The notes beneath the pieces were generated by a model. That model saw nothing but the letters and a program-made list of their open reading frames with translations. It ran no database searches and was not told the DNA's origin. From NCBI GenBank assembly GCA_018238625.1, contig JABCSY010000010.1, forward strand, positions 1 to 62,551: a DNA stretch of 62,551 nt. The letters are read 5' to 3'. The position numbers and the translations under genes were made by a program. Positions 1-62,551 of the stretch are shown one piece after another (the stretch's first letter is position 1; every line of letters starts with the position of its first letter). This DNA is from Promethearchaeota archaeon. GTDB lineage: Archaea; Asgardarchaeota; Lokiarchaeia; Sigyniarchaeales; SOKP01.

Positions 1-1
1 T

Positions 2-163
2 GCATTTAATGGAACTCCCGTTTTTGACTTAAAGGCATACTTCCCGATATGCGATCGTGTCCGAGATTGTCATATCGCACCATGGTTAAAGGATTGGCCT
101 GAATACTTAGAAGATGGAATCATTTGGTGGCAAAAACAAGGATTTTTCGAAGAAGAAACATAA
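2..163 (+). CDS. 3' end of a TrmO/TsaA (YaeB)-family SAM-dependent tRNA methyltransferase-like protein (partial, runs off window start)
   Basis: Not in ORF track. Frame from base 2 reads AFNGTPVFDLKAYFPICDRV...FEEET*, matching the YaeB C-terminal DxxxGTPVLDIKPY motif. Confidence 0.65.
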   Translation, partial: AFNGTPVFDLKAYFPICDRVRDCHIAPWLKDWPEYLEDGIIWWQKQGFFEEET

Positions 164-215
164 ATCTATATTTCTATTTTTTTTAAAAAATGCAGAAAAA
201 AAAGAGGTGAAAAAT

Positions 216-1001
216 ATGGCAAAAATAATAGATATTAATGAGGAAAATATTGATGAGCTAGAGTTATTTTGTAAAAAAACAAAAAAGAAATTAGTTGGTT
301 ATCAAAATAAAGTGAAATGGATAAAAGAACGTTTTAAGGAAGGATTAAAATATAAATTACTTATAGTAAAGGAAAACAATAAAGAAACTTCTCGGGGTAT
401 GATAGAATACATTCCAGGTGAATATAATTGGCGAGGTATCCAAGCTAATGGTTGGATGGTCATTCATTGTCTATGGGTAGTTGGAAAGCATAAAAAAAAA
501 GGTTATGGTTCAAATCTTCTGCAAGAAAGTATTAAGGACGCAAAAAAAGCAGGAATGCATGGAGTAGTAGGCATGTCGGCGGATAAAGGAGGCTGGACTC
601 CAAAAACGAAGATATATTTAAATAATGGATTCGAAAAAGTAGATGAAATAAAACCATATTTCGGATTGTATGCCAAAATTTTTAATGATAAAGCGTCTAA
701 ACCAAAGTTTTATCCCATTTCAGATAATAAGGTAGAAGAATATCGTAAAGGAGTACATATTTTATACACTGACCAATGTCCTTACATAGTTGATCTAGTT
801 GACGAATTAGAAAAAGAATCTGATAAGAAGAACGAATCGTTGAATATAATTAAATTAGAAAATTGTAGAGAGGCTCAACAGAATGGCGTCCATCCTTATG
901 GAACTTATTGTATAGCTTGTAATGGAGAATTATCACTGTATAAACATACAACAAAAAAAGATATTCTTGCATTTTTAAATAAGGAAAGAGAAGAGATGTA
1001 A
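216..1001 (+). CDS. GNAT-family N-acetyltransferase, YoaP-like
   Basis: GMIEYIPGEYNWR, IHCLWVVGKHKKKGYGSNLL acetyl-CoA motif, YTDQCPY. Start placed at ATG 216 after GAGGTGA Shine-Dalgarno rather than 114. Confidence 0.85.
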   Translation: MAKIIDINEENIDELELFCKKTKKKLVGYQNKVKWIKERFKEGLKYKLLIVKENNKETSRGMIEYIPGEYNWRGIQANGWMVIHCLWVVGKHKKKGYGSNLLQESIKDAKKAGMHGVVGMSADKGGWTPKTKIYLNNGFEKVDEIKPYFGLYAKIFNDKASKPKFYPISDNKVEEYRKGVHILYTDQCPYIVDLVDELEKESDKKNESLNIIKLENCREAQQNGVHPYGTYCIACNGELSLYKHTTKKDILAFLNKEREEM

Positions 1002-1096
1002 ATAAGTAATTTAATTTACATTTCAATGGTTAACACATGCGCATTCTTGTTAAAATCTATTACAAAAGCATATAAATCTTAATGAATTGGCTTCAT

Positions 1097-1528
1097 TTAT
1101 TTTATAATATCTGTTATAAAACAAGTTTCCATTATTTTAACTCCTTTGATTGGAGATATTTTCTCTTCAATTAAAGGGTTAAACTGTTCAATAGTAGGAA
1201 TCTCCACTTTTATAAAAAGACCACAATTTCCACTTAAGCGCCAAATATCTGTAATCTCGTCAATTGCTTTTAATTCCTTCATTATATTTTTCATCTCCTT
1301 AAAGTCAGGTTCAATTTTAACAGTGGCTCTAGTTTGTGGTTTAGAATTGACACTATATTCTATAGTAAAACTTTTTATTATGCCCTCCTCCTTCAACTTA
1401 TTAACCCGCCTTCGAACCGTAGCTTCTGTTTTTCCTACTCGCTCAGAAATGGCTTTAAATGATATTCTACTATCTTCCTTCAATTCTTCTAAGATTTTTT
1501 CATCGATTGCGTCCAATATAATTTTCAA
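1097..1528 (-). CDS. Lrp/AsnC family transcriptional regulator
   Basis: LDAIDEKILEELKEDSRISF...TVRRRVNKLKEEGII HTH plus C-terminal RAM domain. Confidence 0.93.
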   Translation of the reverse strand: MKIILDAIDEKILEELKEDSRISFKAISERVGKTEATVRRRVNKLKEEGIIKSFTIEYSVNSKPQTRATVKIEPDFKEMKNIMKELKAIDEITDIWRLSGNCGLFIKVEIPTIEQFNPLIEEKISPIKGVKIMETCFITDIIK

Positions 1529-1823
1529 CCTCTTTAAAATATATTTAATATTTTACTAAAATGATCTATTTTATATATTATTTGTGATATTAAGTTAATT
1601 ATTTTTTTGTTTTCTAGTATTTAAATTTTTATTTTTTACTTGAAATTTTCGAAAAAAAGCGATTTTGGTCGATTTTGTATTATATAGTATAGTAATCTGA
1701 AAATTGTTTTTGTTAAAATAATCAAATATTTAGTGTGTTATTACTAAATTAATAATTTTGCATATTTTTTATATGTTTAACTACTAATGTTATCACTACT
1801 AAGATAAACTTAATAAAAAAAAA

Positions 1824-3455
1824 ATGATTATGGATTATTTTCTCGGTTTAGATTGTTCAACTCAAAGTTTAACGGCCGTTCTCATAAATTTGAGCAAAAA
1901 TAAACTTACTGTTAGGTATAGCATTAATTTTGACGAAGAATTACCACATTACAACACACAAAATGGCGTTTTTAGTTCAAATGGCGGTAAAGTTGTTCAT
2001 TCAAATCCATTAATGTGGGTAGAAGCTTTAGAATTATTATTTAAAGCGTTTGCTCTAAAAGAATTACCTATAAACGAAATAAAAGCAATTTCTGGTTCAG
2101 GTCAGCAACATGGAACGGTCTATCTAAACAATTCTTTCGAACCAACTCTAAAATATTTAGATTCTGAAAAATCTTTAGTAAATCAATTAAAGAAAGTCTT
2201 TACAAGAGAAACTAGTCCAATCTGGATGGATTCAAGCACAACCAAACAATGCGAAGAGATTCGACTCAAATTAGGCGGTTTAGAACCTACAATAAGTATA
2301 ACGGGGTCAAATACTTTTGAGAGATTTTCTGGACCGCAAATTAGGAAATTTTACCAACAAAATTACGACGGTTATATTCAAACTTCAACGATTCATCTCG
2401 TAAGCTCTTTTCTATCTTCAATATTACTAGGTAAAAGTTCGCCAATCGACCACGGAGATGGAGCAGGTATGAATTTAATGAACATTAGAACTAACCAATG
2501 GGACGATAAGGCTTTAGACGCTACGGCTCCAAATTTGAGACAAAAATTACCGGCTCTTACTAACTCTTACGATGTTGTAGGGAAAATATCTCCTTTTTTT
2601 GTGGAAAGATATGGTTTTTCTCCAGAAACTGTCTTAGTTGCATGGTCAGGAGATAATCCTAATAGTTTAATCGGCGTTGGTCTTACAGAGAAGGGTAAAG
2701 CCGCAATTAGCTTAGGTACAAGCGATACTTATTTTAGTTTTATGAAAAACTTATCATTTGATATGTCGGGAGAAGGACATGTTTTCAGAGCGCCTACAGG
2801 AGATTTTATGAGTTTGATCTGTTTTAAAAATGGGTCTTTAGCAAGAGAAGCTATTATAGATAAATTCAATCTAAATTGGGACGAATTTGGCGAAATTCTA
2901 AGAAAAACGCCACCAGGGAATTTTGGTAAAATTATGTTGCCATATTTCTTGCCTGAAATAGTACCCTTAGTTTTAGAACCAACTGTTTATAGATTTGGTT
3001 TTGATGAGAATGATATGCAAAGCAATGTCCGAGGGATCATTGAAGCCCAATTTCTGTCAATGAGATTGCACTCCGAGTGGATCCAAGAACAAACTGAAGA
3101 GATTTACGCCACAGGAGGGGCGTCTGTTAATAAAGAAATATTACAAATCGCGTCAAACATATTTAATACTAAGATTTACCAATTTGAAATTACTAATTCC
3201 GCGGCATTAGGTGCCGCTCTAAGAAGCGCTAAAACTTATTACGATTCTATAAATGAAAGGACGAATTGGACTGAATTAGTAAATAGCTTTCTAAAAATCC
3301 AAGATAATTATATAATACAACCGAATAATAAGTACAAAAAATTATACGATGATTTGCTCGAAGTGTATAGGAAATGTGAAAAATTTACTTTAAAGCAAGG
3401 GGAAGATCCAGAGCATTTTAGGAAAAAATTTGTAGAAAAGTATTTCGGTAATTAA
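1824..3455 (+). CDS. xylB: FGGY carbohydrate kinase, D-xylulokinase (XYLB/Xks1-like subfamily)
   Basis: LGLDCSTQS, ISGSGQQHGTVY, SPIWMDSST, ERFSGPQIRK, GDNPNSL, ISLGTSDT, CFKNGSLARE, ATGGASVN. Confidence 0.85.
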   Translation: MIMDYFLGLDCSTQSLTAVLINLSKNKLTVRYSINFDEELPHYNTQNGVFSSNGGKVVHSNPLMWVEALELLFKAFALKELPINEIKAISGSGQQHGTVYLNNSFEPTLKYLDSEKSLVNQLKKVFTRETSPIWMDSSTTKQCEEIRLKLGGLEPTISITGSNTFERFSGPQIRKFYQQNYDGYIQTSTIHLVSSFLSSILLGKSSPIDHGDGAGMNLMNIRTNQWDDKALDATAPNLRQKLPALTNSYDVVGKISPFFVERYGFSPETVLVAWSGDNPNSLIGVGLTEKGKAAISLGTSDTYFSFMKNLSFDMSGEGHVFRAPTGDFMSLICFKNGSLAREAIIDKFNLNWDEFGEILRKTPPGNFGKIMLPYFLPEIVPLVLEPTVYRFGFDENDMQSNVRGIIEAQFLSMRLHSEWIQEQTEEIYATGGASVNKEILQIASNIFNTKIYQFEITNSAALGAALRSAKTYYDSINERTNWTELVNSFLKIQDNYIIQPNNKYKKLYDDLLEVYRKCEKFTLKQGEDPEHFRKKFVEKYFGN

Positions 3456-3495
3456 ACATGAAAAAATCTGAAAAAGAAATAAAAAAAAAAACCTT

Positions 3496-5055
3496 TTAAT
3501 TGAGTTTTAAACGAGCGTTTCCATTCATCACTTTTCCATTAAGTATCATATCTACTGCTTGCATACCACCTAATAAAGAACCAAACACTCCGTGTACAAA
3601 TTTCGGTTGGAACAAACCCTTAATTGGAGTTCTTATCTTTAAACGAGAACGACCAAAATTATTTGTAGTGGGCGCCATATCAAAGATTGAACCTGAAGGA
3701 GAATTAGAATAACGAGCGTAAGTTGCTGGTGTAGAAATATCTGTAATAAGAATATGTTTCCTGAGATCTGGAATAAGATAATTCTCTACAATACCTATAA
3801 AAAAATTGCCCCATTGTTCTTTTCTTTTTTCATATTCCTCTTTATTGCTTTCCCTTAATTCACTCCAATCTGCGAGGGCCATAGGTGTTACTCGGATCGT
3901 GATATTTGGTTGCCCTCCTGTAGTAAGTGAAGGACAGATTACTCCGATATGAAATCTTTTTTCAGAAAAACCGATCTCTCCTTTCTCGTATGCGTCGAAT
4001 AATCGATCATATGTATCTCCTCCTGTAGTAATGACATTATAACCGCAATCCATACCTAAAGCAGCTAAGTCAAGTTTATCATCTAATCCTAAGCTTACAT
4101 TAAACGAAGATGTAGACATTTTTACGGACTCGATTTTATCAGCATATTTTTTATTTGCTTTGCGAATTTCTTTTAACCCAACTAATTTTTTCATAGCCAA
4201 CATTGTGTCTATGGTGGTAATTACATAATCTGCGTAGATTTCTTCTCCTCCTTTAAGACGCACACCTTTGACCTGATTGTTTTCTACTAAAATCTTCTCA
4301 ACTTCGCTACTTAGCTTAAGTTCACCTCCTAAACTCAAATATCTTTCTTGGAGTTTGTTAGAAAAGTCAATAAAACCCAATTTCGTTCGATAGGCACCAT
4401 CCAATAGTGAATTCATTGCTGCTAGTGGTACTAAAGCTGTAACCTGTTCTGCTGGTAGAGCACTAAAATCAGCAAATACATTAAAAATTTCAATCACTTC
4501 TGGCTCAGTAATTCTAAACTTATCAAAATATTCTTTAAATGTTTTTGAAGCATTTTTTATGATTTTAGGACATGAGAATAACAACTTTAAAATTTCGAAA
4601 AAAGTAGGTTCAACCTTTAAATTAAATAGTTCTAAATACATAGCACGTGAATGGTCTATAAATTTAGTAATTTGTTCTGCATTATTAGGATATGTTTCAA
4701 TTAGCATCTGTTTAAATTTTTCCACTCCTGATGGTAACTCAAGCACTTTAATCTCTCTTGTCTCAGGATTGACAACAAATATTCTCATGTAATAACCTTT
4801 AAACTTTTTAAGCTCAATCTCAACGCCTAGATATTCAAGAATGTCAAAAATATTTGGTAAGATTTGACAAGTATCAAATACAAACCCTTCTCTTTCATAT
4901 GACGTAACAAATCCGCCAACCTTAGGTTCTTTTTCAACAAGAAGAACTGGATGCGTTTTAGTATCATGATTAAGCGCCCATGTTATGGCAGCACTCAAAC
5001 CGGTCGCACCTGCCCCTATTACTATTAAGCTCTTTTTTTCAACATTTTGACTCAT
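3496..5055 (-). CDS. Phytoene desaturase/retinol saturase-like FAD-dependent oxidoreductase
   Basis: IVIGAGATGLSAA Rossmann motif, VEKEPKVGG...YEREGFVFD, STPATYARY...GSIF. An alternative GTG start lies at 5064. Confidence 0.85.
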   Translation of the reverse strand: MSQNVEKKSLIVIGAGATGLSAAITWALNHDTKTHPVLLVEKEPKVGGFVTSYEREGFVFDTCQILPNIFDILEYLGVEIELKKFKGYYMRIFVVNPETREIKVLELPSGVEKFKQMLIETYPNNAEQITKFIDHSRAMYLELFNLKVEPTFFEILKLLFSCPKIIKNASKTFKEYFDKFRITEPEVIEIFNVFADFSALPAEQVTALVPLAAMNSLLDGAYRTKLGFIDFSNKLQERYLSLGGELKLSSEVEKILVENNQVKGVRLKGGEEIYADYVITTIDTMLAMKKLVGLKEIRKANKKYADKIESVKMSTSSFNVSLGLDDKLDLAALGMDCGYNVITTGGDTYDRLFDAYEKGEIGFSEKRFHIGVICPSLTTGGQPNITIRVTPMALADWSELRESNKEEYEKRKEQWGNFFIGIVENYLIPDLRKHILITDISTPATYARYSNSPSGSIFDMAPTTNNFGRSRLKIRTPIKGLFQPKFVHGVFGSLLGGMQAVDMILNGKVMNGNARLKLN

Positions 5056-5138
5056 AATTCCCACTTAATTTTATAAATTTTATAAAAAGATTTTTAATAT
5101 GTATAATGAGATATATATGAATTTAAAATAATATAAGT

Positions 5139-5312
5139 GTGATAAAAATTAAAAAAAATGGAAAAATATTCATTGCTATTATTATCGTAGCACTGGTTAT
5201 TACTCTTGGTATTATCATCTCTGTAGCAGTCGATAATCTAATCCCCACAGATATCAACGGAGGGGGATGATCTTGCTCAGCTATCTTTTATCAGAAAATA
5301 TTTCTAACCTAA
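5139..5312 (+). CDS. Putative small single-TM selenoprotein (57 aa, in-frame UGA at 5268-5270); 43-aa membrane peptide if UGA is a stop
   Basis: GTG start; MIKIKKNGKIFIAIIIVALVITLGIIISVAVDNLIPTDINGGG-[TGA]-SCSAIFYQKIFLT-TAA TAA TAA; SECIS-like hairpin follows. Not in ORF track. Confidence 0.55.
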
Positions 5313-5322
5313 TAATAAAATA

Positions 5323-5364
5323 AAGGATGACTTTTACGAAAAAATTATAGTCGTAAAATGACTT
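5323..5364 (+). promoter_or_regulatory. Candidate eukaryote-like SECIS element
   Basis: AUGAC (5327-5331), 8-bp perfect helix UUUUACGA/UCGUAAAA, loop starting AAAAA, then UGAC (5359-5362), giving the tandem G.A/A.G core; lies 15 nt after the stop of a UGA-containing ORF. Confidence 0.55.
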
Positions 5365-5501
5365 ACCCCGCAAGGGTAAAAAGAAAAAAAATAATATAGT
5401 ATGAAATAGTATGAAATATTAATTAGTTTATTAATTAACAAAATTCTTTTAAGTGCTCAAAACCTCTTAAATTGCGCGATTTTGTTTAATGGTGTAAAAA
5501 A

Positions 5502-6299
5502 ATGTCACATGAAACTCCCGAGAAAGTTAAAGAATCTCTACGTTCGATTGGTTTAACGGATTACGAGATATCAATATATTTAACTTTAATTTCAAAAGGA
5601 CCTATGGACGCGAGAGAGCTTTCTGAAGCCTCAAAAGTTCCATATTCCCGAATTTATAACATTTTAACTCAATTAGAAAAAGATAAAATGTGGATTTTAA
5701 AAGAGGAAGAATCAAGACCGTCGAGATATTTTGCAAAAAGCCCTGATGAAGCTTTGGTAATCGCAAAGAAACAATACAGCGATAGTTTTGACGGGTATTC
5801 AGACATAATTATTCGTGCTCTTACGCCCATTTACGAATCTCACGATACTCCGATAAAAGTTGCTTTATATATTCATCGGGGAAGAGATGTTTGTATTAAT
5901 AGAGGTTTATCTATAATAAATACAGCAAAAATGGCCCTATACTTTGTCACACAAGATTACGAATTTTTAGATGTGTTTTACGAGGAAATAAAAAAAGCAA
6001 GAGCTCGAGGAGTCACAGATATTAGACTACTAGTCGAAGAAGTAATAATAAAAGACAAAAAATTTAGAGAAATCCTTGATAAATACGCTCAAATCGCTGA
6101 AATTCGTTCCCGTGATCAAATTTTTGGGACTAGCTTGGTAATGGACGAAGGTGAAGACGCCTTTATAATTTTGACACAAGACATTTTTAAGAAATTATCT
6201 TATTTTGGCGTTATGGCCGATCATATCGCTTTTGGACCAGCTAGCAATTATTATTTTATGTATTTATATAATACGGCTGATGTAGTTAAATTAAAATAA
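5502..6299 (+). CDS. TrmB family transcriptional regulator
   Basis: LRSIGLTDYEISIYLTL...ARELSEASKVPYSRIYNILTQL...RPSRYFAKSP, plus C-terminal effector domain. Confidence 0.9.
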   Translation: MSHETPEKVKESLRSIGLTDYEISIYLTLISKGPMDARELSEASKVPYSRIYNILTQLEKDKMWILKEEESRPSRYFAKSPDEALVIAKKQYSDSFDGYSDIIIRALTPIYESHDTPIKVALYIHRGRDVCINRGLSIINTAKMALYFVTQDYEFLDVFYEEIKKARARGVTDIRLLVEEVIIKDKKFREILDKYAQIAEIRSRDQIFGTSLVMDEGEDAFIILTQDIFKKLSYFGVMADHIAFGPASNYYFMYLYNTADVVKLK

Positions 6300-6377
6300 A
6301 TGCTTCCTGAATAATCAAATAAAAGCTTCTACAACATTTTTTATGCAACTTTTCTTCTTAAGCTGAAGGTGTAATAA

Positions 6378-8387
6378 TTATTGCTTCTTATTAGTAAAAA
6401 CGGGAAGGATTACATGTGATTGATTAACTTCATCGTGATATATAGTTTGAGTAGCAACCTTGTACCCATTTTCATTATCTACCCCTGCAAGATTGGAATT
6501 TACGTCGAATCGAGGAAAATTGCTTGAAGTTATTTCTATGCGTATTTTGTGGTTTTTTGGAAAATAGATACCAATTGAACCAATAGCGAATTCGTATTTA
6601 TAAATTTTATTTGGTTTGATAAGTTTCGGTTCGTTCAGATCGCCATTAAGAAAGCGAGTTCTTACGCCAGAATCTATAACATTTATTGACTTCTTTCCAT
6701 TAGGATAAACATCAACTAGTTTAACCATAAAATCTGTATCCCGTACGGTGGTGGAAGCAAAAAGGACAATTCTGACCTCACCGATGATTTCTATGCCTTT
6801 TTCGAGCGTTTTTGAAGTATAAACCAACACATCATCACGCTTTTCAATGTTAGTCTGATCTTGAGGGCCGCTTAAGAGAAAAAGGTTTCTTCCACCCTTT
6901 GTAATCACAGGATTGGCAGGATCGAAATGATATTTATCGGGCGCTTCTTCTTTCGGATTCTTTTTTGAAAGGGTACCATCTCCGAAAAGGCTATTACTTT
7001 TTCCATTTGAATGCAAGTATAGTTTTAATTCATTGGAAGAAGGAGGCCACTTTTTAAAACCTCTCCATATATTTTTATTTAGCACAAATACTTGTATTGG
7101 AGGTAGTTTTGAAACATCTGTCGCTTCTCCTTTTAACCAAGATTCGTACCACCAAAATGGAAGGATATTTTTAAAAAACCTGAAGTCGTCTTTTAAATGT
7201 GCGTACTTTAATGGCTTAATAAATAATTTATCCATATTCATGTGCGTCCAAGGACCAACGATCATCTTAAAATCCTCTTTGAAGAATTTTGGAGCCCTTT
7301 CTTGTATCAACTTCGCGTCTCGTACCATATGTTCGATAAACATGTCGTACCAACCGCCAATAAAGAGAATTGGAGTTTTAAATTTATAATCAAGTCCAAA
7401 TACATATGGGGATAATTCGTGATTGTGAAATAATTTTCTCTCGTAGAACACTTCCTTTATCAACTTGGAGAACGAACCTTCGTCCTTTTTAGAAACATCT
7501 ACGTCCGTTTTATAGACTCGATTCATAATCTTCATCAAGTATTTAGCTCCTTCTATACTTGCCATATCAGACAATTTTGGTATTTTTGAGTCTAAAGGTT
7601 CGTTATAAAAGCTAATAGAGGGGTTAAAAAACAATTGCTTGTAATATCCATCTTTATCCCACTGATCAAAATCCATAGTTGTTAGTTTTTTCATGCTTGA
7701 GGTTGAATTCATGATTAAATAAAGAGACCCTGACAAACCAATTGGATACAAACCTCCAGGATGCCAAAAAACGTTTGAAAAAGAACTGTGAATTGGACTT
7801 AAACATGTAAGTAAATTTTCGTTATTCCAGGATACAGATAATTGTGTTATGCCCAAATAGGACATCCCCCACATTGCTACTTTTCCATTGTGCCAAAATC
7901 GTTTAGTAATCCAACGCAAAGTCTCTAAACCATCTTGTCGTTCATACATATATATCGAATTAGTGCTATATTCGCTTGATTGTGCAGAACCTCGTATATC
8001 TTGGAGAACTGAAACAAAACCTTTAGACGCTAAAAAGTATCCTAAAATGCTAAGTCGATCTTTCCAATAAGGTAGTCTTATTAGTATTGTAGGACCTTTA
8101 CCTTTCTTTTTGTAAATTTCTTTCGGTAAATATATGTCGGTTGCTAACTTTCCTCCATCTTCAAGAGTTATGAGGGTTTGCTTTAATCTAATGACATCGT
8201 TTTCAGGTAAAAAACTAATTTTTTGAAGTTTACCCAAACGCCCAATTATTTTAAAAATTTTAAATAGCGGGGGGAAAACGTAATCTACAAAAAATGCCAT
8301 GCGAATAATAATTGAGCTTAGTGGAGTCAAAATTGTAGGTAGTTTAAGACCAATTTTGATTTCCTTAGGGTTAAATTTTTGTTGCAT
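6378..8387 (-). CDS. CocE/NonD family serine hydrolase (peptidase S15)
   Basis: LATDIYLP, QDIRGS, WGMSYLG nucleophile elbow, GGWYD, VGPWTH, DTDFMVKLVDVYP, ITSSNFPRFDVN. Confidence 0.92.
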   Translation of the reverse strand: MQQKFNPKEIKIGLKLPTILTPLSSIIIRMAFFVDYVFPPLFKIFKIIGRLGKLQKISFLPENDVIRLKQTLITLEDGGKLATDIYLPKEIYKKKGKGPTILIRLPYWKDRLSILGYFLASKGFVSVLQDIRGSAQSSEYSTNSIYMYERQDGLETLRWITKRFWHNGKVAMWGMSYLGITQLSVSWNNENLLTCLSPIHSSFSNVFWHPGGLYPIGLSGSLYLIMNSTSSMKKLTTMDFDQWDKDGYYKQLFFNPSISFYNEPLDSKIPKLSDMASIEGAKYLMKIMNRVYKTDVDVSKKDEGSFSKLIKEVFYERKLFHNHELSPYVFGLDYKFKTPILFIGGWYDMFIEHMVRDAKLIQERAPKFFKEDFKMIVGPWTHMNMDKLFIKPLKYAHLKDDFRFFKNILPFWWYESWLKGEATDVSKLPPIQVFVLNKNIWRGFKKWPPSSNELKLYLHSNGKSNSLFGDGTLSKKNPKEEAPDKYHFDPANPVITKGGRNLFLLSGPQDQTNIEKRDDVLVYTSKTLEKGIEIIGEVRIVLFASTTVRDTDFMVKLVDVYPNGKKSINVIDSGVRTRFLNGDLNEPKLIKPNKIYKYEFAIGSIGIYFPKNHKIRIEITSSNFPRFDVNSNLAGVDNENGYKVATQTIYHDEVNQSHVILPVFTNKKQ

Positions 8388-8522
8388 ACTTTAAAATTAA
8401 TAAAAGTTAAAGATTTTTGAACTTAATTGTTTCCTTTTGCCCTTGCTTAAAAAATCTAAGGTCAACTCAAACGTTTTTTTGATTTGTCCAAATAATAAAA
8501 AGAGAAATGATTAAAAAATAAA

Positions 8523-8981
8523 TTACTTCAGAAACGCTCTCTTTCCTAAGTATATAAAGAGCTCGCCCAATTCAAAGATCGTGAGCGGATAGACTAAGTT
8601 AGCCATGTCAGTTCTTAACTGAATTTTGTTTTTACCGGAACAAATTAATTTTTCTATATCCTCTACAAAGTCATCCATGTCTAAGAAAAGTATTTCAATT
8701 TTATCGCACCCGGTTAATTCTTCGATGTCTTTATCTAAATGTTCTTCGACTTGATTTAATAGCCCTAATTTTAACTTAGGGGACAATTGATATTCAGTGA
8801 TAACTTCGTTCATTTCCTCTAGAATAATATTTAAAGTTAAGTTCCAATCTTTATTCTCTTTATATTTTGGAATTAACACTTCGCTTATTATTATTTCAAA
8901 AAGAGTTTTGGGCGCTTGTTCGTCGAATTCAACCTCTAAACCAGACCTTAGTTTAATTTTTTTAACCAATTCGAACCTCAA
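8523..8981 (-). CDS. Hypothetical protein
   Basis: 152-aa ORF with normal composition; no recognised motif. Confidence 0.6.
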   Translation of the reverse strand: MRFELVKKIKLRSGLEVEFDEQAPKTLFEIIISEVLIPKYKENKDWNLTLNIILEEMNEVITEYQLSPKLKLGLLNQVEEHLDKDIEELTGCDKIEILFLDMDDFVEDIEKLICSGKNKIQLRTDMANLVYPLTIFELGELFIYLGKRAFLK

Positions 8982-9225
8982 CTCAATAATTTATTTGCTT
9001 AAAATTTGCTTCTTATTAAATAATAGACTATTTTTTTTTATACTTTTTGGGACTTTATAAAACTTGAGTTAAAATCAGCAATTCAAAAATATAACTAATT
9101 TTTTCAGTCTGAAAAAAGGAGTAAATCGGAAACCAAGACTTTCAAAATTTTAAAAATTGAATACTAAGTTCTATCGGACTTAAACTATGACTTAAAACTT
9201 AACTTATAACATAGGAGAACTAAAA

Positions 9226-9513
9226 TTGTTTAAAGTAAACGTAAAAAAAGCGAGGTTCGCGTTGAAAAACGCCTTACTCTTAACTCACGCGACTTCGACG
9301 ATAATATTTGTGGCGATAAGTATAATCTTAACGTTGTGCGGAGCTGTGCCTCTAGACTTACCGATCGAGGAGGTCTCTTTGGACTATTACTGGGCTAATC
9401 TGAGCCTATACGCTCAAATCTTTTCGTGGGTGTTTGTTATTACTCTTATAGAGATAACGGTCGCGAAAAAAGCAATAAAAAAAAGTTATATCGTATCGAA
9501 CGAGAACCCGTAA
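9226..9513 (+). CDS. Hypothetical membrane protein (2 TM)
   Basis: AGGAG upstream of TTG start; two hydrophobic segments. Confidence 0.5.
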   Translation: MFKVNVKKARFALKNALLLTHATSTIIFVAISIILTLCGAVPLDLPIEEVSLDYYWANLSLYAQIFSWVFVITLIEITVAKKAIKKSYIVSNENP

Positions 9514-9680
9514 AAATCTAAAGTTCGATCGGTCGATATAAAAAGGAAAAATTCCGGGCTTTTCGATAAACCGATTAAGCCAAAAGGTTTAAATAATCGC
9601 GAAATAATGATATTTTAAAGAAAGATAAAATTCGACCTAAGCAAATCTTTTAAGGATAAGAAATCGTTTAAAACAAAAGT

Positions 9681-11455
9681 TGTGATCAGTAATTAAAAAA
9701 CGTCACAAAATCAGTAATTCATTGACATTTATTAAGTTGCTGCCCACAAATCGTCAGTCATGAAAAACGTCAGTAAAACCCTTAATTTTTTCAACTTTTC
9801 TATTTGTGATTTTTTGACGCTTGCCGTATTGTCGTCAGTCATGAGAGTGACACAATTAAAGCGAGATAAAATTAGCGTTCGTGAGATTTATATTAATTTG
9901 TAAGACTTAAATCATATTCTCCCTTAAGAGTACACCAATACACGATTTAATTAACCACAATCTAACAAAAAAATATAGAGCGTGAGAATCGTGAAAAAAA
10001 CAACAAATCAACAAGAACGTGAAGAGGCTCGCGAATTATTTCATAACAAGGGACTTTCTATCGAAGAACTTGCATCTCGCTTTGGAAAAACTGAAAGAAC
10101 GATATATAGATGGCTTCGTGAGGATAACAAGGCGAAAATCATCGATCCCCATCTTAACTCCAAGAAACTCACAAGTCGGCGTAAGTATCCTCCTGAGATA
10201 TTCACCCAGATTGAAAAGCTCAAGAAGGAAGTTCCGCAGAGGAGCGCTCCACTCATCAAGAGAATACTTGAAAAAAAGTATCCTACTAAAACACCTTCTC
10301 TGTCAACAATAAGAAGGCACGTCCGAGACCAAGGACTAACCTATAAGAATAGAAATCGAAGATTGGGGTATATTAAATTTGAACGATCGAGACCAAACGA
10401 TCTCTGGCAGATAGATATCGCCGGGGTTCAAACAGTTGGACACTTGGAAAAGCTCTATCTAATAGCCTTGTTAGACGACAATTCGAGATTTATCGTATCT
10501 GCAGAATATTTCAAGGACCAAAAAGGTATGAGCGTCATAAAAGTAATACGAGATGCGGTTATGGCTTATGGAAGACCAAATCAAATTTTAGCAGATAATG
10601 GTACGCAATTTCGGAACCTTATTGGAGAATTAGGGACGAAATATACCAGATTATTAGACAGCTTAGGCATCAAACCCATTTTTGCTAAACCTAGACATCC
10701 CGAAACTAAGGGAAAACTCGAAAGATGGTTTGGAACCGTAAAAACGATGTTTCTGGGGGAAGCTCGATTTAACGTTAAAAACAATCCTAACTGCACCTTA
10801 ACGGATTTTAACCAAATGTTAAAAGAATGGGTTGATTGGTACAATACTGAAAAGCCCCATCGTAGTTTACCAGGAAAATGCGCACCCGTTAAGAGATATC
10901 TTGACGTTAAGGATCGGATCTTTAGGCCGCTAAAAACAAACGTGAATTGGACGCGTTGGCTTCACGAAGTAGGACAGCGAAAGGTCAGTAAATACAATGA
11001 AATTCATTATAAAGCACAGAAATTTAGCGTTCCGCCGGGATTCTCTGGGACAAAAGTCGAAGTAATTGAATACGAGGATAAAATAGAGATATATCACAAA
11101 GAAAAACTCGTTATCACCCATGCTTACATCGTACCAATACTAATCAAGCGAAAAACGCGCAAAATTACGCATGCAGGAGTTATCATGTACAAGGGAAAAT
11201 ATTATAGCATCGATTATAAGATGGCAGGTAAGACCGTCAAGGTTCAAGAATTAAACGAGGGAAAGAACCTCTTGGTCTACCTGAACGGCGTGCTTTTAAA
11301 AACGTTAGATCTTTAAGATCTAATGCTAAATTCTTTTTTTTTTATTTTAATCTTAATATCACGCACAAAATATGATCATAAAATCAGGAGAATAGTGACA
11401 AAAATTGACAAAATTAAATGACTGATTTACTGACAAAATATGATGACTGTCAACA
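9681..11455 (+). mobile_element. IS481/Mu-like DDE insertion element with TGT...ACA ends
   Basis: Left end TGTGATCAGTAATTAAAAAACGTCACAAAATCAGTAATT aligns without gaps to the reverse complement of the right end TGTTGACAGTCATCATATTTTGTCAGTAAATCAGTCATT (26/39 by my count). Repeated CAGT(C/A)AT and GTCA motifs occur near both ends. An alternative left end lies at 9830. No target duplication was seen. Confidence 0.65.
9982..11316 (+). CDS. DDE (rve/IS481-family) transposase with N-terminal HTHs and Mu-transposase-like C-terminal domain
   Basis: RTIYRWL HTH; PNDLWQIDI (D1), LLDDNSR, ILADNGTQF (D2), PETKGKLERWF (E), YNTEKPHRSL. Confidence 0.93.
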   Translation: MRIVKKTTNQQEREEARELFHNKGLSIEELASRFGKTERTIYRWLREDNKAKIIDPHLNSKKLTSRRKYPPEIFTQIEKLKKEVPQRSAPLIKRILEKKYPTKTPSLSTIRRHVRDQGLTYKNRNRRLGYIKFERSRPNDLWQIDIAGVQTVGHLEKLYLIALLDDNSRFIVSAEYFKDQKGMSVIKVIRDAVMAYGRPNQILADNGTQFRNLIGELGTKYTRLLDSLGIKPIFAKPRHPETKGKLERWFGTVKTMFLGEARFNVKNNPNCTLTDFNQMLKEWVDWYNTEKPHRSLPGKCAPVKRYLDVKDRIFRPLKTNVNWTRWLHEVGQRKVSKYNEIHYKAQKFSVPPGFSGTKVEVIEYEDKIEIYHKEKLVITHAYIVPILIKRKTRKITHAGVIMYKGKYYSIDYKMAGKTVKVQELNEGKNLLVYLNGVLLKTLDL

Positions 11456-11515
11456 GAATAGTTGAAAAAATTAAAAAAAATAAAAAAAAGTAAAATAAAA
11501 TTATTTGTATAAAGA

Positions 11516-11701
11516 TTAATACAAGATCGTTCGATACAAAAGAAACATTAGAAGCTCGCCTTCCTCGCTCGATAGCGCGCTTTCTATGGGACAACGGTCG
11601 AGCTGTTCTCTCGCTTTTTCCCTCGCGATGTCGTCAAAACCTAATTCTAGCGAGATTTGAGAGGAAAAATTAGTTCCACAACAATTTTTTGCTTTTTCCA
11701 T
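11516..11701 (-). CDS. Small hypothetical protein
   Basis: 61-aa ORF in GC-richer sequence flanked by AT-rich spacers. Confidence 0.35.
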   Translation of the reverse strand: MEKAKNCCGTNFSSQISLELGFDDIAREKAREQLDRCPIESALSSEEGELLMFLLYRTILY

Positions 11702-11840
11702 AGCGCAACTATTAGCGAGGAGTATTTAAAGGAAAATTTAAAGAAGCGTTCACATCTAAGACGATATATATTTTTATTTTTAAAATTTATTTAATACCTA
11801 AATTAGCAAAAAATAAGGAATAAAATCAGGCGAGAAGAAA

Positions 11841-12239
11841 TTGGGAAGAACAATCGATATGTATATTTTCAAAAGTCCTAAACTCAAGAACGAAATTAAA
11901 TTAATTGAAGAAAAGTTTAATAAAAAATATTTAAACCGCTTAGAGATATTTAATTTCTGGTTTAAATGCGACGACCCTAAAGTAGGATATATTAGAATTT
12001 CGACTTATTTATCTACAACGGAATCTACTAAGCGTTTAAATCCTATTGAAATTGAGGAGCTATTTTTTACGATCTATAAGGAACTCTTTCCGAACGAAGT
12101 TGCTTACGTTAATTCCGAGGAGGAACTAGAGGGCGGTTATCAAAACGTTTTTTATTACGAAAACGACCGTCATTATTTTGCTTCAATGGAAAATATTGCT
12201 TACGACATTATGAAAATATTTAGAAACTATAACGATTAA
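11841..12239 (+). CDS. Hypothetical protein
   Basis: 132-aa ORF; no recognised motif. Confidence 0.55.
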   Translation: MGRTIDMYIFKSPKLKNEIKLIEEKFNKKYLNRLEIFNFWFKCDDPKVGYIRISTYLSTTESTKRLNPIEIEELFFTIYKELFPNEVAYVNSEEELEGGYQNVFYYENDRHYFASMENIAYDIMKIFRNYND

Positions 12240-12670
12240 GAACCAATGAACATGTCAAGTATTTTTTCTTTTGGGTCGTAAATTACGCTTTCTATAACTA
12301 ATTCCTCGAGGTAATGCCCCCATATCCCGTGTTTTCCTTCGGATCGTTTTCGGTTGTATAAATTCTCGTAAGTGCCTGGGTCGCCAACTTCTTTTTCTTC
12401 TTCGTCGTAAATTTGCTTGTAAGCCTCGTATATGTTTTTAAAAACGTCCAAACGCGTAAAACCTCCTTTCTTCTCTAAAATAACGCGAAATTCGACCGAC
12501 AAGGGATATGTAATTACCATCGTTATTTTCTCGTCTTTAATTACCACTTCGTCTGGATTAATTAAGCTATCTCTCGTCTCTTTGTCTTCGAAATCTAGCA
12601 CTCCAGGCACACATGAGTCGGGGGATATATATAACCAAAACTTAAGGTTTCCGTAGGGATCTGTTGTCAT
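12236..12670 (-). CDS. Hypothetical protein with GFTxxD...YxxIYxEE...GxxGIWGH motif
   Basis: Start moved to ATG 12670 (MTTDPY), which removes the overlap with the upstream gene; motif-rich C-terminus. Confidence 0.7.
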   Translation of the reverse strand: MTTDPYGNLKFWLYISPDSCVPGVLDFEDKETRDSLINPDEVVIKDEKITMVITYPLSVEFRVILEKKGGFTRLDVFKNIYEAYKQIYDEEEKEVGDPGTYENLYNRKRSEGKHGIWGHYLEELVIESVIYDPKEKILDMFIGS

Positions 12671-12717
12671 CGAAGATTTCTTTCTAAATTTTTTTTTCAA
12701 GATAAAACCTCTTTGCG

Positions 12718-13386
12718 TTAAATTGTAATTACCTTGTTTTTTTTTAATATCCAAGTGTCGATTTCAAACTTTTGAGCTTTTTTAGATTCCGAATCGAAAT
12801 CGGAATGGATCGTAGATTTTGGCACCCAGATCGCTTTATTTCCCTCAAAAGCAATCAGAAGAGCCTTTTCCGTTTCCCCCTCGCACGCGCCCGCTAAGAC
12901 GGCGGTCTCTTTTATGACTGGCTCTATTTTTTCTTCTGAAGTTTCTTCGGTAGTTATTGGACTTGCTTGCTTTTTCCCACCAGCTATAGAACGATCCTCG
13001 CGTTTTTTGACTTCGGTCGAATTTATTACTTTTTCTTGGAACACGTGCTCAAGCAACGCTTTGAAAACTTCTACCTCGCCGTAGATTAACAGCTTTTGGT
13101 AATCTGACGCTTTAACTTTAATTTGCTCTTCGTTCTCAGAATCCCGCTCGAACGATATGGAAGTTTTCCAATCTTTTTTTTCCCCGCGCAAAACTTGAAG
13201 CATAAAAGGCACCTCTATCAACGAAAATTTTATCGTTAGGCCCTCTTTTTCGGAAGGTTTTTCCCACGAACCATCGTTCTTTTTCTTGATAAAAGTCAAA
13301 AAAATATCAGGGCTGCTCGAAGGACCGCTATCGAAAAAAATTCCGGTTTTAGAGCCAAAAAACTCTTTTCTGTGACGGTTAACCAT
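12718..13386 (-). CDS. Hypothetical protein; possible PC4/Whirly-like nucleic-acid-binding N-domain plus ETEKALL...WVPKS C-domain
   Basis: FLTFIKKK..GSWEK...IKFSLIEV pattern, low-complexity linker, C-terminal TEKALLI...IWVPKS...IDTWIL. Confidence 0.6.
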   Translation of the reverse strand: MVNRHRKEFFGSKTGIFFDSGPSSSPDIFLTFIKKKNDGSWEKPSEKEGLTIKFSLIEVPFMLQVLRGEKKDWKTSISFERDSENEEQIKVKASDYQKLLIYGEVEVFKALLEHVFQEKVINSTEVKKREDRSIAGGKKQASPITTEETSEEKIEPVIKETAVLAGACEGETEKALLIAFEGNKAIWVPKSTIHSDFDSESKKAQKFEIDTWILKKNKVITI

Positions 13387-13536
13387 TTTTAATTCGCTTT
13401 AACTTTTGATTTTTTTAGTCTTTGTCTTATAATCCTATATACAAGTTTTCTATTTAATGTTAAATGTTTTTCTTACGAAAAATAAGAAATTATTTAATTA
13501 TTTAAACAAAAAATTCAAACTTTAGGTTAAGTTTAA

Positions 13537-14337
13537 TTAAAACCAACTATCTAAAGTGGAGTTTCTCGCGGGTTTTTTAAGCCCTCGCTTTGGTTTATGC
13601 GGTTTCCACTTAATTAGCTTTTTCTCGGGCATGGAGGGGTGCTGGATCAACTTGTATTCTATGTAGCGCTTTTTGTCTTCGATTAAAACTAACACTTGGC
13701 CAAAGTGATAAAGAACATTTCCGCCCACCGGCTTGAAGTCAGAAAACTCGTTTTTTGGCGCCGTAATAACTATTAACGGGTCTAATTTTTCTAGAACTTT
13801 TTTAACCCCGCTTATCGCTCTTAGCAAGTCTTCGAAAGTTTGCTGGTCGTAGTTGGGCCACAGACTCGTGATTCCCGATATAAAGACCGCGCCTACTTGC
13901 TCGAGCTCAGATACTTTGTTTTCCAACAACTCTACCATTTGCTCGTAAGTAAAAGCCCTCGCGATCTGCACGCTTTCCAAAACTTTCGTTGGAGACAAAC
14001 CCAAACTAACCGCGAGCTTGCTAACGGCGTAAGGATTGAACCTGTTGTTCCCGTCTACGAACGCAACTCTTTGATCAAAGGTTCGGCGTCGACCTGACTC
14101 CTCGGCAATATGTGGGTCATCTGCCTGACCCTTGAAAAATTGAACCGTTGTTTCAAGCAAAATTCTAGAAGTTATTTTGCGATCCCCGCACAGCAAATAC
14201 AATAAATTTTTTTTAAACCCCCCGTTGAGCAGCTGGTCTAAAGTTAAATCCCCGCTCGAAGTTACGGGTAAACCCTCTTTTTTTTCGTGCTCTTCGAACC
14301 CGGAATTGTACGACCCTGCGAGCTTTTTAGACGCCAC
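13537..14337 (-). CDS. Degenerate RecA/RadA-superfamily protein with C-terminal PIP-box-like motif
   Basis: SSGDLTLDQLLNGGF, AFVDGNNRFNPY, VLESVQIARAFTYEQM, PVGGNVLYH. Walker A reads GDRKITS and Walker B reads VFISG. Ends NSTLDSWF. Confidence 0.8.
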   Translation of the reverse strand: MASKKLAGSYNSGFEEHEKKEGLPVTSSGDLTLDQLLNGGFKKNLLYLLCGDRKITSRILLETTVQFFKGQADDPHIAEESGRRRTFDQRVAFVDGNNRFNPYAVSKLAVSLGLSPTKVLESVQIARAFTYEQMVELLENKVSELEQVGAVFISGITSLWPNYDQQTFEDLLRAISGVKKVLEKLDPLIVITAPKNEFSDFKPVGGNVLYHFGQVLVLIEDKKRYIEYKLIQHPSMPEKKLIKWKPHKPKRGLKKPARNSTLDSWF

Positions 14338-14513
14338 AAATTGAAGAAATTTTAAAGCTATAAAAAAATCGACTGGCTAGCAATTTTTGATTACTCAATC
14401 GTTAATCCAAAAATTAAACGAATTCTTTGATTTATTTGACGCTTACAAAATTGTTGCATTTTTCCATGCGTTTAAATAATTTATTATGAAGTGATTAAAA
14501 GAGGTATATCGCA

Positions 14514-14984
14514 ATGGAACTTAACGATACCAAAGACAAAGAATATAAATCTTGGCTTAAAGCCTTAAAAATTTACCATAAGTTGTGCAGGTCAAATTTT
14601 AAATCCTTGAAAAATTGTCTGGAATCACTCGCTAAGGAGCATAACTATGCTTTAAATTGGAATTACTCACGTCCAATCCTGATTGATCAAGGAGATAATC
14701 GATTAAGCGAAAACGAGTTGTTTAGGCTTCTAGTAGCCACAAATAATTGGAGTTGTGTCGGTCACGAGTTTTTGAATTATTTTTGGTACTTAGAAATCTT
14801 TAGGAGTGACAATAAATGGGAAATAAGGAGAGGTATGAACTTAGTGGGGCGTCTAAAGGTTTATTCAAAACGGCCAAAGGTTTTAATAATGAATCCGATA
14901 AGTTCTTATGAACAACATGAAAGAATCTTTAAGGAAAAGATCGTTAACATAATGAATCTCTTTGGAGAAAATTTGTATATTTAA
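14514..14984 (+). CDS. Hypothetical protein
   Basis: GAGGT SD upstream of ATG; 156 aa. Confidence 0.65.
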   Translation: MELNDTKDKEYKSWLKALKIYHKLCRSNFKSLKNCLESLAKEHNYALNWNYSRPILIDQGDNRLSENELFRLLVATNNWSCVGHEFLNYFWYLEIFRSDNKWEIRRGMNLVGRLKVYSKRPKVLIMNPISSYEQHERIFKEKIVNIMNLFGENLYI

Positions 14985-15073
14985 ATTCTAAAATATATAT
15001 TATTTTTTTTTATCTTGTAAATTTATTTATTATATTTAGCAAACAAACAAATTTAATAATCGTAGAAAAAAAA

Positions 15074-17668
15074 TTAAGAAGAAATAATTTTCTTCTTGCG
15101 ATTTAGAGTGGACAAAACCGTTATACTGGAGATAACCATTATGATAATAGTAAGCCAGATCGTCATCGGTTCGATCTGTTCGGCTTGCTCGGGATTATTC
15201 GGTTGGGCTAGATAGAGCGTAACGTATTCCGTGCAAAAGTTATACACGATATCGCGCATTTCTAAACCGATAAGTAGCTCTTTATCTCCTGCAGACGCGT
15301 ATTCAGATGTGTTAAACGTAAACTCGATTAGGGATTCGTTGGAAGAGAAAGAACTGACTTGAGTGCCGTTTATTGATATCTCAACCCTAACAAAAGGAAT
15401 CACGTTTTCGTACACTTCTATCTCAAGCGTATAGATGCCCCAAACATCGGTCGTTTTCGAGAGTATTTCAACCAATTCAGGCGGAGTAACGTCGTAAATA
15501 GCGTGAAAGAAACGCGATTCTTGGTTACCAAAGTAATCGAAGGCCGTTATGTTAAATTGATACATACCTTCTTCGGAAAAATGTACGTCCAGCGAAGCGC
15601 TCGATTCGAAGTAGCGACCGTAAAACTCGTCGTTTAGGCTTAGTTCGCAATAAGCAACTCCGCTCTCGCCGTCCTCTGAGGACCATCCGATTTGTACGCG
15701 TTGTTGGAAGCTCTGAAAATCAGCCGAAGTAATGAGAGGAGGCTCGGTATCGTTTAGCACGGCAAAAGAATGCGAAAAAATAGAAGAGCTGTGTTTTCCT
15801 TGAATTCTAATAGATAGGTTAACTATACCGCGTTCGAAGGCTACAAATTCCCAGCAAAATGTTTTTTCGGCGCGATAGATTGGTTCTTTAATTTCTTGAA
15901 AAGTGGAACCGTTTACAATTGCTATAAGGTTTTCCGAAAATGAGAGCGAAACGTTAACTGACTCGTCCCAAGCGGGCATTGAGTTAGAAATAGTTGCCCA
16001 GAAAGATATTAATTGGGTATCGCCAGGGACAAGGTAAAAAGAGTTGATAATATTATGCTGCGTAACTTCTACCGATGGTTTTGATAGCGCGAATTCTTTG
16101 TAAAACACGTCGATTGCGAACATTAAGTTATTGTTTCTTATTCTAACCCTATAATCTCCGTTTTCTACGATTCTAAATAGGAAAGCGTCCTGTCGTTTGT
16201 CGATCTTTGTGGCGATTGAGACCCAAGATCCCTCTACGAGTCGCTCTAGGTAAAAGTCGCTTCCCGAACCAGCTGTCGTGTCCCAGAAGAAAACTAAAAC
16301 GTCTCCCGAAGTTAGACCGTCGTAAAACCAATAGAGCGCCTGCCCAGCCGCAAGTCCGTAATAAGCGCTATAACCACTCCCAACGTCGGTGTGTCGATCT
16401 ACGTAAACTTCCATGCTATCCTCGTTTTCCTTAACCGCCGCAACGGTGAGTTCAAAGTCGTCTGTGAGCCACCTTACGAAGTTTTGAGCTGGATCGGTTT
16501 CAGAATCGTCTAATTCGACTCCGGGCAAAGTAGGGCTGCTATGGTCCCCGCCCCAATAGACTAACCGTCCTTGAGCGCTCCCTTTCGATTCGTTTACGAA
16601 ACTCGTAAGAATTCCGTGGTCTGGTAGGTATTGGTCGTAACCTACGTCGTCCCTAAATTCCACGAGATAATAGCAAGAAACATCGAAGGGAATCTTTACT
16701 GCGTAATATTCGTTTTCGGGGCAATTAGGGTCTTCTAAAGCGCGTATGGTCGGATAGGCGACGTTTCCGGCGGCGTCAAGGGTAAGAACTTGGGTTTCTT
16801 CAATCCACCCCAACTCAATTTTGGAATAGGCGCTCGCGTGAGCGGGATAATTACCGCCCCCGTTGTAATTTCCGTAAGCCATAAGTTCCCAATAACCGCA
16901 ATAAAAATCTCCCGAAGTCGAATAGTAGTCCACGAGTCCAAGCGAGTGTCCAAACTCGTGAGCGTAAGTTCCCATACTGGTGTATTCCCCTACAAATCCT
17001 AGCTTGTCGTAGCTAACTCCGTCTCCCGCAGGTAGAGAACCGCTGGTCCAAGTCCACACGTGGGGCCAAAAGTGAGAGTTGTCGTGAGCGTCGCTTCCTG
17101 CGTAGATTATGAAAACGTAGTTATAATTGGAGTATAAGATGTACGAATCCCAATAGTTTAGCAACCAATTGGCAAGCTCCATCTCCCGCGAAACTTGGTA
17201 GTCGTTGTGAGCGTAGTAGCTTATCGGTAGCGGCGCTTGTACCCACGGCAAAACGTCCACCGTAAGAGAAAGCTTATCGAACGAGTTTTCGAGGTAATAA
17301 GTTCGAACCGAGTTTTCCAAGTTGTCCCACCGAGAATCAATAGTAATCGTGCTGGTTGTATGTTGTTGGTCCGAGAAATCCACCGGTATTGCAAGCGCCC
17401 TCGCAGATCCTACGGTGGGACGCTCCATTACTTGGTCGTCTCGAGAAAAATCGTAAGGGTTAGATATTAAATAAGAAGAAGGAATAAAAGAAGTTTCCTT
17501 GCCATCGTAGTCCCGCAAAGGGCTCGAATCGCTTTTCTCGACCGCGCTTAGAGCGGGTACTTCGCTTTCTCCAGTAGTTCCGTAGAGATTTCCGCAATTA
17601 CCAAGTATACCAAGCGTAAAAAGAAACAAAATCAATAGTCCTTTCGTAATTTTTTTTTTATTCGTCAT
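15074..17668 (-). CDS. Membrane-anchored M6 family (immune inhibitor A-like) zinc metalloprotease with Ig-like domains
   Basis: N-terminal signal; IPVDFSD; TYAHEFGHSLGLVDYY (HExxHxxGxxD); WELMAYG Met-turn; YSKIELGW; YYLVEFR; DTEPP/DVTPP Ig-like junctions; C-terminal TM plus basic tail. Confidence 0.9.
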   Translation of the reverse strand: MTNKKKITKGLLILFLFTLGILGNCGNLYGTTGESEVPALSAVEKSDSSPLRDYDGKETSFIPSSYLISNPYDFSRDDQVMERPTVGSARALAIPVDFSDQQHTTSTITIDSRWDNLENSVRTYYLENSFDKLSLTVDVLPWVQAPLPISYYAHNDYQVSREMELANWLLNYWDSYILYSNYNYVFIIYAGSDAHDNSHFWPHVWTWTSGSLPAGDGVSYDKLGFVGEYTSMGTYAHEFGHSLGLVDYYSTSGDFYCGYWELMAYGNYNGGGNYPAHASAYSKIELGWIEETQVLTLDAAGNVAYPTIRALEDPNCPENEYYAVKIPFDVSCYYLVEFRDDVGYDQYLPDHGILTSFVNESKGSAQGRLVYWGGDHSSPTLPGVELDDSETDPAQNFVRWLTDDFELTVAAVKENEDSMEVYVDRHTDVGSGYSAYYGLAAGQALYWFYDGLTSGDVLVFFWDTTAGSGSDFYLERLVEGSWVSIATKIDKRQDAFLFRIVENGDYRVRIRNNNLMFAIDVFYKEFALSKPSVEVTQHNIINSFYLVPGDTQLISFWATISNSMPAWDESVNVSLSFSENLIAIVNGSTFQEIKEPIYRAEKTFCWEFVAFERGIVNLSIRIQGKHSSSIFSHSFAVLNDTEPPLITSADFQSFQQRVQIGWSSEDGESGVAYCELSLNDEFYGRYFESSASLDVHFSEEGMYQFNITAFDYFGNQESRFFHAIYDVTPPELVEILSKTTDVWGIYTLEIEVYENVIPFVRVEISINGTQVSSFSSNESLIEFTFNTSEYASAGDKELLIGLEMRDIVYNFCTEYVTLYLAQPNNPEQAEQIEPMTIWLTIIIMVISSITVLSTLNRKKKIISS

Positions 17669-17906
17669 TTTTTTTTACCATTCAGTAATTTTTGATTTAA
17701 GTTTTCTTAATTTGTATGTATTTAAACAAAAAAGATTACTGAGAAGAAAGCCAAGCTAAAAGGGAAAGCTCGTCAAAAAACGATTAAACGCTATTTTTAT
17801 TCTTTTTATTTATTAAATTTTTCTTTAAATTAAATCTATAAATAGCTAGATTTAAATTATTTCACATACAATAAAATTACATAAAAAAATCTTACCAAAA
17901 GATAAA

Positions 17907-19481
17907 ATGACGATAAACGACAAACAAAATTTAAAAGAACAAATTTCAAACTTAGAGAGAAGGTTCCACGCGCTTAGAGTCTACGGAGACGAGAGAGATT
18001 TTGAGGTTTTCGAAGTAAGAGAAAGCAAAACCGAAAAGAATTGCGAAGTTCCCATTAGAGCCGATTTTCTTTACCCCGAATTGAAAAACGACCCTCAAAA
18101 CAAGAAGTTATTGAGCGTTGAGTGCGTAGAAAACGCTCTTACCGAGTTCATAAAGTATAAATATAGAAATTGGAATAAAGTAGTTACTTACGACAGGATC
18201 GAAGATAGAAGCACTGAAGTCTTTGACATAAGCAATTCGTGCGCTGTAAAGTTAAGTTCGTACGTTGAAATTATCAACGCGCGAAGAGCTGACCCCAAAA
18301 AAGCAAAGGCTATAGCCAAAAGGATAACAGACAACATAGAGTTGATTAAACAATACAAGTACGGAAAGATTACCAAACGCGAATATGAAGGCGAAATGGG
18401 TAGGAGAAATGCAAAAATAGAAGAAGCGTGGACGAAACCTCGGTCAATGGCGCTTCTTAAAAAAGACAACGAGGTTTTGCTTCAGCACATAGAAAAATAC
18501 ATCGGGAAAATAGGGAAATCGATACACGACCAAGCGTTTGAGTTAGCTCCTCTGAGCGTTCACGTTATTCCCGAAACCCGCGACCGTAAGGGTGGCGCGT
18601 TGGTGACGACTGGGTTGAGCGTTTTACCTATGCACCCTCCAGCCCCTATGAGGGCTTTTAACTACTCCGAATTGATAATTAGGTTTCCTAAAAGTTGGCC
18701 CTTACCTCTAAAAGAGCTAAAACAAGACGACTTTTTTTGGCCTATAGGGGAGTTGTTGCATTTAATGCGCTACATTCACGAAAATCAGCAATGGTTTTTT
18801 GACATGCACACGTTTGGAAATGGAGACCCCCCGCACCCGTACGCCCCTAACACTAATTTTTGCGGGTTCCTTTTTACTTTGCCCGTTCTTTCGCTTCCGT
18901 CCGAGTTCTGCGAGTTAAAAATCGACGATTCGAAAACCGTGATCTTTTTACAACTATTACCTCTTTATAAAGAAGAAATGGATTTTGCTATAACCGACAC
19001 CTCGGAAGCTTTGCTAAAAAAATTCGAGGAGCAAGGCTCTCCCGATTACGTAGACGTAAACAGAAAAAGCGTAGTTGGCTCAGCGGAAGTTATCCCTGGA
19101 GGCTCTAAGACCGCCGGGATGTGGTGCCCTAACTGTAAAAGTACGATTAGAAACTTTAAACCGGAAGGGGTTAGGTGCCCAATGTGTAAACGCGTTCTAG
19201 TAAAAGATCAAAACGGGGAGCTAATGGCGCTCGATATTCCCGAAGAAAAAGCGTCTGTGTCGAAGAATACGGAGAAAAAAGCGGAAAAACTGTTTTTTGA
19301 AGCGTTAGGTTATTTAGATAGAAATACGCCCGAAAAAGCTTTAGAGCTCCTTTCTGAAGCGTTTAAACTAAACCCTTACGATAGGCGTATCTGGGGCGTG
19401 AAGAGCTCGTTGTTATTTGAGTTAGGGAGGCGCAAGGAAGCCTACGAGTGCGGTAAAGAAGGTTTAAAATACTTACAATAA
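17907..19481 (+). CDS. SUFU (suppressor-of-fused)-domain protein with Zn-ribbon and C-terminal TPR
   Basis: LVTTGLS..PM, YSELII, FWPIGELLHLMRYIHE..WF...HT, FLQLLPLYKEEMDFA; CPNC...CPMC; ALELLSEAFKLNP TPR. Confidence 0.8.
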   Translation: MTINDKQNLKEQISNLERRFHALRVYGDERDFEVFEVRESKTEKNCEVPIRADFLYPELKNDPQNKKLLSVECVENALTEFIKYKYRNWNKVVTYDRIEDRSTEVFDISNSCAVKLSSYVEIINARRADPKKAKAIAKRITDNIELIKQYKYGKITKREYEGEMGRRNAKIEEAWTKPRSMALLKKDNEVLLQHIEKYIGKIGKSIHDQAFELAPLSVHVIPETRDRKGGALVTTGLSVLPMHPPAPMRAFNYSELIIRFPKSWPLPLKELKQDDFFWPIGELLHLMRYIHENQQWFFDMHTFGNGDPPHPYAPNTNFCGFLFTLPVLSLPSEFCELKIDDSKTVIFLQLLPLYKEEMDFAITDTSEALLKKFEEQGSPDYVDVNRKSVVGSAEVIPGGSKTAGMWCPNCKSTIRNFKPEGVRCPMCKRVLVKDQNGELMALDIPEEKASVSKNTEKKAEKLFFEALGYLDRNTPEKALELLSEAFKLNPYDRRIWGVKSSLLFELGRRKEAYECGKEGLKYLQ

Positions 19482-19601
19482 TCATTAATTATTTTTTTTT
19501 TCAGCTTAATTTTCTACGTTATTCTATTAGGTCGCCTTCTTAAAAGATAAAAAATAACTTAATTATAGAATAATTTTATTATTATTTTGGGAGTTAACGC
19601 C

Positions 19602-19925
19602 ATGGAAAATCGAAAGGCAGTCAATAAAGTCGTATCCTTTGCTAAAAAATGTTTTAAGCAGACGAGACCTAAATTCTTGGAAGTACGGAGAGTAAAAGAC
19701 GAAAGGATTACGGAGTTCGGATATCCTCCCGTTGTGCTAAGGTCGAAAGCAATAGTAAAATATCTAGTGTACGCAGATTACACCGATCAGCTGAGAGTCT
19801 ATTTTTTTTCTAACTCAGGTCAATCTTTAGGCGCCAAAAATTACGACAAACCTAACGATATAAAGATCGAAATAGCGAAAAAAAGCAATTTAATTGCTAA
19901 ATTCCCTCGAAATCGGCGTCCTTGA
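19602..19925 (+). CDS. Basic hypothetical protein
   Basis: ATG at 19602 after GGAG; Lys/Arg-rich. Confidence 0.6.
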   Translation: MENRKAVNKVVSFAKKCFKQTRPKFLEVRRVKDERITEFGYPPVVLRSKAIVKYLVYADYTDQLRVYFFSNSGQSLGAKNYDKPNDIKIEIAKKSNLIAKFPRNRRP

Positions 19926-19948
19926 ACTTTTTGAGAATTAGTTGAGAT

Positions 19949-20054
19949 GTATACGATCGAATCGTTTTGTCGACTCTCGATTAATTTTGTCTACTTTTTA
20001 GTCCAAAGGTCGACCTTTTTAGCTCTTTGTCGACGATCTGTGGCAAAAGTAAAC
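19949..20054. repeat. Six GTnnAC hexamers at exact 20-bp periodicity
   Basis: GTATAC 19949, GTCGAC 19969, GTCTAC 19989, GTCGAC 20009, GTCGAC 20029, GTAAAC 20049, in a convergent intergenic gap. Confidence 0.8.
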
Positions 20055-20077
20055 TTTGTAGAATTATAAAGAGATAT

Positions 20078-20764
20078 TTATTGAATGAGAGGAACTATTC
20101 TCAGCAATTTCTTTAGTCCAAATTCTATATACACCACTCCCAGTATAGATTCAACCAAGGTGCCTTTTATGTGTTCTGTTGTCACGATTTTGGGATCTTC
20201 CATCGGATTCGCTTTTAAGCGGTTCAAGCGGCAAGAATACAGCCCCCACTCTTCGCAAAAGATCGCCAAGTTTTTGTTGGATGCCACATTCTTGCGTTTA
20301 GTCGTAAGTTCTCCCGTCGTAGACAAAGAAGAATCCCATAATATTTGTACTATCGCTAAATCGAGCGCAGCATCGCCGATCAAGGCAAGCACTACTGCTG
20401 CATCTCCCGAACTCGCCAGTTCTATTAGCTCATCCTCGCTTAATGGGCGGTTTGCGTCGTCCTTAAAGTGAGTGTTGAGGTGCTCGAAGATGTTTCGGAT
20501 GCTGGGGCGCGCCAAAGCAAACATCACAAGTTCTGGGGTTGGAAACGTTAACCGAAACAATTTTTCCAACTTGGGAATGACGATCTTTTTGATTTTTTCC
20601 ATTTGTCCTAAAATATGGTTGAGTTCCACTAAAAATCCTGAAAGCTTCGCAAGTTTTTTTCTGTGGTTAATGGGAACGTCGTTTTTTTCTCTTTCGATGT
20701 AATCCTTTAAAATCCTCGCTTTCTTGACCAATCCTATGGCGTTCCACTTGAGTTTATCTTGCAT
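20078..20764 (-). CDS. RNase III-domain protein without dsRBD (Mini-III-like)
   Basis: LALIGDAALDLAI signature, GELTTKRKNVASNKNLA, GTLVESILGVVYIEFG. Confidence 0.82.
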   Translation of the reverse strand: MQDKLKWNAIGLVKKARILKDYIEREKNDVPINHRKKLAKLSGFLVELNHILGQMEKIKKIVIPKLEKLFRLTFPTPELVMFALARPSIRNIFEHLNTHFKDDANRPLSEDELIELASSGDAAVVLALIGDAALDLAIVQILWDSSLSTTGELTTKRKNVASNKNLAIFCEEWGLYSCRLNRLKANPMEDPKIVTTEHIKGTLVESILGVVYIEFGLKKLLRIVPLIQ

Positions 20765-21270
20765 GATTTCTTTTTGAATTGCGTTTACTTAGATATAATA
20801 ATTCTCTGTAATAAATAAAATTAATAAAAAAAATATCTATCGTGTATTGTGTTGGAATTTGAAAAGGCGAGTAAAATAGAAAAAATCGAATTTATTGGGG
20901 TATGAGGGTAAACAAATCATACACGATATTTTGTTTTTATTAAAATAAACTTAAGTTCGTGATTTTCGTAATACTTCATATTCAACGAAAAAGGTTAGAT
21001 TTCAAACTTAATTACAACAAAATTTAGTAGTTTAAATGATTTTGGGTAGATATAAAATTAAGTGATTGTGTTTAACTCTTTCGCTGACCCTCATTCTTTT
21101 TTAAGCGCGAAAAAATCGTCCCAAATCTCTTGGTACTTTCCAGACCATGTATCAAGCTTCTTAAATTTTTCTTTTATATATCAAGGGATAATAAATTCTC
21201 TAAAAATTAACTGTTTTAATTTAATAGGAAAAAAAGAATTAAAGGTGACAATATTATTTTAAGTTCTGAA

Positions 21271-21666
21271 TTGTCTAAAGATTTTAGCGTAAGGCTCCAA
21301 GTAAAAATATGCATTAAAAATAGAATGAACGAAAATTTTAAAACAGTACTAGGAGATATAAAAAAAGAGCGTAACTTGGATAAAACTGTTTACGATTACT
21401 TAAGAGAATTTGAAAGAAAAGGCGTTATTGAAGTTAAGCGCGATAATAATAAATATCTATACATAAGGTTAACGAAAAAAGCCCTTCAACAGCTAAACGA
21501 CCAGATGCTAACGCCCTTTAGCAACGATATACGAAGATTGGTCTTGAAGCTGGACGAGGGTAGCGCCCCTAAAGTAGAAGTTGACGATAATTTAATTAAT
21601 TTCGCTTTGTCTTCTAAACCAGAGTTATCTTCCTTAATTAATCTTTCACGAATAATATTTTTATAG
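21271..21666 (+). CDS. Putative winged-helix DNA-binding protein
   Basis: DKTVYDYLREFERKGVIEVKR...YIRLTKKA wHTH pattern; start uncertain. Confidence 0.55.
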   Translation: MSKDFSVRLQVKICIKNRMNENFKTVLGDIKKERNLDKTVYDYLREFERKGVIEVKRDNNKYLYIRLTKKALQQLNDQMLTPFSNDIRRLVLKLDEGSAPKVEVDDNLINFALSSKPELSSLINLSRIIFL

Positions 21667-21857
21667 TGTGTGTGCGTGTTTTAATTACTTTTTTTGTGTT
21701 AAAAATTATAATTATTAATGTTTAAATATAAGTTTTTTCACCTTATATTTAGTATTAAAACGACAAACTTGTCCTTTTGAAAAAGCTTAAAGAACAGTAT
21801 TAACTTAAAAAAGACTTTTTATAAAAAAAAGAATAAATAGTGTAAAAATAAAGTAAA

Positions 21858-23756
21858 GTGAGGAATATAGTAAATAAAACGAAAGCTTCAAAAAAAAGAT
21901 TTAAAGCATTATTTAAAGGAATCCCTATTCCTACATATTCGTGGCAAAAGATTGATGACGATTTAATTTTAATCGATTATAACGATGCTGCTGATAAATT
22001 AACTAAAGGAATGATGAAGAATTACATAGGCACAAAAGCTTCAGAAATGTATAAGAATCAACCAGAAATCTTAGAAGACTTACATCGCTGTGCTAACGAT
22101 CGTGTAAGTATTTTCAGAGAAATAAAGTATGGTTACATGTCTACGGGAGTAGAAAGATTTTTATCTGTAATGTATGGTTTCATCCCCCCAGATTTAGTTA
22201 TTGTTCATACAGAAGACATTACGGTAAAAAAAGAAGTCTTAGAAAGATTGAAAAAATCTGAAAAAGAATTAAAAGCATTGACTTTAAAGCTAAAGCAAAG
22301 AATTGGTATGTCTGAGGAAAAATATAGAACCATTTTCGAAAATACTGGAACTGCAACAGTCATAATAGAGGAGGACACTACGATTTCGCTTGTAAATGGG
22401 CAGTTTGAAGAGCTTTCTGGTTATTCAAGAGAAGAGATCGAATGGAAAAAAAGTTGGACAGAGTTTGTTATCGAGGAAGATTTGGAAAGTATGAAAAAAC
22501 TCCATTACTCCCGGAGAAAAGATCCAGAATCTACTCTAAGAAAGTATGAATTTCGTTTTGTCAATAAAGAAGGTAATGTTCGAGACATCCTCCTAGTTAT
22601 CGATATGATCCCTGGGACTAAAAAAAGCGTAGCATCTCTTTTGGATATCACCAAGCGCAAAAAAGCAGAGGAAAAATATCGGTATTTATTTGATAACGCA
22701 CAAGTAGGGTTATATTGGTCAAGATTAAGCGATGGTAAAATTTTAGAATGTAATGATACTTTTGCTAAAATAGTTGGATACGATACGCGAGAGCAGAGTT
22801 TAGCAAGTTATGTTGCTGCTGAGCATTATATTGATGCAAATGCGCGGAGTGAACTGTTAAAAGAAATCCCTGATAATAAAGAAGTTAAGAATTATGAAAT
22901 ACATGTCACCAAAAAAGACGGTACGCCCATTTGGTTGAGTATCTCTGCTCGAAAGTTTGAAAAAGAAAATCGTATTGAAGGCGCCGCCATTGACATCACC
23001 GAGCGCAAGAATAACGAACAAAAGTTAAAAGAATCAGAAGAAAAATATCGAGAAGCGTACAATCGAGCAGAGTTCTATAAAGACGTATTTGCTCACGATA
23101 TCAACAATATATTACAAAGTATTTTGTCTGGAACGCAAATTAGCGAGTTAATTCTCGACAATCCTGAAAAACTCGAAAATTTAAAAATAAACGCTAGAAT
23201 TATTAAAGAGCAAGTAATTAGGGGGGCAAAACTAGTTTCTAACGTGCGAAAGCTTTCACAACTCGAAGAGGCAGGAAAAAATTTAGAAAAAATTGAAATT
23301 CTTAACGTTTTAAAAAGAGTAATTTCAATCGTGAAGAAATCTTATGAAGATAAAAATATGGCTTTTCAAATTGATTCTGTAGATGAAAATCTTTTTGTTA
23401 AAACCAACGATTTTTTAGAGGACGTGTTTGAAAACCTTTTAATTAACGCAATAAGACATAACAGGAATCTAATAATAGAAATTACCGTTAGAATTTCAAG
23501 AGAGCAACAAAACGGCATAAATTACCTTAAAATGGAATTCCTGGATAATGGTATCGGAGTGGACGATTTTATGAAAGAAAGAATCTTTAAAAGAGCGTAT
23601 AGCAAAGAAGAAATCTTTCTTGGAATGGGTTTAGGGTTGTCGCTCGTGCGAGGAATTATCGAAACTTATAACGGAAAGATATGGGTAGAAGATAGGGTTA
23701 AGGGAGACCGTTCGAAAGGAAGCAATTTCGTATTATTAATTCCAGAGGTTGATTAA
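21858..23756 (+). CDS. Multi-PAS sensor histidine kinase
   Basis: Three PAS/PAC units ending in DIT; H-box FAHDINNIL; N-box NLLINAIRH; DNGIG; GMGLGLS. Confidence 0.95.
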   Translation: MRNIVNKTKASKKRFKALFKGIPIPTYSWQKIDDDLILIDYNDAADKLTKGMMKNYIGTKASEMYKNQPEILEDLHRCANDRVSIFREIKYGYMSTGVERFLSVMYGFIPPDLVIVHTEDITVKKEVLERLKKSEKELKALTLKLKQRIGMSEEKYRTIFENTGTATVIIEEDTTISLVNGQFEELSGYSREEIEWKKSWTEFVIEEDLESMKKLHYSRRKDPESTLRKYEFRFVNKEGNVRDILLVIDMIPGTKKSVASLLDITKRKKAEEKYRYLFDNAQVGLYWSRLSDGKILECNDTFAKIVGYDTREQSLASYVAAEHYIDANARSELLKEIPDNKEVKNYEIHVTKKDGTPIWLSISARKFEKENRIEGAAIDITERKNNEQKLKESEEKYREAYNRAEFYKDVFAHDINNILQSILSGTQISELILDNPEKLENLKINARIIKEQVIRGAKLVSNVRKLSQLEEAGKNLEKIEILNVLKRVISIVKKSYEDKNMAFQIDSVDENLFVKTNDFLEDVFENLLINAIRHNRNLIIEITVRISREQQNGINYLKMEFLDNGIGVDDFMKERIFKRAYSKEEIFLGMGLGLSLVRGIIETYNGKIWVEDRVKGDRSKGSNFVLLIPEVD

Positions 23757-24141
23757 AATAGAAAAAGTATTTATCGTTGACGACGAACCTTCAATTCAAT
23801 TCTTCTACGAGCAAGTTCTAACTATAGGCAATTTTGAGGTAGCAGGTATTGCCAGCAATGGAATAGAAGCAGTTTCCGTGTTCAAATCGTTTTCAAACAA
23901 GCCTAAAGTTATTTTAATAGACCAGCGAATGCCCGAAATGAGCGGGATTGAAGCGTCAAAGTTAATATTACAAATTGATAATAGGGTAAGAATTATATTT
24001 GTAAGCGCCGATGCTAGCGTTAAAGAAGAGGCCATTTCCATTGGTGTGTTTTTATTTATAGATAAAATTTTTTCAATAGACGAATTGATAGATGCTATTA
24101 ATAGAGCCATCGAAAGTTATGCTTCCTTAAAGGAAAATTGA
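23749..24141 (+). CDS. Stand-alone response regulator receiver
   Basis: VFIVDDE, ILIDQRMPEMSG, FVSA, IDK; start is TTG 23749 or ATA 23758. Confidence 0.92.
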   Translation: MIKIEKVFIVDDEPSIQFFYEQVLTIGNFEVAGIASNGIEAVSVFKSFSNKPKVILIDQRMPEMSGIEASKLILQIDNRVRIIFVSADASVKEEAISIGVFLFIDKIFSIDELIDAINRAIESYASLKEN

Positions 24142-24527
24142 TTTTTTTAGTATACGATAATTATTGAACATTCGAAAAAGACATAGATATTTAATTCAAG
24201 GATTCTTCGCTTATGAAAGAGTTTAACACGGTCTCTCGAAGTGTTTCAACTACGTGTGAAATTAAAAATATTGATTAAATGCAATTATAGAGATAGATTT
24301 TATTTTTTGATTCAGAAGAAGAATATTCCTTAATTGCTCTCAATGCTATTATTAATAATAAAAGGTATGAAGAATATGATGTTCAAATTAAATCTAAAGC
24401 TCAAATTAAATTATTATCTTCCATCACTGATTTTGAAAAAATCTCTCTTTATCAATACTCTGAATATAAAAGAAATATTATCAATGTCTCTAAAGACAAG
24501 AATGTAATCGTCTTTATTGCTCAATAT

Positions 24528-25532
24528 ATGGGTCCTGAGATTGATCATACTAATTACTTCGATTTTGCCATTTATTTAGATAGTTTTGATCTTCCATATT
24601 TTAGTGATAATAAAGGAAATGTCTTTGAATGTCATGAAATAATAGAAATTATGCGTAGATTCAAACCAAAAGCACCTAAAAAAGTAAAAAAACTAGAACC
24701 CCCTAAAAAACTAAATGCATTCAAATCAGAAGTTGAAACTTATGAGAGAATAACTAAGAAAAATGCCATATGGCGTGGGAGTGAAACAAAAACATTTCAA
24801 AAATGGAAAATGAGGGTTAATAAGGAATTTCGGGAGAAGACAGGTGGTTTTCCATACTTTAAGGGAAAAATTACTCAGAAATATGATTTATACTTAAACA
24901 ATCTCATAAAGAAGCCTGTTTCTAAAAAAACTCCACCTAAAAAATCTACCGTCAAAAAATCTACGGTTAGAAGTCCTATTGCTAAAGACACTGTAGATAA
25001 AAAGAAACCAACTATTAAGACCTTAACACCATTAAATTTAGAAGCTATTATTTATAAAAAATTGACAGGGAAGAATCCTATATATGGTGGAAAAATAACT
25101 AAGGCTTTTAAAGATTGGAAATTAAAAAATCATAAAGAATTTCAACAAAAAATAGGTGGGAAGCCTTATTATAAAGGAAATCTTACAAAAAAGTATGATT
25201 TTTACTTAAATAATCTCATTAAGAAGCCTGTTTCTAAAAAAGCTCCACCTAAAAAGCCTAAAGTCAAAAAGTCTACGGTTAGACGTCCTATTGCTAAAGA
25301 CTTTGTAGATAAAAAGAAACCAACTGTTAAGAACTTAACACCATTAAATTCAGAAGCTAAAATTTATAAAAAATTGACAGGGAAGAATCCTTTATATGGT
25401 GGACGAATAACTAAGGCCTATGAAAATTGGAAATTAAAAAATCATAAAGAATTTCAACAAAAAGTAGGTGGGAAGCTTTATTATAAAGGAATTCCTACGA
25501 AAAAGTATGAAATGTATTTAAATTCTCTTTAA
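24528..25532 (+). CDS. Lys-rich hypothetical protein with repeated [YF]xxxTGKxPxYxGxxTKx[FY]xx[WY] modules
   Basis: Six motif copies with KKP-rich linkers. The frame is open upstream to 24297 with no ATG/GTG/TTG, so the true start is uncertain. Confidence 0.75.
   Translation: MGPEIDHTNYFDFAIYLDSFDLPYFSDNKGNVFECHEIIEIMRRFKPKAPKKVKKLEPPKKLNAFKSEVETYERITKKNAIWRGSETKTFQKWKMRVNKEFREKTGGFPYFKGKITQKYDLYLNNLIKKPVSKKTPPKKSTVKKSTVRSPIAKDTVDKKKPTIKTLTPLNLEAIIYKKLTGKNPIYGGKITKAFKDWKLKNHKEFQQKIGGKPYYKGNLTKKYDFYLNNLIKKPVSKKAPPKKPKVKKSTVRRPIAKDFVDKKKPTVKNLTPLNSEAKIYKKLTGKNPLYGGRITKAYENWKLKNHKEFQQKVGGKLYYKGIPTKKYEMYLNSL
24882..25510 (+). repeat. 312-bp (104-codon) intragenic tandem duplication
   Basis: AAGAAGCCTGTTTCT at 24909 and 25221; TATGA at 24882, 25194 and 25506. 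Confidence 0.9.
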
Positions 25533-25560
25533 AATGAAAATCTTTTTGAAATTTGACTTA

Positions 25561-26166
25561 TTAATCATCGAGAGTTTCAATTTTATTAATAATTTCGAAT
25601 TTGTTTACGCTGTAATATATCGGTTTACTCAATCTATCAACGGTAGCAACGATCAAGTCCTTTCGAGAGCTCATTGCTACGCGAGACATTTTGTCCAATT
25701 CTTTCAAATCTATTGGATCCCCTTCAAATACGGGGTAAATCAAGAACTTGGCGGAATCTTTTTCGAAATCGGCCCCTCGTTTATACACTCGAAAGTCAAT
25801 GCCTTCTCCATATCCCGTTCGAACAATATATCCCCTTTTTCGCAAATCCATATATATGATATATTTTTGCCACAGACGATCGTCAAATTTCGAAAAGTAC
25901 TCCAATAAACTTTCGAACTCGTATAGAGCATTTTTCTTATCGTTTTCAACATACAATAAAATCCGATTTCTTTCGCGTAAGAGTAATACTTCAATAGGTT
26001 CTAAGACTAAACTATCTTCAGCGTCATCTTTTTTTACGAGCGTACCAATATAAGAGTTCTTATAAAATTCTTCAATGCACTCCTTGTCTGAGATTACAAC
26101 CTTATCGTCCTCAATAATTCCTTCAAATTGGATTTTTTCAGGTTTTTCATTAGTTTTTTCGTTCAT
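25561..26166 (-). CDS. endA: tRNA-splicing endonuclease subunit (probably non-catalytic)
   Basis: LEPIEVLLL, YIIYMDLRKRGYIVRTG.G.GIDFRVYKRG, SRVAMSSRKDLIVATVD; catalytic His position appears to be Ser. Confidence 0.88.
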   Translation of the reverse strand: MNEKTNEKPEKIQFEGIIEDDKVVISDKECIEEFYKNSYIGTLVKKDDAEDSLVLEPIEVLLLRERNRILLYVENDKKNALYEFESLLEYFSKFDDRLWQKYIIYMDLRKRGYIVRTGYGEGIDFRVYKRGADFEKDSAKFLIYPVFEGDPIDLKELDKMSRVAMSSRKDLIVATVDRLSKPIYYSVNKFEIINKIETLDD

Positions 26167-26305
26167 GTTCTATTATGTCATAGTCTTTCATAATTAAAGA
26201 ATTTAATTCTTTAAACGAATAGACCTCCAAGATTAGGAAAGCAAAAAAAAAAAGAATAGGCTCAAATATATTTGAGTTTTATATCAAAGCTTTTTTTTTG
26301 GAAAA

Positions 26306-27187
26306 TTATTTCGATGATTTAATTACAAAGTCGACTAATTTTCCTAATTTTTTAACGTTAGCATATATTTTAGGTGAGTTTTCTTCCAAATAACCTTTAA
26401 AAACTTCCCAACTTTCGGTTTTATCGGAAGGTGCTTTAGATAAAAACTTTTTGACTTCAGTAAAATCGCTAGAATAAATTAAAGCATTATCCACTCTATT
26501 AGCATAATCGCTTAATAGAAATAAGTAATAATCGTTGAGATCCCAAGGATTTAGAACATAATCTGGCTTGTTTCCATCTCCAGCTTTTCTGCTCCTTAGC
26601 ATTCGTGTGTCTACTTGTGTTGGCAAAACCATGTTAAAATTAATATTTTCTTTTTTGTATTCAGCAACTAAAACGCTTTGGATTCCTACAACTGCATATT
26701 TGGCGGCTACGTAAGCGGTAAATTTAGGCATTCCCATTGGATAAGCAGCACTGCCAGTAATTACAAACCTGGCTTTTTCTTTTTTATCGTCTTTTTTCAA
26801 ATAAGGATACGCGGCTTTAAAAGTATGAAATACGCCTAAGACATTTACATTTATTATGTTCGCAAATCTTTCGTTATCAAAATCGTGTGTATTACCCATC
26901 CGAGAAGCGCCTGCGTTGGCGATAACACCGTTTAATAACCCAAGATTATCGTGAAAATATTTAAACGCATCAGCAACTTCATCGTAATTTGTGATATCAG
27001 CAGTTTTAACGGCGATATTAACGCCAGACCCTAAAGATTCTATTTCTTGCTTTGTATTATTTATTTCCTCAAGAGTTCTTGCTAATAGTCCAATATTAGC
27101 ACCTTCTCTTGCGCAAGCTATAGCTACTGCTTTTCCAATACCTCTTCCCGATCCAGTAACTATTGCGTTTTTACCTTTTAATAGCAT
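26306..27187 (-). CDS. Short-chain dehydrogenase/reductase
   Basis: TGSGRGIG, ANAG, YVAAK catalytic YxxxK, VDTRML. Confidence 0.93.
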   Translation of the reverse strand: MLLKGKNAIVTGSGRGIGKAVAIACAREGANIGLLARTLEEINNTKQEIESLGSGVNIAVKTADITNYDEVADAFKYFHDNLGLLNGVIANAGASRMGNTHDFDNERFANIINVNVLGVFHTFKAAYPYLKKDDKKEKARFVITGSAAYPMGMPKFTAYVAAKYAVVGIQSVLVAEYKKENINFNMVLPTQVDTRMLRSRKAGDGNKPDYVLNPWDLNDYYLFLLSDYANRVDNALIYSSDFTEVKKFLSKAPSDKTESWEVFKGYLEENSPKIYANVKKLGKLVDFVIKSSK

Positions 27188-27240
27188 AATAAAAAGATAG
27201 TAGAGTAAAAAAAAAAAAATTAACTATTTTATGATTTAAT

Positions 27241-28608
27241 TTAAGCTTTCATCTTTGCTTTTTTTTCCTTGTGGATTTGATCTAATTTTACCCTTATATC
27301 TTTAAGATTTTCACCATGTAGAGGATAGTAGTACATGAAAATCAAACTAATCGCAGTGACAATGGCGGGTATAAGCAAGAATAAAATGTCAATACCAATC
27401 AATGTGAAAGCGGATTGTATATCCGATCCTGAATTGTATAGAAATAATTCTAACACTATTGTTGCAACTATTGGGCCTAAACTAGCTGCTGGTTTCGTGA
27501 AAAGAGCGTTCATGCCCAAGAGCATCCCTTCTCTACGCGTTCCGTGGTTAATCTCATCCTCATCAGCAGATAAATACATGGTTGGGACCACAAATACGCC
27601 ATAACCTCCAAAAAAGGTTGATATAATTAGCCCAATCATAGCTAACGATGAACTCTGAACAATCACTAATAATACAAACGAAATGAGCATACCTACAACT
27701 TTTAGAGCCCCAAATCTCAATATAATTTTACGCATACCCCATTTTGGTCTTAATTTCATACAAAGAATGTTTGAACCATAACCTACAAGAATAAATATTA
27801 CGAAATAAATGATGGTTGAATTATCTCCAAGTATAAAGCTCCATATAAATAGATAACTTAGTCCTATTGAACTTAAAAATGTGACACAAAAGTTAAATCC
27901 TACAAAAATTAAGAACGACTTTAACTTAAACATTTCTTTAACAGACTTCCATAGAGGAAATACCTCATCTTTTTGAAATTCTGGTTTTTCTTCGCATAAG
28001 TATGCCGTTAACCAAAGAAAAAGCGTAGAAATAATAGCTATTCCAATCATTAAGAATTGGAAACTTTGAGATGTAGGTTGCATATCTCCTAATATCACAA
28101 AAAAAGGAACTACAAAGATTGCCCCAAAAACTAAAGATAAGAAGTGCGCTTTATTTCTTTCGTCAAGGTCCGAAGTCATTTCAGGTAACAACGCCATCCA
28201 TACAAGAACAACAAGCGTAAGCATAGTGTCAAACAAACAAATACTTATAACATAATGGAAAAATATTATTATTTGATTATCGAAACTCCACGGAAACCAA
28301 ACCAATAAGAATGTTAGAGCCCATATTGGTGCGCCGTATTTAATATATATGATTCTACGACTACCCCATTTTTTGCGGTTCGTTCGATCAGAAAGCTGTC
28401 CAGACAACGGGTCGTTTAAGGCATTAATGGTCATGTAAATTATTTGTCCGAGAATAAATAGACCTGGAAGTAGCTGTAAATCGTCGTAAAAAAGTTCCAC
28501 ATATTTTAGACTAAATATATATGCTAGTAAACCCGATGGTATTGCGCCAATTGCATACCCCCATAAATTTCGAGAGCTTATTTTATCTTTTACGCTATTT
28601 GACAACAA
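27241..28608 (-). CDS. MFS transporter, GPH (MelB-like) glycoside:cation symporter family
   Basis: INALNDPLSGQLSDRT...WGSRR, ALLPEMTSDLDER, DEDEINHGTRREG, about 12 TM, YYPL near C-terminus. Confidence 0.9.
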   Translation of the reverse strand: MLSNSVKDKISSRNLWGYAIGAIPSGLLAYIFSLKYVELFYDDLQLLPGLFILGQIIYMTINALNDPLSGQLSDRTNRKKWGSRRIIYIKYGAPIWALTFLLVWFPWSFDNQIIIFFHYVISICLFDTMLTLVVLVWMALLPEMTSDLDERNKAHFLSLVFGAIFVVPFFVILGDMQPTSQSFQFLMIGIAIISTLFLWLTAYLCEEKPEFQKDEVFPLWKSVKEMFKLKSFLIFVGFNFCVTFLSSIGLSYLFIWSFILGDNSTIIYFVIFILVGYGSNILCMKLRPKWGMRKIILRFGALKVVGMLISFVLLVIVQSSSLAMIGLIISTFFGGYGVFVVPTMYLSADEDEINHGTRREGMLLGMNALFTKPAASLGPIVATIVLELFLYNSGSDIQSAFTLIGIDILFLLIPAIVTAISLIFMYYYPLHGENLKDIRVKLDQIHKEKKAKMKA

Positions 28609-28751
28609 AAATCTCCTAGTTTTTTATTTAATTTTTTTTAAAATGTAGATACATTTCATTTCAAGAACATATATAGTTTTTTTTTTTAAAAATTAGAATT
28701 CTACTAGAAATGCTAAAATTAATGTTTTATTGTACAATTTAAAGCTTAATT

Positions 28752-29339
28752 ATGGGAGATTTAGATTTTTACGAGACACTCAAACATAGACTAAATAGCG
28801 CTAAAAATGGTGCTAAAAAAGTAGTTTTCATGGGGATTGGAGAAGAAAAACTAAGAGACGATGGCGTTGGTCCTTATATTATTAGCAAACTTTTATCTTA
28901 TTCTGATGAAAGAGTTTTATTCATAAATGCGGGAATTGATCCAATGGCAAGAATCGATGACGTAATAAATTTTGAACCTTCACATTTGATTCTTATAGAT
29001 ACTTGTACGTTAAGCAAACCTCCCGGGACCGTTGCAATATTAGAGCGCGAGAATATTTGCGATTACGTGCCAATCTCTACTCACACTATTCCTGTACATA
29101 TTGTAATCGATCTAATCGTTGAGAAATTACCCGATTTGAATGTTTTTATGATTGGCTTTGTTCCAAAAAGTTTTGAAGGATTTACGGAGCTAAAGTTATA
29201 TAAACAAGACGAATTATCTCTAGAAGATCGAAGCGATAATATAGATTTGCCCTTTTTTGAACCTCAGTTAACTAAAATGATTGAAAAAGAAGCGGATAAA
29301 TTAATAGAAATAATTAAAAATTTGATTAAAGCGTTTTAA
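28752..29339 (+). CDS. hycI: Hydrogenase maturation protease (HycI-like)
   Basis: VFMGIGEEKLRDDGVG, LILIDT, ISTHTIP. Confidence 0.85.
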   Translation: MGDLDFYETLKHRLNSAKNGAKKVVFMGIGEEKLRDDGVGPYIISKLLSYSDERVLFINAGIDPMARIDDVINFEPSHLILIDTCTLSKPPGTVAILERENICDYVPISTHTIPVHIVIDLIVEKLPDLNVFMIGFVPKSFEGFTELKLYKQDELSLEDRSDNIDLPFFEPQLTKMIEKEADKLIEIIKNLIKAF

Positions 29340-29342
29340 AAG

Positions 29343-29519
29343 CTAAGAGCTTTCGGTAAAATGATCTACGATTATTTCAATGACATTTGAAAATAACTTT
29401 TTTTCATTATCACTCAGATCTTCTTTAAATTTTTCGAGAAACTTTATTACTTTATCTGCTTCTCTTAAATCTCTCAAGTGATCAGAGCCTTTCTTATTTA
29501 ACGAGCCACCCCACGCCAT
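29343..29519 (-). CDS. Small hypothetical protein (58 aa)
   Basis: Not in ORF track: MAWGGSLNKKGSDHLRDLREADKVIKFLEKFKEDLSDNEKKLFSNVIEIIVDHFTESS*; fills the gap directly downstream of the co-oriented 29550-30935 gene. Confidence 0.55.
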   Translation of the reverse strand: MAWGGSLNKKGSDHLRDLREADKVIKFLEKFKEDLSDNEKKLFSNVIEIIVDHFTESS

Positions 29520-29549
29520 GATTTTCCCTTAAATTTTTCGATATTTAAT

Positions 29550-30935
29550 CTATTTGTTAGGATCGGATAATACTTTTCTAAACGGTCGCAAAAATTCATC
29601 CATCATGTTTATATTGTTCCTTAATTTATCAATTTTCATCAATGGAATTAATTTTTCGTTCAATTTCTTTGCGCGCTCGTCATTTTGTGGAAACGTATCA
29701 TATACTCCATGCGTTTTGTAATATTCGTGATCTGCTAAAAATACAAACCGGTTTCTTCCATAAACATCGTCTCTAAACATTTTCATAGCTGCCTCCCCGA
29801 GAAAAGTCCGTGGTCCTATATAATTAGTTACAGATAAATCGATTGCTTGTTTTGCAAAATTATACAACAACGCATCTATATCTTCGGATTCTCCAAATTC
29901 ATCCGTAATAGAATTTAGGAAGTTCGAGTCTTGGTATTCTACATGTGCCTGTAGCATCTCTTTTAGGTTAGGAATCTGACTAATTGGGCCTGAGATGATA
30001 TATCCTAATTGTTTTCCGATTATAGTAGGCGTATGGTTATTAAAAAATGCTCTATCATAGATTAATTTCCATCTTGACGACAAATAGCGGTCTTTAATGG
30101 TCCCGGCAAATATTAAAATATCTGTTTTCATTACTTTTTCGGTCCAAAACTCAGTGAATCCATCTTTATCTTTATAGATGCACTCGTGATTGTATCCACA
30201 TTTAGCACACCCGATACATGGTCCTTTTATATCAATATCATTAATGTTTATTAATTCGATGCCATTGGAAATTGATTTTACAAATTGATTTACCATTTTA
30301 CCCAAATTTGTAGAATCGTCCGTGTCTTCTGAAAGCACCAATATCGTTTTATTTTTTGTATCTAACTTTTTTTGAGTTATTTCGCCTGGTTGATATACAA
30401 AATCTCGAAATTGCAGAGGATGATAATTTTTCGTAGTAGGGAGCTTCATTTCAATAGCTTCAAAGAATTTCTCACCAAATAGAAGCCAACGGGCTCTACG
30501 TTTTGGATATAACAAATCCCAACTATCTGCAGGGAAGTTTCCTACATACTTCATTCCCAAATCATCACAGATAGCATGAATATAATTCTGGGCTGTATGA
30601 TCGTAAAAATGAATTGATGTGGACAAAACCATTGTATACTTATCTTTAAAAACATCTTCCCTCTTTCTTTCAAAAATCAGTTCTATAAATCTTTTATATT
30701 GAGAGCATACCAGCATGACATATACTGGAAACGCCCATATAACTCCATCAGATTCTTTTATCGCTTCAATAATTTCATCAAATCTATCTTGATCTTTTTC
30801 AAGACGCTTTATAATTTGAGCAACATTAAAGATATTATACTCGTGTTCTGGATGTTTCTTTTGTATATACAAGATATATTGCATCGTAACACTTTGAGCC
30901 CCTTTTGGGCTTCCAGATAGAATAGAGAACTTCAT
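29550..30935 (-). CDS. Tandem flavodoxin-like NAD(P)H-dependent FMN reductase / iron-sulfur flavoprotein
   Basis: LSGSPKG..S.T, SDGVIWAFPVY; second domain with CIGCAKC.....C (Isf-type). Confidence 0.85.
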   Translation of the reverse strand: MKFSILSGSPKGAQSVTMQYILYIQKKHPEHEYNIFNVAQIIKRLEKDQDRFDEIIEAIKESDGVIWAFPVYVMLVCSQYKRFIELIFERKREDVFKDKYTMVLSTSIHFYDHTAQNYIHAICDDLGMKYVGNFPADSWDLLYPKRRARWLLFGEKFFEAIEMKLPTTKNYHPLQFRDFVYQPGEITQKKLDTKNKTILVLSEDTDDSTNLGKMVNQFVKSISNGIELININDIDIKGPCIGCAKCGYNHECIYKDKDGFTEFWTEKVMKTDILIFAGTIKDRYLSSRWKLIYDRAFFNNHTPTIIGKQLGYIISGPISQIPNLKEMLQAHVEYQDSNFLNSITDEFGESEDIDALLYNFAKQAIDLSVTNYIGPRTFLGEAAMKMFRDDVYGRNRFVFLADHEYYKTHGVYDTFPQNDERAKKLNEKLIPLMKIDKLRNNINMMDEFLRPFRKVLSDPNK

Positions 30936-31020
30936 ATATTTGATATTTGTTTATCAAATAAAAATTATATCAAGCAAAATTAAAAAAATAAATAATAAAA
31001 GCTCTAGAATGTATTTTTTT

Positions 31021-32250
31021 TTAGGATATACTAGCAACCCAGAGAAAAAGTAAGAACGATAGTATAGTAATGATTGCTATAGTTATAATACCCGTCCAAG
31101 AGAAAATCACATTCTTAGCATAATTTATCTTAAAGTCAACGGCTTCATAGGGGCATAATTCCACGCAGCAATAACAAGTTATGCATTTCTTCTTGTTCCA
31201 TTTTGGAATATTACCTTTCTTAATTTCTTTTGGAGGAATAATAGCATCTACAGGACAATTTTCCCAACATGTAGCACATAACCTACATTTATCTGGGTTG
31301 AATTTAACTGTTGCTCTAAAAATAAGATTTCCAAGATAATTTGCTAGCCAGCGAGGTAAAGGAGCAGATACAGGTCTAATCTTGGGTATTTTAAACTTTC
31401 TATATACATCTTGAACGGAGTTACCAAGGATTTCAATATTGTCCATATTCATTGTTCCTAATCTTTTATCTTCAGCTTTTTTAAGATGGATCACGTCGTT
31501 CGGGTTCATTCCTGTGATTTGACAAACTACTGTATCTAAAGCTACAGGATCATATCCCGCAATAATGACATCTAATTTCACAACATCGCCCGCAGATGGG
31601 CCCTTACCTTCTTGACATAGATATCCATCTATTACTGTCAGATGTGGTTTAGACACTGAATATATGTCTGCTAATGCAGCAGAAAAGCGATCAATCAGAG
31701 CTGATTTAGCGTGTGTTCTTGCTTTATTACCTAATAAAATAGTTCCAAACATATTTTTGATGCAACAAGTGAGCAAACACTGCCCATGAGTCTTAATTTT
31801 TGGCAAATTAATAATAATATCAGCTTTTTCGAGCAAGATTGAACTAGTAATCTCATTTATTTCTAGTGGATCATCAACGGTGTAAATCTTCCTTTCAGTT
31901 TTTTCAAATGGTATGCACTCTACACTTTCTTCGTCGCATAACGCCTTCAAACCGCTTTCCTTCATCGCCAGTTCAGTGGCGCCTGGTTTTGAAGTCCCAG
32001 AGGAATCACAAAGATAGACCTTCTTGGGATTATATTTCTTAACCCAGTGAATTACGGCCTTTACTACTTCAGGATGAGTCGTAGCAGCACGCTCGGGAGG
32101 TTTTGCTCCAAGTATATTTGGTTTTAATAGTATTACTTGGTCCTTTTTCATAATTTCTCCAGCATTTATTAGTTCTAGAGCTTTATAAACTGCTTTTTGA
32201 ACGTTCTCAGATTGTATTTTCTGTATCGCAATTTTGCTTTTATCAGACAT
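31021..32250 (-). CDS. DUF362 protein with C-terminal 2x[4Fe-4S] domain
   Basis: LLKPN, TTHPEVV, INLPKIKTH, IKNMFG, EGKGP, DPVALD; two CxxCxxCxxxCP motifs; C-terminal TM. Confidence 0.9.
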   Translation of the reverse strand: MSDKSKIAIQKIQSENVQKAVYKALELINAGEIMKKDQVILLKPNILGAKPPERAATTHPEVVKAVIHWVKKYNPKKVYLCDSSGTSKPGATELAMKESGLKALCDEESVECIPFEKTERKIYTVDDPLEINEITSSILLEKADIIINLPKIKTHGQCLLTCCIKNMFGTILLGNKARTHAKSALIDRFSAALADIYSVSKPHLTVIDGYLCQEGKGPSAGDVVKLDVIIAGYDPVALDTVVCQITGMNPNDVIHLKKAEDKRLGTMNMDNIEILGNSVQDVYRKFKIPKIRPVSAPLPRWLANYLGNLIFRATVKFNPDKCRLCATCWENCPVDAIIPPKEIKKGNIPKWNKKKCITCYCCVELCPYEAVDFKINYAKNVIFSWTGIITIAIITILSFLLFLWVASIS

Positions 32251-32355
32251 AATATTTATCGTATTTTTCTATTAATTAAAGATTATATATTGTAATACAT
32301 TAAAATTAAATATTAATATATTTATAATATATTTGTATACTTGAGGTATATTAAT

Positions 32356-32640
32356 ATGTCGGTTGTGAAAATACAAAATAAGAAAGCATTGGAACAACTA
32401 CAAGCTAAATTAACACTCAGATTAGGGAGAAAACCTACTCAGATAGAAATACTTGATTATTGTTTAATATTAGCGAATGATAATTTTGAAAAATTGGTGG
32501 AATTAGTGTCTAACATGCCAGTTTTAAGTCTTGAAAAATCTGGACAAATTATCGAAGCGAGAAATAAACTCAAAAATGTAATCTATGATGAAGAAGCTAC
32601 ATTTACTTGTAGAGATGATAAAGATATTTATACTAAATAA
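32356..32640 (+). CDS. Putative antitoxin (VapB-like)
   Basis: Small gene directly upstream of a PIN toxin; LQAKLTLRLGRKPTQIEIL; C-terminal DKDIY. Confidence 0.7.
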   Translation: MSVVKIQNKKALEQLQAKLTLRLGRKPTQIEILDYCLILANDNFEKLVELVSNMPVLSLEKSGQIIEARNKLKNVIYDEEATFTCRDDKDIYTK

Positions 32641-32649
32641 TTCAATTTA

Positions 32650-33111
32650 ATGGTGAGAATGATGGGGGTTTTTCTTGATACAGGGTTTTACTTGGGATTG
32701 TGCCATCCTAAAGATCAACATGCTGAAGAAAGTGAAAAAATATTAAAATTGCTTAGTGAGGGGGAGCATGGATTATTATACAGTTCCAATCATATAATAA
32801 GTGAAGTCACAACTTTAGCAGCTGTGCGTTCCAATAATAATATTAATGTATTAAATCATCTAGGAAATTTAATTTGGGGAAAACAAAAAATTGCCACAAT
32901 TTTGCATTTCGAATCGTATTTCGAATCTGAAACATGGGAATTATTTAAGAAAATAAATACGATCGATTTGAAAGACTCAAGACCTATAAGTTTTGTTGAT
33001 GTATCATCAATTATTTTATGCCAACACCATCAAATAGATAAGATTGTAAGTTTTGATCCACATTTCGATAGATTTTTGGATAAAATTAAAATTCTCCGTA
33101 TCACTGGCTGA
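32650..33111 (+). CDS. vapC: PIN-domain (VapC) toxin
   Basis: VFLDTG, IISE, SFVD, IVSFDPHF acidic tetrad. Confidence 0.9.
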   Translation: MVRMMGVFLDTGFYLGLCHPKDQHAEESEKILKLLSEGEHGLLYSSNHIISEVTTLAAVRSNNNINVLNHLGNLIWGKQKIATILHFESYFESETWELFKKINTIDLKDSRPISFVDVSSIILCQHHQIDKIVSFDPHFDRFLDKIKILRITG

Positions 33112-33219
33112 AACTTCAAATTTTCTGAATAGCTACTTTTTATTAGTATTAAAAATTAGAAAGTTAAAAGATTTAGTTCTATAAAATAGAAAGAGAAAAA
33201 AAATTAAAAATAATATTGA

Positions 33220-33471
33220 TTATCCGCCAGCTTGCGTAGCCATTACGGTTATCACATCTTTCTTAGGATGGATTCCTATTTTAGCGAACTTAAGCTGATC
33301 AGGAAGTACTTTTCCTTTAAAAATAAACTGGATAGCCAAGATGGGGTTAAGCTTATACTCCCTTTGAACCGTTTTCTTAATTTCCGCTATAGATTGATTT
33401 GGATCCACTTCAATCAATTTGATAGCTTGGTCTGGCGGAACACCTGTGAGCCTAAATCTATATTGAGCCAT
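33220..33471 (-). CDS. Ubiquitin-like (beta-grasp) protein with C-terminal di-glycine
   Basis: 83 aa; IEVDPNQSIAEIK, FIFKGKVLPD (compare ubiquitin LIFAGKQLED); ends AGG. Confidence 0.85.
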   Translation of the reverse strand: MAQYRFRLTGVPPDQAIKLIEVDPNQSIAEIKKTVQREYKLNPILAIQFIFKGKVLPDQLKFAKIGIHPKKDVITVMATQAGG

Positions 33472-33626
33472 AAATTATCACTTTTTTATTTATAATTTTA
33501 AAAATTTATGTTTAAAAATATAATAGATAAAACATAGTTAAATCCTACGGTATTCTTCATTGAACTAGAGTTTAAAGTTTCGCAAAAAGCATTCTTCTTA
33601 AGTTTCAATAAGATTTTCTATTGTGT

Positions 33627-33815
33627 TTAAAACCTGAAGGGTTCGGGGGGAGTACCTGGAGGATGTGGTGGTGGACGCGACCCTGGATAAGGACTTGGTC
33701 TCGGTGGAAACCTTCCAAATCGGTCTTCAATAGAAGAAATTCTTTGCTCTATTTGATGTAATCTATTTTCGATTGCTTTAATTCGTTCTAATAAATTTGG
33801 GTTTTCTATCGACAT
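33627..33815 (-). CDS. Small coiled-coil / proline-rich protein
   Basis: Heptad LERIKAIENRLHQIEQRISSIE followed by PPRPSPYPGSRPPPHPPGTPPEP. Confidence 0.65.
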   Translation of the reverse strand: MSIENPNLLERIKAIENRLHQIEQRISSIEDRFGRFPPRPSPYPGSRPPPHPPGTPPEPFRF

Positions 33816-34032
33816 TTTTATTTTTATTTTAATTATTTAATTTGGATTATGTTTTAAAATTCAAAATCCAATTTATTATTACAAATTAGATATTTAAATT
33901 TTACGCTAATTCGGAAAGTAAATTGGGTCGAAAACAGATTTCAATCCACATTTTTATATAAGTATTAAGATATCGAAACTAAAGTATAAGTATAGGTAAA
34001 AGTATAAATAGTTCGATTTCTTTTTTATATTT

Positions 34033-35556
34033 ATGTCTAAATTTGGGGTTACTCCAAAAGTGAAAGAGCGAGTTATTTCTGAGACAAAAAAAATCGAACA
34101 GAACGATCTGCGTATTCTCTATTTATTAAGGAATTTAGGTCCTTTACGCTTTACAACTCTTATAGATTTTTCTGGTTTGAGTCGATCTACCGTCTCGAAA
34201 TATATCAAATTCCACATGTCTAAAAATAATATTGAAAAAAAGATATTTAGAAATTCTGTTAAAAATATTCAAGAACAGCGCTATTTTATAACTGATTTGG
34301 GTATTGAAAAGCTTGGCGAAGATTACCAAGGTTTTAACGAATCGATTTATTTTAGTGAAATTAATGATCTTATCTCTAACCTTTCTGAATTAAAAACATT
34401 TTACAAAGAAATTAGTGTTGCGGATTCTATAATAACAGATATAACTCGGAACATTATTAACATGGGTGAAAATTATTTTCTTATAGAACAAAATCGCGAT
34501 TTATATCTTACATTGTTCTACCTGTATAATAATTCTGTTCTAACAAGAGATTTTAAATTTGAAATTACAGAGTTCTGTAAACACTATAATGTAAAGAAAT
34601 TAAGAATAGATTTTTATGTAGATCGCCTTTTATCCAGCGATTTAGGATTATATATGTTTAGTCGGGGTGAGGATAAATTCTTCTTTCACAGAGAAGATGT
34701 ACTCGGTGTTACTACTATTCGATTAATTAAAGATTATTTGGTAAATGAAATAGTTAAATTAAGTATCTCTGAAGAAAAAATGATCTCTGATTTAGATTTA
34801 GATAATTTAGCTGAAGAAATAACAGAGAAATTACTTGAAATGGAATTGATTTGGGATAAAAATGTTACAACTATTCGAATGATTAAAGATAATTTGATAA
34901 ACGAGATAGCTGAGTTAGGTATATCTGAAGAAAAAATAATCTCTGATCTAGATAAACTAGCTGAAGAAATAACAGAGAAATTACTTGAAATGGAATTACT
35001 TTTGGATAACAATGAACCTCAGGAGATTAGTGGAATAAAAGAGCCATTTGAAATGCTAATTGAGAAAATGATAATTAAATATGCTCTAGAGATGGGTATT
35101 CCAAAGACATCCTTGATGGATATTGCGTTACAGTCCAAAAAAATGTTAAAAGCAGAAGGAGGAAAAAACTCTTTATATAATATAATAAACAACTCTGAGC
35201 GGTATGAAGATTTGAATCTAGTTTCAATCTCAGAATCAGAGGAAACCGAATTATTTCAAAGTTTAAAGTTATTGCGGGGATTTTGCCCTAAATGTGGTAA
35301 AACAGTGTTAAAAAATGATTTATCTAATATTTGTATTAGGTGTGGACGAAAGTTCGAGAATAAAGAATTACTAAAGATTAAGGAAGCAAGTGATATTGAG
35401 GTAGTGAGTGATTTAAGTGTAGCCTATAAAATTACTTCTATTGAAGAAGAAAAAGAAATTGAATGTCCTAATCCAAGTTGTAATTATTACGTAAAAACAA
35501 GTTGGATTGAGTGTCCGCATTGCTCTACTCCTTTAAGAAAGGGAACTCAAGTGTAA
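34033..35556 (+). CDS. Winged-helix protein with C-terminal double zinc ribbon
   Basis: ILYLL...LRFTTL...SGLSRSTVSKY...YFITDLG; CPKC/CIRC and CPNPSC/CPHC. Confidence 0.8.
   Translation: MSKFGVTPKVKERVISETKKIEQNDLRILYLLRNLGPLRFTTLIDFSGLSRSTVSKYIKFHMSKNNIEKKIFRNSVKNIQEQRYFITDLGIEKLGEDYQGFNESIYFSEINDLISNLSELKTFYKEISVADSIITDITRNIINMGENYFLIEQNRDLYLTLFYLYNNSVLTRDFKFEITEFCKHYNVKKLRIDFYVDRLLSSDLGLYMFSRGEDKFFFHREDVLGVTTIRLIKDYLVNEIVKLSISEEKMISDLDLDNLAEEITEKLLEMELIWDKNVTTIRMIKDNLINEIAELGISEEKIISDLDKLAEEITEKLLEMELLLDNNEPQEISGIKEPFEMLIEKMIIKYALEMGIPKTSLMDIALQSKKMLKAEGGKNSLYNIINNSERYEDLNLVSISESEETELFQSLKLLRGFCPKCGKTVLKNDLSNICIRCGRKFENKELLKIKEASDIEVVSDLSVAYKITSIEEEKEIECPNPSCNYYVKTSWIECPHCSTPLRKGTQV
34708..35010 (+). 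repeat. 156-bp (52-codon) intragenic tandem duplication
   Basis: GTTAC(T/A)ACTATTCGA at 34708 and 34864; peptide LAEEITEKLLEMEL occurs twice. Confidence 0.9.
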
Positions 35557-35737
35557 CAAATACATTAATAATAATCTATTTTTTTTTCAGACCGTCTCCA
35601 TTTAAAAATAAAAAAAACTGAGTTTTTAATAACTGACTTTTATAGCAGTTAGATAAAAAATCCATCATTTTAATTACCCTATAATTGACCCAATAAAACC
35701 GTCCATTCAATTTCAATATAAACAACTCCAGATTATT

Positions 35738-37210
35738 ATGTTAGACTATTCTACAACTAAAGATTTTAAAATTAACGATTTTTTAACAATAAAGTTCGAA
35801 GCTGGAAGGACAGTCATTTATGTTAAAAATCGCCCTTTTAGGCAATGTATGTATTTACTATTAGATCTTTCCATTGATCGCGTTGAAAAGTACGACGAAA
35901 TCCGATCAATTGACGAAGCAGCTGTGAAATTAAGTCGTAAAATGGAGCGAAATCATAGGTTAGTCCCTCCTGAAACAGAATTTTGGGGACATTGCTCTAA
36001 TCTTCAAGCTTGGTTTGATAATGATTACGATACTCGAATTCTTCATCGTAATTTAGCATTTCCTTTATTGAAAGCTCTATGTGACGCTGGTGATCTGATA
36101 GCCAGAAGGAAGTTTAAAGAAGAAATCGCTATGAGGTATGCTACTGGGCATCCAACTGTAGTTAGGTTTCTAACTCAAAACGGTTATTTACATTATTTAA
36201 CTGAAGATGAATTTGAAAGCATCCTAGTTGATATCGATTTCCCCAGTATTCAAGAATTCTCAAGAAAAATTACAACACGGTTAAAAACACTTCACGATCC
36301 AGAATCTGAGAAAGAAATCAAATTACAGGTTTCTAAGTTTATGCGTACTTTTCGGCTCTCCTTCAAGTATTTACTTTTAATTAAATCAATAGAAAACATT
36401 CCTAATGACTTAAAACAGCCTTTCGTTGAAATTGTATGTAAACAATTTAAAAACAATCGAAGTTTTCCTATCCTTAAATTTCTGAACAAGGCTTTAGTAA
36501 ATTATGAGAATTTAGATTTTAAATTGCTTACATATAAAGACAAATTAATTGGAATTCTGCAAGCTAATTTCCTAAATCTCCGCAATAAAATGATTGAAGA
36601 TATCGTAGATATTAAAGGTTTAGAGGAAATCGAAGCAAAAATAGAACATATAGATCTAAGTAATAATCGAATTACTGAAATAAAAGGTTTAAATCACTTA
36701 AAGAATTTGAAAAGGCTGACCTTAAAAAATAACTATATTGAGAAAATTGAAGGAATTGAAGAACTTAAAAACTTAGAGTCGCTTGATCTGTCAGGAAATA
36801 TTAATATTAAAGAAATTCCAGAATGTTTGAATGAATTACCCCACTTAAAAATAGTTAAATTAACAGGTTGTAGGATTGGAGCTATTTCAGATTCAATTTT
36901 GAAATATTTTTGGATGGGGCAGAATTTCAGGTATTACACCGATTATACAGACGAAGAAGTTCAATATTACGAAAAAAACTACTCCTCAAGGGCGAGAGCT
37001 AACAATAGATTATACAAACATTTTGTCAAATGGCTGTTAAATGTGAGATCACAGATGGCTAATTTTACTTTTGATTTCATAGATATCAAAAAGTATGAGC
37101 AAAAAAACTCTAAAATTGCAGTAAGGGCTGGTAATCCTACCAGAAGCTTCTTAAAGTATCTTGATGATAAAAAACAATTACGGATAACAAAATTTTTAGG
37201 AATAGCCTAA
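35738..37210 (+). CDS. Lokiarchaeal leucine-rich-repeat protein
   Basis: N-terminal EFWGHCSNLQAW...LHRNLAFPLL...FKEEIA domain; LDLSNNRITEIKGL-type LRRs; C-terminal QLRITKFL. Confidence 0.85.
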   Translation: MLDYSTTKDFKINDFLTIKFEAGRTVIYVKNRPFRQCMYLLLDLSIDRVEKYDEIRSIDEAAVKLSRKMERNHRLVPPETEFWGHCSNLQAWFDNDYDTRILHRNLAFPLLKALCDAGDLIARRKFKEEIAMRYATGHPTVVRFLTQNGYLHYLTEDEFESILVDIDFPSIQEFSRKITTRLKTLHDPESEKEIKLQVSKFMRTFRLSFKYLLLIKSIENIPNDLKQPFVEIVCKQFKNNRSFPILKFLNKALVNYENLDFKLLTYKDKLIGILQANFLNLRNKMIEDIVDIKGLEEIEAKIEHIDLSNNRITEIKGLNHLKNLKRLTLKNNYIEKIEGIEELKNLESLDLSGNINIKEIPECLNELPHLKIVKLTGCRIGAISDSILKYFWMGQNFRYYTDYTDEEVQYYEKNYSSRARANNRLYKHFVKWLLNVRSQMANFTFDFIDIKKYEQKNSKIAVRAGNPTRSFLKYLDDKKQLRITKFLGIA

Positions 37211-37270
37211 CATGATCAGAAATAAACGAAAATTACATTATTCAATTAAAAAAATCTTCTTCTTTTAGAT

Positions 37271-38212
37271 TTAAGAAAAATGCAGCATTTTCTCAATTGG
37301 AGTTAAAGCTCGTTTAGCAATTTCAGATGGAACTTTTACTTCAAATGTCGGATCATCTAAGTGTTCGAGAACATATTTTGTTAATTCAATTGTATTTTTC
37401 TTCATATTATAACAGATCATCTTGTCTTTTGCGAGATAAAACCTTTTATTTGGAAAGTCTTGAGCCATTCTTTCTAACAATCCTAACTCCGTTCCGATAA
37501 TAAATTGAGCTTCTTCTGAAGGACTATTTTTAACCCTATTATACATTTGACCCGTTGACCCTATAAAATCAGCTAGGTGACGAACCTCCCTTTCGCATTC
37601 CGGGTGCACAAGAAGTTTAGCGTTGGAATGTTCTTGCCTTATTTTTTTAATATCTTCAACAGTTAATAGGGTATGAACGTAGCAATGACCTTGAGGGGGA
37701 CAAGTAATGCATTTTATTTTCGATTTTTCTTCGACGTAATCCGCTAAATTTGCATCTGGTCCAAACAAAACTGCGTTTGTATTAAACTCTTTACTAATCT
37801 TTTCTACGACTTTAACTGCGTTTGCGGACGTACAACAAATATCGGATTCTGCCTTAACTGCAGCTGTACTATTTACGTAAGTTACAAATGGAAGTCCTGG
37901 ATTTTCCAATCTATATTTTTTAACCATATCTTCGTCCAAAAAAGCAGCCATGGGACAACAAGCCTCTGAACTAGGTAATAAAACGCGCTTATCTTGGTTT
38001 AAAATCGACGCTGTTTCCGCCATAAAATCAACGCCTGCAAAAATAATATACTCTGCGTTAACTTCTTTTGCGAGTCTAGATAACATAAGTGAGCCACCTA
38101 GATGATCTGCTACTTCCTGAATTTCTATAGGCTGATAATAATGAGCAAGTAAAATTACGTCGTTTTTTTTTTTTAATTGTAAAATGTCTTCTTGGATTTG
38201 TTTTAGAGTCAT
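37271..38212 (-). CDS. nadA: Quinolinate synthase
   Basis: LAHYYQ, GVDFMAETA, CPMA, YVNSTA..KA.SDICCTSANA, CYVH, VHPEC, IGTE.G, C.NMK. Confidence 0.95.
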   Translation of the reverse strand: MTLKQIQEDILQLKKKNDVILLAHYYQPIEIQEVADHLGGSLMLSRLAKEVNAEYIIFAGVDFMAETASILNQDKRVLLPSSEACCPMAAFLDEDMVKKYRLENPGLPFVTYVNSTAAVKAESDICCTSANAVKVVEKISKEFNTNAVLFGPDANLADYVEEKSKIKCITCPPQGHCYVHTLLTVEDIKKIRQEHSNAKLLVHPECEREVRHLADFIGSTGQMYNRVKNSPSEEAQFIIGTELGLLERMAQDFPNKRFYLAKDKMICYNMKKNTIELTKYVLEHLDDPTFEVKVPSEIAKRALTPIEKMLHFS

Positions 38213-38311
38213 CTTTTTTCTTCGATATTTTCTATTAAACTAAAGTAATTTTTTTACCTAACACAAAATTAAAATATTTAATATAATTTAATTGAATTTA
38301 TAATATTTTTA

Positions 38312-40003
38312 ATGTTGAAAAATATGAGTGAAATTCTACAATTTATCTATAAAGAAGAGTTTTGGTTCATTAGTGCGTTTATAAATACTACTAAAATTAA
38401 TACTGAATTAAAAAGTAAAGAAATTGAGAATCTTATTAAAAACAAATTCCAAAACTTAAAGGACGAGGATATATATCGCAAAGATCTTAAAAAGGATATC
38501 TTGGAACTAGTAAAGCATATTTCGATTACTTGTAATTGGGTCATGTGCTTATCTAATTTTCCCTATAAGGACGAAAATTCTGAAAGAGAGTATAATACAT
38601 TAGGATATTTCCAATTTGAAGTAGAATATTATAAAGATAATCCTTCTAAAAAAGAATCTGTAAGACCAATGCTAATTCAGCAAGTACCTTTTATTCTTTT
38701 AAAAGTCTTAAAAGAATTTACTAATAAAGCTGAGAACACGGGACTTCATTTTGATACAGAAAGCCCTATTTATATCTTTGTTACTTCCAATAAAACTGAA
38801 CCCAGCGATATAATTTGGAACCCTGAAAATATTGAGAAACATAAGAAGGTAATAGGGTATTGGACAGAGATATATTCGGGGCAGTGGGAAGATTATTCGG
38901 ATACTTTATTTAATAAACGAATCCAAAATAATTTATCTAACAGGCTCTCAGAGCTACATTTTATACGAAGGAACTCTGGATTTGTTTATATGGCTGAAGA
39001 AAATTACGAAAAATTCTTTGAATCCTATATGAAAGAATTTGTACTTGCTCCTATTCCAAAAATGAGAGCAATATTATTTTCGCTACGCTCGATAAATGAA
39101 TCGCTAGATATATTGTTTTTGAAAACACAAACGCAAGCATTTCAAGATATAAGCACAATAGCGAAAAAGATTAGGTTATTAAGAACACAGAGGGGTATGA
39201 TTCAAACGACTTTAAGCGCAATATATAACGAATTAGATTACAATAGAAGACAACACTATACCAGCGTGCTGAAACATCTGCTAAATGAATTCGAAGTAAC
39301 TAATATTGTTAATCGCATAAATGTAAAATTTAATTCAATATACGATGTAATGGAAGATTCACATCGTAAAAAAAGCGAGGAAAATCAAGAAAGAGCTGAG
39401 AAAGGTCTTAATCTATTAAACCTACTTTTTGGGGCGGGAATTTTAGCTGACCTAGCCGGTGTCGTAATGATATGGTTAAATCTACAAGAAGGGACTCTTA
39501 GCATTTCCGTGTTAAATGGGTCTATTGCTGTGATTATAACAGGGATATTACTTGCTACAATTGGCTATTATTTGTATATAAGATTACAAACAGAAAAATC
39601 AGAAGTTGGGAAAACTGTTGATGCTGTAATAGAAGATCGAGAAGGAAATGTTATCCTAATTAAGAGAAAGTATCCACCGTTCAAGAATTTTTATGCACTC
39701 CCTGGGGGATTTATAGAAAAAGGAGAAAAACCAATTGATGCCTTGGTAAGGGAAGTTAAGGAAGAGACTAATCTAAAAGTAGAAGTTAAGTCTAAAATTG
39801 GTATTTATACTGAAAAAGGAAGGGATCCAAGAGGAAACATTCATTCAATAGCTTATAAATGTACTATTCTTGAAGATATCTCCGAATTGAGAAGTGGAGA
39901 CGACTCTAAAAAAGTTGAGATAATACCCAAAGAAAAATTGAAAGATATCGATTTAGCTTTCGATCATAAAAAAATTCTTGAAGATGCAAATTTTTTCAAA
40001 TAA
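38312..40003 (+). CDS. Large N-terminal domain + 2 TM + Nudix hydrolase (ADP-ribose pyrophosphatase-like)
   Basis: Nudix box GGFIEKGEKPIDALVREVKEETNL, RDPRG, GDD, LAFDH; two TM helices preceded by long helices. Confidence 0.8.
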   Translation: MLKNMSEILQFIYKEEFWFISAFINTTKINTELKSKEIENLIKNKFQNLKDEDIYRKDLKKDILELVKHISITCNWVMCLSNFPYKDENSEREYNTLGYFQFEVEYYKDNPSKKESVRPMLIQQVPFILLKVLKEFTNKAENTGLHFDTESPIYIFVTSNKTEPSDIIWNPENIEKHKKVIGYWTEIYSGQWEDYSDTLFNKRIQNNLSNRLSELHFIRRNSGFVYMAEENYEKFFESYMKEFVLAPIPKMRAILFSLRSINESLDILFLKTQTQAFQDISTIAKKIRLLRTQRGMIQTTLSAIYNELDYNRRQHYTSVLKHLLNEFEVTNIVNRINVKFNSIYDVMEDSHRKKSEENQERAEKGLNLLNLLFGAGILADLAGVVMIWLNLQEGTLSISVLNGSIAVIITGILLATIGYYLYIRLQTEKSEVGKTVDAVIEDREGNVILIKRKYPPFKNFYALPGGFIEKGEKPIDALVREVKEETNLKVEVKSKIGIYTEKGRDPRGNIHSIAYKCTILEDISELRSGDDSKKVEIIPKEKLKDIDLAFDHKKILEDANFFK

Positions 40004-40093
40004 ATTATTATTTTTTTATTTTTAATTACAATAAGCTTATTATTATCGCTTTAATTCTACATTTTCAAAAAGCAATATTATTGTGAAGAGATA

Positions 40094-40627
40094 ATGCCAT
40101 TAATTATACCAAGCCCTGGAACGGGAATAGTACCCCAAATTCACGAATCAGTATTCATAGCACCAACTGCAGTCATTATTGGAGATGTTACGATTGGTGA
40201 AGGCAGTAATATCTGGTTTGGAGCGGTCCTCCGCGGAGATTGGGGTACAATTATTATTGGAAAAAACACAAGTATTCAAGAAAATGTTACTATTCACAAC
40301 GAAGTAGAATCCATTGTAGAAATCGGCGATAATTGTATAATTGGCCATCACGCTATGGTGCATGGACCTTGCACAATTGGGAACGGTTGTTTGGTTGGAA
40401 TAGGCTCTAATGTGCTACATCGATCTAAAATGGGGGACGGCTCGATCGTAGGCGCGGGAGCTGTTTTAATTGGTAAGGAAATCCCCCCAAGAACCTTAGC
40501 TGTTGGAGTTCCCGCAAAAATTAAGAAACAGCTAAAACAAACTGGCAAAATGGAAGGGGTAAAAGCTGCTGGCGTCTATGTCGAGAATGGTAAATTGTTT
40601 AAAGAATTTTTTAAAAAGAATTCTTAA
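40094..40627 (+). CDS. Gamma-carbonic anhydrase family (YrdA/CaiE-like) protein
   Basis: Hexapeptide repeats; IWFGAVLRGD, IQENVTIH, GHHAMVHG, GVPAK. Confidence 0.92.
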   Translation: MPLIIPSPGTGIVPQIHESVFIAPTAVIIGDVTIGEGSNIWFGAVLRGDWGTIIIGKNTSIQENVTIHNEVESIVEIGDNCIIGHHAMVHGPCTIGNGCLVGIGSNVLHRSKMGDGSIVGAGAVLIGKEIPPRTLAVGVPAKIKKQLKQTGKMEGVKAAGVYVENGKLFKEFFKKNS

Positions 40628-40829
40628 TAAATTAAACTCTAAAACTTTTTCTTTTTACTAAATTCCTTTAGATTATTTTTCTTTTGGTGTCTAATCCTAC
40701 CTTGATATTATATTATTTTAATATTCTTTAGAATTAAAAATAGACTAGCTCTATAAAATATTTATATACTTAAAAGAACTAAGATTAAATATAGAAATCT
40801 TTAAACAAAAAAAAATGAGTATGATTTAA

Positions 40830-41351
40830 ATGAACTTTTTAAAAACTTTTTTAATTTCTCTAGCAATTTATTTGGGATTGAATACAGTCTTTACGCTAGT
40901 TGCGGTGTTTACAGTCGTTGGTTTCCCTACAACTGATATTATTTTAATTATAACAATGATTTTTGCGCCAATCTTTACATTCCCTGGAGCTGCTTGGTCC
41001 ACTGAAGGGATCATACCACTATTAACGTCTACTGACTTTCTCACAGATTTTATGCTATTTCTAGGTTTAGTAATCCCTCCATTAGTTACAGTAATCGTTG
41101 CTTCATTCTTAGGGGATAATAACAAAACAGTTTTTGGAGCTTGGCTCTTAACTGCCTTAATAACCTGTGTTGTATATTCTATACTTCTAGGGATAGGTCA
41201 ATTGTCGTCTGCTTATCTAGCGATTGATTGGTTTGGTAAAGTAGCGTCTTACGGCGAATTAGGTACGATTTTGGTTGTTTTTACAGCTGGAATTGCTAAT
41301 GGTTTGTTCTACGGTTGTGTAGCCTACATAATCACTAAAGAAGGTCTTTAG
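40830..41351 (+). CDS. Hypothetical polytopic membrane protein
   Basis: About 5 hydrophobic helices. Confidence 0.75.
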   Translation: MNFLKTFLISLAIYLGLNTVFTLVAVFTVVGFPTTDIILIITMIFAPIFTFPGAAWSTEGIIPLLTSTDFLTDFMLFLGLVIPPLVTVIVASFLGDNNKTVFGAWLLTALITCVVYSILLGIGQLSSAYLAIDWFGKVASYGELGTILVVFTAGIANGLFYGCVAYIITKEGL

Positions 41352-41402
41352 ACTTATATTAAAAATTAAAATCTATTTTTTTCTCTTTTTATTTTTTTGA
41401 AC

Positions 41403-42146
41403 CTATTTTGAGCACATACAATTTTCGCTTTTGACGATATCTATTGTGTTAAACATTAAATCTAAAAGATTAACTATAAGGAGCTTATTTTCTAAATTAG
41501 GTAGCCCTAAAGTAGTTTTAATTACCTCCAAAGCCTCTAAAGTGCCTAGAATACCAGGTGTAACGCCAATCACCGGTAAAGGTCCTTCTGAAGGATCAAG
41601 AGTCTCCGGTTGATTGAAAACGCATTCGTAACAAGCAGTTTTTTTAGGGTTTATCGTAATTATTTGCCCGAAAAAATCTTTAATTCCGGCAATTACGGCT
41701 TTAATGCCATAATTCACCGCTACTTCGTTTACAAGAAATTTAGTTTTAAAATTATCGGAGCAATCAACGATAAAATCTTTGTCTTTAACATACTTTTTAA
41801 TAGAATTTTCATCTACATAATCGTTAAATACTTTTATTTCTACTTCAGAATTAAGATTAGATAACATCTCTTTTGCAGCATGCACTTTTCCCTTTCCAAC
41901 TTGAGCTTCGTTGTAAAGTATTTGTCGTTGAAGATTGGAAATTGATAAAATGTCGTTGTCAATGATAGTTAATTCTTTTATTCCAGCAGCAACAATATAA
42001 AGAGCAAAAGGAGAACCTAAACCTCCCGCACCGATTTGCAATACTCTAACTTTCGATAATTTTTCTTGTCCAGCCTCTCCAATAGAAGGGGATAATATCT
42101 GCCTTGAATATCTCTTTTTTTGACTTTCAGTAAGAATTTTTTTCAC
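41403..42146 (-). CDS. ThiF/MoeB (E1-like) adenylyltransferase
   Basis: RYSRQI, IGAGGLGS, DND...SNLQRQ, VDCSDN, ACYECVF; the MoeB/E1 crossover-loop Cys is not evident. Confidence 0.9.
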   Translation of the reverse strand: MKKILTESQKKRYSRQILSPSIGEAGQEKLSKVRVLQIGAGGLGSPFALYIVAAGIKELTIIDNDILSISNLQRQILYNEAQVGKGKVHAAKEMLSNLNSEVEIKVFNDYVDENSIKKYVKDKDFIVDCSDNFKTKFLVNEVAVNYGIKAVIAGIKDFFGQIITINPKKTACYECVFNQPETLDPSEGPLPVIGVTPGILGTLEALEVIKTTLGLPNLENKLLIVNLLDLMFNTIDIVKSENCMCSK

Positions 42147-42520
42147 ACCTCTACCTCTACTATATCTTTAATAATTTTAACACATTCCTCAACTTCAATA
42201 AGTAGTAACCCTAAGTCAACGTCTAATTCAAGTACTGCTGCAAAAATTATTTCCGTACTAATTATAAAAACAATTAATTGATAATCGTTAAATTCTACCG
42301 TTAAATTAACGATTTTATCTTGTAGCGTAGTTATCGCTGCTTCCATGGCTCCAAACATGGTTGCAGCCATCGCACCAAATTTGCGCTCTTCAACATATCT
42401 AGGCAACCTGGAGATAATTGTTAAACCGTTTCTATTTACTATAGCAGTACCGATTATTCCGTTTACTAATTCCAATTTATCCAGTTCCTTATTGACGCTT
42501 TCAGTTTTTAACGATTCCAT
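42143..42520 (-). CDS. Roadblock/LC7 domain protein
   Basis: GIIGTAIVNRNGLTI, FGAMAATMFG, DLGLLLIE; stop overlaps the next start (GTGA). Confidence 0.88.
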   Translation of the reverse strand: MESLKTESVNKELDKLELVNGIIGTAIVNRNGLTIISRLPRYVEERKFGAMAATMFGAMEAAITTLQDKIVNLTVEFNDYQLIVFIISTEIIFAAVLELDVDLGLLLIEVEECVKIIKDIVEVEV

Positions 42521-42893
42521 CTTTTCATTGAGAATGTATATTTTTTAATTCTCTTCATTTTTAATTCTAATAAATTAAAAAAAAACTTAAATGACAAATT
42601 ACACTCACCCGACAAAAATAGACTCGGGCGGAGCTTAAAAGAGTTATATTTATCTTCGTATTTAACTTCTTATATTTAATAATGGACAATTAAAACGCTT
42701 TAGAGCCGATTTTATCTTTGTTATAATCCCTTTGATAGTTTTTATCGCTATTTGTAGCGATGTAGAATTCTTCCTATTTATTTCTGAACTTATAAATTTC
42801 TTTGACAGAATAGGGTAAAATTGAAACATAATAAATAAATAATTAAGCAGATGTATAATTTAATTACAAAATTAAACTTATCAGAAGATTAAG

Positions 42894-43985
42894 ATGCGAA
42901 GATTAGTATTTTCTGTAATTTTTGTTCTAGTTATTTCGAGTGCTATCTTGCCAATATTTCCACTCCTTATCTCAACTACTATTAACTCCGATGAAAATCA
43001 GGGTGAGATCGGCAAATTAAATACATCTGCGCTAACAGAGATAAATACCACAATTATAATTAACGATCTTCCCGGTAGCCTTACAAATTGAACATGGGCA
43101 AAAGATCAAGGTTATTGTACGGGTTTAGGCACTCAATCTAATCCATATATAATATCTGATCTATTCTTTAACACAACCTCAATGTATTGGAATTGTTTAA
43201 CAATTAGTCACTCAAGAAAACATTTCATTGTTAGAGATTGCAAATTTAAAGGTTCGGAACAACATGCTGGAATCCAATTAGACAACACTACAAATGGAGT
43301 CATTACTGAAAACTTTATTCATCCGCTTACTGGCGCATTAGTATGGCTTTTTAATGCAAGTTATAATATCGTCCGAAATAATAACGCTTCAGGAGGTTAT
43401 CATTACGGAGTTCTAATTGACGGTACTAGTGGGACTACTAAAATGAATGTAGTATCGGATAATTTGATCACCGATAATATTGTTGCGGGTGTAGAACTTA
43501 GAGGTGGGCTTCTTAATACGGTCTCTAATAATCATATGTTCAACAATACGATAGGGGTCAAAATTACTGCTTTTACATCTAATAGTACGATAAGAGGTAA
43601 TCACATTGGAAATAGTTCTTCCGTAGGACTACTTATCGAAGTCATGAGTCACTATCATGAGATCTTTGAAAATTGCTTTTTCACTAACAATTTGCACGCA
43701 AATGATAATGGAGTAGATAATTCATGGGATAATGGCGTGAAAGGAAATTATTGGGATAATTACACGGGGCTTGACGCAAATAATGATGGAATAGGGGATA
43801 TCCCTTATAATATAACCGGAGCTGGTGATAGTCGAGATAACTTTCCCCTCATGAGTTGTCCAGTTCCTCCTTCAACTCCCGGAATCCCGGGATATGATAT
43901 ATTTCTCGTTTTATTTGCTGGTGTGGCTTCTATTATCGGAATACTTTATATTACCAATAAGAGAAGAGAGAAAATCAAAAACTAA
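42894..43985 (+). pseudogene. Secreted parallel beta-helix (NosD-like) protein with IPGY-type C-terminal anchor, interrupted by in-frame TGA at 43089-43091
   Basis: The two ORFs 42894-43091 and 43182-43985 share one frame; read-through gives N*TWAKDQGYCTGLGTQSNPYII; GNYWDNY.G.D...DGIGD.PY; IPGYD + TM + basic tail. Confidence 0.8.
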
Positions 43986-44189
43986 CATGGAGTAAATTAA
44001 ACTCCTCTTTTTATTTTTTACAGGCAATAATAATAATGATTTAGTAGGATTCCTCCTTTTTATTGCTAGACATTATACCTATTTTTCCTTTTTAACTCAT
44101 TTGTTTAATTAGTCCATTATATTTAATAACGAAAAGACTGAATATATATTCAAGTCAAAAGAAATTATAACCTAGATGTGATTTAAAAC

Positions 44190-45662
44190 GTGGATTTAAA
44201 GAAAATTAACGTAATTTGGTTTGTATTTTATCTTCTAAATTCCATTTTATTGATAATTTGGGGGACTTTGATTTTCTGGTTGATAAAAAGCCACATCATA
44301 TGGAATCCCTTAATGTTTTTATTAATTTTTATACCAATTCTTTTTCTAATAATAATTCCGCTATATTTTTTTATTAAATCTACCGTTAAATTAGCAAAGA
44401 ACTTTAAAATACGAGAGAGGCTTACAATTTCGAAGAAATATCTGATAACCTCTTTCTTTATAGCATTCCTCGTTTGGTCTCTTTCTATATTGGTATTCGT
44501 TTTGTACTTTTTTCCAAATGCACAATTATACAATTACGACGATGGACCTTACTTGTTGTGGAACGACGATCCAAAAACAACGATGACAATTGTCTGGCAT
44601 ACAAAAAATCCTATCGAATCAGTATTAGAATTTGGCGAATCTATTGGCGATATGGAAACATTTCGAATATCTGCCTTAGAAAAAAGACATGTAGCAAAAC
44701 TTAGGAATCTAAAAGCTGGAACATTGTACTATTATAAAATAACCGATTTTTCAGCCGTTATTTACAATTTTACCACCGCTCCTTCTGCAATAACTCCTTT
44801 TAATTTTACTGTAATAAGCGACACGCATGCGGGTTTAGACCCAAGCGAATATGGGGCTGTTATCGACGCAATGACGCCGTATCAATACGATTTTATTGTT
44901 CATGCTGGAGATCTTGGTCCTTTCGTGGGGGAAGAATTAGACGGATGGCATGTATTTTTTAATCACATGGAAAGACACGCTTCCACTAGCCCTTATATGG
45001 TTGCTATTGGAAACCATGAATACGGTGTTGATATATTTGCTCGGAATTTCAAATATTTCTTTCCATATAACTATGTTGAGGATTGGGGTCATTACTACAG
45101 TTTTGACTATTCGAACGCTCACTTTGTCATGATTGATGTTTTTCAAAATCAACTAGATTGGGGTGGTTTTCTATTAGAAGCTCAAGAAGCGTGGCTCAGG
45201 CAAGATTTAGCGCTAAATAAAGACAAATGGCTTTTCGTTGTTCTTCACGCACCACCTTATAGTACTGGAGACTTTAACATGCATCATAAGTTAGCTTCCC
45301 AATTAGCCCCAATTTTTTACGAAAATCAAGTAGATGTAGTATTATCGGGTCACGACCATCATTACGAAGCTTTTTGGACTAATCGCACTGAAAGCTGGGG
45401 AGGTACGTATTTTTTTGTAACTGGTGGCGGTGGAGGAGACCTCGACGATTTTATTATGTATCGAGATCGGGATCCCTGGAAAAACTTGTGGCATAATGCA
45501 TCCATTGAAGCTTACCAAAACGATTATATTACTCGCAATTATCAGATTTACGGAGAATTAACTCATCATTTTATGCATTTTGAATTAAACGGAAATAATT
45601 TACACATTAAAGCAATAAGAGATAACGGTAGCTTAATTCAAGAATTCTTTATTACAAAATAA
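44190..45662 (+). CDS. Membrane-anchored purple acid phosphatase-like metallophosphoesterase
   Basis: 3 N-terminal TM; Fn3-like domain; SDTH, HAGDL, IGNHE, LHAPPYS, GHDHHYE. Confidence 0.9.
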   Translation: MDLKKINVIWFVFYLLNSILLIIWGTLIFWLIKSHIIWNPLMFLLIFIPILFLIIIPLYFFIKSTVKLAKNFKIRERLTISKKYLITSFFIAFLVWSLSILVFVLYFFPNAQLYNYDDGPYLLWNDDPKTTMTIVWHTKNPIESVLEFGESIGDMETFRISALEKRHVAKLRNLKAGTLYYYKITDFSAVIYNFTTAPSAITPFNFTVISDTHAGLDPSEYGAVIDAMTPYQYDFIVHAGDLGPFVGEELDGWHVFFNHMERHASTSPYMVAIGNHEYGVDIFARNFKYFFPYNYVEDWGHYYSFDYSNAHFVMIDVFQNQLDWGGFLLEAQEAWLRQDLALNKDKWLFVVLHAPPYSTGDFNMHHKLASQLAPIFYENQVDVVLSGHDHHYEAFWTNRTESWGGTYFFVTGGGGGDLDDFIMYRDRDPWKNLWHNASIEAYQNDYITRNYQIYGELTHHFMHFELNGNNLHIKAIRDNGSLIQEFFITK

Positions 45663-45727
45663 AATTTTAAAAACTAACTACAAGTTCTTTAAAAAAAGAA
45701 GACTAACGCACAAAACTAAAAGGTATT

Positions 45728-45928
45728 TTAAGCGTAGAAGCCTTTATTTTTGTTAAAAGCTCTATGTCTGTTTCTCCAAGCTGGTTGTCTCAACTTAGCA
45801 GTTCTTCCAAACCCGCAAGAAGCACAAAACTTTTTTCTTCTGTGGTAACTATGTTTTCCGCATCTTCTACAAGTTTTATGACTTGCTGCTTTATTTTTTT
45901 TACCCTTACTTGGAGTTCCTTTACCCAT
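45728..45928 (-). CDS. rpl37e: 50S ribosomal protein L37e
   Basis: MGKGTPS.GK.N...H..CRRCG..SYH.....CASCGFG. Confidence 0.96.
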   Translation of the reverse strand: MGKGTPSKGKKNKAASHKTCRRCGKHSYHRRKKFCASCGFGRTAKLRQPAWRNRHRAFNKNKGFYA

Positions 45929-45948
45929 TATTTCAACCTCTTCTCTTT

Positions 45949-46290
45949 TTAGATGCCATCTGATTCCTTTCTATGCATTAATTTATCGTGTGTATCTTCA
46001 GCAACTTCATCCTTAGGATCAGTATCATTTTCAGAAAAAACTAATTTCTTTCTATCTTGCCCAATGAAAATTATAGAAGCCCCTCTAATCATAACGGTCC
46101 CAAGACTCTTGCTTCTTTTTCCACCCCGACCAAAATATATTTCTTTGGCGTCCTCTACGATCAAATTCATGTAGCCATCAAATCGAACGAGCTTGCCCGT
46201 CAAATAGGTGTTCCAAATCTTTAATTTGATTCTAACTTTGTCCTTTAAAATTGCCTTGCTCAATGTCCGTGAGACTGTTTGTTGCGACAT
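45949..46290 (-). CDS. Sm-like (LSm/SmAP) protein with extended C-tail
   Basis: Sm1 GKLVRFDGYMNLIVEDA; Sm2 LGTVMIRGASI; conserved position upstream of rpl37e. Confidence 0.88.
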   Translation of the reverse strand: MSQQTVSRTLSKAILKDKVRIKLKIWNTYLTGKLVRFDGYMNLIVEDAKEIYFGRGGKRSKSLGTVMIRGASIIFIGQDRKKLVFSENDTDPKDEVAEDTHDKLMHRKESDGI

Positions 46291-46421
46291 TTGAAAAACT
46301 CTTTAATTTCTTATAGAATATTCTATAAAATGTAGTTAAAATATAAATATTTTTTTATTCTAAAAGATTTAATTTCGCATTACTATTTAGATTTGTAATC
46401 AATTTCGTATGGAAGCAAACT

Positions 46422-47459
46422 ATGAAAAAAATTGGTATTTTTGATTCAGGTGTTGAGACCCCCGAAGAAATAATTCTTGCAGCTGGATTTGTCTCACATA
46501 GGCTTTTTGGCGATCCAAATATCGAACCAGATAAAGCCAATGAACATATCCCGCCCACTCATTGCGTTTGGACTCGAAACCTCCTAGAACAAGCAATTAG
46601 AGGCCTTGATAAAGACATTGTAGGGATAATTGCAACTCATGGTTGCGATCGAACCAATCGGGAATTTGATATATGGCTAAAGTGCATTAACCTTGATTTC
46701 ATGTTTTTTTTGAATTCTCCCTTCAAACGCAACAAGATATCTTTAAGATTCTTTATAGACGATATGAAAGAATTAATATCTCAATTAGAAAATAGTTTTA
46801 GCGTTAAAGTGTCTTCTGAAAAAATCAAAGAAGCAATTAAATTGATGAACAAAGTTAGATCCTTGTTAATGGAAATTTCCGAATTTCGAAGTAAAATGGT
46901 ACTGAAAGGAGCAGAATTTCACGCACTCGTCAAAGAAGTCCAACAAATAGATAAGAACGAGGCAGTAAAACTACTTGAAGCTAAGTTGGAAGAACTAAAA
47001 ATCAAGAAATCCACAATAAATAAAAAATATAAAAGAATTCTGTTAACAGGTTCAGATTTAGACGATACGGAATTCATTGAGTACATAGAAAATCTCGGTT
47101 TTCAAATAGTTATCGATGATTTAGGTATAGGTACAAAATATTTTTGGAATAAAGTTGACGAGAATAAGGAGCCCATCGAAGCCTTAGCCGAATATCATTT
47201 AGAAAAACCGATTCATTCGACCAAGTTTCCATCTTACGAGAGGTATGACGTCATTAAAAAATTGGCAGAAAGTTATAAGGTGGATGGAATTATAAACGTT
47301 GCTCATAAATTTTGCGAACCCGTTTTATACGACCATCCTTATTTAAGCAACAAATTTAAAGAATTAGCTATACCATATCTTTTTATTGAAACAGAATATA
47401 ACAGAGAGTCTTATAAGCAGTTAGCAACAAGATTCGAAGCGTTTGGAGAGATTATTTAA
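46422..47459 (+). CDS. 2-hydroxyacyl-CoA dehydratase family subunit (HgdB/BcrC-like)
   Basis: PEEIILAAG, HGCD, RILLTGS, VDGII....KFCEP, LATRFEAFGE. Confidence 0.88.
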   Translation: MKKIGIFDSGVETPEEIILAAGFVSHRLFGDPNIEPDKANEHIPPTHCVWTRNLLEQAIRGLDKDIVGIIATHGCDRTNREFDIWLKCINLDFMFFLNSPFKRNKISLRFFIDDMKELISQLENSFSVKVSSEKIKEAIKLMNKVRSLLMEISEFRSKMVLKGAEFHALVKEVQQIDKNEAVKLLEAKLEELKIKKSTINKKYKRILLTGSDLDDTEFIEYIENLGFQIVIDDLGIGTKYFWNKVDENKEPIEALAEYHLEKPIHSTKFPSYERYDVIKKLAESYKVDGIINVAHKFCEPVLYDHPYLSNKFKELAIPYLFIETEYNRESYKQLATRFEAFGEII

Positions 47460-47475
47460 AGGAGGAATTGAAAAA

Positions 47476-48735
47476 ATGTCAAAAGAAAAGAAAAGCGGAA
47501 TAATGTTAAACGCAACCAACAAGCTAAAAAATGAAATGGGAAGGCATTTTCTAGCAATTGAACAAGCGTACAGAGATGGAAAACCAACTGCTTGGGCAAC
47601 TGCAGGAACTCCTGTTGAACTTTTATACGCCATGGATGTTCAAGCAATGATGCCTGAAAATTCAGCAACAATATCGGCAGCGCTTAAACAATCGAAAAAA
47701 TTTATTGAAATCGCCGAAGATCAAGGATATTCTTACGACTTATGTTCTTATTTCAAAACGAATGTTGGTGCCGTGTCAAGCAAGGCCGAAATGAGCGTTG
47801 GTGGGACTAGAAAACCCGCTTTTATGATGTCAAGCGATGTAATATGTGATACTCATGTTAGATGGTTTCAAGTACAAGCAGAAAGATTAAACGTTCCTCA
47901 CTTCACTTTAGATATACCTCACGTAGTGAGCAACACGAGCAATCGTCAACGCGACTATTTTAAAAAATACATCAAAGAACAACTTTGGGAGCTATTAGAT
48001 TTTATTACTGAAGTAACAGGTCACGAATATAACGAAGAAAAAGCGAGAGAGGTAGCCTCAAATTCCTATGAATTAGGAAAAATATGGCAAGATGTGTTTG
48101 AGCTAAGAAAAAATGTTCCCAGTCCAATCTCAACGAGAGATACTTTTGGTGGACTTTTTCCATTATTCACAATGCCTGGACTTAAATCTCCGATTAAATT
48201 ATACAAGAGAATGTACAAAGAAGCAAAAGCGAGGGCAGATGCGGGTGTAGGTGCGCTTGAAAACGAAGAATTTAGACTCATGTGGGAAGGTATCCCTTTT
48301 TGGTACAACCTAAAATTCTTTTCAAATCTGGAGCGCTGGAACGCTATGATAGTTTACGAACCTTACGTTTATGCCTTTAGCAAATATACAAATCCAAATA
48401 TTACAAAAGACGATGTGTTAAATCATCCAGTAGAATCAATGGCTGAATTAGTTTTGAGTTTTTGGTATATATACGATCTCGAGACTCGGGTTAAAAAATT
48501 CAAAGAAACGATTAAAGAATGGAAAATTGATGGCGTTCTTTTACATAATAACATGTCTTGTAGGCCAAACTCGTGTGGACAGTACGATTTGAAGCGTAGC
48601 TTAATGGAAGAATTAGATATCCCTAGTTTAATAATTACAAGCGACATGAACGACCCAAGAAAGCTAAATGAGACTCAAGTGGTTAATCAAATCGAGAGTT
48701 TTATCGAAATTTTGCGTCAAAGAAAGAAGAAATGA
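47476..48735 (+). CDS. 2-hydroxyacyl-CoA dehydratase family subunit (HgdA/BcrB-like)
   Basis: GGAGG SD; PVELLYAMD...PEN, DLCSY, ICD, RLMWEGIPFW, IDGVLLH..SCRP. Confidence 0.9.
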   Translation: MSKEKKSGIMLNATNKLKNEMGRHFLAIEQAYRDGKPTAWATAGTPVELLYAMDVQAMMPENSATISAALKQSKKFIEIAEDQGYSYDLCSYFKTNVGAVSSKAEMSVGGTRKPAFMMSSDVICDTHVRWFQVQAERLNVPHFTLDIPHVVSNTSNRQRDYFKKYIKEQLWELLDFITEVTGHEYNEEKAREVASNSYELGKIWQDVFELRKNVPSPISTRDTFGGLFPLFTMPGLKSPIKLYKRMYKEAKARADAGVGALENEEFRLMWEGIPFWYNLKFFSNLERWNAMIVYEPYVYAFSKYTNPNITKDDVLNHPVESMAELVLSFWYIYDLETRVKKFKETIKEWKIDGVLLHNNMSCRPNSCGQYDLKRSLMEELDIPSLIITSDMNDPRKLNETQVVNQIESFIEILRQRKKK

Positions 48736-48775
48736 TTTTTTTCCCAATTTTTTTGATTTTTACTTAACAAATTAA

Positions 48776-49636
48776 TCACTCTGGAAATAGTGGCTGATAC
48801 TCGTTTTCTCTTGCTACATTCACGATCTTTTCTAGTTCTTCAACATCAAGTTTCTTATATCGCTTAACGGCATTCAATACTAATGGCCATAGCCTCACAT
48901 CACAGGGCAAGGAATAAGTTGTAACTCCATCTTGCGACAATGTAAACCACACGGCTTGGTTAACTAATTCTTGTTCATCAAGAGGTTCGTACCACGTTTT
49001 GTATGTAGGAGTACCCTTCCATCTGTTTTTAGAAATGGCTTTAATAGCTGTAACTCCAATGTTATTATCTCGAGCGATTTGCAGAATCTTTTTAAAATCA
49101 TTGACAGGATTAGGGTTTACAAGCGATGCAACGTAAACGGGTAGAAGAACGGTGTCAAAATCATCGGATAACTTGAGTGCTTTCTGCAGTATCCTTACAT
49201 CATCGTGCGCTGTAATACCAATATGCTTTATTAAACCCGTTTCCTTAGCCTCTTTGAAGGCTTCCATGGCCCCATCTTCCCCAAGAATTTGGTGTAATTC
49301 CTCCATTGACGAGACCGCGTGAAATTGGTACAAATCAAAGTGCGTCGTATCAAGACGTTCTAACGATCGATTAAGCTGCCTCCAAGCCCCTTTCTTAGTT
49401 CTTTTCAACGTTTTTTCCGCTAGAAAAAACTTATTCCTATGTTTTCGTATCCAAGGGTTAAGTCGTACTTCGGCCTTACCATAGGTTGGAGCGACATCTA
49501 TCATGTTAATCCCATGATCCATTGCGAGCTTTACGGCCTTGTTGGCTTCGATTTGATCGACATACCCGAGCCCGCATCCTCCCATCGCAATTATTGTAAT
49601 TTTAGCTTTGGTTTTACCAAAAACGCGAGTTTCCAT
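48776..49636 (-). CDS. Aldo/keto reductase
   Basis: GINMIDVAPTYG..E, SLERL....DLYQFH, GLIKHIGITAH. Confidence 0.92.
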   Translation of the reverse strand: METRVFGKTKAKITIIAMGGCGLGYVDQIEANKAVKLAMDHGINMIDVAPTYGKAEVRLNPWIRKHRNKFFLAEKTLKRTKKGAWRQLNRSLERLDTTHFDLYQFHAVSSMEELHQILGEDGAMEAFKEAKETGLIKHIGITAHDDVRILQKALKLSDDFDTVLLPVYVASLVNPNPVNDFKKILQIARDNNIGVTAIKAISKNRWKGTPTYKTWYEPLDEQELVNQAVWFTLSQDGVTTYSLPCDVRLWPLVLNAVKRYKKLDVEELEKIVNVARENEYQPLFPE

Positions 49637-49767
49637 TTAATCACTCTAAAACATCTAATTGATATAAATTATTATACAATAAAATTTAAAGGTTGATTAA
49701 TTCATTTAGAAATATTCTTTAAAATAGTATTTTTAATAAAATTTAATAAATTTTCGAGCGTGTTAAA

Positions 49768-50580
49768 ATGCCAATAATTGGGATTGATTACGATAAATGT
49801 ATTAGTTGTGAGATTTGTATAAGTGCTTGTCCATCCTTAGAAGTATATTCCAAAAGCAATGAAGCAGATAATAAGATTATATTTGATCCCGAGAAAAAAT
49901 GCATATTATGTGGGCAATGCATTGCACAATGCCCTGAAGATGCTATAATTTACGAAGACATGGGAGAAAGTTTCACTTTCGGCGAAATTGGCGAGCTTTC
50001 TTCCCTTGTACCTTATGAAAACATGTTCAAGTTTCTCGCAGGAAACCGTTCAATTCGTAGATATAAGAAAGATAAGGTTCCTATAGAAATTTTAAATAAA
50101 GTTATCAAAGCGATGGAATACGCTCCCACAGGAGCTAACATGAGGCCTGAAAACTTCGTTATAATATCCGATTCAGAATTGATTAAAAAGATGTCTGATG
50201 CGATTGTAGAAGAATTTATCAAGGATCCTTCCTTAAAGGAGCAATTCAGCAAGCAACTAGAAATCCTCGCAAAAGAGATGCGTAGTCCTGTTTATTTTGA
50301 CGCCCCTCACGTGATAATCGTATCCTCACCTTTCAACATGATGATGGGAGGGTTTAACATTGGAAATATTATTACATACGGAAGGCTGGCTGCTCAATCG
50401 CTCGGGTTAGGTACTTGTTGGAATGGCTGGACCCACTTAGCATTTCACAAGAACCCTGCACTAAAAAAATTAGCTAAGATACGAGGTAGTCTGGTAACTG
50501 CATTTATAATTGGATATGCAGATAACAAGTATTATCGCGTTCCTCCTCGTTCAAAAAAGAAAGTTAAGATTTTTGAGTGA
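49768..50580 (+). CDS. Nitroreductase family protein with N-terminal 2x[4Fe-4S] ferredoxin domain
   Basis: CISCEICISACP, CILCGQCIAQCP; RSIRRY, APTGAN, GLGTCW. Confidence 0.93.
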   Translation: MPIIGIDYDKCISCEICISACPSLEVYSKSNEADNKIIFDPEKKCILCGQCIAQCPEDAIIYEDMGESFTFGEIGELSSLVPYENMFKFLAGNRSIRRYKKDKVPIEILNKVIKAMEYAPTGANMRPENFVIISDSELIKKMSDAIVEEFIKDPSLKEQFSKQLEILAKEMRSPVYFDAPHVIIVSSPFNMMMGGFNIGNIITYGRLAAQSLGLGTCWNGWTHLAFHKNPALKKLAKIRGSLVTAFIIGYADNKYYRVPPRSKKKVKIFE

Positions 50581-50869
50581 AATATATTTTATTTCTCTGT
50601 TTCAAAAAATTACTAAACGCTCCTTAGAAATAATTAACAGAACGACTAACACTTTTATTTATAACAATTAAAAATTGTGTGCTAAAAATTTAAAGTAATA
50701 TGCTCGCTTATGAAAATTTAACATTTCAAGCATATTTATTTAAACAATTAGTGCATAATGAGTACTATAAAGAGAAAAAATTAATTTCTATACCATAATT
50801 TTTTACAAATTTGTGCAAAAATCAATTTATTTTTCAATGTTTTTATAAAAAAGAGGTTTAATTTCATAG

Positions 50870-53308
50870 ATGAAAAAATTGGAAGAATCTGAAGAATGGC
50901 TCTCAACAACGCTTAATAGTATAGGCGACGCTGTAATTGCTACCGATAAATCAGGTAATGTTCGCTTTATGAATCCCATGGCAGAAGCTTTAACTGGCTG
51001 GAGGCAAGAAGAAGCCATGGAAAAACCCTTGGAGTGTATATTTAATATAATTAACGAGGAAACCAATAAAAAAGTCGAAAATCCCGTTTCGAGAGTGCTT
51101 CAGGAAGGAATTATAGTCGGGTTAGCGAATTATACAATATTAATAGCCAGAGATGGAAAGGAAATACCAATTGCTGATAGTGGAGCTCCAATAAGAGACA
51201 ATAAAGGAAATATTAGCGGTGTCGTATTAATTTTTAGAGATATTACCGAACTCAAAAAATCCGAGAAAAAATTAAAAGATGTTATTCAATTTTTACCCGA
51301 TGCAACTTTTATGATTGATACGGAAGGAAAAGTGATTTTTTGGAATAAAGCTATGGAAGAAATGACTAATGTAAAAGCCGAGGAGATTTTAAATAAAGGT
51401 AATTACGAATACGCTCTACCCTTTTATGGGGAAAGAAGACCCATTATGGTAGATTTAGTTCTTAATTCGCAAAACAATTTCGAAAGTAAGTATGATGCTT
51501 TTGAAAAAAGAGGTGATACTATTATTTCAGAAATTTCTGTTCCTCCCCAGAAAACAAGAGATGGAACATTTAATTGGATTAAAGCACGACGATTATATGA
51601 TTTTCAAGGAAAAATTATTGGAGCTATTCAAACAATACGCGATATCACCGAGCGGAAGAAGGCGGAACAAAAAATAATGCATCTTAATGATGTGTTACGA
51701 GCTGTTAGAAATGTTAACCAACTCATTACTAAAGAAAAAGATCGTAATAGTTTACTTCAAAGAGCTTGCGATATTTTAATTGAAATTCCCGGTTTTTTTA
51801 ACGCTTGGATTGCTCTTATAGATAGTTCAAACAAGGTTACGCATGCTTTTGAAACGGGTCTAGGGGAAGCTTTCTTACCAATAGACAAAATGTTGAAAAA
51901 GGGTAAAATTACTAAATGCGCCCAAAAGGCTATGCTGAAAACTAAAGCAATTCTAATTAAAGACCCATACTCGACTTGCAGAGATTGCCCATTGTCAAAA
52001 AGCTACAAGGGGCGAGTAGCAATGACAATTCGCTTAGAACATAAAAGTAAAGTTTTTGGTTGGCTTACCGTTTCTATCCCCAAAGAGTTGGTTGAAGAAG
52101 AAAGCGAACAGGAATTATTCGAGGAGGTTGGGGGCGACATTGCATTTGCTCTCTACGATATAGATCGTGAGGAAAAGCATAGAGAAGCGGAAAAAAGAAT
52201 GTTAAAATCCGAAGAAAAATATCGTAATCTCGTTAATGATATGAGAGAAATGATAGGTAAAATAGAAACTAATGGTGAAATTGTCTATGCAAGTCCTCAA
52301 ACATTTGAATTAATGGGGTTTCGACCAGAAGAAACAATTGGAAAAAACTGGTTCAAATCTTACGTTCATCCTGAAGATTTAAATATAATTGCTAATGCAA
52401 TGAAAAATACAACAGATTCACAAGGAGGTTTTGAGTCATTTGATTTTAGAATGCGACACAAAGATGGACATTATATCCATGTTTCTGGAAGAGGAAAAAT
52501 GATAAAAGAAAAAGGAAAAATAAGATATATAGCGTCGTTCAGGGACATTACTAAACGTACCCTTGCAGAACAAAAAGTAAGGGAATCTGAAAATTTGTAT
52601 CATATGGCTTATGATAGAGCAAATTTTTATAAAGATTTATTCGCTCATGATATGAATAATATTTTACAAGCTATATTATCTGGATTGCAGCTTAGCGAAA
52701 TAATTTTTGATGAACCAAATAAGCGTGAAGCTTTAAAGACTAATTTAAGAATTATGAAAAACCAAATCACAAGAGGAGCAAATTTAATTTCTAATGTTCG
52801 CAAGCTTTCTCAACTTGAAGAAATCGAACTACCACTAAAAAAGATTGAAATTTGCAATATTCTAAAAAATCTAATTTCAACTTTAAAAAACACTTACCAA
52901 ATTAATAACTTAAACATTCAAGTCCAATCTATCGGTAAAAAGCTTCATGTTCAGGCTAATGATTTTTTAGTGGATGTGTTTGAAAACATTTTGATTAACT
53001 CAGTAAGACACAATAGAAATCCATCCGTGGAAATTACAATTAGGATTTCCAGAGCGGAAAAAAATAGAGAAACTTATCTTAAAATGGAATTTCAAGATAA
53101 CGGTAAAGGAATAGATAATACTCGGAAGGAACCGATTTTTCAAAGAGGATATACAGAAGAAAAAAGCGTTCATGGGATGGGTTTAGGTTTATCCTTAGTA
53201 AAAAAAATTATTGAAAATTATAACGGAGAAATCTGGGTTGAAGATAGAATCAAAGGAGACCATTCGAAAGGAAGTAATTTTATTTTGTTGATTCCTGAGG
53301 TGAATTAA
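50870..53308 (+). CDS. PAS/GAF sensor histidine kinase
   Basis: PAS-PAS-GAF-PAS; FAHDMNNIL H-box; DNGKG; GMGLGLS. Confidence 0.95.
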   Translation: MKKLEESEEWLSTTLNSIGDAVIATDKSGNVRFMNPMAEALTGWRQEEAMEKPLECIFNIINEETNKKVENPVSRVLQEGIIVGLANYTILIARDGKEIPIADSGAPIRDNKGNISGVVLIFRDITELKKSEKKLKDVIQFLPDATFMIDTEGKVIFWNKAMEEMTNVKAEEILNKGNYEYALPFYGERRPIMVDLVLNSQNNFESKYDAFEKRGDTIISEISVPPQKTRDGTFNWIKARRLYDFQGKIIGAIQTIRDITERKKAEQKIMHLNDVLRAVRNVNQLITKEKDRNSLLQRACDILIEIPGFFNAWIALIDSSNKVTHAFETGLGEAFLPIDKMLKKGKITKCAQKAMLKTKAILIKDPYSTCRDCPLSKSYKGRVAMTIRLEHKSKVFGWLTVSIPKELVEEESEQELFEEVGGDIAFALYDIDREEKHREAEKRMLKSEEKYRNLVNDMREMIGKIETNGEIVYASPQTFELMGFRPEETIGKNWFKSYVHPEDLNIIANAMKNTTDSQGGFESFDFRMRHKDGHYIHVSGRGKMIKEKGKIRYIASFRDITKRTLAEQKVRESENLYHMAYDRANFYKDLFAHDMNNILQAILSGLQLSEIIFDEPNKREALKTNLRIMKNQITRGANLISNVRKLSQLEEIELPLKKIEICNILKNLISTLKNTYQINNLNIQVQSIGKKLHVQANDFLVDVFENILINSVRHNRNPSVEITIRISRAEKNRETYLKMEFQDNGKGIDNTRKEPIFQRGYTEEKSVHGMGLGLSLVKKIIENYNGEIWVEDRIKGDHSKGSNFILLIPEVN

Positions 53309-53309
53309 A

Positions 53310-53693
53310 ACGGAAAGTGTATTCATCGTTGATGACGAACCAGCACTTCAATATTTTTATAGGGAACTTTTAAAGATTGGTGGTTTTGAGGTAGCTGGTA
53401 TCGCAGAAGATGGAGAAGAAGCCGTTTCTATGTTTAAATCCTTCGCAGATAAGCCAAAAGTAATTTTAATGGATAATAGGATGCCACTTAAATCCGGAAT
53501 TGAAGCTTCTAAAGAAATTTTACTAATTGATAAGAACATAAAAATCATATTTATAAGTGCAGATATCACTATTAAAGAAGAAGCGTTTTCTATTGGAGCT
53601 TTTGGATTTTGGGATAAACCTTTTTTGATAGAGACTTTAATTGATAATATCAAAAAAGCTTTTGAAAGCTATTATTCCTTGCGATCTAATTAA
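53310..53693 (+). CDS. Stand-alone response regulator receiver (probable non-AUG start)
   Basis: Frame reads ESVFIVDDEPALQYFYRELL upstream of the ATG at 53430; in-frame TGA at 53301 leaves only ATT 53304 or ACG 53310 as starts; ILMDNRMP, FISA, DKP. Confidence 0.85.
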   Translation, partial: TESVFIVDDEPALQYFYRELLKIGGFEVAGIAEDGEEAVSMFKSFADKPKVILMDNRMPLKSGIEASKEILLIDKNIKIIFISADITIKEEAFSIGAFGFWDKPFLIETLIDNIKKAFESYYSLRSN

Positions 53694-53832
53694 TCTAATT
53701 GGAAATTTTTATAAGATATGTGATGCCGAATCGATAATAAATCATTACTAAATATTATTTGTTACTGATTACAGTACAATCAACTTATTTAAAATCAAGA
53801 TATAAAGTGATGAATTGGTAATTAATATTTGA

Positions 53833-54861
53833 ATGAAAATTAACCAACAAATTTTAGGATTGTTTTTCGCAAATGAAGATGAAATGGTTTATGATAAAAT
53901 CAAAATTTCTGAGGACCTAACTGAAGAAAGAGAGAATAATTTGAAAATGCTCTCTTTTAAGTATTTAGGGCCTATCTTTTTAACTGAAATGTGTAACAAA
54001 GGAAATCCTTGGAATATTGATTTTATTGAATCGGCTTTAATTTTACAGAATCAAGGTCTATATAACGAGAAAACGTTTCAATCCTTTTTTAATATAAATG
54101 CATCGAATGAGGGTGAAGACGGGATGGCTAATCTCTCAGCGCTAATAGCATCCCCTTATACAGAAGATATTAAGGAGATTGCTGACGGATTATGCGATTA
54201 TATCCTCCCTGCTATAATTCAGGGAAAGATTGTAGAGGAGAATTTTTTAGGAAGCAAATTTAAGTATTCTAAATTTATACAAAAAGAATTAACACGAGGT
54301 CTAAATTTAATCGATTATTCTCTTGGATCATCAAGAAAAGTGCATTGGGAAGAACAACATAATTATTATTGTGTAGGATTAATTGAAAGGATAGTATCTA
54401 AATACTATAAAGCATCAAATTTGTTTACTTTTGATAAGGATAATATGTTAAGAAAAAAATGTTTAGAATTTATCCCTTCTTATTATGTTATGGCGATTTT
54501 ACCTGATTACTATGAAAAGTTAATAGATGAGACTTTAAAGTTATTCAATGTCACCACTATATATCCTAATATTAGTTTAATTAAATTACATTCTCATGAG
54601 AAAAAAGTGATTTATTTAGAAGAATATGTTGTTGATAAAAATATAAAAAAGAGCTATGGCGCTATTTTGATTGAAGACACTGAAGGATTTGACAATTTAA
54701 ACAAAATTTCTTTCTATAAAAAAAATTTACGATTAATGGTGGATGGAAATAAAGATATTTCTGATATTATGCTAAAAATAAACCCTAATTTTGGGTTTAA
54801 AAAATGGGATACTCTTTCAAATGAGAGCCTCAACGATTTGGAAGCAAATCTTGATAATTAA
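53833..54861 (+). CDS. Hypothetical protein
   Basis: 342-aa ORF; no recognised motif. Confidence 0.75.
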   Translation: MKINQQILGLFFANEDEMVYDKIKISEDLTEERENNLKMLSFKYLGPIFLTEMCNKGNPWNIDFIESALILQNQGLYNEKTFQSFFNINASNEGEDGMANLSALIASPYTEDIKEIADGLCDYILPAIIQGKIVEENFLGSKFKYSKFIQKELTRGLNLIDYSLGSSRKVHWEEQHNYYCVGLIERIVSKYYKASNLFTFDKDNMLRKKCLEFIPSYYVMAILPDYYEKLIDETLKLFNVTTIYPNISLIKLHSHEKKVIYLEEYVVDKNIKKSYGAILIEDTEGFDNLNKISFYKKNLRLMVDGNKDISDIMLKINPNFGFKKWDTLSNESLNDLEANLDN

Positions 54862-54882
54862 ATTACATGGAATAATAAAAAG

Positions 54883-55923
54883 ATGGAATGTATAGAATTT
54901 GAAAATAGGTATAAAATTGACAAAGAAAGACTGATTTCCTATTACAACAGGATTAAAAGGCAGTTTAAAGATCAAGACCAATTAAGTATGATAGCAAAAT
55001 TTCTTTTCAATCAATCTATTGGGTCGTCTTATGAAGACAACTACGGTATTCTTTTGTATTTTAAAGATAAAATTACAATCGAGAAAAGTTTGTTAGATTT
55101 CGCTATAGAATGGATAAGGGCTCAAAAAATCCGATTAGAATACAAAAAGTATCTTATCAGAGCGCAATATCCAGAGAACAACTTAGCACTTGCTATTGAC
55201 GATTGCATTTTTCGATTTTTCCTCGATATTGATAAATATTTAAGAACATTAATGAAAAAAAATATTCAAGAATATAACTTTAGCGCATTATATGAAATAT
55301 TTTTTAGTCCTTATGATACTAAAAACCTAAATATAGAAGATATTTTAATCAGACACATGCATAATGTCCCTACACACTTCCAAGGAAGTAATAAAATTAA
55401 TGTAAATACTATAATACTGCGTTCTGCTCTATCAAATATAATTGTGAAAGATTACGAAGATGTCTTATTTTCAAGAAAAGAAGAAGAAGCAATGAAAAAT
55501 AAGCAATTAAATGAAAAGATTAAATCTAAAAAAGAAATAATTTACGAATTTAACGGCTCTCTTTTGGAAAGAATGATAAAAACTTATTGTATTAGTAAAA
55601 AACAGATTGTCCCTAGTGAAATTGAAAAAGCAGTTAGTCAGTTCTTATCGTCTTATCTTCGATTCGGCTCATTTTATAAATTCGCCGAATTTAAAGATAA
55701 TATGACTAAATGTTTTGCAGAAGATATAATTTGTGGACTAACTGATAATAAAAAAAACCAGATACAAAAAAATCATCTAGAATCAGCAATTTCCAACGCT
55801 TTAACGGAATTTAGTAAAATTAATTACGATTTAAAATTAGATGGACTAGCTTTAAAAAATGATCTCACACCTATTTTAAAAGATATAGCCATCCATCTAA
55901 TCAATACATACTTCAATTTTTAA
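54883..55923 (+). CDS. Hypothetical, largely helical protein
   Basis: 346-aa ORF starting 21 nt after the preceding gene. Confidence 0.75.
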   Translation: MECIEFENRYKIDKERLISYYNRIKRQFKDQDQLSMIAKFLFNQSIGSSYEDNYGILLYFKDKITIEKSLLDFAIEWIRAQKIRLEYKKYLIRAQYPENNLALAIDDCIFRFFLDIDKYLRTLMKKNIQEYNFSALYEIFFSPYDTKNLNIEDILIRHMHNVPTHFQGSNKINVNTIILRSALSNIIVKDYEDVLFSRKEEEAMKNKQLNEKIKSKKEIIYEFNGSLLERMIKTYCISKKQIVPSEIEKAVSQFLSSYLRFGSFYKFAEFKDNMTKCFAEDIICGLTDNKKNQIQKNHLESAISNALTEFSKINYDLKLDGLALKNDLTPILKDIAIHLINTYFNF

Positions 55924-55983
55924 AAAATATGGATCCTAAAAAGCGAATACCTTAAATCTAAAGAAGAAAAGAATCTCTTGAGA

Positions 55984-56325
55984 TTAATTGGAAATTTTAA
56001 CATAAGAGTTCGGAGTCAGGATTAAGTATTGGTCTCCAAGACGGGCCATAGAACCACCATTATCTCTTAAAAACGATTTCAAATCTTCAATCCCTCTTTT
56101 TAGTTGAGTGACGTCAATATTTTGGAGAATATCTTTCGCGTTTAATATTAGAATTCTTTTACCGAGAAGTTCCTTTTTAATTTCTTCGACTTGTTTAAGA
56201 GAAGAGAAATCGTACTTTTTAATGACAAAACTTTGTTTAAACGATGAAAACTCTCGGGAAAACCCCATGGTTTCTTCTGGTGTATTTAAAAGATCCGCTT
56301 CTACTTTTTTCCATAATCTACCCAT
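55984..56325 (-). CDS. sepF: SepF-like cell division protein
   Basis: VEEIKKELLGKRILILN...LKRGIEDLK...GGSMARLGDQYLILTP, typical of archaeal SepF/DUF552. Confidence 0.8.
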   Translation of the reverse strand: MGRLWKKVEADLLNTPEETMGFSREFSSFKQSFVIKKYDFSSLKQVEEIKKELLGKRILILNAKDILQNIDVTQLKRGIEDLKSFLRDNGGSMARLGDQYLILTPNSYVKISN

Positions 56326-56540
56326 TTTTTAACCACGACCAATTTTTTTTTAAATTATTTTTTATGCTGGAAGTAAAATATGAATAAGCTCACTTTAAAC
56401 ACTATAACATTCAGATATTACATTATTTGGATCATTATTTTATTTAAAATTCCGATTTTTTTGTCTGTTAGTAATAAAAGTTTTTAATACATTTGATCAT
56501 ATTATTTGTTATAATAATTAAAAAAAAAACAGAAATCAAA

Positions 56541-57002
56541 ATGAGTGAAAATAAAGTAATTGTCGCAAACAAAGGAATGGTAAGAGCCGACTTCAATTTC
56601 CACGTAGGCCGATACATGGACAAATTTTACGATAATTTTGAAAAAAAGAAACTAGTTGGCAATAAATGTCAAAAATGCGGTGATGTTTTTGTACCTCCCA
56701 GAAAGATATGTGGAAAATGTAATGTGGTGATTCCACTAGAAGAGAATTGGGTTGATTTGCCTGATACGGGTATCTTAAAGAATTATACTATCACGCCATA
56801 TAGAGTTAACGATAGAACTTCAAGAAAGGCCAAACCTCAAGTTGTTGGCATGGTACAAATTGATGGGAGCAATACAGCCATAATTTATCGATTGATAAAT
56901 ATAAAACCAGAGGAAGTTAAAACTGGGATGAAGGTTAAAATAGAATGGAGCGAAAAACCGAAAGGAGACCCTTCAGATATTAAGGGTTTCGTTAAAATTT
57001 GA
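56541..57002 (+). CDS. DUF35 Zn-ribbon/OB-fold protein
   Basis: GNKCQKCGDVFVPPRKICGKC, GMKVKIEW; start moved to ATG 56541. Confidence 0.9.
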   Translation: MSENKVIVANKGMVRADFNFHVGRYMDKFYDNFEKKKLVGNKCQKCGDVFVPPRKICGKCNVVIPLEENWVDLPDTGILKNYTITPYRVNDRTSRKAKPQVVGMVQIDGSNTAIIYRLINIKPEEVKTGMKVKIEWSEKPKGDPSDIKGFVKI

Positions 57003-57017
57003 GAGGTGACATGATAA

Positions 57018-58160
57018 ATGGAAAAAGTAGGAATTGTAGGTTATTATCAAGTACAACTGCAGTCAGAAGCTAATTATGGTAGATATGAGTTTATTTTTGA
57101 AGCAGTTAGAGGCGCTTTAGATAACGCTGGTTTAAAAAAAAAGGATGTAACCACTGTTATATCATGTACTAACGATTATTACGACGGAAGAACTATATCT
57201 AACGCGTTCCCCGTAGAAGTGGGTGGTGCGTATTTAACCGATGAATCGAAAGTAGAAATGGATGGGGCTCACGCTGCATTATATGGGTTGATGAGAGTTT
57301 TATCCGGAAACCATAAATTAGCGGTAATTTGGGGGGGAAGTACGCCATCTTGTTATCCTTACCATTCTGCTCGATTATTCGAAACAGACCCTACATGGGA
57401 ACGACCTAACGCTTTCGTGAACGATATTACAGCTGGAGGTTTCCAAATGAGGGCATATATGGAAAAATATGGAGTATCCGCAGAAGATATTGCTAAAGTT
57501 GCAGTAAATAATAGAAAGAACGCTGCAAAAAATCCCATGTCTCTAAAAGAAGCTCAATATCCAAATCTAACCACTAAAGAAGTTTTAGAATCTGGATATT
57601 ATGCCGATCCAGTCACGGAACTAATGGTTTCTCCTCTTTGTGATGGAGTTGCTGCTATATTATTAGCTCCAGAAAAACAAGCTTTGAAGATTACAGAAAA
57701 GCCCGTTTGGATTACGGGGGTAGGATACAATCAAGAAACATACTATCTTGGAGATAGAGATTTATCTACTTCCAAATCCATGGAATCCGCAGGAAAAATG
57801 GCGTTTAAAGCCGCTGGGATAAAAAGTCCTAAGGATGAGATAGATGTAGCTGAATTATCTGAAGTATATGCTCACGAAGAACTTATTTTTAGTGAAGCTC
57901 TTGGATTGGCAGAAAAAGGTCAAGGAGCTAAATTAAATTATGAGATTAATGGAGATCTTCCGATTAATCCTTCGGGTGGTGCTCTTGGAGGCAATCCTCC
58001 ATGTGCAACTGGCTTAATAAGGATAATAGAAGCGGTTAAGCAATTAAGAGGTGAAGCAAATGGATATCAAGTTAAAGATGCTAAAAAAGCTATTGCTTCT
58101 GGTCAAATTGGAATGTGTGCTCAAAATAATATATTATATGTGTTGGAGGGAGGTAATTAA
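57018..58160 (+). CDS. SCP-x-type thiolase-fold protein (Ltp4-like, no catalytic Cys)
   Basis: DYYDGR.IS, ESKVEMDGAHA, CDGVAA, INPSGGALGGNP. Confidence 0.85.
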   Translation: MEKVGIVGYYQVQLQSEANYGRYEFIFEAVRGALDNAGLKKKDVTTVISCTNDYYDGRTISNAFPVEVGGAYLTDESKVEMDGAHAALYGLMRVLSGNHKLAVIWGGSTPSCYPYHSARLFETDPTWERPNAFVNDITAGGFQMRAYMEKYGVSAEDIAKVAVNNRKNAAKNPMSLKEAQYPNLTTKEVLESGYYADPVTELMVSPLCDGVAAILLAPEKQALKITEKPVWITGVGYNQETYYLGDRDLSTSKSMESAGKMAFKAAGIKSPKDEIDVAELSEVYAHEELIFSEALGLAEKGQGAKLNYEINGDLPINPSGGALGGNPPCATGLIRIIEAVKQLRGEANGYQVKDAKKAIASGQIGMCAQNNILYVLEGGN

Positions 58161-58162
58161 AA

Positions 58163-59410
58163 ATGGGAAGACAAGTAGCTGTAGTTTCGGCTGGTTTTAG
58201 TGAACATGCTTCAAAACGCACCGATGTAAGTATGCCAGAACTAGTAAGTGAAGCTATTCTTGATTGCTTAAAGAAAGTCCCTAGCGTGGGAATTGAAGAT
58301 ATTGATGCTTTTGTAAATGGAAATATGCCCGCATTTGAAGGGGCTAACATTCCAGAACTTTGGATGACGGATTGGATGGGAGCAAGAAATAAACCACTAA
58401 TGAGAGTGACAACTGGAGGGACAACTGGAGGATCGGTAGCCATTTCGGGATATTATAATGTAACAGCAGGTATCCCCGGCGTTGATACCGTTTTAGCAGT
58501 AGCATTTGAACAGCAATCCGTAGGCACAACGAGCGTAGGATTAGCAAGCGTAGCGTATGGAGAAATATCTGTTCTCAATTCATTAGGTATGTCTTACGAG
58601 GAATTAACACGTTTGCTATCTGGTGGTGCTGCGATCGGTATCGCATCGTACCAAGCGGCGAATTACATGCGTAGAAGCAAAATTACTGAAGAAGATTTAG
58701 CTAGAGTTGTAGTCCAAAATCGCCATAATGCTGCAAAAACCTGGTGGACACACTTGAAAATGCCAGATCTTACAATTGAACAAGTATTAGACACACCTTA
58801 CATATCTTTCCCCTTAAGATACGGCATGGTTTGTCCTGCCTCAGATGGAGCTTGCGCTATGTTGTTTACAACAGAGGAAAAAGCTAAAGATATGTGTGAT
58901 ATTCCCGTTTATGTAAATGGTGTTGCGAGTGTTTCTCATGAAACTGCTATTTTAGGATATAACGGAAGTGGTGCTGGACAATTAGATCCTTCGGAACAAT
59001 TAGGCGCTATGAAGTCAGCAGAATTAGCTTTTAGTCAGTCTGGAATCTCTTTTCCAAGGAAGGAAATTGATTATGCCGAAGTTTATGCCCCTTTTCCTAA
59101 TCAAGAATTAATGTGGGTTGAAAGATTAGGATTATTTGAAGAAAATACTGCTTCTTCTATGTATGAAAGTGGAGTAACAGCGTTAAACGGAGAACTTCCA
59201 ATAAATTGCTCTGGTGGCGTAAACTCAACAAATGCCATAGGGGCTTCAGCGATGGAAAGACCAGCTGAAGCAGCTCTCCAGATAATGGGAAAAGCCAGTA
59301 ACCAAGTCCCTAAAACGGTCCATACGTCTTTAGGTCACGGTTGGGGTGGTATTATTAATTTAATTACGATGATGGTGATGTCAGATGAACCGGCTCGTAA
59401 ATTTAAATAA
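58163..59410 (+). CDS. SCP-x-type thiolase-fold protein (Ltp3-like, no catalytic Cys)
   Basis: KPLMRVTTGGTTGGS, CPASDGACA, AEVYAPF, SGGVNSTNAIGAS, LGHGWGG. Confidence 0.85.
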   Translation: MGRQVAVVSAGFSEHASKRTDVSMPELVSEAILDCLKKVPSVGIEDIDAFVNGNMPAFEGANIPELWMTDWMGARNKPLMRVTTGGTTGGSVAISGYYNVTAGIPGVDTVLAVAFEQQSVGTTSVGLASVAYGEISVLNSLGMSYEELTRLLSGGAAIGIASYQAANYMRRSKITEEDLARVVVQNRHNAAKTWWTHLKMPDLTIEQVLDTPYISFPLRYGMVCPASDGACAMLFTTEEKAKDMCDIPVYVNGVASVSHETAILGYNGSGAGQLDPSEQLGAMKSAELAFSQSGISFPRKEIDYAEVYAPFPNQELMWVERLGLFEENTASSMYESGVTALNGELPINCSGGVNSTNAIGASAMERPAEAALQIMGKASNQVPKTVHTSLGHGWGGIINLITMMVMSDEPARKFK

Positions 59411-59416
59411 TGGAGG

Positions 59417-59947
59417 ATGAAAAAAGTGTCAAAACAAACTCAAAGAAAATCTATGGATTATATAAAAAAGGATTATGTAAGAACTAGAACGATGCCAGGT
59501 AAGTGGTACTTGGCGAGTTATACGTTTAAATTTAACATTACTCATATGACTCCCTTTTTAGAGAAATTAAAACAGAAGAAGTTAGTAGGAAACGAATGTC
59601 GGAGTTGCAATAGGGTATTTTTTCCCCCCAGATTAGTATGTGGAAAGTGTATGGTTAAACCTGATCGATGGGTATCTTTACGCGATACTGCTCAAGTGGC
59701 CACTTATACAATTGTATATACCAAAGATCCTGAAACGGGGGAAGTGTTAGAAAAACCTGTAGTGTGTATTCGCCAAGATGGTTCTGACACCACTCATATT
59801 GCTCAATTAGAACCTACTATAGACTTTAAAGACGCATATATCGGCATGCCACTAAAAGTGCATTGGAAAGATGTTACAACTGGTGGTTTAGGCGATATTG
59901 AATATTACGATGTTTTAGAAGACGATGCAAAGGATATTAAAATATAA
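59417..59947 (+). CDS. DUF35 Zn-ribbon/OB-fold protein
   Basis: GGAGG SD; CRSCNRVFFPPRLVCGKC; IGMPLKVHW. Confidence 0.9.
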   Translation: MKKVSKQTQRKSMDYIKKDYVRTRTMPGKWYLASYTFKFNITHMTPFLEKLKQKKLVGNECRSCNRVFFPPRLVCGKCMVKPDRWVSLRDTAQVATYTIVYTKDPETGEVLEKPVVCIRQDGSDTTHIAQLEPTIDFKDAYIGMPLKVHWKDVTTGGLGDIEYYDVLEDDAKDIKI

Positions 59948-59988
59948 AAAGAATAATTTTGTTGTTACTTAATTTTATTTTTTATTTT

Positions 59989-61662
59989 TTATTTTTTTTT
60001 AAAAATTATACCTTCTAAAGGAGTTAATTTAATATTTCCACTATACGCTTTAGTATCTAAAGCTTTTCTATCCGATAAGGTTGAGAATAAAAGTTCTGGT
60101 TTTTCTATTGGAGTTTGTATTAATAATTCTTTCTTTGTAAAGTTTAAATATATAAAAATTTTTTGAGCTTTATGGTTTCTAGTATAAGAGATATAATTCC
60201 TCTCCTTTTTCTCATATTCGATAAAATGCAATTCACCTTCTTGTAATGCTATATTTTCTTTTCTAACTTTTAATAGTCTTTTATAGCAGTTTAACAATGA
60301 AGCAGGATTCTTTTGTTCTTTTTTAACATTAATTTTCTCGAAAGTATCTGAAACTTTTAACCAAGGTTCGATTTCGATATTAGACGAGAATCCTGCATTT
60401 TTATTATCATTCCACTGCATTGGAGTTCTACAGCGATCTCGAGTTAATGAAAAACCAATTAACCTACTTAATTGCGGCATTGGAAACCATGAAAATTTAC
60501 GTCCAATTGGATCTTCACTAGTTTTTAGCTTGAACCTAACATTGGACATCCCTATTTCTTCCCCATAATAAATAAATGGAACGCCTCTTAAGGTTAATTG
60601 CATAGTTGCAAGAATTTTAGCTTTATGAAAATTGTTTTTTAAAAGAGATATATAACGATCAATATCATGGTTTCCATAAACAAAAGTTGGAGTAAATGGA
60701 AATGGCAAAGCTTTCTCAATCCTTGAAATTAAGCTTATGTATTTTTTTGGGTCAAACGGTGTTGAAACAAACTCGAATAAAAAACACATGTGCAATCCAT
60801 TGTTATTATGTCCATAATACTTTTTAATCTCCTCAATGGAGCCACTAACCTCACCTACAAGAAATCTTTCTGGTTCATACTCGTCCATTACTTCTCTTAA
60901 TTCCAGAGCAAAATCAAAGGTTTCGGGTAAGTTTAAATCGTATTTGTGCTTATGAAAAAGCGTATCCACTTTTTTGTCTGAAGGTATGATTGTCCAACTA
61001 AATTTATCATTTGTTAATTGTTCATCTTCATAAATAGCATGAAGAATGTCTAATCGAAATCCATCAACTCCTTTATCTAACCAAAAACGCATTGTATTAA
61101 ACATTTCCTCCTTTACTTCAGGATTGCGATAATTTAAATCAATCATGCTCGGCAAAAAATGGAAATAAACCCATTGATCAGTGTTTTCGTAATATAACCA
61201 AGCACAACCTCCAGTCATTGTGGTCCAATTGTTTGGAGGTTTCTTACCACCAGATTTTTTACCATCACGCCATATGTACCAATTACGCTTTGGATTGACC
61301 CTACTTGAAGCAGATTCAATGAACCATGGATGATCAATAGATGTATGATTAAGAACGAAATCCAAAACCATTTTCATTTTTCTATCGTGCATTTCCTTTA
61401 GGAGTTGATCAAAATCTTTTAATGTCCCATATTCCGGTGCGATACCGCGAAAATCTCTAACATCATAACCGTGATCTTGTTGAGGAGAATCAAAAAAGGG
61501 ACTAAACCAAATGGTTTCTACACCTAACTCTTCTAAATAATCTAATTTTGAAATTATCCCCTGTAAATCTCCAATACCATTACCAGTACTATCTTTAAAT
61601 GATCGAGGGTAGATTTGATATACTGTAGTTTTTTGCCACCATTTATACTTCCATTCAGCCAT
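59989..61662 (-). CDS. GH13 alpha-glucosidase / oligo-1,6-glucosidase
   Basis: WWQKTTVYQIYPRSF.DS.G.GIGDL, DHGYD, NHTS, GFRLD, VGEV, NHD, YYGEEIG, RTPMQW. Confidence 0.95.
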   Translation of the reverse strand: MAEWKYKWWQKTTVYQIYPRSFKDSTGNGIGDLQGIISKLDYLEELGVETIWFSPFFDSPQQDHGYDVRDFRGIAPEYGTLKDFDQLLKEMHDRKMKMVLDFVLNHTSIDHPWFIESASSRVNPKRNWYIWRDGKKSGGKKPPNNWTTMTGGCAWLYYENTDQWVYFHFLPSMIDLNYRNPEVKEEMFNTMRFWLDKGVDGFRLDILHAIYEDEQLTNDKFSWTIIPSDKKVDTLFHKHKYDLNLPETFDFALELREVMDEYEPERFLVGEVSGSIEEIKKYYGHNNNGLHMCFLFEFVSTPFDPKKYISLISRIEKALPFPFTPTFVYGNHDIDRYISLLKNNFHKAKILATMQLTLRGVPFIYYGEEIGMSNVRFKLKTSEDPIGRKFSWFPMPQLSRLIGFSLTRDRCRTPMQWNDNKNAGFSSNIEIEPWLKVSDTFEKINVKKEQKNPASLLNCYKRLLKVRKENIALQEGELHFIEYEKKERNYISYTRNHKAQKIFIYLNFTKKELLIQTPIEKPELLFSTLSDRKALDTKAYSGNIKLTPLEGIIFKKK

Positions 61663-61762
61663 ATTAAAATCAAATTGTAGAATCATTTATACTTATTTTA
61701 ATTTGATTGTTTCATGTTTCATACAGCATTTCTTTATATGGAATCAAAAACAAATTCATTAT

Positions 61763-62293
61763 ATGGAGTCAAAAACAAACAATTTGTTGGATCTGATTAA
61801 GTCGCGAAAGTCCGTCAGAAATTTTATTTATAAGAAAATTGATAACGACACGATAAGAGAGATAATAGATTGCGGTCGATGGGCGCCTTCTGGTCAAAAT
61901 AGCCAGCCTTGGAAAGTTTGTATTGTCTCACATCCCACTGTTAAGCGTATGATTGCAGAACAATCGAAGTACGGAGGAATTATTGAAAGCGCTTATCTTA
62001 ACTTCGTTATCTTCTTAGACTTAGAAAGAGGTTACGATCGGGTAAAGGACATATTAGCTATGGGCGGGTTCATGCAGAATATGCTTTTAGCCGTTCATGC
62101 GAAAGGATTGGGTGCTGTTTGGATCGGCGAAATCTTAAAAAATAAGGAAAAAATTAATGAAATTTTCAAACTATCGACTGAGAAATACGAATTAATGGGT
62201 GTAATTACTGCAGGACTAATTGACGACGCTTTAGAAAAAAGCACAGAGGGAAGGGAAAGAAGAGCGATAGACGAATTTATAGATTGGTTTTAA
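61763..62293 (+). CDS. Nitroreductase family protein
   Basis: RKSVRNF, WAPSGQNSQPW, QNMLLA...GLGAVW; start at ATG 61763. Confidence 0.92.
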   Translation: MESKTNNLLDLIKSRKSVRNFIYKKIDNDTIREIIDCGRWAPSGQNSQPWKVCIVSHPTVKRMIAEQSKYGGIIESAYLNFVIFLDLERGYDRVKDILAMGGFMQNMLLAVHAKGLGAVWIGEILKNKEKINEIFKLSTEKYELMGVITAGLIDDALEKSTEGRERRAIDEFIDWF

Positions 62294-62331
62294 TAAAATT
62301 TCGTTAAAAAATTAAAAATTGTTAGTATTCA

Positions 62332-62550
62332 TTATTCTTTCTTTTTTTTCATTTCTAAACGTCTTATATTTTTAAGCTCTGAAGCAAAGAACTCTTTTCC
62401 GTAGTGGGAAAACAGAACTGCTGCTGGATTATGCGGGGAAGATCTATCCTTTGCGATTAAAGTCGTTACCGGCGCTTCCGACAAGCGCGTAAAGGTTATA
62501 TCGTGACCGACACATAGACCTACGAGAACGTTCATATCGGTGGAAGAATT
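62332..62550 (-). CDS. DUF1847-family protein, 3' part (partial, runs off window end)
   Basis: [12 protein letters not shown]...[13 protein letters not shown]...HNP. Confidence 0.85.
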
Positions 62551-62551
62551 A

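Follow-up and report, generated by a model that had tools for sequence, protein, structure and literature searches.

Surveys of selenoproteins in archaea have reported five families in Mariotti 2016, where a SECIS-first program predicted no further candidate in the Loki assembly (PMC4989117), seven families listed by Huang 2024, who searched over 400 Asgard genomes for homologues of known families (PMC11227280), and eleven archaeal families in a 2026 review (PMC13188914). None of the Asgard or archaeal families listed there is described as a small membrane protein, and a full-text literature search combining selenoprotein, Asgard and transmembrane returned nothing on topic, as judged by title and abstract. 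The SECIS elements of Lokiarchaeota, as described in PMC4989117, consist of an AUGA motif, a 9-bp stem, an 11-nt loop and a GA, and lie close behind the stop codon; the first five bases of the loop are mostly A, its last base is an invariant G, and this G is usually preceded by A. A lower helix below the core is not named as a defining element in that description.

Among eukaryotic selenoproteins, the architecture closest to the one considered here is that of SELENOK and SELENOS, which carry an N-terminal transmembrane (TM) domain and a Gly-rich segment containing Gly, Pro and positive charges, with Sec as the second or third residue from the C-terminus and the C-terminal part of the protein in the cytoplasm (PMC10650576).

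The locus that is the subject of this work lies in the window (the whole stretch of DNA that was analysed, 62,551 nucleotides), which corresponds to contig C7 of a 4.29-Mb assembly of 201 contigs with 32% G+C. It occupies a 437-nt gap between a minus-strand gene for a FAD-dependent oxidoreductase and a plus-strand gene for a TrmB-family regulator. A sequence-only reading of the window had proposed a small ORF with a basic N-terminus, one hydrophobic stretch, three Gly, a TGA at 5268 and a frame continuing as Ser-Cys-Ser, and had interpreted it as a 57-residue selenoprotein with a U-x-C motif that gene calling had missed. The ORF is present as described: it encodes a Lys-rich N-terminus, a single long hydrophobic run and Gly-Gly-Gly, followed by the TGA, Ser-Cys-Ser and ten further residues up to position 5309, with the putative Sec at codon 44 and Cys two residues further on. 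Taking the comparative evidence presented below as a whole, positions 5139-5379 very probably form a complete, previously unannotated selenoprotein gene together with its 3' recoding signal (Table 1).

Table 1. Coordinates of the features assigned to the locus and its downstream neighbour
Feature	Position	Strand	Basis or remarks
TATA-like box of alternating A/T	5110-5119	+	20-29 nt upstream of the GTG; sequence reading
Predicted selenoprotein gene	5139-5312	+	57 codons; GTG start; Sec = codon 44; TAA stop at 5310-5312
Transmembrane helix, residues ~8-34	5160-5240	+	AlphaFold helix and an uncharged hydrophobic run in all members
In-frame TGA, predicted to be read as selenocysteine	5268-5270	+	column invariant in 36/36 aligned orthologues and in members examined elsewhere
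Cys codon at Sec +2 (U-x-C)	5274-5276	+	Cys after Sec in 36/36 genus orthologues
Two extra TAA codons after the stop	up to 5318	+	TAA run = 5310-5318
Loki-type SECIS core	5327-5361	+	published features, model R1 at 48.2 bits, compensatory changes
SECIS: AUGA	5327-5330	+	
SECIS: stem	5331-5339 with 5351-5359	+	
SECIS: loop	5340-5350	+	
SECIS: GA	5360-5361	+	
Second hairpin, right after GA-C	5363-5379	+	conserved in the small membrane selenoprotein family; equivalent behind HdrA-VhuD SECIS of the genus
TrmB-family regulator gene	5502-6299	+	PF01978, PF11495; downstream neighbour, context only

Some features of the window copy set it apart from its relatives. Translation would start at a GTG, and a close database relative has an ATG two codons further upstream, where the window reads ATA; approximately 10 N-terminal residues present in most orthologues are absent. 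A base that close relatives have near the 3' end of the ORF is missing here; the TAA run therefore falls in frame, and the tail is 4-8 residues shorter than theirs. This one-nucleotide difference is not an assembly error, DNA contigs of two independent studies being identical to the window in this region. The copy keeps its helix, its Gly-Sec-x-Cys motif and its SECIS intact. The A/T-rich box ahead of the start codon could be the promoter of an mRNA with a short leader or none, and similar boxes occur at comparable upstream distances in relatives.

The conservation of the TGA, and of the coding sequence beyond it, was followed through relatives of increasing distance. An initial six-frame search with the 57-residue reading returned matches spanning the TGA in many genomes of the same genus, each with one in-frame TGA. 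A profile (A1) was built from 20 orthologues and searched over 42 genomes of the genus, yielding full-length matches with exactly one in-frame TGA in 36 of them. With the addition of two divergent members, the gene is present in 38 of the 42 genomes, and the four without a match are 81-88% complete. In the alignment of 36 orthologues the critical column always reads TGA, and never TAA or TAG, while the true terminal stops of the same genes are TAA in 18 cases, TGA in 17 and TAG in one. Among ORFs of at least 300 codons in the genome, 1306 end in TAA, 241 in TAG and 198 in TGA (198/1745, 11%), and an invariant TGA against such a background argues that this codon is not an ordinary stop.

The layout is the same in all 36 orthologues: the N-terminus is basic and leads into a single hydrophobic helix, which is followed by a linker of acidic or polar character, two to five Gly, Sec, Cys and a short hydrophobic tail. 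The Cys follows the Sec in every case, at position +2 in 24 orthologues (U-x-C) and at position +4 in 12 (U-P-x-x-C). Identity to the window copy is only 28-65%, and replacements are conservative and indels remain in frame. Computed over 18 phylogenetically independent pairs, pN/pS is 0.57 for the part ahead of the TGA and 0.64 for the part behind it, and codon position 2 varies least on both sides, which suggests a constraint on the peptide that is moderate and alike before and after the TGA. The conserved TGA and continued coding that the sequence-only reading had suggested looking for were both found, and no relative has TAA or TAG at this position. The same reading had also suggested looking for homologues with Cys in place of Sec; six-frame profile searches over 400 Asgard genomes found none, and the 68 relatives present in the protein collection include none either. 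Such an absence is unusual for selenoproteins. Two full-length-looking matches lacking the TGA (G227 and G134) were discarded as unrelated larger ORFs.

Beyond the home genus, a wider profile (A5) was searched over 400 genomes of the phylum, the count for the home genus (g1) being supplemented by the separate divergent members. TGA-bearing members were detected in 38/42 genomes of g1, 35/54 of g28, 4/5 of g18, 1/1 of g20, 1/6 of g21 and 1/7 of g29. The six genera are members of a single taxonomic family; beyond it, none of 266 genomes carries a TGA-bearing member, the A5 matches there being limited to the hydrophobic helix. Inspection of 18 loci from the other genera showed the invariant TGA in all members examined, accompanied by variants of the Sec motif: Cys-Gly-Sec, Sec-Gly-Cys, or a Sec with just one Gly or Cys between it and the stop codon. 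A SECIS with the 9+11+9 arrangement was recognized by a pattern script in 17 of these 18 loci, and in the remaining one (L039) by the covariance model R1 described below, at 54 bits. A lower helix surrounding both hairpins is common among these elements. Four elements of g18 were missed by R1, yet display perfect 9-bp stems according to the pattern script.

The second line of evidence is the RNA element located behind the ORF, which the sequence-only reading had described as a eukaryote-like SECIS in the 3'-UTR with an AUGA...GA core, a perfect helix and a second hairpin. The window element shows every Lokiarchaeal SECIS feature published in PMC4989117. Its 11-nt loop begins with five A and ends in AG, and the element starts 56 nt past the UGA and 14 nt past the stop codon. 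The core is as had been proposed; the helix, however, is not perfect, as eight of its nine positions are Watson-Crick pairs and the bottom one is C.U. This bottom pair is also non-standard in 14 of 20 aligned family elements, as well as in the VhuD and Prx-like elements of the same genome. The hairpin does come soon after the TAA run, but the AUGA is 14 nt from the first TAA and 8 from the third, rather than 15 as the reading had it. In the window, the lower helix (helix I) below the AUGA/GA core is absent, the flanks being A-rich on both sides and not complementary; VhuD elements have it, as do members of the family in another genus. The second hairpin is where it had been placed, and since VhuD elements of the genus carry an equivalent after GA-C, it is part of the SECIS module in this genus.

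Genome-wide scans indicate how rare such an element is. A strict pattern scan of both strands of the whole 4.29-Mb genome returned nine sites, five of which have at least 8/9 stem positions paired: three in known-type selenoprotein contexts, the window element, and an orphan on contig C201. The three sites in known contexts lie 1-12 nt behind two VhuD/MvhD genes and one peroxiredoxin-like gene with an in-frame TGA. For scoring by covariance, as the sequence-only reading had recommended, model R1 was trained solely on 27 HdrA-VhuD SECIS elements of the same genus (from 27 of 30 loci), second hairpin included, with the training loci collected by a search with Sec-form VhuD and the small membrane protein's own family left out. 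A Pfam FlpD search for such elements returned mostly Cys-form MvhD genes and was dropped in favour of the Sec-form VhuD search.

Over the whole genome R1 gives six matches between 40.6 and 80.1 bits, with the next best at 18.9 bits. These are a VhuD element on contig C32 (80.1 bits, itself a training member), the Prx-like element on C88 (48.3 bits), the window element (C7:5319-5380; 48.2 bits, genome-wide E 1.2e-7), a VhuD element on C200 (45.6 bits), a VhuD paralogue on C119 whose stop codon overlaps the AUGA (43.3 bits) and the orphan on C201 (40.6 bits). Four of the six are thus located just behind VhuD or Prx-like genes with Sec codons, and the window element falls within the range of these known contexts (43.3-80.1 bits). 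A SECIS-like site on contig C47, behind an ORF with two adjacent TGA, came from a loose pattern scan and has no R1 match. A second orphan SECIS gene, encoding a Zn-ribbon that ends in Sec, was met in passing.

Within the family, each of the 39 genus loci scanned with R1 has a SECIS match behind it, scoring 31-55 bits. When 20 downstream regions were aligned with MAFFT, the AUGA proved unvaried in 20/20 elements, and pairing is preserved in 91% of cells for the stem and 79% for the second hairpin. Four of the nine stem pairs have changed on both sides, from G-C to A-U in eight sequences and from C-G to U-A in five, and the resulting covariation score was reached by none of 500 shuffles. Rfam yields nothing at gathering thresholds in the window and only chance-level sRNA matches over 5060-5510, which suggests that its SECIS models are blind to Loki-type elements.

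A gene of this type requires a host that is able to insert selenocysteine, and the machinery whose presence the sequence-only reading had wished to see confirmed was found in the same genome. SepSecS scores 437 bits on TIGR03531; for EFSec, selB is the best family, with 238 bits (cut-off 242) vs 149 on EF-Tu. A KTI12/PSTK-like kinase gene is also present, as is SelD, which has an in-frame TGA and is followed by a type-II-like SECIS. The Pfam eEFSec domains PF21131 and PF21208 have no match here, and none in 14 control genomes either, so that this negative carries no weight. Some 220 nt ahead of the SepSecS gene is a candidate tRNA-Sec whose anticodon is UCA and whose discriminator base is G; its acceptor stem measures 9 bp, its variable arm is long, and it folds as a 9/4 cloverleaf once insertions of ~28 nt in the D-arm and ~31 nt in the T-loop are removed. 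These two insertions would account for its low Rfam score of 28 bits vs a cut-off of 47. The tRNA-Sec of Lokiarchaeum is reported to have a 31-nt intron in the T-loop, and the passage that describes it does not mention a D-arm insertion. ARAGORN reported neither a tRNA in the window nor a tRNA-Sec in the genome, and the three best Rfam tRNA-Sec matches were set aside as ordinary tRNAs with Arg, Gly and Leu anticodons.

Public data add an observation on expression. Of 20 public runs that hold part of the stretch, 19 are DNA and one is a metatranscriptome, in which a single 222-nt contig at depth 2 covers positions 5256-5472; DNA carry-over is possible. Its 25 differences from the window indicate that it comes from a related strain, and they include a compensatory change in the SECIS stem (5336 A>G with 5354 T>C). 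The contig would fit, if weakly, a transcript that covers the SECIS and the 3' end of the gene in that strain.

The genomic neighbourhood offers no functional clue apart from the TrmB regulator. The upstream neighbour varies, being a FGGY kinase, a FAD oxidoreductase or a radical SAM gene. The TrmB-family gene, by comparison, is the same-strand downstream neighbour in 19 of 20 loci taken with flanks of 1.5 kb (L018, the exception, reaches the start of its contig) and in 16 further loci of the genus, at a distance of ~160-190 nt in all genus loci with enough flank. This evokes the question of whether the small ORF serves mainly as a selenium-sensing leader (uORF), termination or read-through at the UGA setting the expression of TrmB. 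Such a role would suit the TrmB gene being far better conserved than the small ORF, its first 46-93 residues being 83-94% identical among the 16 loci compared, and it would also suit the fact that no oligo-T terminator follows the hairpins on the + strand. Members of the family in other genera, and second copies within the genus, nevertheless have no TrmB gene beside them, and the layout of basic segment, TM helix, Gly, Sec and Cys is kept across six genera, which a mere leader would not need; that the ORF is mainly a leader is consequently judged quite improbable. The two roles are compatible, and there is a small chance that a selenoprotein gene is at the same time a leader.

Two further explanations dispense with selenocysteine altogether. 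The TGA could be the plain stop of a membrane peptide of 43-47 residues, and the hairpin could act in RNA stability or termination, which is how the public annotation has the gene and which agrees with Cys-form homologues not having been found. It is difficult to reconcile, however, with a TGA that never varies in a genome whose long ORFs have TAA or TAG as their stop in 89% of cases, with the Cys and open frame conserved behind it, and with a downstream element that an independent model cannot distinguish from SECIS elements in proven contexts, so that a plain stop appears very improbable. Least probable of all, to the point of being scarcely credible, is that the locus is a non-coding RNA with a SECIS-like decoy and that the ORF is incidental: the region is short and AT-rich, ORFs arise easily in such DNA, and a 44-codon ORF is indeed present on the antisense strand, but incidental ORFs would not be expected to keep their peptide features at 27-66% identity through conservative replacements and in-frame indels, nor to vary least at codon position 2 both before and after the TGA.

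In the reading preferred here, that of a selenoprotein gene, the gene parts and established knowledge of archaeal Sec insertion suggest the following mechanism. Translation would initiate at the GTG at 5139, and 43 codons would precede the UGA at 5268, which would be decoded as selenocysteine by Sec-tRNA(Sec) and the archaeal EFSec, under the direction of the Loki-type SECIS located 3' of the stop codon. A further 13 codons would be translated after Sec, up to the TAA at 5310. The predicted 57-residue product would have a basic N-terminus, one TM helix, an acidic, Gly-rich linker ending in Gly-Gly-Gly-Sec-Ser-Cys, and a hydrophobic C-terminal helix. An AlphaFold model calculated with a 20-row alignment (mean pLDDT 68.5) shows a confident helix over residues 8-34, with block pLDDT of 88-90, a low-confidence loop over residues 35-46 that contains the Gly-Gly-Gly-Sec-Ser-Cys motif, and a short helix at 47-56.

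The distribution of charges, examined by eye, suggests how the protein could be oriented. Immediately ahead of the helix, each of the 36 orthologues carries two or more Lys or Arg, and in 35 of them neither residue occurs between the helix and Sec, where Asp, Glu and Asn dominate; by the positive-inside rule, the N-terminus would be cytoplasmic and the Sec would lie outside. Selenylsulfide redox centres usually consist of a Sec and a Cys spaced two or four residues apart, and the presence of a Cys near the Sec would favour a membrane-tethered, extracytoplasmic role in redox chemistry or soft-metal binding. It is plausible, if somewhat short of probable, that Sec and Cys form a redox selenol/thiol (selenylsulfide) centre at the outer membrane face, acting as a reductant, as a scavenger of peroxides or disulfides, or as a soft-metal ligand.

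The sequence-only reading had likened this architecture to that of SELENOK and SELENOS, and the likeness holds in part. A single N-terminal TM helix and a Gly-rich stretch before Sec are common to both, the archaeal Gly run comprising only two to five residues. However, the eukaryotic linker is long, Pro-rich and basic, whereas that of the window protein is acidic and approximately 10 residues long; Sec is residue 44 of 57, the 14th from the end, and only members of two other genera place it second or third from the end, as SELENOK and SELENOS do. The orientations are also opposite, the C-terminus of the eukaryotic proteins being cytoplasmic and that of the window protein being predicted to lie outside. 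No sequence similarity supports the comparison, since the SelK/SelS Pfam family gives no match up to E 10 with either 20 or 23 members. The likeness therefore appears real in architecture, and membership of the SELENOK/SELENOS family is not supported by the sequences. That the family is a prokaryotic form of the SELENOK/SELENOS type, in which an N-terminal anchor and a Gly-rich linker precede a Sec located at the C-terminus or close to it, is considered quite improbable.

Other single-pass membrane proteins resemble the family in having a basic segment, one TM helix and a Gly/Cys-rich tail. In the case of the Cys-rich proteins of another Asgard family (L153-L155), the profile match is limited to the TM helix and a Gly-Cys-Cys motif, at E ~1e-5; for PF12669, the FeoB-associated Cys-rich membrane protein, only one of 20 members matched, at E 6.5. 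Homology to either group is not established by these matches. In searches with 20 and 23 members, Pfam otherwise gave only sub-threshold membrane-helix noise.

The way in which relatives are recorded in databases bears out the suggestion that standard gene calling overlooks this gene. The protein collection holds 68 entries of the family, most of them 47 residues long; of 13 that were examined, nine stop after the Gly run and the other four carry Trp at the TGA, and none has Cys at the position of Sec. They are named as hypothetical proteins of Promethearchaeota or Lokiarchaeota MAGs, and in two cases as 'NqrC'.

Compared with the Lokiarchaeal HdrA-VhuD, VhuU, Prx-like and SelD genes (PMC4989117, PMC11227280), the window gene has the same recoding system, SECIS of type I and placement of the element a few nucleotides after the stop codon. 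Relative to the VhuD SECIS of its own genus, it shares the second hairpin and differs in the lower helix, which VhuD has and the window does not. Its predicted product, a 57-residue membrane protein, is unrelated to any of the Asgard and archaeal families listed in PMC4989117, PMC11227280 and PMC13188914. The locus is best described as a real, conserved gene, so far unannotated, for a selenoprotein of a new family whose SECIS is of the known Loki type.

As far as the searches show, this would be the first membrane-anchored archaeal selenoprotein. The approximately 80 natural variants of its Loki-type SECIS, together with a very short ORF, provide a minimal cassette with which to study how an archaeal EFSec reads a eukaryote-like SECIS. 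Asgard archaea are the archaeal lineage closest to eukaryotes, and the superficial likeness to SELENOK and SELENOS makes the origin of that eukaryotic family testable; were the family a prokaryotic form of this type after all, the architecture would predate eukaryotes. Published families have been found mostly by homology to known ones (PMC11227280, PMC13188914), while a SECIS-first scan recovers genes that annotation truncates at UGA. At least two orphan selenoprotein families were found SECIS-first in the present analysis, and it is likely that Asgard archaea carry hidden micro-selenoproteins that are invisible to homology-based surveys.

In the home genus, the SECIS element is built as a three-part module, consisting of a lower helix, an AUGA/GA stem-loop, and a second hairpin that is inserted just ahead of where the lower helix closes with its 3' strand (HdrA-VhuD loci L094-L123, and L038-L053). 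The SECIS that follows the small selenoprotein gene of the window departs from this arrangement in that it retains the second hairpin but does without the lower helix. The junction between coding sequence and SECIS can be extremely tight in orthologues of this small ORF: in L130, L131, L134, and L136 (genomes G009, G019, G017, and G062) the terminal stop is the UGA found within the AUGA core of the SECIS itself, so that the coding sequence and the recoding signal abut. In 17 of the 36 genus orthologues, the terminal stop is a TGA located only a few nucleotides from the SECIS, and these codons are evidently not recoded.

In public protein collections the small family (window 5139-5270; relatives P0002-P0069) is represented exclusively by products that end at the TGA, mostly of 47 residues, which carry the name 'hypothetical protein' or, in two entries, 'NqrC'; in at least four entries, all from short contigs, the TGA has been translated as Trp. 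Single-pass membrane proteins of approximately 110 residues are also encoded in genomes of another Asgard family (L153, L154, and L155). These share with the small selenoprotein family a basic N-terminus followed by a helix, after which they display a tail with many spaced Cys residues, the profile match being limited to the helix and a G-C-C motif. They may represent Cys-based analogues of the small-selenoprotein architecture.

The candidate tRNA-Sec gene of the window's genome (see table) lies directly upstream of SepSecS, with EFSec located approximately 3 kb away on the opposite strand. It carries two apparent insertions, in the D arm (~28 nt) and in the T loop (~31 nt), which may account for its Rfam score of 28 bits; in the relevant section of PMC4989117, the T-loop intron is the only one of the two to be described.

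Features in the genome of the window (G000; L, extracted loci; C, contigs; R1, covariance model from HdrA-VhuD SECIS elements)
Feature	Locus position	Genome position	Strand	Description
Candidate tRNA-Sec gene	L058:4774-4926	G000:C107:14173-14325	+	
Orphan ORF	L059:797-910		-	37 codons, Zn-ribbon with two CxxC pairs
SECIS of orphan Zn-ribbon ORF	L059:702-764		-	Loki-type, 40.6 bits with R1
Orphan Zn-ribbon ORF and SECIS		G000:C201:62201-62409		
SECIS-like hairpin	L060, about 792-830	G000:C47 near 3591	+	AUGA, 9+11+9, GA

The hairpin on C47, whose loop does not begin with A, is found 8 nt 3' of an ORF in which Cys is followed by a pair of neighbouring in-frame TGA codons, and the genome-wide R1 search gave no match to it. 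On C201, the TGA is the final sense codon of the Zn-ribbon ORF, being followed immediately by TAA or TAG, and approximately 40 nt separate the ORF from its downstream SECIS. Of the 42 genus genomes, 33 contain the ORF. Inspection of 12 loci showed that every one retains the TGA, the adjoining stop, and the SECIS, and that changes in the SECIS stem are compensatory. This ORF is a second orphan SECIS gene, and its product is a candidate microprotein with a C-terminal Sec.
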